A stretch of 24,000 nucleotides of DNA from Acidimicrobiia bacterium (lineage in GTDB: Bacteria; Actinomycetota; Acidimicrobiia; Spongiisociales; Spongiisociaceae), in the NCBI GenBank assembly GCA_041576165.1, contig JBFGLM010000001.1:103391-127390 (forward strand). Direction: 5' to 3'. The translations under genes were made by a program, and so were the position numbers. Each line of letters begins with the position of its first letter. The first letter of the stretch is position 1. Below the pieces are notes generated by a model. That model was not told where the DNA came from and made no database searches. It saw only the letters and a program-made list of their open reading frames with translations. Below are positions 1 through 24,000 of this stretch, piece after piece.

Positions 1-1
1 A

Positions 2-1261
2 GCCACCAATACCACACCGACACACGCGTACCGGGGGGCCGGCCGCCCCGAAGCTGCGTCGCTGCTGGAGAGAGTCGTCGACATGCTCGCCACCGAGCTG
101 AATATGGACCCTGTCCAGCTGCGACGCGTCAACTTCATATCCAACGACGCGTTCCCGTTCGAGACCGCAACCGGTGAGACCTACGACGTCGGCGACTATG
201 CGGCCGCTCTCGACCGGGCGGTGAAGCTGGCGGGTTACGAGGAGCTTCGCGCCGAGCAGGCGCAGCGCCGGGAACGCGAGGACCGGGTGCAGATTGGCAT
301 CGGGGTGTCGGCGTATGTCGAGATAACGGCACTAGCCCGCGGCGACTGGGGCTCGGTCGTGGTGGATCAAGACGGTGGGATCACCGCGCTCGTCGGCACC
401 AGCGGCCATGGCCAGGGCCACGAAACCGCGTTCGCCCAGATCGTGGCCGAGCTGTTCAAGGTGCCGATCGAGCAAGTCCGGGTGGTGGAAGGCGACACCA
501 AGCTGATAGCTCGCGGCGAAGGAACCGGGGGCTCGCGGTCCCTCCAGATTGGAGGCTCGGTGATCCTGCAGGCCGGAGAGGGCGTGATCGACAAGGCCAA
601 GCGGCTGTTCGCCCACCTCAATGAGGTTGCCACCGAAGACGTTGTCGTGTTCGACAACGGCTCAGTCGGCGTCGCCGGAGTACCAGACTCCGGCATGACG
701 TGGGGTGAGCTGTCGCAGGCGGCCCACGATGCCGACCGGCGCCCCGCCGACATGGAGGCCGGTCTCGAATACGCGACGGAGTTCGAATCGGAGCGAGCCT
801 CATTCCCATTCGGCGTCCACATATGTGTCGTAGAAGTCGACACCGAGACCGGGGATGTACGGGTGCGGCGCCACATCGCCGTGGACGACTGCGGCCGGAT
901 CTTCAACCGGCTGCTCGTGGACGGCCAGGTCCACGGTGGCGTGGCCCAGGGAGTCGGCCAGGCTTTGCTCGAACATGTCCAGTACGACGCCGACGCCAAT
1001 CCCGTCACCGCCAATTTGGTCAGCTATCTGATCCCCGGGGCAACCAACGTGCCGTCAGTCGAGGTGGATCACACCGAGACGCCCACACCGCTCAATCCGC
1101 TCGGCGCGAAGGGGATTGGGGAGTCGGGGACGATCGGGTCGACTCCGGCTGTGCAAAACGCCGTCGTGGACGCGCTGGCCCATCTCGGGGTGCAGCACAT
1201 CGACATGCCGGCCAGCCCCTCCCGGGTGTGGACCACGATCCAGGCCACGCGCCGCACCTGA
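2..1261 (+). CDS. Xanthine dehydrogenase/CoxL-family molybdopterin-binding large subunit; C-terminal part only, 5' end lies outside the window; form-II CoxL-type signature
   Basis: The frame of ORF 83..1261 stays open back to nt 2 (ATNTTPTHAYRGAGRPEAASLLERVVD-MLATEL...), so the gene starts upstream of the window. Contains the AYRGAGR loop, then family-typical stretches GTSGHGQGHETAFAQIVA, GTGGSRS, VDDCGRIFNRLLVDGQVHGG and LGAKGIGESGT. Confidence 0.85.
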   Translation, partial: ATNTTPTHAYRGAGRPEAASLLERVVDMLATELNMDPVQLRRVNFISNDAFPFETATGETYDVGDYAAALDRAVKLAGYEELRAEQAQRREREDRVQIGIGVSAYVEITALARGDWGSVVVDQDGGITALVGTSGHGQGHETAFAQIVAELFKVPIEQVRVVEGDTKLIARGEGTGGSRSLQIGGSVILQAGEGVIDKAKRLFAHLNEVATEDVVVFDNGSVGVAGVPDSGMTWGELSQAAHDADRRPADMEAGLEYATEFESERASFPFGVHICVVEVDTETGDVRVRRHIAVDDCGRIFNRLLVDGQVHGGVAQGVGQALLEHVQYDADANPVTANLVSYLIPGATNVPSVEVDHTETPTPLNPLGAKGIGESGTIGSTPAVQNAVVDALAHLGVQHIDMPASPSRVWTTIQATRRT

Positions 1262-1279
1262 ACACCGTGGGCTCGTGGC

Positions 1280-1966
1280 TCAGAACTCAAGGCCGACGGC
1301 CCCACACAAGAAGCGGGTGAACGGAACCGACCGCCGGCAATAGTCCGTGAAGTCCTCCATGAAGTGATCCGAGGTAACGGTGGATTGCTTCACGCGGGTC
1401 GATGCAATGAAATCCTTCCGCTTCAGATCTTCGATCAGTGGATGATCCGCGTCGAAGCCCTTTGGGGGGCGGGCTAGCGTGTCGCCCCCCAGCTCGAAAA
1501 CGTCGGTGAACCGCTTGGTGCGGGAGGCCTTCCTCCAGCCGTCGGGGTCATCGTCGATCGCATGGCGGATCTGGTAGGCCGCCTTCGTTTCCGGTCGCCA
1601 CAGCCCGACGCCCATGTAGCACTGACCCGGCTGCAGGTGGAGGTAGAAGCCGGGTGCGTGCACGTCCTTGGCGCGCTCGTGTCGGAAATGCATCCCGGTG
1701 TTCGTCTTGTAGGGGGTCTTGTCCTTCGAGAAGCGGGTATCCCGTTGGATCCGAAACAGCGAACCGCCCACGGTTCGAGAATCTGCCACGAAGTGCGGTG
1801 AAATCCTGGCAAGGGGTTTGGCGAAGTCGTTGATGAAGTCGAGCGCGGGCTCTCGAATGTGCGCCTCATAGGCGTCTTGGTTCGCCTTGAACCAGTCTCG
1901 ATCGTTGTTGGCTTCCAGGTCGCGCAGGAAGGCGAACAGCTTTGGCGTGAAGTAACGGGTACCCAT
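1280..1966 (-). CDS. DUF2461 (TIGR02453-like) family protein
   Basis: 228-aa ORF with an ATG start. Family-typical strings FAFLRDLEANNDRDWFKANQDAYE, FRIQRDTRFSKDKTPYKT, PGFYLHLQPG and LKRKDF. Confidence 0.8.
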   Translation of the reverse strand: MGTRYFTPKLFAFLRDLEANNDRDWFKANQDAYEAHIREPALDFINDFAKPLARISPHFVADSRTVGGSLFRIQRDTRFSKDKTPYKTNTGMHFRHERAKDVHAPGFYLHLQPGQCYMGVGLWRPETKAAYQIRHAIDDDPDGWRKASRTKRFTDVFELGGDTLARPPKGFDADHPLIEDLKRKDFIASTRVKQSTVTSDHFMEDFTDYCRRSVPFTRFLCGAVGLEF

Positions 1967-2104
1967 GACTCAACGCTACCGGGCCGGGCGCAGAGCCGGA
2001 AGGGGCCTGTGGGCCGACCCGCCGCGCCCCCTCCTCCGAACCTCTGCCTGTCCCTCAGGCAGCCGGCCGGGGCCCGGAGAATCCCCCCACGGAGGCGTGA
2101 CTGA

Positions 2105-2416
2105 TCAGAGCCAGTCGAGACCGGTCTTGCGCGCAACCGCGTAGGTCACCCCGAACACGGCGGCCACCAGGACCACGGTCGGTATCACCACGAATGTGGT
2201 CGGCGAAGGCCAGAGGGTCCACGTTGCGACTATGGCACCGATCAGAGCGAGCACTGCGACGCCGCCGCCCCATACTGCCAGGCGTCGACTGATGCGCCGC
2301 CGGGTGGAAACACGGTGCGTTCGTGCGACGGCTCGCCGAGCCATCCGCCCGTGCCGGCGTATGACGTAATCCGGGATGGTGTCCGGTACCTGGACGTCAA
2401 ACTTGTCGCCGTTCAT
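2105..2416 (-). CDS. Hypothetical small membrane protein: Arg-rich N-terminus and two predicted TM helices
   Basis: 103-aa ORF. An AAGGGG purine tract lies about 9 nt upstream of the ATG. Hydrophobic segments GGGVAVLALIGAIVATWTLW and FVVIPTVVLVAAVFGVTYAV. No family recognised. Confidence 0.5.
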   Translation of the reverse strand: MNGDKFDVQVPDTIPDYVIRRHGRMARRAVARTHRVSTRRRISRRLAVWGGGVAVLALIGAIVATWTLWPSPTTFVVIPTVVLVAAVFGVTYAVARKTGLDWL

Positions 2417-2536
2417 TCCGTGATCCCCTTACGGTCCTATGGATGCTTCGGCATGGTGCCACTTGTCCTTGAACCGTGCGTTTCGCGAATTCGCACCCGT
2501 GGCAGGTTCCTAGACTGAGGATACGGGGAGGTCGGA

Positions 2537-3832
2537 ATGCATGAGGAAATGCATGAGAAACTGAAGCGGCGCGCGGCAGCAGCCCGCCGGGCGCAACGCA
2601 ACCTGGGCAGCGCCGGCGGAGCGCGCCGCACGGAGGTTCTGGTCCATCTCGCACGGCTGCTCCGAGAGCGGGAGTCCGAGCTCGTGGGCGCCAACAAGCT
2701 CGACCTTGAAGCAGCCGAAGGCACCGACCTGCCGCAGCCGATCCTCAAACGATTGGCCCTCACCCCCGCCAAGCTCGAGACGCTGCGGGAAGGAATCAGC
2801 CAACTCGTCCAGAGCGAAGATCCCGTCGGCACCACGATCACCAGGCGGGAGCTTGATGACGGCTTGATCCTCCGTCACGTCCGGGCCCCACTGGGGGTGT
2901 TGCTGATCGTCTTCGAAAGCCGGCCGGATGCCGTGATCCAGATCGGGTCACTGGCCCTTCGCGCAGGGGATGCCGTGCTCATGAAAGGTGGGTCCGAAGC
3001 GGCCAACTCAAACCGGGCGCTGACCGGCGTGTTGCGCGAGGCGGTCGCAGCCGCCGACCTTGATCCGGACGTCGTGCAGAACGTCGAGGGACGGGAAGCG
3101 GTCGGCGCCCTGCTCGAAATGGACGAGGACATCGACCTCGTGATCCCTCGCGGCTCCAACGAGCTGGTTCGATCGATACAGGCCCAGTCGCGGATCCCGG
3201 TCCTGGGCCATGCCGACGGCGTCTGCCAGCTGTTCATCGACGTCGCGGCAGACGGCGACAAGGCGGTGCGGATCGCAGTCGATGCCAAGACCGACTACCC
3301 GGCCGTCTGCAATGCGATCGAGAACCTGCTCATCCACCGAGCCTTCCCGCACTTCGATGCCGTGCTCGATGCACTGGAGGCGGCTGGAGTCGAGCTGCGT
3401 GGCGACAAAGCCGTAGTCGCGCGGCGGCCGGGCGTGATGCCCGCAACTGACGAAGACTGGTCGACCGAATACGGCGATCTGGTCTTGTCGGTTGCGATCG
3501 TGGACGGAGTCGAGGACGCCGTCGACTTCATCCATACCTACGGCTCCGCTCACACCGAAGCGATTGTGACCGAAGACCAGGACGCTGCTCACCGGTTTTT
3601 GAACGACGTCGACGCCGCCTCGGTCTTCTGGAATGTTTCGACCAGGTTCGCCGACGGCTTCCGGTACGGGCTGGGCGCCGAGGTCGGTATCGCCACCGGC
3701 CGTATCCACGCTCGCGGACCGGTCGGCGTCGAGGGCTTGTTGACGACCCGATGGCTGCTCGAAGGTGACGGCCACATCGCGTCGGACTACGGGCCCGGCA
3801 AGCGGTCCTTCATCCATCGCGACCTGACCTGA
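2537..3832 (+). CDS. proA: Gamma-glutamyl phosphate reductase (glutamate-5-semialdehyde dehydrogenase)
   Basis: 431 aa. GGAGG at 2527-2531 lies 5 nt before the ATG. ProA-typical sequence throughout: LLIVFESRPDAVIQIGSLALRAGDAVLMKGGSEA, VIPRGSNELV, CNAIENLLIH, YGSAHTEAIVTED, SVFWNVSTRFADGFRYGLGAEVGI. Confidence 0.93.
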   Translation: MHEEMHEKLKRRAAAARRAQRNLGSAGGARRTEVLVHLARLLRERESELVGANKLDLEAAEGTDLPQPILKRLALTPAKLETLREGISQLVQSEDPVGTTITRRELDDGLILRHVRAPLGVLLIVFESRPDAVIQIGSLALRAGDAVLMKGGSEAANSNRALTGVLREAVAAADLDPDVVQNVEGREAVGALLEMDEDIDLVIPRGSNELVRSIQAQSRIPVLGHADGVCQLFIDVAADGDKAVRIAVDAKTDYPAVCNAIENLLIHRAFPHFDAVLDALEAAGVELRGDKAVVARRPGVMPATDEDWSTEYGDLVLSVAIVDGVEDAVDFIHTYGSAHTEAIVTEDQDAAHRFLNDVDAASVFWNVSTRFADGFRYGLGAEVGIATGRIHARGPVGVEGLLTTRWLLEGDGHIASDYGPGKRSFIHRDLT

Positions 3833-3839
3833 TCGTCAC

Positions 3840-4790
3840 GTGGAACTCGACCCATGGCTGTTCGAGCCCGACTCGATAGACCCCGAAACCGCTGCGTTCA
3901 ACGAAAACCTGCGGGTTGTGTCACGGGATGCGCCCAACATCACGACGGTGACGCCCGAGCAACTGAGGGCCGCCCGGGCTCAGGGTGAATCAGTCTTCGG
4001 TCTATTCCAGACGTCCGACCGTGGAGTTGAGCGGACGATCGATGGGCCGGGCGGGCCGGTCACCCTGCGGCAGATCCTCCCGGCGGGCACTCCCCGGGGC
4101 ATGCTGTTGCACCTCCACGGCGGCGGATGGGTGCTGGGCAATGCCTCGGAGCAGGACCTGCGCCACCTGGCCCTGGCCGATCACCACAACGTCGGAGTGG
4201 TTTCTGTCGAATACCGGCTGGCGCCGGAGCACCCCTACCCCGCCGCGCCTGACGACTGTGAAGCGGCCGCGCTGTGGCTGGTTAATCACTGCCAGGAAGA
4301 GTTCGGGACCGACCGGCTCGCGATCGGCGGCGAATCCGCCGGTGCGCATCTGACGGCGGTGACGCTCGTTCGGCTGCGCGACCGGCACGGCTACACGGGC
4401 TTTCGAGCGGCCAATCTCGTCTACGGGGCGTACGACCTTGCCATGACCCCGAGCGCCGCTAACTGGGGGGACGAGGTGCTGGTGCTGTCGACCGAGGTCA
4501 TCGAATGGTTCCGGGAGGCATTCGTCGATCGGGAGCTGACCCGGGACCCAGACGTGTCGCCGCTGTATGCCGATCTGCGCGGACTGCCACCGGCGCTCTT
4601 CACGGTGGGGACTCTCGATCCGCTGCTCGATGATTCACTGTTCATGGCGCAGCGCTGGATCGCAGCCGGTAACCGGGCCGAGCTCGCCGTGTATCCCGGC
4701 GGGGTGCATGCCTTCGACTACTTCCCGGATCTCGCCTTGGCCCAGGCCGCAATCGGCCGGATCAATCAGTTCCTCGCAGAGGCGATCTGA
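3840..4790 (+). CDS. Alpha/beta hydrolase, family IV (hormone-sensitive-lipase-like) esterase/lipase
   Basis: 316 aa. GTG start 8 nt after the proA stop. HGGGW oxyanion-hole motif (LLHLHGGGWVLG), GESAGA nucleophile elbow, and C-terminal DPLLDDS and GGVHAF consistent with the Asp/His of the triad. Confidence 0.85.
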   Translation: MELDPWLFEPDSIDPETAAFNENLRVVSRDAPNITTVTPEQLRAARAQGESVFGLFQTSDRGVERTIDGPGGPVTLRQILPAGTPRGMLLHLHGGGWVLGNASEQDLRHLALADHHNVGVVSVEYRLAPEHPYPAAPDDCEAAALWLVNHCQEEFGTDRLAIGGESAGAHLTAVTLVRLRDRHGYTGFRAANLVYGAYDLAMTPSAANWGDEVLVLSTEVIEWFREAFVDRELTRDPDVSPLYADLRGLPPALFTVGTLDPLLDDSLFMAQRWIAAGNRAELAVYPGGVHAFDYFPDLALAQAAIGRINQFLAEAI

Positions 4791-4802
4791 GGCTCGCCGC
4801 GC

Positions 4803-5255
4803 TCAGCCGTGCAGCCCCGCCAGCACGAAGCGGGACGGGCCATCCAGCACCACCTGGGTTGCCCGGGCGGCGGCGTACAACACAGTGTCGTCATCCGAGC
4901 GGACCTCGGCGGCGGTGAAGATCACCCGCCGGGTGCGGCGGATCACCGACCCATGGGCGATGATCGGGCCGGCCGGGGCGGCGCGGATGAACTCAGCCCG
5001 TAGGTCGCCGGTCAAGAACTCCGGGGGATCGGCCAACCCGTACACACACCAGGCCATGGCCGAGTCGGCCAGCATCGTGATCATGCCGCCGTGTACGACC
5101 GGGCCGTTGGCCGTGGGAATCGTGTAGCCACCGGTATCGGACCAGGAGATCGTGGCGCTGCCGTCCGAGCGGACGTCGATCCAATCGAATCCAACCGTGC
5201 TGGCCGCCGCCACATCGAACTCGCTGACGCGCACTATCCGGATATCACTCTGCAC
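4803..5255 (-). CDS. PaaI-family hotdog-fold thioesterase
   Basis: 150 aa. GTG start preceded by GAGGGAG. Typical core NGPVVHGGMITMLADSAMAW ... GDLRAEFIRAA ... GSVIRRTRRVIFTAAEV. Confidence 0.8.
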   Translation of the reverse strand: MQSDIRIVRVSEFDVAAASTVGFDWIDVRSDGSATISWSDTGGYTIPTANGPVVHGGMITMLADSAMAWCVYGLADPPEFLTGDLRAEFIRAAPAGPIIAHGSVIRRTRRVIFTAAEVRSDDDTVLYAAARATQVVLDGPSRFVLAGLHG

Positions 5256-5322
5256 CCTTCAACTCCCTCTACACCCGCGATGATCGCTTCACGTGCGGGC
5301 TCCCGCCAACTCCCGGTTGCCG

Positions 5323-5712
5323 TCATCGAGCACCCGGTCGTAACGCCGTGACTTCGATTTCGACTTTGATCCTCGGATCGGCCAGTCCAGCTTCGATCAT
5401 CGTCGCGGCCGGGCGGGCCGCGCCGAAGTAGTCGCGGAGCAGCGGCCAGCACTTCGGGAAGTCGGCGGCGTTGACCAGGTAGTAACGGACGCGCACTATG
5501 TCGGAAGCCGAGCTCCCGGCCTCTCGCAGCGCCCCGTCGATGTTCGCCAGCGCCTTGCGGGTCTGTTCGATGATGTCATCGCTGATCGTCATGGACGGGT
5601 AGTCGAATCCGGTGGTTCCTGAAACGAACACCCAGCGGCCGTCAACCACGGCCCGTGAATAGCCCACCTGCTCCTCGAACGTGCTTCCCTGACTGATGTA
5701 GGCGCGACCCAT
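5323..5712 (-). CDS. RidA/YjgF-family reactive-intermediate deaminase-like protein
   Basis: Start re-set from 5769 to the internal ATG at 5712, because AGGAG lies 6 nt upstream of it. 129 aa, MGRAYISQGSTFEEQVGYSRAVVDGRWVFVSGTTG ... VRVRYYL ... IEVTA, typical of the RidA family. Confidence 0.85.
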   Translation of the reverse strand: MGRAYISQGSTFEEQVGYSRAVVDGRWVFVSGTTGFDYPSMTISDDIIEQTRKALANIDGALREAGSSASDIVRVRYYLVNAADFPKCWPLLRDYFGAARPAATMIEAGLADPRIKVEIEVTALRPGAR

Positions 5713-5795
5713 CGCAGCTCCTGGTTGGGGGGTGGGACGGTACACCGACCGCCGCCCTGCCGGGACCAACCGACCAGGGTGGAGTGTCAGCGGCC

Positions 5796-6104
5796 TCAGA
5801 CCACGAATCGGGCGGCTTCGTCCAGCAGGACACGCCAGCGAGGGGCATCAGGCGCGGGTACCTGCACCCATTCTCGAAAAGCCCTCCCGGCCGGGGCGAA
5901 CGGCCGCCCGATACCCTCGGCCACCAACTCGTCGACCCGCGCAGCCGGGAGCTTCACGATCAGGCCTCCCCCTCCGTGATCCGGCATCGCGAAGAACTCT
6001 CCGTTGATTCGCAGGCAGGGCGTCCCCATCATGGTTCCCTCCTCCACGCCGCCGCGCCCCACCAGGTCAGCGGCGAGTTCCCAGAAGAGCTCCATGGGAT
6101 CCAT
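5796..6104 (-). CDS. Small TfoX-N-terminal-domain-like protein (tentative family call)
   Basis: Only the last ~102-106 aa of ORF 5796..6539 are plausible; the rest overlaps the MaoC gene out of frame. GGAGG lies 5 nt before the ATG at 6104; an alternative ATG is at 6116. The sequence MGTPCLRINGEFFAM...LIVKLPAARVDELV resembles the TfoX_N pattern, recalled from memory. Confidence 0.5.
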   Translation of the reverse strand: MDPMELFWELAADLVGRGGVEEGTMMGTPCLRINGEFFAMPDHGGGGLIVKLPAARVDELVAEGIGRPFAPAGRAFREWVQVPAPDAPRWRVLLDEAARFVV

Positions 6105-6154
6105 GTTGACCTCCATCTGGACCACCGACGTCGCATCCCGGCGGGATTCGACGT

Positions 6155-6601
6155 CTAGAAGTAATACCGGGTCAGCGTCTCGGCCACCGCAGCCGGTCTG
6201 GGCGAGCCTTCCAGTTCGATGGTCACCTCTGCTTTGACCTGAATGCCGTCGTCGGTGTCCTTGACGTCCCGCAGGACCGAGCGAGCTCGGATGCGGGAAC
6301 CCGCTGGAACCGGCGAGATGAACCGCACGCGGTCGAGGCCGTAATTGATGCTCATCTTGGCTTGGGGAAGGCTCAGCCGGGGCGCCAGCGACGCCAGCAT
6401 CGAAAGCGTCAGGAATCCGTGGGCGATGGTCGTTCCGAACGGCCCATCCGCCGCTCGTTCCCGGTCGACGTGAATCCATTGATGGTCCTCGGTGGCGTCG
6501 GCGAACTGATCGATCCGTTCCTGGCTCATGACGAACCATTTCCCGACGCCGATCTCGTCGCCGACCCGTGCCTGCAGGGCTTGCTGTTCAGACGCATCCA
6601 T
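6155..6601 (-). CDS. MaoC-family (R-specific enoyl-CoA hydratase-like) dehydratase
   Basis: The hotdog dehydratase pattern (FADATEDHQWIHVDRERAADGPFGTTIAHGFLTLS) is present. I prefer the ATG at 6601 (148 aa). The TTG at 6643 is an alternative start. Confidence 0.85.
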   Translation of the reverse strand: MDASEQQALQARVGDEIGVGKWFVMSQERIDQFADATEDHQWIHVDRERAADGPFGTTIAHGFLTLSMLASLAPRLSLPQAKMSINYGLDRVRFISPVPAGSRIRARSVLRDVKDTDDGIQVKAEVTIELEGSPRPAAVAETLTRYYF

Positions 6602-6702
6602 GCCGGGGAGGGTACCGAAGTCGGACGCCGTCCACCCACACAAGCTCTCGCCCCGTGCGGCCCGCTATGCATCCCTGACCCACCCCGAGAGCGAATCCGG
6701 GG

Positions 6703-8100
6703 GTGTTCCCGATGGGGTCAGGGGCTGTGATCGCCGACGCTGGAGGCATGCCAACTGTGACTGCATCAATCCGCCGGGCCCAGCGTCTCGCCGAGGCGAC
6801 TCCGGCTTCTCGCAACCGCTACGTCGACTTCCTTCGCGCCGTCTCCATCGTCGCCGTCGTCATCGGCCACTGGCTGATCGCAGCTCCTTACGCGGCCGGC
6901 GGCGAGCTGCGGGGCGTCAACATGCTGGCGCACACCCCGTGGACCCAGTGGCTGACGTGGATCTTCCAGGTCATGCCGGTGTTCTTCGCCGTCGGCGGCT
7001 ACGCCAACGCCGCATCATGGAACGCGTCCCGCCGCGCAGGCCACAGCTACGGCACGTGGCTCGCCGCCCGGCTGCGCCGGCTGACGATCCCCCTGCTGCC
7101 GCTGCTGGCCGTGTGGGCAGTGATCGGCATCGGTGGCGCCGCGTTGGGAATCGATGAGGATCTGATGCGCCTCGGGTCCCAGTCGGCCCTGATCCCCGTT
7201 TGGTTCCTGGCGGTCTACGTGGTCATCGTGGCAATGAGCCCGTGGCTGATCGAGGCCTGGGACCGGTACGCGTGGAGATCGTTCCTGGCCCCGGCCGGGG
7301 CGACGTTCATCGTCGACCGTGCGGTGGCGGGGGGATTGGAACTTCTCGGCTGGGTCAACTTCATCCTGGTGTGGTCGGCAATCCATCAGCTCGGGGTGGC
7401 GTGGCGACGCGGCGCGTTGCCCGCGGCCCCGGCGCGAATCGTGGCAGTGGGTTCGGCCCTCATCGCTGCGTTGTTGGTGACGATTGGCCCCTACCCGGTG
7501 GCGATGGTTGGGGTCCCCGGAGCAGAGGCCTCCAACAACGCTCCCCCCACGCTGGCGCTGATCGTCTTCGGCACCATGCAGATGGCCGCGCTGCTCGCAG
7601 TGGAGCCGGCCGCGCAGCGGATGCTGCAGCGCCCCGCCGCGTGGACGGGCACGATTCTGGTCAATGGGTGGATCATGACGTTGTACCTGTGGCATCTGAC
7701 CGCCATGGTGCTGGCAATCGGTGCCATGCTGCTCGTCGGTGGAATCGGATTGGGTATCGAGCCGTCCTCAGTCGGATGGTGGCTGACCCGACCGTTGTGG
7801 GTCGTCGGCCTGCTGGCGGTGACGCTTCCCTTCCTGGTCCTGTTCGGCCGCTTCGAACGACCCCGGCCGGCCCCGGAGGCGTCACCGCATCCGCTGGTGG
7901 CGCTCGGGGCGGTGGCCGCCGTGAGCGCCGGGCTCGGCCTGCTGGCGGCCCAAGGCGTGCAGGGATCGTTCTTCGGGGTCCGGCTCGAGGCGCTGGCGCT
8001 GCCAGCGGGGGCAGTGCTCGGATTGATCTGGGCCGGTCGGACGAGACGGGCATCCGAGGATGCGTCCACGTCCTCCGAGCGGGCGGCCGCCCACGGCTAA
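6703..8100 (+). CDS. Acyltransferase family 3 integral membrane protein (OafA/NolL-like)
   Basis: 465-aa ORF with roughly 10 hydrophobic helices. N-terminal family signature RNRYVDFLRAVSIVAVVIGHWL. The start is uncertain: GTG 6703, ATG 6712 or ATG 6748. Confidence 0.8.
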   Translation: MFPMGSGAVIADAGGMPTVTASIRRAQRLAEATPASRNRYVDFLRAVSIVAVVIGHWLIAAPYAAGGELRGVNMLAHTPWTQWLTWIFQVMPVFFAVGGYANAASWNASRRAGHSYGTWLAARLRRLTIPLLPLLAVWAVIGIGGAALGIDEDLMRLGSQSALIPVWFLAVYVVIVAMSPWLIEAWDRYAWRSFLAPAGATFIVDRAVAGGLELLGWVNFILVWSAIHQLGVAWRRGALPAAPARIVAVGSALIAALLVTIGPYPVAMVGVPGAEASNNAPPTLALIVFGTMQMAALLAVEPAAQRMLQRPAAWTGTILVNGWIMTLYLWHLTAMVLAIGAMLLVGGIGLGIEPSSVGWWLTRPLWVVGLLAVTLPFLVLFGRFERPRPAPEASPHPLVALGAVAAVSAGLGLLAAQGVQGSFFGVRLEALALPAGAVLGLIWAGRTRRASEDASTSSERAAAHG

Positions 8101-8822
8101 CCGGCCGAGTCGGTGAGCGCCACTCGGATTCGCCGGAAGCCCTTGCCTTTCGACTCGACCTTGGTGATGGCGACCCCTCCCACCTCAGCGGTCGTCTCGA
8201 CGTGGGTGCCACCGTCGGCCTGCCGGTCGAGGCCCACGATGTCGATCACCCGGACCTGGGTGAGCGTAGGCGGTAGCAGGTTCACCTTGGTTCGGATCAG
8301 GCTGGGATCTAGGTCGGCCTCCTCCCGGGGGAGGAACGACACCTCGACCGGGAGCTCCCGGGCGATCGCCTCGTTGAGCGCCTCCTCGAGCGGATCGCGG
8401 TCTTCCGGGTCCCAATCGGGTATCTCGAAATCGAGCCGGCCGTGGCCCGGCTCCATATTCCCGCCGGTCACCGGGCTCTGAAACCGCTCCCAGACGACGC
8501 CGCACAGGGCGTGGAGGCTGGTGTGGGTGCGCATCAGACGGTACCGCCGTTCCCAGTCGATCTCACCCCGCAGTGACGTGCCGGTGGCCGGCAGCGACCC
8601 TTCGACCCAGTGCCAGACGCCGTCCCGGTCCTGAGTGACTCGGGTCACGACCAGTTCGTCGTCCCCGATCCAGAGCGAACCGATGTCGTGCGGCTGGCCG
8701 CCTCCGCCGGGATAGAAGACCGTCCGGTCGAGCAGTATGCGGCCGTCGTCCACGTCGCTGCCCACCACGCTGGCATCCATCGTCGCCGCATAGGCGTCGG
8801 TCGAGTAGATCCGCTCAGTCAT
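8097..8822 (-). CDS. alaX: AlaX-type alanyl-tRNA editing protein (mis-acylated tRNA-Ala hydrolase)
   Basis: 241 aa. N-terminal TVFYPGGGGQPHD, the HxxxH zinc motif (RTHTSLHALCG) and the C-terminal DGGTHV motif typical of the AlaRS editing / threonyl-alanyl SAD domain. Confidence 0.85.
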   Translation of the reverse strand: MTERIYSTDAYAATMDASVVGSDVDDGRILLDRTVFYPGGGGQPHDIGSLWIGDDELVVTRVTQDRDGVWHWVEGSLPATGTSLRGEIDWERRYRLMRTHTSLHALCGVVWERFQSPVTGGNMEPGHGRLDFEIPDWDPEDRDPLEEALNEAIARELPVEVSFLPREEADLDPSLIRTKVNLLPPTLTQVRVIDIVGLDRQADGGTHVETTAEVGGVAITKVESKGKGFRRIRVALTDSAG

Positions 8823-8911
8823 GCCGCAACGCTAGCGGGCCCCGCCGGCACGACCCACTGCGCCCGCCGCAACCGGTCGTACGAGCGGGGCCGGCCCCTA
8901 TCCTCAACGCC

Positions 8912-10942
8912 ATGCATCCACCCCAACCCAAGAAGGTCCGGACCATCCGCTCGTTGCACGGTGAAGATTTCGTTGACGACTACAGCTGGTTGCGAGACCG
9001 CAACGACCCGGACACCATCGCATACCTCGCTGCCGAGAACGAGTACACAGAGAGGGCCACCGCTCACCTCGAGGATCTTCGCACCCAAATCTTCGCAGAG
9101 ATCAAGACCCGCACTCAGGAAACCGATCTGTCCGCCCCCGCCAAACGCGGCGAATACTGGTATGCCTCCCGCACCGAGGAGGGCAAGCAGTACCCAACGC
9201 ACGTGCGGATGCGGGCCGAACCAGACGGTCCCGAAGAAGTTCTGCTCGACGTCAACGCGCTGGCTGCCGACCACGAATACCTGCGGGTCGGGGTCTTCAG
9301 CGTCTCCCCCGACGGGCAGATGCTCGCCTACTCGACCGACACCGATGGCAGCGAGAAATATACGATGCGGATCAGAGACCTCGCCGGCGGCGCCGATCTG
9401 GACGATGTCCTGGAGAACACGTACTACAGCGCGGCGTGGTCCGCTGATGGCCGCCACCTCTTCTACACGACCATCGACGCCGCGCACCGGCCGGACAAGA
9501 TCTGGCGCCACGCCCTCGGCACCGCGCAGTCGGAAGACGAACTCGTGCTGCATGAGCCGGATGACCGCATGTTCATTCACGTGACGACGAGCCAGGACGA
9601 GCAATATGTGATCGCAGCCGCCGGCAGCCAGACGACGGCCGACGCCCGTTACATTCCCGCAGACCAACCAACGGCCGAGTGGCAATGGGTCCTCCCGCGG
9701 GAGCATGGCGTCGAATACCAGGCAGACCACAGAGAGGGGCGCTGGCTGGTGGTCACGAACGACGATGCGGTCAACGGCCGGCTTCTGTCCGTGTCGGTCG
9801 GCGACCCCGCCGACGTGATCGAGGTCATCCCGCACGACCCGGCCCGCAAGCTCAGCGGAGTAGTGGCCTTCTCCCAGCATGTCATCGTCTTCGGGCGCGG
9901 CGCCGGGCTCACCGCAGTCACAATCCTCGCCGACGGCACCGATCCCCACGACCTCGACTTCGATGAACCGGTGTACACGGTCGGCCCTGAACGCAACCTC
10001 GAGTACGACACAACAACCTTGCGGATCCACTACCAGTCGCTCGTGACGCCTCGCCGCATCATCGACGTGGACCTCACGACCGGCGAGCGGCGGGTCGTGA
10101 AGGAGACGCCCGTGCTCGGCGGTTTCCACTCGTCCGACTACACGTCGTCGCGTGACTGGGCGACGGCCGCCGACGGGACCCGGATCCCGATCTCCATCGT
10201 CCACCGCGCCGATCTGGACCGAACCCGGCCGGTTCCGGTATTGCTCTATGGCTACGGGTCGTACGAGATCCCGGTCGATCCCACCTTCTCGATCCCCCGC
10301 CTGTCGATCCTGGATCGGGGCGTCATGTTCGCGATCGCTCACATCCGGGGTGGAGGCGAGATGGGAAAGCCCTGGTACGAGTCCGGCAAGATGACCAACA
10401 AGGCGAACACCTTCGAGGACTTCATCGCTTGTGCCCGCCATCTGATCGACACCGGCGTCACCACACCTGAACTGCTGGTTGCGCGAGGCGGATCAGCCGG
10501 CGGCTTGCTGATCGGTGCCGTCGCCAACATGGCGCCGGAGCTGTTCAAGGCCTTGATGGCCCAGGTCCCGTTCGTCGACGTCGTCAACACCATGTTGGAC
10601 GAGACCCTGCCGCTGACGGTGATCGAGTGGGAGGAATGGGGCAACCCCAAGATCGAGGAGCAGTACCGGTGGATCCGGGAGTACTCGCCCTACGACAACG
10701 TGGATGGCCGCGAGTACCCTGCGATGCTCGTCACCGCCGGGCTCAACGACCCGCGGGTCAGCTACTGGGAACCCGCCAAATGGGTCGCCAAACTGCGTGA
10801 AGTCGGCACCACACGCGGACCGCTCCTCTTGAAGACCGAGATGGGAGCAGGCCATGCGGGACCCTCCGGCCGCTACGACGCTTGGAAGGACGAAGCGTTC
10901 GATCTGGCCTTCATGCTGGACCAGGTTGGGCTGGCGGGCTGA
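8912..10942 (+). CDS. ptrB: S9A-family serine peptidase, oligopeptidase B (protease II)
   Basis: 676 aa. N-terminal HGEDFVDDYSWLRDRNDP, then a beta-propeller region. The catalytic domain carries GGSAGGLL (Ser), GLNDPRV (Asp) and GAGHAG (His). Confidence 0.9.
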   Translation: MHPPQPKKVRTIRSLHGEDFVDDYSWLRDRNDPDTIAYLAAENEYTERATAHLEDLRTQIFAEIKTRTQETDLSAPAKRGEYWYASRTEEGKQYPTHVRMRAEPDGPEEVLLDVNALAADHEYLRVGVFSVSPDGQMLAYSTDTDGSEKYTMRIRDLAGGADLDDVLENTYYSAAWSADGRHLFYTTIDAAHRPDKIWRHALGTAQSEDELVLHEPDDRMFIHVTTSQDEQYVIAAAGSQTTADARYIPADQPTAEWQWVLPREHGVEYQADHREGRWLVVTNDDAVNGRLLSVSVGDPADVIEVIPHDPARKLSGVVAFSQHVIVFGRGAGLTAVTILADGTDPHDLDFDEPVYTVGPERNLEYDTTTLRIHYQSLVTPRRIIDVDLTTGERRVVKETPVLGGFHSSDYTSSRDWATAADGTRIPISIVHRADLDRTRPVPVLLYGYGSYEIPVDPTFSIPRLSILDRGVMFAIAHIRGGGEMGKPWYESGKMTNKANTFEDFIACARHLIDTGVTTPELLVARGGSAGGLLIGAVANMAPELFKALMAQVPFVDVVNTMLDETLPLTVIEWEEWGNPKIEEQYRWIREYSPYDNVDGREYPAMLVTAGLNDPRVSYWEPAKWVAKLREVGTTRGPLLLKTEMGAGHAGPSGRYDAWKDEAFDLAFMLDQVGLAG

Positions 10943-10967
10943 GCCGGCTCCCCCGGCCCCCGGCCGA

Positions 10968-12548
10968 TCAGCGAATGCCGACCGGCCGCCATCCTGGGTC
11001 GAATGTGGCCCCCCAGCTGTCGGACAAGCGTTGCTCTGCGAGCTGGCTCCAAGCCTGCAATGCACAGAACGGAGCACATTGCGGAGTGTCGCCGTTGCGG
11101 GTGCCCACGTGCACGCAACATTGCATCAGGCGCTCCTCGATCATGTTTGACATGTCCATGAACGGCTTGACCGTGAGCCGCACGATCCGCTCGGCCATCA
11201 GTGTTCGCAGCCGTTTGGCGCCGCCTCCCACCACCGCCCGACCGGCCATTCGCAACATGGCGGGTATTCCGAGGTCGCACGTGCGGCACACGATCTCGAA
11301 CAGGTCTCCGATCGTGGGGTGGGAGAGCGACTGTTGCTCCGACAGCAACCCGAGCAGGGAGACTCGGACCGAATCGCGCAGGTCGTTCATGATGTCGGAA
11401 GACGCGATGGTATTGGACACGAGTCCCAGGTGTTCGCGGAGGCGGTCATGGCCGATTGCGCGTACCAGCGACCGCCACGACCCATCGTCCTGTCTGATCA
11501 TGTAGCCGATAGAGCAGCAATGAGGGTGCGAGCAGGGCAGGGCGGTGAGGTCCTCCCACGTCACCACCCCGGCTGTCTGCGGTCCCAGCCGCCGCAACAC
11601 GCCGCCATGGGTCAGGCGATCGCGGCGATCAATCGGTCCTGAGCGTCCTGAACCAAACTGCGGCTGGATCGACACCCCGCCGACGAAGGGAGTGTCGAGG
11701 GCGAGGCTCACGACGGCGCCGATCTCGTCGTCGTTGACATCTTTTGCTGCCGTCATCGTGAGGGTCGTGAAGACACCGGCTTCGCTGAGCCGTGCTACCG
11801 CTCGCAGCTTCATTGCGCTGAGATCGGCACCCCGATGATGGCGGTACGTGGCCGAGCGGAGGCCGTCGAACTGGAGGTAGACCTCGACCCGGTCCCGTCG
11901 CGCTTCGAGCGCAGCGATCAATGAGTCGTCACGTGCCACCGCCACACCGTTGGTGTTGACCAGGATGCGGGTGATGGGACGAGCGGACAGCTCGTCGAGG
12001 ATGGAGACGAAATCGGGGTGGAGCGTCGGCTCGCCGCCCGAGAGCATCACCACATCGAGATGATCCCCCTCACGCCCGAGGCGCTGGTCCACGTTGGCCA
12101 GCACCTCGCCCGGCGGGACGACACCGCCGGCATGGGGAGCGGAACCGGCGAAACACGTGGGGCAGCGCAGGTTGCACTCACTGATGATGTCCTCGAGCAG
12201 GATGCAGGTGTGCTGGGTCTGCAGCTCGCCCAGACCCTGCCGGTAGGCCAGGGGGATCTGGTCGTAGTTGCCGGGCGTGTCGGGCACATGCAGTTTGGTA
12301 GGGGCGGTCCAGGTCTCCAGATATCTCAAGATCTGCGGATCCTCGTCGTAGAGGGTTTCCACCCGTCCGTGTTCACGACACCCCCGCACCAGCCATACGC
12401 GATCGTCGCGAACCGACAGGTAACCTGACAACCGCTCGACCAGCTCCAGCGGCCGGTCCGGCCACTGGTCGTGGCAATCGGGGCAAAACGCAACGACGTA
12501 GCGGTGGATGAAATCGCCTCGGAGCGGCATCCCTCGGGCCACCGTCAT
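10968..12548 (-). CDS. Multi-cluster radical SAM enzyme with an N-terminal Cys/His ribbon; COG1964/MJ0619 (Tes/GDGT-MAS)-like by recalled motif layout
   Basis: CNLRCPTC (CX3CX2C) is encoded at 12153-12176 and is preceded by QHTC. SGGEPT follows. N-terminal CPDC...GCREHG. C-terminal Cys groups LPCSHPHCCS, CRTC and KPFMD...QCCVH...CAPFC. Start set at ATG 12546-12548, which overlaps the upstream gene's TGA stop (ATGA). Confidence 0.85.
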   Translation of the reverse strand: MTVARGMPLRGDFIHRYVVAFCPDCHDQWPDRPLELVERLSGYLSVRDDRVWLVRGCREHGRVETLYDEDPQILRYLETWTAPTKLHVPDTPGNYDQIPLAYRQGLGELQTQHTCILLEDIISECNLRCPTCFAGSAPHAGGVVPPGEVLANVDQRLGREGDHLDVVMLSGGEPTLHPDFVSILDELSARPITRILVNTNGVAVARDDSLIAALEARRDRVEVYLQFDGLRSATYRHHRGADLSAMKLRAVARLSEAGVFTTLTMTAAKDVNDDEIGAVVSLALDTPFVGGVSIQPQFGSGRSGPIDRRDRLTHGGVLRRLGPQTAGVVTWEDLTALPCSHPHCCSIGYMIRQDDGSWRSLVRAIGHDRLREHLGLVSNTIASSDIMNDLRDSVRVSLLGLLSEQQSLSHPTIGDLFEIVCRTCDLGIPAMLRMAGRAVVGGGAKRLRTLMAERIVRLTVKPFMDMSNMIEERLMQCCVHVGTRNGDTPQCAPFCALQAWSQLAEQRLSDSWGATFDPGWRPVGIR

Positions 12549-12904
12549 GCTCCCGAGAGCGAGGCGACGATCAGCGCCACGCATGTGCCGATCAGCACCA
12601 GCAGCACCCCGAGGCCGAGGAAGAAGCCGGTGAGGAACCTGCCCTGGGCCCGGCGGTAACCCCAAATGGGAATCAGAACGAACAGCGCCAGCGTCACCAG
12701 CCCGCCCAGGGAGGCCGCGCCCCGGGTGGCGCCATCGCTGCCGGTGGCGTTGGCAAGACCGGCGAGGAGGCCGCTGATGAGTGCCCCCCCGAACACCGCA
12801 ACGAGGAACCCCAAAAACCCGGCCGTCTTCGGGTAGCGGGTTACGAAGGATCCGCCGCGGCCGTCGGGACGGCCGGGTCCCGCCGGTGGTGGCTGGTTGG
12901 TCAC
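12545..12904 (-). CDS. Hypothetical 119-aa membrane protein (Pro/Gly-rich N-terminus, three predicted TM helices), translationally coupled on both sides
   Basis: This is the C-terminal part of ORF 12545..13552. GTG 12902-12904 overlaps the TGA stop of the Lgt-like gene (GTGA). Its own TGA 12545-12547 overlaps the radical SAM ATG. Hydrophobic segments FLGFLVAVFGGALISGLLAGL, LGGLVTLALFVLIPIWGY and FLTGFFLGLGVLLVLIGTCVALIVASL. Confidence 0.6.
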   Translation of the reverse strand: MTNQPPPAGPGRPDGRGGSFVTRYPKTAGFLGFLVAVFGGALISGLLAGLANATGSDGATRGAASLGGLVTLALFVLIPIWGYRRAQGRFLTGFFLGLGVLLVLIGTCVALIVASLSGA

Positions 12905-13686
12905 GCGATCCCCGGGACAGCTCGGCCGCGGCGGATCAGGCGCCATGTGATCGATACAACCACCACTGCGAATCCGGTCAGGAGGAACAGCTGGGATCCA
13001 GACATGCCGAACCAGAGGGCCGGGTTGCCCCGGACGAATTCCAGCGCGAAGCGGGCGATGGCATAAGCGCCTACATACATGGGGAAGAGCCGTCCGGCGA
13101 AACGGGCGTCGTCCCGGACTCGCAACAGGAGCACCAGGGCCAGGACGTGGAACCCAATCTCGTAGAGAAACGAGGGATGCATCGGCAGCCCGAGCCGGCA
13201 CTGGGGGCAGAACGGCATCTGCATGGCCTGCTCCGCGCTCACGGCCAGCCCCCAAGGAAGAGAGGTCGTGGTCCCGATCTGCTCGGTGAGGAAACACCCG
13301 ATCCGGCCGATCGCCATACCGAGGGCCACCGCCGGAGCGAAGAAGTCGCCGGTCGAACCACGATATCCGATCAGCTTCTTCGCCACGATCGCCCCTACGT
13401 ACGCGCCGACCAGGCCACCGAGAATGGACCGGCCGGCATGGGTGAAGAGCCCGGTGACAGTCGGTTCGGTCCCTTCGGCCAGGTACCGAATGCCGGTGCC
13501 CACCCGGGCGAACAACCCGCCCCCGACCAGCGCACCGGCCACCACCGTCCATAGTTCATCGCTCCACCGGCCCCGCCGGCGGGCCTCTAGCACGAACACC
13601 ACACCCGCGGCGAGGACCCCGACCCCGATGAAGAACTCGTGGGTCGGGATGCTCAGCCCTCCCACCGTGAAGAGGACGGGGACCAT
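12901..13686 (-). CDS. Divergent Lgt-family (prolipoprotein diacylglyceryl transferase-like) integral membrane protein
   Basis: 261 aa and polytopic. Lgt-like blocks SILGGLVGAYVG, GMAIGRIGCFLTEQIG (compare E. coli GRLGNFINGELWG), HPSFLYEIG and YAIARFALEFVRGNP (the Y-x3-R-x3-E block is conserved). Confidence 0.8.
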   Translation of the reverse strand: MVPVLFTVGGLSIPTHEFFIGVGVLAAGVVFVLEARRRGRWSDELWTVVAGALVGGGLFARVGTGIRYLAEGTEPTVTGLFTHAGRSILGGLVGAYVGAIVAKKLIGYRGSTGDFFAPAVALGMAIGRIGCFLTEQIGTTTSLPWGLAVSAEQAMQMPFCPQCRLGLPMHPSFLYEIGFHVLALVLLLRVRDDARFAGRLFPMYVGAYAIARFALEFVRGNPALWFGMSGSQLFLLTGFAVVVVSITWRLIRRGRAVPGIA

Positions 13687-13745
13687 GGGTTCACGCTAGC
13701 TGCGAACACGCCGGCGCGACCGGCGAGACCCTCACGAAGTTGGCT

Positions 13746-14417
13746 TCAGTCGCGGGCAAGCAGCTGGTCTGCCACTGCGTCCAGGTCGGGCGCGACGATA
13801 TCGGGACGTTCGCTGACGGCGGTGAGATACATACCCGGGCGGGCGACGAACGCTCCCAACGCGCCGGCCCGCATTGCGCCGGTAACGTCCCAGTCGTGCG
13901 CGGCGATCATGCGCAGCTCGCCGATCGGCCGACCCAGCCGCTCGGCCACGGCTCGATACGTCGCAGGGGCGGGCTTGAAAGCTTCCACCATCTCGACGGA
14001 GAACGTCTCATCGAAGAGGTCGGCCAGGCCGGCGTTGGCCATCTGGTCAGCCACCATCGACCCGCTGGAGTTGGTGAGCGTGACCATCGCAAAGCCGGCG
14101 GATCGTATCCGTTCCAGGGCAGCCCGCACCTCCGGGTGCGGTGGCAGGGCGCGCATGCCGGCCACCACCTCCTGAGCAACTTCTTCGCCGAGTTCGATCC
14201 CGGCTCGTCGGGTAACCAGCAGCAACGCGTCGGTCCCCAGCTCGTCGAACGGCCGGTAGGCGCCAGTGAGGGTCGCAACGAGCGAGTTGCGGAGCATTTG
14301 CCCGAACCACACCGGCAACAGATCAACCGTCCCGACTGTTTTTTCAAAGGACGGGCGCAGCGCTCGGAGGTCGAGCAAGGTTTCGTTGACATCGAAGACA
14401 AGAGTTTCTCGGATCAT
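13746..14417 (-). CDS. Type II haloacid dehalogenase-like HAD hydrolase
   Basis: Start re-set to ATG 14417, with AAGGAG 7 nt upstream. HAD motifs FDVNETLLD (nucleophile Asp), VTLTNSS, AFKPAPATY and AAHDWDVTGA. 223 aa. Confidence 0.85.
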   Translation of the reverse strand: MIRETLVFDVNETLLDLRALRPSFEKTVGTVDLLPVWFGQMLRNSLVATLTGAYRPFDELGTDALLLVTRRAGIELGEEVAQEVVAGMRALPPHPEVRAALERIRSAGFAMVTLTNSSGSMVADQMANAGLADLFDETFSVEMVEAFKPAPATYRAVAERLGRPIGELRMIAAHDWDVTGAMRAGALGAFVARPGMYLTAVSERPDIVAPDLDAVADQLLARD

Positions 14418-14496
14418 CCGGGTTCTCCTTGCGGGTGGCTCCAGACGGTCGCTGGCCGCCCGGGCCACGATACGAGTAGCGTGCCGCCCACGAACC

Positions 14497-15234
14497 ATGC
14501 CCGATCTGAGCCTGTTTGTGAACGACCTGGGCGATCCCGTGCCCGCTCTGACCGCCGACGAAATGCGAGAAGTCGACCGCCTCGCCATCGAGGTACACGG
14601 GCCGAGTCTCCTTCAAATGATGGAGAACGCCGGCCGCAACCTCGCCCTGAGCGCACTCGAGCTGTTGGGCAATCGCTGGCGCGATGGGCAACTTCTCGTG
14701 CTGGCTGGGACCGGCGGCAATGGCGGCGGCGGGATCGCCGCCGCCCGGCACCTGGCCAATCGTGGGGCCGACGTGGCGATCGTCGTGACGAACATCGACG
14801 GACTCGAGGAGGTGCCGACGCTGCAGCTGGACATCTTCAGAGGCACCGACGGCCGCACGCTGGGAGGGTCCGAGCTCGCCTCCACCGAACCAGCGCTGGT
14901 GATCGACGCCATAATCGGGTATTCCCTGCGAGGATCTCCCCGAGGGGCCGCACTCGACATGATCGAATTCGTCAACGAAAGTTCGGCGCCGGTGGTGTCC
15001 CTCGACACGCCCTCCGGCCTGGATGTCACCTCCGGCACCTGTCCGGGCGCGGTCGTCACGGCCACCACGACGGTCACCCTCGCATTGCCCAAATGCGGTC
15101 TCACCGCGCCGCAGGCCGGCGACGTCGTATTGGCCGACATAGGGATCCCGCCGATCGTGTACAGGTCGCTCGGGCTGGAGTTCACATCGCCCGTTTTCGA
15201 CCACCGCTATCGAGTCCCGCTGGGCCGCGCATGA
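14497..15234 (+). CDS. nnrE: Stand-alone NAD(P)H-hydrate epimerase (YjeF N-terminal domain only)
   Basis: Start re-set to ATG 14497; the upstream part of ORF 14266.. overlaps the HAD gene. Motifs LVLAGTGGNGGGGIAAARHL, DAIIGYSLRG and SLDTPSGLD. The TGA stop overlaps the nadK ATG (ATGA at 15231-15234). Confidence 0.85.
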   Translation: MPDLSLFVNDLGDPVPALTADEMREVDRLAIEVHGPSLLQMMENAGRNLALSALELLGNRWRDGQLLVLAGTGGNGGGGIAAARHLANRGADVAIVVTNIDGLEEVPTLQLDIFRGTDGRTLGGSELASTEPALVIDAIIGYSLRGSPRGAALDMIEFVNESSAPVVSLDTPSGLDVTSGTCPGAVVTATTTVTLALPKCGLTAPQAGDVVLADIGIPPIVYRSLGLEFTSPVFDHRYRVPLGRA

Positions 15235-15995
15235 CGCCAGCACCCCGCCTCGCCCTCGTCGCCTCACTGGCCCCGGAGGCCCAGCAGGCGGCGGAGCGCC
15301 TGTGCGCGACGTACACATTCGTCGACCGTGACGAAGCGGACGTGATCGTGGCACTCGGCGGAGACGGTTTGATGTTGCGTACCTTGCATTCGACCGTTGA
15401 TCGGCCAGTCCCGGTCTATGGCATGAACCGCGGCTCATTGGGCTGGCTGATGAACCGGTACCGGCCCGATGATTTGATCGAACGGGTGGCTCGGGCCGCG
15501 CCGGTCGTCCTGCATCCGCTCGAGATGGAAGCTGACACCGAGTCCGGCCAGACCCTCCGTGCCTATGCCTTCAATGAGGTGTCGCTCTATCGCCAGACCC
15601 ATCAAAGCGCCAAGCTCTCGATCAAGATCGACGGTGTGGAGCGACTGCCGGAGTTGATGGCCGACGGCCTGGTCGTGTCGACGCCGGCCGGGAGCACCGC
15701 CTACAACCTCTCGGCCGGCGGTCCGATCGTCCCGCTCCAGGCGAATGTGCTCGCGGTCACTCCACTCAGTCCGTTCCGTCCGAGCCGCTGGCCCGGTGCG
15801 TTGATCCGGGACAGCGCCGCCGTGACGGTCGACATTCTGGAAGTCCAGAAACGACCGGTAGGAGCGGTGGCCGATTCAACCGAAGTGCGAAATGTGAGCT
15901 CAGTCCGGATTCGCAAATCCTCCCAGACCGCCCGGCTGCTGTTCGACTCGGAGGATTCACTCGATGACCGGGTGATGGGTCTGCAATTTGGATGA
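15231..15995 (+). CDS. nadK: NAD kinase (short ~254-aa form)
   Basis: Last 254 aa of the 751-aa ORF 13740..15995. Motifs VIVALGGDGLML, NEVSL and DGLVVSTPAGSTAYNLSAGGPIV. Confidence 0.9.
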   Translation: MTPAPRLALVASLAPEAQQAAERLCATYTFVDRDEADVIVALGGDGLMLRTLHSTVDRPVPVYGMNRGSLGWLMNRYRPDDLIERVARAAPVVLHPLEMEADTESGQTLRAYAFNEVSLYRQTHQSAKLSIKIDGVERLPELMADGLVVSTPAGSTAYNLSAGGPIVPLQANVLAVTPLSPFRPSRWPGALIRDSAAVTVDILEVQKRPVGAVADSTEVRNVSSVRIRKSSQTARLLFDSEDSLDDRVMGLQFG

Positions 15996-16047
15996 CCCAG
16001 CCGGGGGCCGGAACCACCGACCCCCGCGGGTGTCCGTCCGTCGCCGA

Positions 16048-16929
16048 TCAGAACTCAACGGTCAGTTCGATCATCTCGTTGGCGCGCAAGATGACCGCCG
16101 GCACCCTGGCGCCCTCCTCTATCGTTTCCAACACTGCGTAAAGGTCATCCGCGGTGCTCAACTCGGCCCCGGCGACCGACACCAGCAGATCGCCCTCCCG
16201 AATGCCCACTTGGCCTGCGGGGCTATCGTCCTCGACCACCCGAACCAGCAGGCCGTCGGCTTCCTCCAGCCCGACCGCCCGACGCATCTTGCGGGCGACC
16301 TCGTTGGGCGCAACTCCCACCCCCAGCCTCACCCGGCTTGCGGCTTGACCCGTCCGCAGCCGCGAGATCGTCTGGTCGAGCGTGGGGCCGGCTGGGATCG
16401 CCAGGTAAAAGCCCTCGCCGAGCCGGTTGGTGTTGATCCCGAGCAAGCGACCGTTGCGGTCGACCACCGGCCCACCCGACGACCCGGGGAGGAGCGGCGC
16501 CGTGTGTTCGAGGCTTCCTCGGATCTTGCGGCCCCGCGGACCGCGGAACTCGCGCTGGGTGCCGGATATGTACCCGATGGTCACCCGGAGCCCCTCCCCG
16601 CCCGGATTACTGAGGCCCAAGACCGGCAGACCGATATCGGGCGTTTCGCCGGCCTCGCGTGAGATCGGCACCATCTCGCCGGTGTCTGCCTCGATGATGG
16701 CCAGGTCGGATTCGTAATCAGCCGCGACGACGGTGCCCTCCGCCCGCCGTCCGTCACCAAAACTCACTCCGACCCCCTCACGGCGGACGTTGTGGGCATT
16801 GGTGAGCACGATGCCCGGCTCGATCACGATGCCCGAACCCCGGGGCCCGCGGCGGCCGATCCCTACGACCGATGGACCCACCTGATCGGCGATTTCGCTG
16901 ATCGCTTGCTGCATTTCTTCCAAGAGCAC
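16048..16929 (-). CDS. S1C (HtrA/DegP-like) trypsin-fold serine protease with one C-terminal PDZ domain; no signal peptide or membrane anchor
   Basis: 293 aa. GTG start with AAGGA 6 nt upstream. Triad contexts LTNAHNV (His), SDLAIIEA (Asp) and GSSGGPVV (Ser). The PDZ-like tail contains GIREGDLLVSVAG. The ORF cannot extend further upstream. Confidence 0.85.
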   Translation of the reverse strand: MLLEEMQQAISEIADQVGPSVVGIGRRGPRGSGIVIEPGIVLTNAHNVRREGVGVSFGDGRRAEGTVVAADYESDLAIIEADTGEMVPISREAGETPDIGLPVLGLSNPGGEGLRVTIGYISGTQREFRGPRGRKIRGSLEHTAPLLPGSSGGPVVDRNGRLLGINTNRLGEGFYLAIPAGPTLDQTISRLRTGQAASRVRLGVGVAPNEVARKMRRAVGLEEADGLLVRVVEDDSPAGQVGIREGDLLVSVAGAELSTADDLYAVLETIEEGARVPAVILRANEMIELTVEF

Positions 16930-17087
16930 CGCACATCCTTTCGTTGCGGTCTGGTCCGCCGCCTCGCCACCGGATCGGATGTCCGGTAGTCGCCGGCCCT
17001 CCGGCCCGCCGGGCCCAGCCAGCCCAGTGGCAGCGGGGTTGAGATTTGCTGGCTGGTTGTCGGCTCCTCGTCGGCCTCCAGGTTGAT

Positions 17088-17111
17088 ACTTGTTACTTGC
17101 AAGTTACAAGT
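17088..17111. promoter_or_regulatory. AT-rich 24-bp near-perfect palindrome: candidate operator in the protease/hxlR divergent region, with a TANNNT -10-like hexamer next to it
   Basis: ACTTGTTACTTGCAAGTTACAAGT has a perfect 10-bp core ACTTGCAAGT. The full 24 bp has one symmetric mismatch pair. TACCAT at 17112-17117 ends 6 nt before the hxlR-family ATG at 17124, and there is no Shine-Dalgarno. This is compatible with a leaderless transcript. Confidence 0.5.
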
Positions 17112-17123
17112 TACCATAGAGGC

Positions 17124-17555
17124 ATGCGGGCCGAAGCCGGATCGGAGAGCGAAGTGAATCCCCTCACCGCCGCCTTGGAGCGGGTGGGTGATCGCTGGAC
17201 GCTGCTGCTCGTCCAGGCCCTGCTGCGGGGCCCGCGACGGTTCGGCGACCTCGAGCGCGAGATCCAGGGGATCGCACCCAACATTCTCACGAAACGGCTC
17301 CAGCATTTGGGACGCGAGGGCCTCGTGCTCGCTATCCCCTACACCCAACGACCGCTGCGGGTCGATTACCGGCTGACGGGCACCGGCCAGGAGCTGGCCG
17401 GGGCGCTCCGGCTACTGGCTCACTGGGGTGCCCGCCACAGCGAAGCCGACCCACCCCGGCATGATGCCTGTGGGACTCCGTTGGAGCCGCGCTGGCACTG
17501 CCCTACTTGTGAGCGTCAGGTCGCCGATGATGAGGAGGCCATCCGGTTCCTGTGA
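17124..17555 (+). CDS. HxlR-family winged-helix transcriptional regulator with a Cys/His-containing C-terminal extension
   Basis: Start re-set to ATG 17124, because the longer TTG-initiated ORF would read through the palindrome. Typical GDRWTLLLVQALLRGPRRFGDLEREIQGIAPNILTKRLQHLGREGLV...RVDYRLT. 143 aa. Confidence 0.85.
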   Translation: MRAEAGSESEVNPLTAALERVGDRWTLLLVQALLRGPRRFGDLEREIQGIAPNILTKRLQHLGREGLVLAIPYTQRPLRVDYRLTGTGQELAGALRLLAHWGARHSEADPPRHDACGTPLEPRWHCPTCERQVADDEEAIRFL

Positions 17556-17585
17556 GTCGGGTGGCCGGCGGTGGGTCGGGATCCC

Positions 17586-18473
17586 TCAGCCTTCGATCGT
17601 GTGCTCGGGACCGCGGAAGAAGCGGGTGGTGGGGTACGCCAGGCTGATGCTGGGATCCTCAGCAAACGCGGCCAGGATGGCCTTCCAAACCATATGGTCG
17701 ATCGTCCGCCGGCGGCGGACAACCACCAGCAGCCGGCCGGTGAGCCGAACTCCGTTCTTCACCGCACGAACGTAGACCGTCGGGGTCAAATGCCGATAGC
17801 GAAGAAAGTAGTAAGTGGACGCCTTCTCGATCTCGGCGGCAACCCCGTCGGCCGGATCTGCCGAGAACTCGTCCAGGATCTTCTGGAGCAGTGATTCGGC
17901 TCTCTCCCAGTTCGATTCGAACGTCACCGTGACTTCGATCTCATGCCAGACGTAGGGAAAGCCCTCCGTGAAGTTGGCGGTCGGCTCGGTGAAGAGCAGC
18001 CCGTTCGGCACGTGCAAGATCCGCCCCGTCGACTGATCCGCATCCACCCAGTTGCGGATCTCCAACAGACTGAAGCGCAGCAGCCGGATGTCGATCACAT
18101 CGCCGGCGTGCTTGCCGATCTCGATTCGATCGCCGGCCCGAAACGGCCGCCGCACGAGGATGTAGACCCAGCCGGCGATGTTCTTGATGACGTCGGTGAG
18201 CGCGATCGTCACACCGGCTGCGATCAGACCGATGAAGGTGGAGATGTTGCCGAGTTCCTCGATCCAGACCACGCCGATCGCCAACACGGCAACACTGACG
18301 GCCAGGTAGCTGAGGGTCTTACGCGATCGGAAGATCGCAGCCGAGTCTTCGAACCGAGTTGTGATCGTCCGAATCGCCAACCAGCGCAGCAGAGCGAGAC
18401 TGCCGACAATGAACACCGTCCACAGCACTTTGGCGCTGTTGGTATCGAGGAACGTATTGAGGTAGTCGGTCAT
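17586..18473 (-). CDS. MscS-family small-conductance mechanosensitive channel
   Basis: 295 aa. N-terminal TM helices, then the MscS beta-domain signature VRRPFRAGDRIEIGKHAGDVIDIRLLRFSLLEI...TGRILHVPNG. Confidence 0.9.
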   Translation of the reverse strand: MTDYLNTFLDTNSAKVLWTVFIVGSLALLRWLAIRTITTRFEDSAAIFRSRKTLSYLAVSVAVLAIGVVWIEELGNISTFIGLIAAGVTIALTDVIKNIAGWVYILVRRPFRAGDRIEIGKHAGDVIDIRLLRFSLLEIRNWVDADQSTGRILHVPNGLLFTEPTANFTEGFPYVWHEIEVTVTFESNWERAESLLQKILDEFSADPADGVAAEIEKASTYYFLRYRHLTPTVYVRAVKNGVRLTGRLLVVVRRRRTIDHMVWKAILAAFAEDPSISLAYPTTRFFRGPEHTIEG

Positions 18474-18840
18474 CGGTCACACCCGGCAGTCCGCCGCCCG
18501 CCTGGATGGAAGGTGTCCGTGGGGTCGAGGCGACGGGCAGCACCATCGAGGCACGTACCGACTGGGTCCCCCGCCCCATTCGTTCGCCGTCCCGCGCAGG
18601 CCTGACGCGTTCGCTCCATGCTGCGCACCCTACCGGGGCTGGTACCCCACGCCACAGTCCACGCTCGGCTCTCGACCCGCCAGCCTCTACCCTGCGTGCC
18701 ACCCTCGGTGGAGTCCCTGGTGATTCTCGGAAAAAACCAAAAGGTCGTTCTAATATCGGTGGCCGGCGCGGGCCGTACCTCATGACTGCAGTGCGGCCTT
18801 CGGTGCCTGCACGCTGCCGGAAGCTGCAGGGGAGGGACCG

Positions 18841-19488
18841 TTGACAAATCAGCCCGACAGCAGCGACTGGGTGACCGAGCCGGTTCAGGCTCGTAGCCAG
18901 GAAACTCTCACCCGGTTTCTGGACGCCGCCGAGGAGCTCCTGAAAGAGCAGTCGTTCGACGACATCACTGTCGCCGAGATAGTGCGCCGAGCGGAGCGGA
19001 CGGTGGGCTCCTTCTACGCCAGATTCACCGACAAGGATGCTCTCGTCCGCACTCTCGTCCAGCGTGTGATGGATGAGCTCGTCGCCAACATGCGGGATCG
19101 GTTCGCACCCGACCACTGGCGTGAGACTCCTATTGTGGAAATCGTGTCGGCCGCCGTCGCCGCTGCCGCCACTACGCTCTGGAAGCACGTCCACGTGGCC
19201 CGCGCCGCGCTGATCCTGGCCAGCCGCGACGAGCACGCACGCATCTTTCGGGCTGCCAACTATCAGGCGATGTCGGAAGCTGTCGTCTTCGCCATGAAGG
19301 CCTCAGAAGCGGACCCGGACGACGTTCCCCCCGACAGTGCGATTCGTGACGCCATCGAGGTGGTGACCGCCGTGCTGGACACACGCCTCCTCTACGCCGA
19401 CTCGTGGAAACCCGGGGAGATGCTCGACCTCGGCCGGGAGATAGACGACATCACCGATATCTGTCTACGGGTGCTGCGACTGGGATAG
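18841..19488 (+). CDS. TetR/AcrR-family transcriptional regulator
   Basis: 215 aa. TTG start with GGAGG at 18831-18835, 5 nt upstream. N-terminal HTH RSQETLTRFLDAAEELLKEQSFDDITVAEIVRRAERTVGSFYARFTDKDAL. Confidence 0.85.
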   Translation: MTNQPDSSDWVTEPVQARSQETLTRFLDAAEELLKEQSFDDITVAEIVRRAERTVGSFYARFTDKDALVRTLVQRVMDELVANMRDRFAPDHWRETPIVEIVSAAVAAAATTLWKHVHVARAALILASRDEHARIFRAANYQAMSEAVVFAMKASEADPDDVPPDSAIRDAIEVVTAVLDTRLLYADSWKPGEMLDLGREIDDITDICLRVLRLG

Positions 19489-19665
19489 TGCCGATCGACG
19501 ACGCGGGCGCTGGTCCAGCGAGACCGAACCGCACCGTCCTGCGCGGCCGTTGCCCTCGAGGCCCGCGGCCACCATCTCGCCGGACTCTGATCGAGTCAGC
19601 TCCCCCGCCATCGGCGCCGCCGGGACGGGTGGCTAGGTTGACTGATCCACGATCGGGATGAGGCC

Positions 19666-20448
19666 ATGACGAGGAGGATCCGGATCGGCGTGCAGCTGGC
19701 CCCACAACACGCCGAGTATGCCGACATTCGCCGGGCCATACTCCGCGCCGAGGAGCTCGGGGTGGACGTCGTCTACAACTGGGATCACTTCTTTCCAGTC
19801 TGGGGCGATGCCAACGGCAAGCACTTCGAATGCTGGACGATGCTGGGGGCGTGGGCGGAGGTGACCGAGCGTGTAGAGATCGGCGCGCTGGTCAGCTGCA
19901 ACTCCTATCGCAACCCGCACCTCCTGGCCGACATGGCCCGCACGGTCGACCACATCAGCGGCGGACGCCTGATCTTGGGCATGGGTTCGGGCTGGTTTGA
20001 GCGCGACTACACCGAGTATGAGTACCCGTACGGGACCGCCGGCGGTCGGCTCCGGGAGCTGGAGGTGGGTTTGTACAAGATTCGGCGTCGCTTGTCCCAG
20101 CTCAATCCCCCGCCGACTCGCTCCATCCCGGTGCTTATCGGAGGTGGCGGGGAGAAGCTCACACTGCGGCTGACGGCGCAATACGCCGACATCTGGCATG
20201 GCTTCGGCAGCCCGGACGTCATTCAGCGAAAGAACGCGGTGCTGAACGATTGGTGCGTCCGCCTGGGCCGCGACCCGACCGAGATCGAGCGGGCGGTGGG
20301 GGTGGACGCCGGAACGCCCGTTGCCACCGGTGACGAGCTCTTCGCAGCCGGAGTGACCCAGCTGACGATCGGACTCAACGGTCCCGATTACGATACGGAT
20401 CCGATCACCGACTGGCTGGCCTGGGCGCAGGAGAAGAACGGCCGATGA
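19666..20448 (+). CDS. Luciferase-like (LLM class) F420-dependent oxidoreductase family protein
   Basis: 260 aa. IGVQL at the N-terminus, WDHF, ECWTMLGAWA, NPHLLADMARTVDHISGGRLILGMGSGW and LIGGGGEK, all typical of LLM-class enzymes. Confidence 0.85.
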   Translation: MTRRIRIGVQLAPQHAEYADIRRAILRAEELGVDVVYNWDHFFPVWGDANGKHFECWTMLGAWAEVTERVEIGALVSCNSYRNPHLLADMARTVDHISGGRLILGMGSGWFERDYTEYEYPYGTAGGRLRELEVGLYKIRRRLSQLNPPPTRSIPVLIGGGGEKLTLRLTAQYADIWHGFGSPDVIQRKNAVLNDWCVRLGRDPTEIERAVGVDAGTPVATGDELFAAGVTQLTIGLNGPDYDTDPITDWLAWAQEKNGR

Positions 20449-20497
20449 GGCGGCCGCCGGTCTCAGCTTGGGACTGGTGATGCTCTAACGTCTCCCG

Positions 20498-21460
20498 ATG
20501 CTCATTTGGGGACTGGTGCTGGTTGTCGCCGGCATTGTGGTGATGTGGCTCGCGGCGGACCCGTTCGTAGTCGCCGCCGCCCGTCTCGCCTATTTGTGGG
20601 GAGTCTCGCCCGTCCTCATCGGCGCGTTGGTGATCGGATTCGGCACATCTGCCCCGGAGCTCCTCGTCAGCGGCATCTCGGCGGCCCAGGGTGAACTCGA
20701 AGCTGCGGTCGGCAACGTGGTCGGCTCGAACGCCGCCAACTTGAGTCTGGTGCTGGGCGTCAGCGCACTGATGTCCCCTGTGTCGGGGCACCTCCGCACG
20801 GTGCGGCGGGAAGGAGCCGTCACGCTGGTGGCGATGGTCATCATGAGCTGGATCATGCTCGACGACCGGCTGGACCGAGTTGAGGGTCTCGCGCTGCTCA
20901 TGGGCATGGCCGTCGCCAGCGCATTGATCGTGGCATGGTCCAGGCGCGACATCGCTATCGGGGCGGTCGAGTTGGACATCGAGGGGGTGCATCCTGGCGA
21001 GCACTACGCAGTTTCCCGCGAGCTCCGCAACGCGGCCCTCGGCATCATCGCAATTGTCGTGGGTGCGGCGTTACTGAACCGGGGAGGAACGATCCTGGCC
21101 GACGTACTGGGGCTGACCGGCGGGTTCATCGGCGCCACCATTTTCGCGCTCGGAACCAGCCTCCCCGAGCTCGTCACCGCAATTGCAGCAGCCCGCCGCC
21201 GAGCCAACGACCTGGTTGTCGGCAACGTCATGGGCTCCAACATCTTCAACTCGCTGTTGGTCGTCGGGAGCGCGGCTGCCCTCGGGCCCGGCGTGCTCAG
21301 CGAGCGCCGCATAAGCGAGCTCATCATCATGCTGTTGATCGGGGTGGCGGCCGGAACGTTCGTCGCCACCGGGAACCGCCTCAACCGGATCGAGGGCGCC
21401 GGGCTGCTGCTTGCATACGGGGGCTTCCTGGCCGCCACTGCCCAGATGGCGACCGGCTGA
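20498..21460 (+). CDS. CaCA-family cation/Ca2+ exchanger (YrbG-like sodium/calcium antiporter)
   Basis: 320 aa and polytopic. Both alpha-repeat signatures are present: GFGTSAPELLVS and ALGTSLPELVTA, each followed by GNV(V/M)GSN. Confidence 0.9.
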   Translation: MLIWGLVLVVAGIVVMWLAADPFVVAAARLAYLWGVSPVLIGALVIGFGTSAPELLVSGISAAQGELEAAVGNVVGSNAANLSLVLGVSALMSPVSGHLRTVRREGAVTLVAMVIMSWIMLDDRLDRVEGLALLMGMAVASALIVAWSRRDIAIGAVELDIEGVHPGEHYAVSRELRNAALGIIAIVVGAALLNRGGTILADVLGLTGGFIGATIFALGTSLPELVTAIAAARRRANDLVVGNVMGSNIFNSLLVVGSAAALGPGVLSERRISELIIMLLIGVAAGTFVATGNRLNRIEGAGLLLAYGGFLAATAQMATG

Positions 21461-21475
21461 TCTGCGGCCCACCTG

Positions 21476-22369
21476 TCAGGTCGCGGCCGGATCTAGCGCG
21501 GCGCCGATCTCACGATCGTTGGCCTCGCTGACCACCGGCATCCTGCGGGCAAAGACCCGGAGCAGAATGAGGCCGCCGATCCCCGCCGCCAGCCCGCTCC
21601 ATTGGCTCCAGGTGAACGGGCCGAGGGTCGCATCACCGTTGACGTCGAGCGACAGGCGGGCGAAGTCGATGACGAACCGCTGGAAGCCGTACCAGGTCAC
21701 CCAGGTGGCAAACAGCTGGCCGTAATGCAGCGGGCGCCCGGACCGGTACAACCAGACGAGAAACACCAACAGCAGGGCTGCGCCCACCAGGTCGTACAAC
21801 GCCGTGTGGTGGTAGACGCCGCACAGGCCGTCGGCCCCCGCAGTCGCACATTCCAGCGCATCGTGCTGAGGGGCGACGTCGTAGCCGGGTTTGATGCCGA
21901 AGCCGAGGAAGAACGTCGTTGGGCCGCCGAGGTGCTCGACGATGGCCAGGTCACCGATTCTCCCGACAACGGTACCGAGCGCCATGCCAAAAGAGGCCAT
22001 GTCCGCGTAGGCGAGGAACGGAAGCTGCAGCCGGCGCAAACGCAGCCATCCCCCCAGAATGCCGCCGGCATAGCCGCCCAGTATGGAATACGAGCCGGCG
22101 GGGTTGAATGCGTCGCCCAATCCAAAACCAGGATCACCGAGGTGGGCGGGCACCGTCAGGAAACGGGCGCCCAGAATGGCACCAATCAGGGCCCACGTCA
22201 GTACCGAGGCAAACTTCTCTGCGTCGTAGCCCCGAGACCGGACATAGCGGGTGGCCAGCCATGCGCCGGCGAGAAAGCCCAGGGCAGCAAACACCCCGTG
22301 CAACGAGAGGCGGATCGGCCCCACCTCGAAGATGGGTATCGGAGGATATGAGATTGCGCCCAGCACCAC
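21476..22369 (-). CDS. lgt: Lgt-family prolipoprotein diacylglyceryl transferase paralog (non-canonical active-site residues)
   Basis: Lgt blocks IPIFEVGPIRLSLHGVFAALGFL, SILGGYAGGILGG, GRIGDLAIVEHLGG, HHTALYDLVG and WYGFQRFVIDFAR. The His/Arg/Gln-rich N-terminal part of ORF 21476..22798 is discarded. GTG 22369 is preferred and ATG 22477 is an alternative; third-position GC drops between them. Confidence 0.8.
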   Translation of the reverse strand: MVLGAISYPPIPIFEVGPIRLSLHGVFAALGFLAGAWLATRYVRSRGYDAEKFASVLTWALIGAILGARFLTVPAHLGDPGFGLGDAFNPAGSYSILGGYAGGILGGWLRLRRLQLPFLAYADMASFGMALGTVVGRIGDLAIVEHLGGPTTFFLGFGIKPGYDVAPQHDALECATAGADGLCGVYHHTALYDLVGAALLLVFLVWLYRSGRPLHYGQLFATWVTWYGFQRFVIDFARLSLDVNGDATLGPFTWSQWSGLAAGIGGLILLRVFARRMPVVSEANDREIGAALDPAAT

Positions 22370-22480
22370 GCTGAGGTTACCGCCCCCGGGCACGCATTGA
22401 ATCAGTCGAATGTCGCGCCATGGACTCTGATTGTCCGGCCCGGGGTACAATGGCGCCGTTCCGCCAACCCCCCGCATCGC

Positions 22481-22936
22481 ATGATCGATCCTTCCAATCA
22501 ACGATACGTCGCGCCGACCCTCGTCCTGGCCGGGCTGTGGACAGCCGCCGTGTGGGGTTCGAGGCTCCGACTGCTGACAGCGGGCGAAGCCGCTAACTGG
22601 CCGACCGTGGCCCGCATCGTCGTTTCTCTGGCTCTTGCGGGCATGCTGCTGCTGCTGGCAGTCGGCGCTAGCAGTCGCCAGAGTTCGGGTGCGCCTGCGA
22701 TCCTGTTCGCGTTCTCCGTCTGGATGGTGATCGTGTGGGTGCCGGCCACGTTGAGCGTGGCGGCGGGCAACGGTTCGTTGTCTTTCAAGGGTGTGCACAC
22801 CGTCCTCGCCATCGTGTCCCTGGCGTTTGGCGCGGCGCTGGCCGGCCAGGCGCGGCGCGAAATGACTTTCAGCCGACCAGCACGTCGATCAGGACCGCCG
22901 CGAACAGCAGTGCCAGGTATACGTTCGAGTAGGTGA
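22481..22936 (+). CDS. Hypothetical four-helix membrane protein
   Basis: ATG at 22481 within ORF 22397..22936. Four hydrophobic segments: TLVLAGLWTAAVWG, IVVSLALAGMLLLLAV, ILFAFSVWMVIVWVPATL and VLAIVSLAFGAALAG. GC-rich third positions hold until the tail, which reads antisense into the 3' end of ctaB. No family recognised. Confidence 0.55.
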   Translation: MIDPSNQRYVAPTLVLAGLWTAAVWGSRLRLLTAGEAANWPTVARIVVSLALAGMLLLLAVGASSRQSSGAPAILFAFSVWMVIVWVPATLSVAAGNGSLSFKGVHTVLAIVSLAFGAALAGQARREMTFSRPARRSGPPRTAVPGIRSSR

Positions 22937-23777
22937 ACAACCGCATGGACCGCTGCGGGTCCTGCATGACCCGGAACGCTTGGAGCACAAACCCGGCTCC
23001 GAGAGCTACCGCTGCCAGCATGTACAACCAGCCGAGGCCGGCGACAGGCACCAAGGCCAGTGAGACCATCCCCACGATGCCCGTATACAGCAGGATGTGG
23101 CGCGTGGTCTGTGTGACTCCGGCCACCACCGGCAGCATGGGCACCCCCGCCGCCGCATAGTCCTCCCGATAGCGCAATGAAAGTGCCCAGAAATGAGGCG
23201 GGGTCCAGTAGAAGACTATGGCGAACATGATCCATGCGGCCAGGGAAAGGGAGCCGGTGACTGCGGCCCAACCCACCAGCGTGGGCGCGGCGCCGGCCGC
23301 ACCTCCGATCACGATGTTCTTGGGAGTTGTCCGCTTCAACGCCAGGGTGTAGACCAGCACATAGAACAACAACGCTGCGGTCGACAGTGCCGCTGCCAGT
23401 AGGTTGGTCGCGGCCCACAGCCAGGCGAAACCAGCGAGGCCAAGGACGATTCCGAACCGAAGCGCTGCAGCCGGTTCCACCCGATGGCGGGGCAGCGTCC
23501 GCTGCGAAGTCCGGCGCATCAGCCGGTCGATGTCGCGATCGACGTAGTTGTTGATGGCGTTGGCTCCGCCCGCCGACAGGGTGCCGCCGATGAGCGTGGC
23601 TACAACAAGCCAGGTACCTGGCCACCGGCCGGCGGCCAGGACCATCGACGGTACGGTGGTGATGAGAAGCAGCTCGATGATCCGCGGCTTCATCAACTCC
23701 ACATATGCCGCAGCGATCGCTCGCCCCCCTCGAATCGGAGACGCGGGGTCGGTGATCGTCACGCCGGGATCCGCCAT
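22869..23777 (-). CDS. ctaB: Protoheme IX farnesyltransferase (heme O synthase)
   Basis: 302 aa. YVELMKPRIIELLLITTVPSM, GGANAINNYVDRDIDRLMRRT (UbiA-type Asp-rich motif), and YWTPPHFWALSL plus DYAAAGVPMLPV. Confidence 0.93.
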   Translation of the reverse strand: MADPGVTITDPASPIRGGRAIAAAYVELMKPRIIELLLITTVPSMVLAAGRWPGTWLVVATLIGGTLSAGGANAINNYVDRDIDRLMRRTSQRTLPRHRVEPAAALRFGIVLGLAGFAWLWAATNLLAAALSTAALLFYVLVYTLALKRTTPKNIVIGGAAGAAPTLVGWAAVTGSLSLAAWIMFAIVFYWTPPHFWALSLRYREDYAAAGVPMLPVVAGVTQTTRHILLYTGIVGMVSLALVPVAGLGWLYMLAAVALGAGFVLQAFRVMQDPQRSMRLFTYSNVYLALLFAAVLIDVLVG

Positions 23778-23814
23778 CGGCTCAGGATACCGCTCTGCTC
23801 CCGCACAGCCTCAT

Positions 23815-24000
23815 TCACCGGCCGGCGATCACGGCGGCAGCGGCTACTACCGGCGGGAGCTCCAGCCATCCCCGGTCCGCCCCGACCCTCGGATTGTGGA
23901 GATGCGGAAATGGGACCGGCGGGATCGGATGACCGAGAAACGGACACAGCTGCTCCCATCCGTCGCCCTCTGTGATGTTCAACTCGAGCAGGTCGTACGG
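23815..24000 (-). CDS. C-terminal fragment (61 codons plus stop) of a sulfotransferase-family-like protein; the gene starts beyond the window end
   Basis: Not in the ORF track, because it has no start inside the window. The minus-strand frame from nt 24000 reads PYDLLELNITEGDGWEQLCPFLGHPIPPVPFPHLHNPRVGADRGWLELPPVVAAAAVIAGR with a TGA stop at 23815-23817. The GWExLCxFLGxPxPxxPFPHxN pattern matches my recollection of bacterial Sulfotransfer_4-type C-termini. Confidence 0.5.
   Translation of the reverse strand, partial: PYDLLELNITEGDGWEQLCPFLGHPIPPVPFPHLHNPRVGADRGWLELPPVVAAAAVIAGR

Follow-up and report, generated by a model that had tools for sequence, protein, structure and literature searches.

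A conserved bacterial module linking a divergent Lgt paralogue and a small cysteine-bearing membrane protein to a radical SAM enzyme of Tes-like architecture

What kind of chemistry would bring together, in one run of overlapping genes, a relative of the lipoprotein diacylglyceryl transferase Lgt, a small membrane protein and a radical SAM (rSAM) enzyme? The question is raised by a locus in the window analysed here (a stretch of 24,000 nucleotides from an Acidimicrobiia bacterium, GCA_041576165.1, JBFGLM010000001.1:103391-127390), for which the original prediction proposed a lipid tail-coupling or lipid/lipoprotein remodelling system. The genes lie in DNA of 65% GC, and all four frames show a GC3 of 0.78-0.83, as is typical of coding sequence (Table 1). 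The predicted coordinates were all borne out by the sequence, including both 4-nt overlaps and the gap of 59 nt between the stop codon of the HAD gene (TGA, 13748-13746) and the ATG of the Lgt paralogue. For the small protein, the upstream in-frame ATG would create an overlap of 46 nt, and it is the start chosen by automatic gene calls on loci L001 and L002; the shorter form is favoured because an 80%-identical relative begins its 117-aa gene beyond the Lgt stop. Whichever start is used, the two genes are tightly coupled. Overlaps of 4 nt are by themselves frequent where operons are rich in GC. It is the conservation of the tight junction, rather than the overlap itself, that goes beyond chance: in related loci the upstream stop codon precedes the codon aligned to rSAM Met7 by a median of 8 nt, and by 20 nt or less in 103 of 136.

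Table 1. Genes, junctions and conserved motifs of the locus, in coordinates of the window
Feature	Position	Strand	Remarks
HAD gene	14417..13746	minus	223 aa; AAGGAGA ahead of ATG
Lgt paralogue gene	13686..12901	minus	261 aa; Lgt-fold integral membrane protein; distinct paralogue subfamily H26/L103/C146 (E. coli numbering)
His16 codon (= E. coli Lgt Tyr26)	13639..13641	minus	His in 76/76 aligned paralogues
LGGL in place of HGGL (His103 to Leu)	13411..13422	minus	Leu in 75/76 paralogues; Met in Bacteroidota
GRIGCF, Lgt signature motif	13291..13308	minus	Arg143 kept, Asn146 replaced by Cys131; Arg 76/76, Cys 76/76 paralogues
CPQC motif, extracytoplasmic head-domain loop	13198..13209	minus	C160, C163 nearly invariant in A2; motif detected in 74/80 metagenome paralogues
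YAIARFALEFVR, Tyr235/Arg239/Glu243/Arg246 network of the Lgt diacylglycerol pocket	13030..13065	minus	all four residues in 76/76 paralogues
GTGA start/stop overlap, Lgt paralogue/small protein	12901..12904	minus	sequence reading; Lgt TGA 12903-12901, GTG 12904-12902
Small 3-TM membrane protein gene	12904..12545	minus	119 aa from GTG; Pro-rich N-terminus; alternative ATG 12946 gives 133 aa
Cys108 of small protein (LIGTCVAL)	12581..12583	minus	12 residues from C-terminus; outer end of TM3
ATGA start/stop overlap, small protein/rSAM	12545..12548	minus	sequence reading; small-protein TGA 12547-12545, rSAM ATG 12548-12546
Radical SAM (rSAM) gene	12548..10968	minus	526 aa; soluble; GDGT-MAS/Tes architecture
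Rubredoxin-like N-terminal domain, C22-x2-C25 ... C57-x2-H60	12369..12485	minus	four residues invariant; pattern = C9x2C12x20C33x2H36 of GDGT-MAS
CNLRCPTC, radical SAM CX3CX2C cluster motif	12153..12176	minus	C125, C129, C132 invariant
C-terminal CCVH...QCAPFC motif (C477, C478, C491, C495)	11064..11120	minus	family-invariant; aligns with CCIH...PFC of GDGT-MAS

The association extends far beyond this genome. A genome scan located the rSAM orthologue in at least 577 species genomes, at 62-80% identity across Actinomycetota, and of the 80 fetched loci with sufficient upstream sequence, every one but L077 has the Lgt paralogue directly upstream in the same orientation. The reciprocal search, starting from the Lgt side, placed the rSAM gene downstream in 53 of the 57 metagenome loci with at least 1 kb of downstream sequence (80 metagenome paralogues overall). 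Mycolicibacterium provided a negative control: a Tes-like paralogue found there, more distantly related, has no Lgt neighbour. In Bacteroidota the triad recurs independently: the five loci examined all encode an Lgt paralogue with Y26H, H103M and N146C and a small protein ending in G-x-G-[IV]-C-G. Thus Actinomycetota and Bacteroidota share a conserved module of three genes (Lgt paralogue, small protein, rSAM enzyme), which are inherited together and nearly always coupled in translation. The trio proposed at the outset is therefore conserved, in both search directions, and more widespread than had been judged; its occurrence in Bacteroidota had been overlooked, together with the invariant cysteine of the small protein and a fourth gene, encoding a 2-TM protein with two cysteines, which is present in most Actinomycetota loci and missing in the window. 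The HAD gene exceeds the cut-off of the haloacid dehalogenase type II equivalog (TIGR01428, 167.4 bits versus 125.4). Its suggested membership of the system did not hold, as it adjoins the module only in the close relatives L086 and L166 and in no other genome or metagenome locus tested by tblastn; it is a lineage-specific neighbour outside the module. In mycobacterial loci, a ZIP-like gene scoring below the Pfam cut-off lies upstream. A literature search found no published account of an Lgt paralogue paired with such an rSAM enzyme, in agreement with the earlier statement that no characterised pathway is known to combine them.

RefSeq annotates the first protein of the module as a lipoprotein diacylglyceryl transferase, which would make it an ordinary, redundant Lgt lying by chance beside an unrelated radical SAM gene. 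Its fold is indeed that of Lgt (Pfam LGT PF01790, 115.2 bits against a gathering cut-off of 24.9, residues 3-247), and the second homologue has been credited with the lipoprotein labelling that remains in an M. smegmatis MSMEG_3222 mutant. However, the score against the equivalog TIGR00544 is 73.5 bits, below the cut-off of 118.9, and the remaining NCBIfam Lgt equivalogs all fall far below their own cut-offs. Moreover, 78 paralogues were aligned with E. coli Lgt, and 76 sequences were scored. The residues of the PG/DAG pocket (G104, G142, R143, G145, E151, G154, Y235, R239, E243 and R246) are kept in 76 of 76, and E202 and HPS.YE are retained as well, while Y26, H103 and N146, three essential positions of the 13-residue Lgt motif, have become H, L and C. 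The GR.GC signature is found in all 80 metagenome paralogues and also in Bacteroidota; CPxC is absent from the Bacteroidota paralogue and confined to Actinomycetota. In E. coli Lgt, Tyr26, H103 and N146 are essential, Tyr26 being hydrogen-bonded to the sn-2 ester of PG, and HGGL is the proposed site of the lipobox peptide. Y26H, H103L/M and N146C are thus invariable changes at the three positions concerned with the sn-2 ester, with the acceptor peptide and with the catalytic hydrogen-bond network. The 'Lgt-like' label holds for the fold, but the protein is not an ordinary Lgt. Such invariant changes, together with the near-universal linkage to the rSAM and small-protein genes, which holds in either phylum and from whichever gene the search starts, make the RefSeq reading highly improbable.

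The small membrane protein has three hydrophobic segments and matches nothing in Pfam or NCBIfam, so that the family was collected by locus position and alignment (72 loci). A G-x-C motif occurs in 70 of the 72 aligned proteins, and both exceptions are accompanied by a second copy that carries the cysteine; the tail motif of the Bacteroidota proteins is equivalent. Positive-inside loops put this cysteine outside, with the last helix running from inside to outside, which would place it at the outer-leaflet end of the helix, predicted to be the same membrane face as the Lgt active site. TM3 is Gly-rich and glycine-zipper-like. In some loci the gene occurs as tandem paralogous copies with variable Pro-rich N-termini.

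As for the rSAM protein, a profile search recognises the domains PF04055 and PF23545, the latter (Zn_ribbon_HMPTM) at 34.8 bits, above its cut-off of 27. Some homologues are annotated as HMPT dimethyltransferases, but the domain name is uninformative on function, because MJ0619, the founding HMPT protein, has been re-assigned to GDGT-MAS and its methylase activity was not reproducible. GDGT-MAS/Tes is the sole solved relative, matched by sequence (PDB 7TOL, E 3.7e-30) and by Foldseek comparison of an AF2 model with 7TOM (E 3e-22, TM 0.66/0.69 over the full length, no other radical SAM protein exceeding 0.33). Eight extra invariant cysteines make it plausible that this is a multi-cluster enzyme, as had been claimed. 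Profile searches also keep the protein outside MoaA, PqqE and the sulfatase maturases. An assignment to the SPASM/twitch peptide maturases was rejected, as the matches to MftC, AlbA, StsB, ScmE/F and similar proteins cover the generic RS core only (residues ~120-285, at most 45 bits), and the PADLOC anti-phage defence models gave, for all four proteins, only a generic 28-bit RS-core match to pVip.

How these three proteins might work together can be read in several ways. The reading we tentatively prefer is that the Lgt paralogue, the small Cys protein and the Tes-architecture rSAM enzyme form one membrane-associated enzyme system acting on a diacylglycerol-based lipid, and that the module is probably responsible for a modification, so far undescribed, of the lipid or lipid-protein kind. 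The Lgt paralogue would bind a PG-type lipid and move its diacylglyceryl unit onto a thiol, possibly by way of its own new Cys/His pair, the acceptor being presumably the invariant cysteine of the cognate small protein. The cytoplasmic rSAM enzyme would abstract hydrogen from an unactivated carbon of the hydrocarbon tail of the lipid and would then form a new C-C or C-S bond by cross-linking, cyclisation or tethering. This would yield a tailored diacylglyceryl lipid, which the small protein would most likely carry in thioether linkage. The reaction may be other than tail-to-tail coupling, because the cysteines of the Tes N-terminal cluster are absent from the actinobacterial family. Some observations speak against this scheme. 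The Lgt active site faces outwards and the rSAM enzyme must act in the cytoplasm, so that the membrane would separate the two catalytic sites, a hand-over of the substrate between them being left unexplained; the glycine-zipper-like TM3 suits a structural subunit equally with a substrate; and M. smegmatis tolerates the loss of either Lgt homologue. To our knowledge, the intensively studied lipids of Nocardia and Mycobacterium have yielded no report of tail-coupled diacyl lipids or of such lipoproteins.

A structural subunit is precisely what the small protein would be in a complex that remodels free lipids without any protein lipidation, close to the 'tail-coupling' idea of the original prediction. 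Here the rSAM enzyme would couple or cyclise phospholipid acyl tails, producing diacyl lipids that are macrocyclic or span the membrane. The role of the Lgt paralogue would be limited to binding and presenting the lipid or exchanging its head group, and the small protein would serve for structure or anchoring. Such an arrangement fits the full Tes architecture of the rSAM enzyme, the preserved PG/DAG pocket, the abundance of glycine in TM3, as is typical of helices that pack together, and a stoichiometric translational coupling that suits a complex. However, it offers no reason for the conservation, across two phyla, of the single cysteine of the small protein and of the new cysteine at the Lgt active site; in addition, Met439, Tyr459 and the N-cluster ligands, all specific to Tes, are missing from the rSAM enzyme. 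We also know of no such lipids from Nocardia, Mycobacterium or Flavobacteriia, and altogether this explanation is regarded as somewhat unlikely.

The same cysteines might alternatively point away from lipids. Those predicted at the outer face pile up (C131 and CPxC of the Lgt paralogue, the small-protein cysteine and the two of the accessory 2-TM protein), as would be expected if the rSAM enzyme matured the small protein in a RiPP-like manner or built a thiol- or metal-based centre, with the Lgt-fold protein as outer-face scaffold or thiol/disulfide partner. Tandem small-protein copies with variable Pro-rich N-termini, frequent among precursor peptides, and the upstream ZIP-like gene of mycobacteria, even if below the Pfam cut-off, are consistent with this idea. 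Yet the SPASM/twitch signature of peptide maturases is absent, RiPP maturases being matched in the generic core only; the conserved cysteine is predicted outside the cytoplasm, beyond the reach of the rSAM enzyme; Bacteroidota do without CPxC; and the strict retention of the PG/DAG-binding arginines is contrary to a mere scaffold. Non-lipid chemistry thus appears distinctly unlikely.

Returning to the preferred lipid-directed system, several known enzymes offer points of comparison. Among curated families, the window rSAM protein scores best with the TrsS radical SAM (seleno)protein (NF045646), at 198.7 bits over profile positions 12-334 of 441, and its Bacteroidota counterpart reaches 341 bits, both below the cut-off of 490; no selenocysteine is found in the window protein. 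TrsS was reportedly defined by Haft and Tolstoy in 2025, and our search found no stated function for it. A bacterial membrane-spanning lipid synthase, Mss of Thermotoga and Thermoanaerobacter, is likewise a radical SAM enzyme, which couples fatty-acyl tails; it was found in species without a Tes homologue, was detected only in anaerobes, and is described with no mention of an Lgt partner (PMC13159169).

The solved relative is GDGT-MAS/Tes (M. jannaschii MJ0619, 7TOL/7TOM), a lipid-binding enzyme that joins two lipid tails at their terminal carbons and co-purifies with E. coli phospholipid. The window protein shares its four-domain architecture, with the rubredoxin-like Cx2C...Cx2H, the CX3CX2C core and the CC.H...PFC motif, as well as the helical C-terminal domain that in Tes forms the lipid pocket. 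Identity is only ~20-28%, and the score against the Tes equivalog NF045702 is 150.9 bits, below the cut-off of 450. In the window protein, residues other than Cys occupy the positions aligned with C73, C77 and C80, ligands of the N-terminal auxiliary [4Fe-4S] cluster, whereas the Bacteroidota enzyme, unlike the actinobacterial family, keeps the N-cluster motif CPYDCGLCP. At the C-terminal cluster, the labile Met439 and Tyr459 of Tes, invariant in 1000 archaeal homologues, are replaced by invariant Lys461 and Val481, while C115, C339, C344, C424 and C491 are invariant cysteines new relative to Tes. Hence the earlier likening to the archaeal tail-coupling family is upheld for architecture and fails for membership, given the missing N-cluster cysteines, Met439 and Tyr459. 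The hosts are moreover aerobic bacteria with diacyl lipids, and the enzyme is paired with an Lgt paralogue, a pairing that we did not find described for Tes.

For this partner, the reference is E. coli Lgt (5AZB/5AZC), an enzyme that moves diacylglyceryl from PG to the lipobox Cys of prolipoproteins and with which it shares the LGT fold, the PG/DAG pocket and the hydrogen-bond network, differing by Y26H, H103L/M, N146C and the extra CPxC. A parallel exists in M. smegmatis, which survives the loss of either Lgt homologue: the second one, MSMEG_5408, is reported to carry Y26H and N146C and was ascribed a 'presumed low Lgt activity' (bioRxiv 10.1101/2025.03.27.645668). A literature search found neither a phenotype nor an assigned function for it, and as it shares two of the three changes that mark the window family, MSMEG_5408 would, judged from the signature alone, belong to the module. 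Unlike E. coli Lgt, the Lgt paralogue is linked genetically to the rSAM enzyme and to a small Cys protein of its own, and we infer that it does not act on the general lipoprotein pool.

The genes under study are four minus-strand ORFs, with GC3 values of 0.78-0.83, which are of the coding type, in a window of 65% GC.

Genes of the minus-strand locus and the matches that characterise them
Feature	Coordinates	Strand	Matches
HAD hydrolase	14417..13746	-	Passes type II haloacid dehalogenase equivalog, 167 bits vs 125
Lgt-like protein	13686..12901	-	Pfam LGT, 115 bits
Small protein, 119 aa, three hydrophobic segments	12904..12545	-	
Radical SAM (rSAM) protein, 526 aa	12548..10968	-	Zn_ribbon_HMPTM and Radical_SAM domains

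The junctions described in the original prediction were borne out: the Lgt-like gene and the small-protein gene overlap at GTGA (12904-12901), the latter and the rSAM gene at ATGA (12548-12545), and a 59-nt gap follows the HAD stop codon. Across 136 loci, the stop of the upstream gene precedes the codon that aligns with Met7 of the window rSAM by 8 nt in the median, indicating that tight coupling is a property of the family and not only of the window. An in-frame ATG at 12946 offers an alternative start (window 12905-12946) for a small protein of 133 aa (MAPDPPRPSCPGDR...), whose gene would overlap the Lgt gene by 46 nt. This longer form, adopted in the gene calls of the fetched loci L001 and L002, is plausible because the family has Pro-rich N-termini; the short GTG form is favoured because the 117-aa gene of an 80%-identical relative starts after the Lgt stop. 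The HAD gene, which had been proposed as the first of the operon, had to be discarded as such, since it is adjacent only in the clade of the window (loci L086 and L166) and at no other locus tested; it is a lineage-specific neighbour. A scan of positions 10700-14800 found no sigma-70-like sites, and the count of terminator-like sites there was not above that in shuffled sequence; in a high-GC actinobacterium, such a result carries little information. The surroundings are of the housekeeping type (14488-15995 (+), 16048-16929 (-) and 6703-8822), comprising a gene of the YjeF_N type (NAD(P)HX epimerase-like) with an NAD kinase gene after it, and genes for a trypsin-PDZ protease (HtrA-like), a tRNA-editing protein resembling AlaX and a membrane acyltransferase of the Acyl_transf_3 family, in a synteny common to L166. 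A reading of the module as an anti-phage defence system was considered and rejected.

The union of Lgt-like protein, small membrane protein and rSAM proved to be strongly conserved, both from the rSAM and from the Lgt side. Orthologues of the rSAM with 62-80% identity occur in Nonomuraea, Nocardia, Mycobacterium/Mycolicibacterium, Microbispora, Acidimicrobiia, Nanopelagicales and others; they form essentially one cluster in a library clustered at 50% identity, and a scan with one genome per species confirmed at least 577 such stretches. In 80 fetched loci, tblastn located an Lgt paralogue (44-63% identical) directly upstream and in the same orientation wherever the upstream sequence sufficed, the sole exception being L077, a Herpetosiphonaceae contig with just 884 nt upstream. 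The reverse search, starting from the Lgt paralogue, recovered its GR.GC motif in 80/80 metagenome loci, with the rSAM downstream in 53 of the 57 having at least 1 kb of downstream sequence. The three genes of the triad are co-inherited and tightly coupled, and the notion of a redundant Lgt standing by chance beside an unrelated rSAM is scarcely credible. In one of the four metagenome loci that lack a downstream rSAM (L145, 45-2696), the Lgt paralogue is followed by a tandem pair of small-protein paralogues, of which one has the Cys and the other His instead, and then by a convergent AurF-like di-iron oxygenase gene. L077 (227-2742, from a Herpetosiphonaceae MAG) is the sole non-actinobacterial match among the 80 genome-scan loci; it carries a small G-x-C protein, an rSAM (63% identical) and a 2-TM gene, and the contig ends before any Lgt is visible. 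The high identity suggests either that the genes came recently from Actinomycetota or that the contig was misbinned.

Among plasmid records, a protein search placed the actinobacterial module also on a M. avium plasmid and on replicons of M. branderi and Nonomuraea gerenzanensis. The first of them, pS2b of M. avium subsp. hominissuis (L169, 2225-5545), is a 344-kb mobilizable linear plasmid of a clinical isolate, where the Lgt paralogue, two small genes and the rSAM adjoin a RES/Xre toxin-antitoxin pair and an IS110 transposase; this location beside IS110 on a mobilizable plasmid makes horizontal travel possible. Several mycobacterial loci have a 234-aa 7-TM gene just ahead of the Lgt paralogue (L042 4100-4804, L046 4013-4717, L064 3989-4693), with a weak ZIP zinc-transporter match of 23 bits, below the cut-off of 35. 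In M. smegmatis, MSMEG_5406, whose locus tag is two numbers away from that of the Lgt homologue MSMEG_5408, is reported to fall 9-fold on zinc chelation (PMC7174638).

An accessory 2-TM gene of 80-105 aa overlaps or follows the rSAM stop in most Actinomycetota loci (~73 genome loci; 31 of 36 informative metagenome loci), with the consensus ..DPLRLC..W..GP...GYW.A.RAGL.RS.C.LRD.RLV..Y.. (the DPLRLC...RSKC family). No copy was detectable in the 24-kb window, which gave chance-level matches only. The window and its relatives L166 and L167, without the 2-TM gene, have at that position a peptidase S9 gene in convergent orientation, or one for alcohol dehydrogenase and then S9; in the window, the S9 gene begins 25 nt past the rSAM stop (10943-10967).

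A more distant version of the module exists in Bacteroidota. The search of plasmid records also found a 32%-identical rSAM in two Cytophagales, Chondrinema and Persicobacter, where an Lgt-family gene with Y26H, H103M and N146C (GRIGCF; E. coli numbering) overlaps the rSAM start and a 2-TM protein of 59-64 aa, ending in ...IG.G[IV]CG..., follows the rSAM. Homologues of this Lgt with 65-74% identity are present in Fulvivirga, Tenacibaculum, Terrimonas, Allomuricauda and Chryseolinea, and all three chromosomal contexts examined (3/3) show LGT, an overlapping rSAM and a 61-65 aa protein among housekeeping genes. Since the arrangement recurs across phyla, the conserved unit is a triad of a His/Cys-substituted Lgt paralogue, an rSAM of Tes-like architecture (Tes, or GDGT-MAS, being the archaeal enzyme of lipid tail coupling) and a small membrane protein with a C-terminal G-x-C. 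A negative control was provided by a plasmid of Mycolicibacterium vanbaalenii, on which a more distant Tes-like paralogue had no Lgt neighbour. This rSAM (L171, 1239-6279), 28% identical to the window protein, is accompanied by a methyltransferase, a second rSAM, CcdA and a protein disulfide oxidoreductase, and seems to belong to a further uncharacterised system of this superfamily that has no Lgt.

The label 'Lgt-like' holds as far as the Pfam LGT fold is concerned, but the protein is not an ordinary Lgt: it scores below every NCBIfam Lgt equivalog cut-off (TIGR00544, 73.5 vs 118.9), and essential residues are changed. Work on the E. coli enzyme found Y26, H103, R143, N146, G154 and R239 to be essential; Y26 hydrogen-bonds the sn-2 ester of PG, HGGL has been proposed as the site for the lipobox peptide, and N146 is part of a buried hydrogen-bond network next to R143. 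Alignment of 78 paralogues with E. coli Lgt, 76 of them aligned at the changed positions, showed Y26 replaced by His (76/76), N146 by Cys (76/76) and H103 by Leu (75/76), while G104, G142, R143, E151, G154, H196-P-S, Y201, E202, Y235, R239, E243 and R246 are kept in all; most paralogues also have a CPxC in a head-domain loop. By this pattern, the lipid-donor pocket is kept and the acceptor and catalytic positions are rewritten, with a potential Cys/His pair. Such a pair and the CPxC could serve a chemistry of thiols, metals or peptides without any lipid, a reading that we consider improbable beside the kept donor pocket. M. smegmatis MSMEG_5408 is reported to carry Y26H and N146C (bioRxiv 10.1101/2025.03.27.645668), two of the three signature changes, so that a member of the paralogue family was already known, with no function assigned to it and no partner noted. 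Publicly, the paralogues (protein records P0271-P0510) are annotated 'prolipoprotein diacylglyceryl transferase'; the two that were scored (window and Chondrinema) stay below the equivalog cut-offs, and all those examined are substituted at residues essential in E. coli Lgt. The naming is probably a systematic over-annotation.

The small protein has no Pfam or NCBIfam matches, and tblastn and phmmer with the 119-aa sequence of the window found just one relative; its family was recovered through ORFs abutting the rSAM or Lgt gene and having hydrophobic segments, which were then aligned. In 72 loci, its N-terminus is Pro-rich and varies in length, and it has three TM helices, with a positively charged loop before TM3, a Gly-rich helix ending in G-x-C (typically ...GLGLGLMIGWAL...AGFCTGLNPxLY; LIGTCVAL in the window). 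The Cys is absent in two proteins, and both loci have a second, paralogous copy with it. By the positive-inside rule, this Cys is predicted to be at the outer-leaflet end of an inside-to-outside helix, with its thiol on the side of the membrane where Lgt has its active site. In the window, Nocardia, Mycobacterium and Acidimicrobiia, the gene is flanked by those of Lgt and the rSAM; in Nonomuraea, it stands just upstream of Lgt. Many Nocardia and Nonomuraea loci have two tandem 3-TM paralogues (L003 7123-8004, L004 6252-7271, L014 4436-5271), with the C-terminal region conserved in both and different N-termini.

As for the rSAM, its best curated matches are TrsS, another rSAM family (NF045646; 199 bits, cut-off 490), and Tes (151 bits, cut-off 450), and none of its nearest relatives reaches either cut-off. 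Matches to MoaA, MftC, NirJ and sactipeptide maturases cover the generic core only; a RiPP/SPASM maturase reading was rejected on domain coverage. Among all PDB sequences, GDGT-MAS is its sole real relative (E 3.7e-30), and an AlphaFold model built from 49 orthologues (pLDDT 76, pTM 0.83) superposes on it over the full length with TM 0.66-0.69, compared with ≤0.33 for other radical SAM structures. That the module couples lipid tails without lipidating any protein, essentially the tail-coupling idea of the original prediction, would agree with this architecture and give no part to the invariant Cys of the small protein; we think it unlikely.

The likeliest of the readings includes this Cys and is put forward tentatively, at less than even confidence: the Lgt paralogue would move a diacylglyceryl unit onto a thiol, possibly via its own Cys131 (at the position of N146), and the rSAM would abstract a hydrogen from the hydrocarbon tail of the same lipid to form a new C-C or C-S bond. 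The best candidate acceptor would be the invariant Cys of the small protein, in a lipobox-like setting where small residues precede the Cys and a helix has its outer end. Against this combination of lipidation and rSAM chemistry, the catalytic residues of Tes are missing, and the Lgt site and the rSAM are on opposite membrane faces. In its most specific form, with S-diacylglycerylation by the Cys/His paralogue at a C-terminal 'reverse lipobox' Cys, followed by rSAM-driven cross-linking, cyclisation or extension of the acyl tails across the bilayer, the proposal is doubtful. We know of no corresponding lipid or lipoprotein.

Full-text literature searches, to which the paper defining TrsS was outside scope, found no description of a pairing between Lgt and a Tes-like rSAM, and those for Tes homologues in Actinobacteria, COG1964 or 'Lgt paralog' gave nothing on it either. 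Each part of the triad belongs to a known superfamily, and there is a substantial chance that its product is a new type of modification. On the most specific form of the proposal, hundreds of Actinomycetota species, including mycobacteria and Nocardia, would have a bacterial counterpart of archaeal tail coupling, and at least five Bacteroidota genera, including Tenacibaculum, the same modification. To our knowledge, Tes-type radical lipid chemistry is experimentally known only from archaea; it would then extend to aerobic bacteria with ester-linked lipids. The mycobacterial 'second Lgt' of the MSMEG_5408 type, labelled in databases as an ordinary lipoprotein transferase despite three changed essential residues, would acquire a context and a testable function. 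The three-gene module is widespread, also in Mycolicibacterium, Nocardia and Tenacibaculum, genera with genetically tractable species, which makes the hypothesis directly testable. For palaeoclimate proxies, moreover, the origin of membrane-spanning lipids is inferred with the help of bacterial Tes homologues, and such inferences need care because this rSAM family is Lgt-linked and does not have the catalytic residues of Tes.

Published surveys of Tes homologues in bacteria deal with Acidobacteria, Chloroflexota and Planctomycetota and apply a threshold of E below 1e-50, which the window rSAM family would not pass. The predicted resemblance to the archaeal tail-coupling enzyme stands for the architecture but not for identity with Tes. 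Both enzymes have a rubredoxin-type C22x2C25...C57x2H60 (rSAM numbering), a CX3CX2C and a C-terminal CC.H...PFC. In contrast, Met439 and Tyr459 of Tes, which do not vary among 1000 archaeal homologues and have a central part in the sulfur-carbon intermediate, are lost, the window rSAM having the invariant Lys461 and Val481. On the other hand, C115, C339, C344, C424 and C491 are invariant in the rSAM and specific to it with respect to Tes, and the enzyme possibly holds two auxiliary clusters.

Follow-up and report, generated by a model that had tools for sequence, protein, structure and literature searches.

The homology of the protein encoded by the radical SAM gene (rSAM) to GDGT-MAS/Tes is real and correct at the superfamily level, and this gene shows near-obligate, translationally coupled linkage to the genes for a small Cys-containing membrane protein and an atypical Lgt paralogue. 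Judged from its sequence, rSAM represents a separate clade and is not a Tes orthologue. The gene context of this Tes-like clade, a branch previously undescribed, is what is new here, and it suggests a new pathway for modifying lipids or lipoproteins in preference to ordinary tetraether synthesis. The three genes concerned overlap one another on the same strand of the 24,000-nucleotide stretch of DNA analysed (the window):

10968..12548, (-) strand: radical SAM (rSAM) gene, 526 aa, Tes/GDGT-MAS (COG1964) superfamily, placed in a distinct Lgt-linked clade
12545..12946, (-) strand: small membrane protein A, 133 aa from ATG, with an alternative GTG start at 12904
12901..13686, (-) strand: Lgt-family paralogue, 261 aa, with an altered active site (Pfam LGT, E 3.8e-33)

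ORF inspection also revealed a longer alternative start for rSAM, a TTG at 12665; the ATG was taken instead because homologues start at approximately residue 6 of the ATG form in alignments and because the stop of the ORF upstream overlaps this ATG. All of the motifs claimed in the first-pass annotation (the CPDC ribbon, HTC, CNLRCPTC, SGGEPT, VYLQFDG, KPFMD, and nine C-terminal Cys) were located by translation, and the main ones lie as follows:

12369..12485, (-) strand: rubredoxin-like metal ribbon, C22-x2-C25-x31-C57-x2-H60, invariant in 119 homologues
12153..12176, (-) strand: radical SAM cluster motif C125-x3-C129-x2-C132 (C125-NLR-C129-PT-C132), invariant in 119 homologues
12024..12041, (-) strand: SGGEPT SAM-binding (GGE) motif, S170-GGEPT175, invariant among homologues
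11514..11534, (-) strand: C339-S-H341-P-H343-C344-C345, from homologue conservation and alignment to GDGT-MAS
11277..11288, (-) strand: clade-specific Cys pair C421-x2-C424, in a low-confidence helical region of the model
11154..11168, (-) strand: K461-PFMD465 block, with K461 at the place of GDGT-MAS Met439
11064..11120, (-) strand: C477-C478-x-H480 ... C491-x3-C495, from homologue conservation and alignment to GDGT-MAS

The ribbon reads in full C22-P-D-C25, 31 residues, and C57-R-E-H60 (coordinates confirmed by translation), H113-T-C115 and VYLQFDG (residues 223-229) are likewise present, and the nine C-terminal Cys are residues 339, 344, 345, 421, 424, 477, 478, 491, and 495. The earlier description of these Cys groups as following the KPFMD block is accurate for QCCVH and CAPFC, whereas PCSHPHCCS and CRTC precede it. 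Across the 119 homologues, C22, C25, C57, H60, C115, C125, C129, C132, C339, C344, C424, C477, C478, C491, and C495 are invariant, with C421 present in 97% and C345 in 81%. The protein is recognized by Pfam Radical_SAM PF04055 (E 2.5e-19, 70.5 bits versus a gathering cut-off of 29.5) and by Zn_ribbon_HMPTM PF23545 (E 1.2e-8, over the gathering score). This motif set and the Pfam matches far exceed chance, and the CX3CX2C motif, Pfam score, and GGE motif together mark the product as a member of the radical SAM superfamily.

The only strong PDB relative of rSAM is GDGT-MAS (MJ0619), both by sequence (7tol, E 3.7e-30, or 1.1e-39 with the family profile) and by full-length fold. The AlphaFold model (pLDDT 73, with residues 377-439 at low confidence, below 50) matches 7tom/7tol over its full length in Foldseek (E 3.6e-25, TM 0.66-0.70, >550 aligned columns) and shares the overall four-domain fold of Tes/GDGT-MAS; the second-best match, the RiPP maturase SkfB (E 8e-8), covers the radical SAM core only. 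These sequence, profile, and structure comparisons, which had been proposed as checks on the assignment to the COG1964/MJ0619 family, bear that assignment out at the superfamily level but not as far as Tes orthology, since the NCBIfam Tes equivalog (NF045702), whose cut-off is 450 bits, gives rSAM a score of 150.9, with matched residues confined to 20-343. The best-scoring NCBIfam model is that of TrsS (NF045646), at 198.7 bits versus a cut-off of 490, and identity to GDGT-MAS is ~20% over the structural alignment. The sub-cut-off score, the lost ligands of the N-terminal cluster, the replacement of Met439 by Lys, and the extra invariant Cys are the reasons for setting rSAM apart from Tes orthologues. 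An NJ tree of representatives, several of which are fragments or frameshifted, provides a rough ordering only.

PMC9433317 gives C9, C12, C33, and H36 as the rubredoxin-like Fe site of GDGT-MAS, C73, C77, C80, and a His as the ligands of its N-terminal auxiliary [4Fe-4S] cluster ([4Fe-4S]N), and Met439 as a labile ligand of its C-terminal auxiliary cluster. In MAFFT alignments, C22/C25/C57/H60 of rSAM match the Fe site residue for residue, in line with the proposal in the first-pass annotation that the N-terminal ribbon could bind a single metal. The N-terminal cluster is altered in the following segment:

12204..12257, (-) strand: segment IPLAYRQGLGELQTQHTC, aligned by MAFFT with the [4Fe-4S]N motif GCPYDCGLCPNH of GDGT-MAS

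Here I98, Q104, G107, and Q110 stand in place of all four residues that ligate [4Fe-4S]N, three Cys and one His, with H113 and C115 still present. This ligand loss is common to the whole clade and to two sister lineages (P0122 and P0124), and the motif is intact in the aligned TrsS/Tes-like representatives. Towards the C-terminus, H341/H343/C344 correspond to GDGT-MAS H335/H337/C338, a match taken from MAFFT with more relatives, as the HMMER alignment to 7tol misplaces this motif. The neighbouring C339 occurs in most bacterial relatives and is missing from GDGT-MAS. C477/C478/C495 align with C455/C456/C470 and are candidates for ligating the C-terminal cluster, C491 occurs in the core family only, and the position of Met439 is occupied by Lys461.

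The rSAM clade is tight: its members in Actinomycetota, Acidobacteriota, Gemmatimonadota, and Chloroflexota are 60-68% identical, and clustering at 50% identity puts them in a single group. The hosts are for the most part aerobic Actinomycetota (Nocardia, Mycolicibacterium, Nonomuraea), and the clade is also present in Acidobacteriota such as Blastocatellia and Thermoanaerobaculia. An Lgt-like gene adjoins rSAM in 74 of the 80 related loci, as it does in the window (where rSAM comes after the Lgt-like gene), and in five of the six loci without one, rSAM lies <300 nt from a contig end. Two reverse look-ups starting from Lgt-like homologues retrieve the same cassette with 4-nt gene overlaps, and a third is consistent, with the contig ending just past the small gene. 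Within the window, the 3' end of the Lgt-like gene overlaps the start of the small gene, whose stop in turn overlaps the rSAM start (ATGA). Distant rSAM relatives (36-42% identity) are still linked to Lgt, and the locus of one of them contains four tandem small-protein paralogues together with an ICMT/PEMT-family methyltransferase gene; such tandem copies are typical of substrates, not of enzyme subunits. No redox or metal-handling genes are conserved near the related loci, and methanopterin/pterin genes are neither found in the window nor conserved in the related loci. No account of the pairing turned up in a literature search on Lgt in combination with radical SAM or tetraether and on MSMEG_5406-5410. 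The coupled linkage to the Lgt paralogue and the small Cys membrane protein, which is the strongest evidence, lies outside the interval covered by the first-pass annotation. One further gene on the same strand was considered:

13746..14588, (-) strand: HAD type II hydrolase, 59 nt upstream of the Lgt-like gene

This gene may be co-transcribed with the cassette in the window, but it was rejected as a cassette member, as it adjoins rSAM in none of the 80 related loci. A promoter and terminator scan of 10800..14800 returned sites no more frequently than in shuffled sequence and is therefore uninformative on operon limits.

The Lgt-like protein scores 73.5 bits against the TIGR00544 equivalog, under the cut-off of 118.9, and its AlphaFold model (pLDDT 87) has E. 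coli Lgt 5azb as its sole match (E 1.1e-7, TM 0.60-0.65), which points to a predicted seven-TM Lgt fold. In a residue table of 74 homologues (E. coli numbering), R143, E151, G154, Y235, R239, and E243 are kept, while Y26H, H103L, and N146C are found in 71-74 of the 74 family members. The last of these is Cys131 (13294..13296, within GRIGCFLTEQIG), invariant in 75 of 75 sequences, and an additional CPQC loop lies at 13198..13209. The residues essential in E. coli Lgt are Y26, H103, R143, N146, G154, and R239, and Y26H and N146C have been reported in MSMEG_5408, an uncharacterised second mycobacterial Lgt homologue (PMC13251419). The Lgt-like protein thus retains R143, G154, and R239 and lacks the other three essential residues. 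The same cassette is found in M. goodii, where it sits beside ppx-DUF501-divIC-eno, and in M. fortuitum and other rapid growers. The published substitutions, the M. goodii synteny, and the M. smegmatis gene numbering, which we take to place MSMEG_5408 accordingly, suggest that the cassette Lgt is of the MSMEG_5408 type.

Protein A has a Pro-rich N-terminus and three TM helices, its frame has a GC3 of 0.83, and it is also called by the gene callers of two public assemblies. Its Cys122 (12581..12583) stands in a G-x-C motif 21 residues past an RRAQGR loop and 11 from the C-terminus. A positional equivalent lies between the Lgt-like and rSAM genes in ~55 of 69 loci, and ~10 of the 69 have no small ORF there. 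Because tblastn with protein A yields weak matches only (E above 0.2) and Pfam and NCBIfam scans of the small proteins return no family, its conservation was judged by position, topology, and motif. On this basis, the spacing is fixed and 36 of 38 sequences have a G at position -2, and in the small-protein set the G-x-C lies 21 residues (median) past the last basic residue, with ~10 residues after it; TM3 is laid out like a lipoprotein signal peptide. The small proteins are poorly conserved outside this one Cys motif, and distant variants have zinc-ribbon N-termini. In many other genomes a second small Cys protein (B; LRLC/SKC) follows rSAM. No credible second small protein was found in the window with 24 homologues and two distant ones as queries, the best match (E 0.017) falling inside a second Lgt-like ORF that the window also holds.

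The homology, fold, ligand pattern, gene linkage, and conserved partner features are the observed basis for a tentative proposal, plausible though a little short of probable, in which the Lgt paralogue handles a PG-derived diacylglyceryl unit, Tes-type radical chemistry acts on that unit, and the small protein serves as acceptor; we infer the substrate, the order in which the steps occur, and the product. The rSAM protein would be the catalytic core of a translationally coupled three-part membrane cassette that also comprises the Lgt paralogue and the small 3-TM protein. The Lgt paralogue would bind phosphatidylglycerol (PG) through its conserved Arg pair and move the diacylglyceryl unit onto a thiol, for which the likeliest acceptor would be the G-x-C Cys at the outer end of TM3. 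The rSAM protein, which appears to retain the rubredoxin-like Fe site, the SAM cluster, and the Cys aligned with the C-terminal auxiliary cluster, would use 5'-deoxyadenosyl radicals to abstract H from an unactivated acyl-tail carbon of the PG-derived lipid. Tes forms a carbon-sulfur intermediate on its C-terminal auxiliary cluster, and the corresponding cluster of rSAM could mediate formation of the new C-C (or C-S) bond, giving a lipid or lipoprotein anchor, cross-linked or macrocyclic, as the presumed product. The donor of canonical Lgt is PG (PMC11741404), and the substrates of Tes and Mss bear phosphoglycerol head groups and Tes binds ester lipids (PMC9433317; PMC13274423).

Against this pathway, Lgt acts at the outer leaflet and a radical SAM enzyme must be cytoplasmic, and the geometry of the hand-over is not accounted for. 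The G-x-C motif is not a canonical lipobox, with a position -1 that is often bulky, and, with Y26, H103, and N146 gone from the Lgt paralogue, diacylglycerol transfer may be absent altogether. The loci without an intervening small ORF and the lack of a second small protein in the window also count against it. Protein-lipid remodelling, in which an N146C-type Lgt loads the small-protein Cys and rSAM bonds the acyl tails to give a protein-anchored macrocyclic or membrane-spanning lipid, is doubtful.

It is unlikely, although it retains a real chance, that rSAM acts as a stand-alone bacterial synthase of tetraether or membrane-spanning lipids (of the diabolic-acid or brGDGT type), coupling bulk phospholipid tails, with the Lgt paralogue and small proteins merely presenting or flipping lipids. 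GDGT-MAS is the only close structural relative, the Cys aligned with the C-terminal cluster are conserved, the clade extends to Blastocatellia and Thermoanaerobaculia among the Acidobacteriota, bacterial Tes homologues have been proposed as brGDGT makers (PMC8941075), and PG-type lipids are substrates of Tes and Mss (PMC13274423). However, rSAM is far under the Tes equivalog cut-off and has lost the N-terminal cluster, and the acidobacterial homologues of PMC8941075 are 40-42% identical to archaeal Tes compared with ~20% for rSAM and GDGT-MAS. The gene context argues against such a synthase as the whole story. A synthase of this kind would not account for the invariant Cys in the Lgt paralogue, the small proteins' fixed Cys, or the tandem small-protein genes. 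The hosts, moreover, are mostly aerobic Actinomycetota, and to our knowledge membrane-spanning lipids have not been reported in Nocardia, Mycolicibacterium, or Nonomuraea. The tandem genes, up to four in number, the poor conservation of the small proteins save for one Cys motif, and the zinc-ribbon N-termini of the distant variants would instead fit a protein-directed, RiPP-like maturase that modifies the small membrane protein (by a thioether at Cys or a side-chain cross-link), with lipidation by the Lgt paralogue as a separate tailoring step. SkfB is the second-best structural match, and Lys in place of the labile Met could free a coordination site for a substrate thiolate. This is nevertheless quite unlikely, since the fold is that of the lipid enzyme over its whole length, including the C-terminal domain, no SPASM/twitch or RiPP-recognition domain was detected in Pfam and NCBIfam scans, and a RiPP maturase would not usually show as much as 60-68% identity between phyla. 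The target Cys would also be buried well inside a TM helix, close to the outer leaflet, as the positive-inside rule implies, and would be hard for a cytoplasmic enzyme to reach.

The invariant Cys in all components (C131 and the CxxC of the Lgt-like protein, G-x-C in A, and LRLC/SKC in B) could alternatively form a metal-binding or redox relay in a membrane thiol/Fe-S complex, with the Lgt fold as scaffold and no lipid tailoring. The absence from the Lgt paralogue of catalytic residues essential in E. coli Lgt (PMC13251419) fits such a complex, which is very unlikely given that the Lgt paralogue strictly retains the Arg pair that binds PG along with further signature residues of Lgt, that rSAM has SAM-binding motifs and a Tes-like C-terminal domain, and that conserved redox or metal-handling genes are lacking nearby. 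Some JGI annotations name homologues '7,8-dihydro-6-hydroxymethylpterin dimethyltransferase' (HMPTM), and this name, like Zn_ribbon_HMPTM, derives from the original MJ0619 assignment. Lloyd et al. could not reproduce the activity and showed MJ0619 to be GDGT-MAS (PMC9433317), and in view also of the missing methanopterin/pterin genes, a pterin methylase is scarcely credible.

Bacterial Tes relatives have been suggested as a source of brGDGT, the palaeoclimate proxy lipids (PMC8941075). One large, very conserved bacterial branch differs in having one Fe-S cluster fewer and in being wired into an Lgt/small-Cys-protein cassette, and homology to Tes is therefore not readable as tetraether synthesis. 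The cassette also offers a possible role for MSMEG_5408, the second Lgt of rapid-growing mycobacteria, until now regarded as a weak duplicate. If the doubtful protein-lipid remodelling reading is true, it would be the first case of a lipoprotein anchor being remodelled by a radical SAM enzyme, and the second Lgt that mycobacteria and many soil bacteria carry without explanation would gain a function; the cassette occurs in cultured species (M. goodii, M. fortuitum).

Amongst known systems, rSAM most resembles GDGT-MAS/Tes (MJ0619; 7TOL, 7TOM), the archaeal tetraether and macrocyclic archaeol synthase, in its fold, the C-x2-C...C-x2-H site, CX3CX2C, GGE, and the C-terminal H-x-H-C, CC-x-H, and PFC motifs, and the same type of lipid-tail chemistry would be expected of it. 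It differs in its extra Cys (115, 339, 421, 424, and 491), in its bacterial ester-lipid host, and in its near-obligate linkage to the Lgt paralogue and small Cys proteins. The uncharacterised radical SAM (seleno)protein TrsS is also of this superfamily, with rSAM far below its cut-off. The TrsS-like relative P0152 retains the motif of the N-terminal cluster, and its locus, the one compared, has a methyltransferase gene alongside and no Lgt nearby, whereas the window has the Lgt-like gene and lacks the methyltransferase. The bacterial Tes homologues of Koribacter, Solibacter, and Edaphobacter (PMC8941075) are superfamily members too, with a function that is again only proposed, but at a reported 32-42% identity to archaeal Tes they are nearer to Tes than the rSAM clade, and no Lgt linkage is reported for them. 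Mss (Thermotoga, Thermoanaerobacter; PMC13159169) is a radical SAM enzyme shown to couple bacterial fatty-acid tails and proposed to use PG-bearing substrates (PMC13274423); by its description it is set apart as a different radical SAM family, so far only from anaerobes. The partner of rSAM, for its part, departs from E. coli Lgt (5AZB) in the loss of essential Y26, H103, and N146, in its score under the equivalog cut-off, and in its pairing with rSAM, while sharing with it the Lgt fold and R143, E151, G154, Y235, R239, and E243, and with MSMEG_5408 the substitutions Y26H and N146C (PMC13251419).

The main new result of the analysis is the gene context of the radical SAM gene (rSAM), which lies in the window among the following features:

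8097..8822, minus strand, AlaXM-type alanyl-tRNA editing protein, stand-alone (256.7 bits versus a cut-off of 300)
8912..10942, plus strand, oligopeptidase B, abutting rSAM and ending 25 nt from its stop
10968..12548, minus strand, rSAM ORF, 526 aa
12545..12946, minus strand, small ORF (small protein A) between the Lgt gene and rSAM, GC3 0.83
12901..13686, minus strand, Lgt-family gene upstream of rSAM, 261 aa, Pfam LGT E 3.8e-33
14266..15234, plus strand, YjeF_N NAD(P)H-hydrate epimerase ORF
about 15150..15995, plus strand, NAD-kinase-like ORF after the epimerase ORF, in a different frame
21476..22798, minus strand, second divergent Lgt-family ORF, directly downstream of ctaB, Pfam LGT E 1.4e-32 over residues 156-413
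22869..23777, minus strand, heme o synthase (ctaB)

The maximal rSAM ORF has a GC3 of 0.77 and the window a G+C content of ~65%, consistent with coding sequence. The small A ORF starts before the Lgt gene ends, and its stop overlaps the rSAM ATG; the same 133-aa product is called by gene callers in two public assemblies. The epimerase and NAD-kinase-like ORFs form an NAD-repair/NAD-kinase pair. As listed, the epimerase ORF overlaps the divergent HAD gene, so translation probably begins at a later codon. The AlaXM-type gene is flanked by an acyltransferase-3 gene and oligopeptidase B.

Across the 80 best loci in species-representative genomes (59-68% identity to rSAM), an Lgt-like gene adjoins rSAM in 74 (tblastn), and in five of the other six rSAM lies < 300 nt from a contig end. 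Apart from the Lgt-like gene and the small ORF, none of the window's genes is conserved beside rSAM in these 80 loci. The other recurrent neighbor, found directly downstream in 24 of the 80, is a 90-110-aa membrane protein (small protein B) with the invariant motifs DPLRLC and ARRAGLxxSKCxLxDTRLV (e.g., L091:6701-7015, L093:6656-6946, L094:6566-6826); it is absent from the window. Look-ups from Lgt-like homologues returned the order Lgt, small A, rSAM and small B, at 257-260, 110-114, 509-525 and 96-104 aa respectively, with 4-nt overlaps between the genes of this cassette in two cases, while in the third the first two genes are alike and the contig then ends. The same cassette, including small B, adjoins ppx-DUF501-divIC-eno in M. 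goodii, where genes for a P-type ATPase and an ArsR-type regulator flank its other side (L094, CP012150, 2889773-2901341). MSMEG_5406 may be a neighbor in M. smegmatis and is a candidate cassette member at most; it is reported to be ~9-fold down under zinc chelation (PMC7174638).

Hosts of the 80 loci are Nocardia, Mycobacterium/Mycolicibacterium, Nonomuraea, Agromyces, Janibacter, Acidimicrobiia, Gemmatimonadota, Blastocatellia, Thermoanaerobaculia, Chloroflexota and Dormibacterota. The window matches NCBI assembly GCA_041632775.1, and its nearest relatives are Acidimicrobiia MAGs. A word-indexed search matched rSAM to > 3,400 proteins, the best 120 of which share 64-80% identity and are named in general terms, in most cases 'radical SAM protein'. 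Clustering at 50% reduces the family to one representative (P0121) and two sisters (46% and 42% identity), beyond which identity falls to ~36%.

The linkage extends to these distant relatives. Representatives P0124 (the 42% sister), P0153 (36%) and P0165 (37%) each adjoin an Lgt-like gene with N146C, and their loci also encode small membrane proteins with a Cys in the C-terminal TM helix. The distant relative P0262, in which the motif for the N-terminal cluster (the auxiliary [4Fe-4S] cluster of GDGT-MAS) is still intact, is followed by an Lgt-like gene (GRIGCLFNGCCWG), an ICMT/PEMT-family methyltransferase and four tandem small A paralogues, three-TM Cys proteins of 108-121 aa (L096:1235-5776). 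The TrsS-like relative P0152 has a methyltransferase nearby and no Lgt gene.

Alignment against E. coli Lgt (from NC_000913; E. coli numbering throughout) demonstrates that the rSAM-linked Lgt paralogues retain R143, E151, G154, Y235, R239 and E243, with Y26 replaced by His (72/74), H103 by Leu (71/74) and N146 invariably by Cys. Residues Y26, H103, R143, N146, G154 and R239 are essential in E. coli Lgt according to a 2026 study, which records Y26H and N146C with activity 'presumed low' for MSMEG_5408, the second Lgt homologue of M. smegmatis, and does not mention a radical SAM neighbor (PMC13251419). About 75% of the linked paralogues carry an extra CxxC loop, and the paralogues fall short of the cut-off of the Lgt equivalog; the structural model has an Lgt fold, with 5azb as its sole PDB match (TM 0.60-0.65). 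The second Lgt-family ORF in the window (70.3 bits versus a cut-off of 118.9) has Y26H, H103L, N146D and E243D, and its real start is probably later, since its first ~150 codons look non-coding. Neither of the window's two Lgt paralogues qualifies as a canonical Lgt.

Small protein A is scarcely conserved in sequence and constant in layout: a Pro-rich N-terminus, three TM helices, a basic loop and a Cys that lies a median of 21 residues past the last Arg/Lys and ~10 residues before the C-terminus, with Gly at -2 in 36 of 38. Such an architecture, with its basic n-region, its hydrophobic core and its Cys at the outer boundary, is that of a lipoprotein signal peptide, although the box around the Cys is non-canonical. 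Pfam and NCBIfam scans of small A and small B returned no family match. In more distant Lgt-linked variants a zinc ribbon (CPxC...CxxC) replaces the Pro-rich N-terminus and the last-TM Cys is kept (L085:5696-6031, L089:4024-4978).

Translation of rSAM located all motifs named in the first-pass annotation: the ribbon (C22-PD-C25, 31 residues, C57-RE-H60), H113-T-C115 just before C125-NLR-C129-PT-C132, SGGEPT at residues 170-175, VYLQFDG, K461-PFMD and nine C-terminal Cys. The PCSHPHCCS and CRTC groups, however, lie upstream of KPFMD rather than behind it, where that annotation had placed them. Two Pfam domains exceed their gathering scores, Radical_SAM at E 2.5e-19 and Zn_ribbon_HMPTM at E 1.2e-8. 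Invariant across 119 homologues are the ribbon ligands, the radical SAM Cys, C115, C339, C344, C424, C477, C478, C491 and C495, as well as H87, H113, H341, H343 and H480. The best PDB sequence match, far above all others, is GDGT-MAS (Tes, MJ0619), the archaeal tetraether/macrocyclic archaeol synthase (7tol, E 3.7e-30), and a 47-member family profile matches it at 1.1e-39 over residues 35-503. The AlphaFold model (pLDDT 73, pTM 0.81; weak for residues 377-439) matches 7tom/7tol along its whole length (E 3.6e-25, TM 0.66-0.70), and the second-best structural match, SkfB (8e-8), covers the radical SAM core only. On this evidence the family named in the first-pass annotation is right at the superfamily level.

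The analysis establishes homology, fold, ligand pattern, linkage and conserved partner features. The leading model for function, slightly less likely than not, goes further and proposes Tes-type chemistry, in which rSAM would abstract hydrogen and form a bond at an unactivated lipid-tail carbon, acting together with the Lgt paralogue on a PG-derived lipid, with small A as acceptor or substrate. PG is suggested by a Tes crystal that contained a PG analogue of archaeal type, by the binding of ester lipids to Tes and by the proposed use of PG-bearing substrates by Mss (PMC9433317, PMC13274423); PG is also the canonical Lgt donor (PMC11741404). Small A is the best candidate for acceptor or substrate in view of its fixed Cys, signal-peptide-like helix, tandem copies and ICMT-like neighbor.

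Two things weaken this main model: the Lgt site faces the outer leaflet while a radical SAM enzyme is cytoplasmic, which leaves a topological gap, and the paralogue is missing Lgt catalytic residues. Among the rivals, a free-standing membrane-spanning lipid synthase is unlikely, and a protein-directed maturase is somewhat less likely again. A thiol/Fe-S complex is improbable, and the pterin methylase of the old annotation, an activity that Lloyd et al. could not reproduce (PMC9433317), is hardly credible.

Bacterial Tes homologues are already known, with 456 reported (PMC8941075); a literature search for the Lgt linkage, the clade's loss of the N-terminal cluster and the small proteins found no description. 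These findings redefine what many of the 'bacterial Tes homologues', a large group of them, may be, and they make it possible to test what the second Lgt of mycobacteria does.

Kinship with GDGT-MAS does not extend to orthology. The NCBIfam Tes equivalog score of rSAM (150.9 bits) is far below the cut-off of 450, its TrsS score (198.7 versus 490) is only slightly above its Tes score, and all ten representatives scanned miss both cut-offs. For the ligand comparison, a GDGT-MAS sequence reconstructed from HMMER alignments, whose numbering gives the published ligands (C9/C12/C33/H36, C73/C77/C80), was aligned with the rSAM family and 14 more distant representatives. The labile C-terminal cluster ligand Met439 of GDGT-MAS is Lys461 in rSAM. 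In a rough NJ ordering the Lgt-linked rSAMs group together and have this Lys in common, although a few other representatives carry it too. The N-terminal cluster of GDGT-MAS is lost in the rSAM clade. The rubredoxin-like site is kept, and in the C-terminal domain C338, C455, C456 and C470 correspond to C344, C477, C478 and C495. C115 and C339 are common to most bacterial relatives and absent from GDGT-MAS, and C421, C424 and C491 occur only in the rSAM clade.
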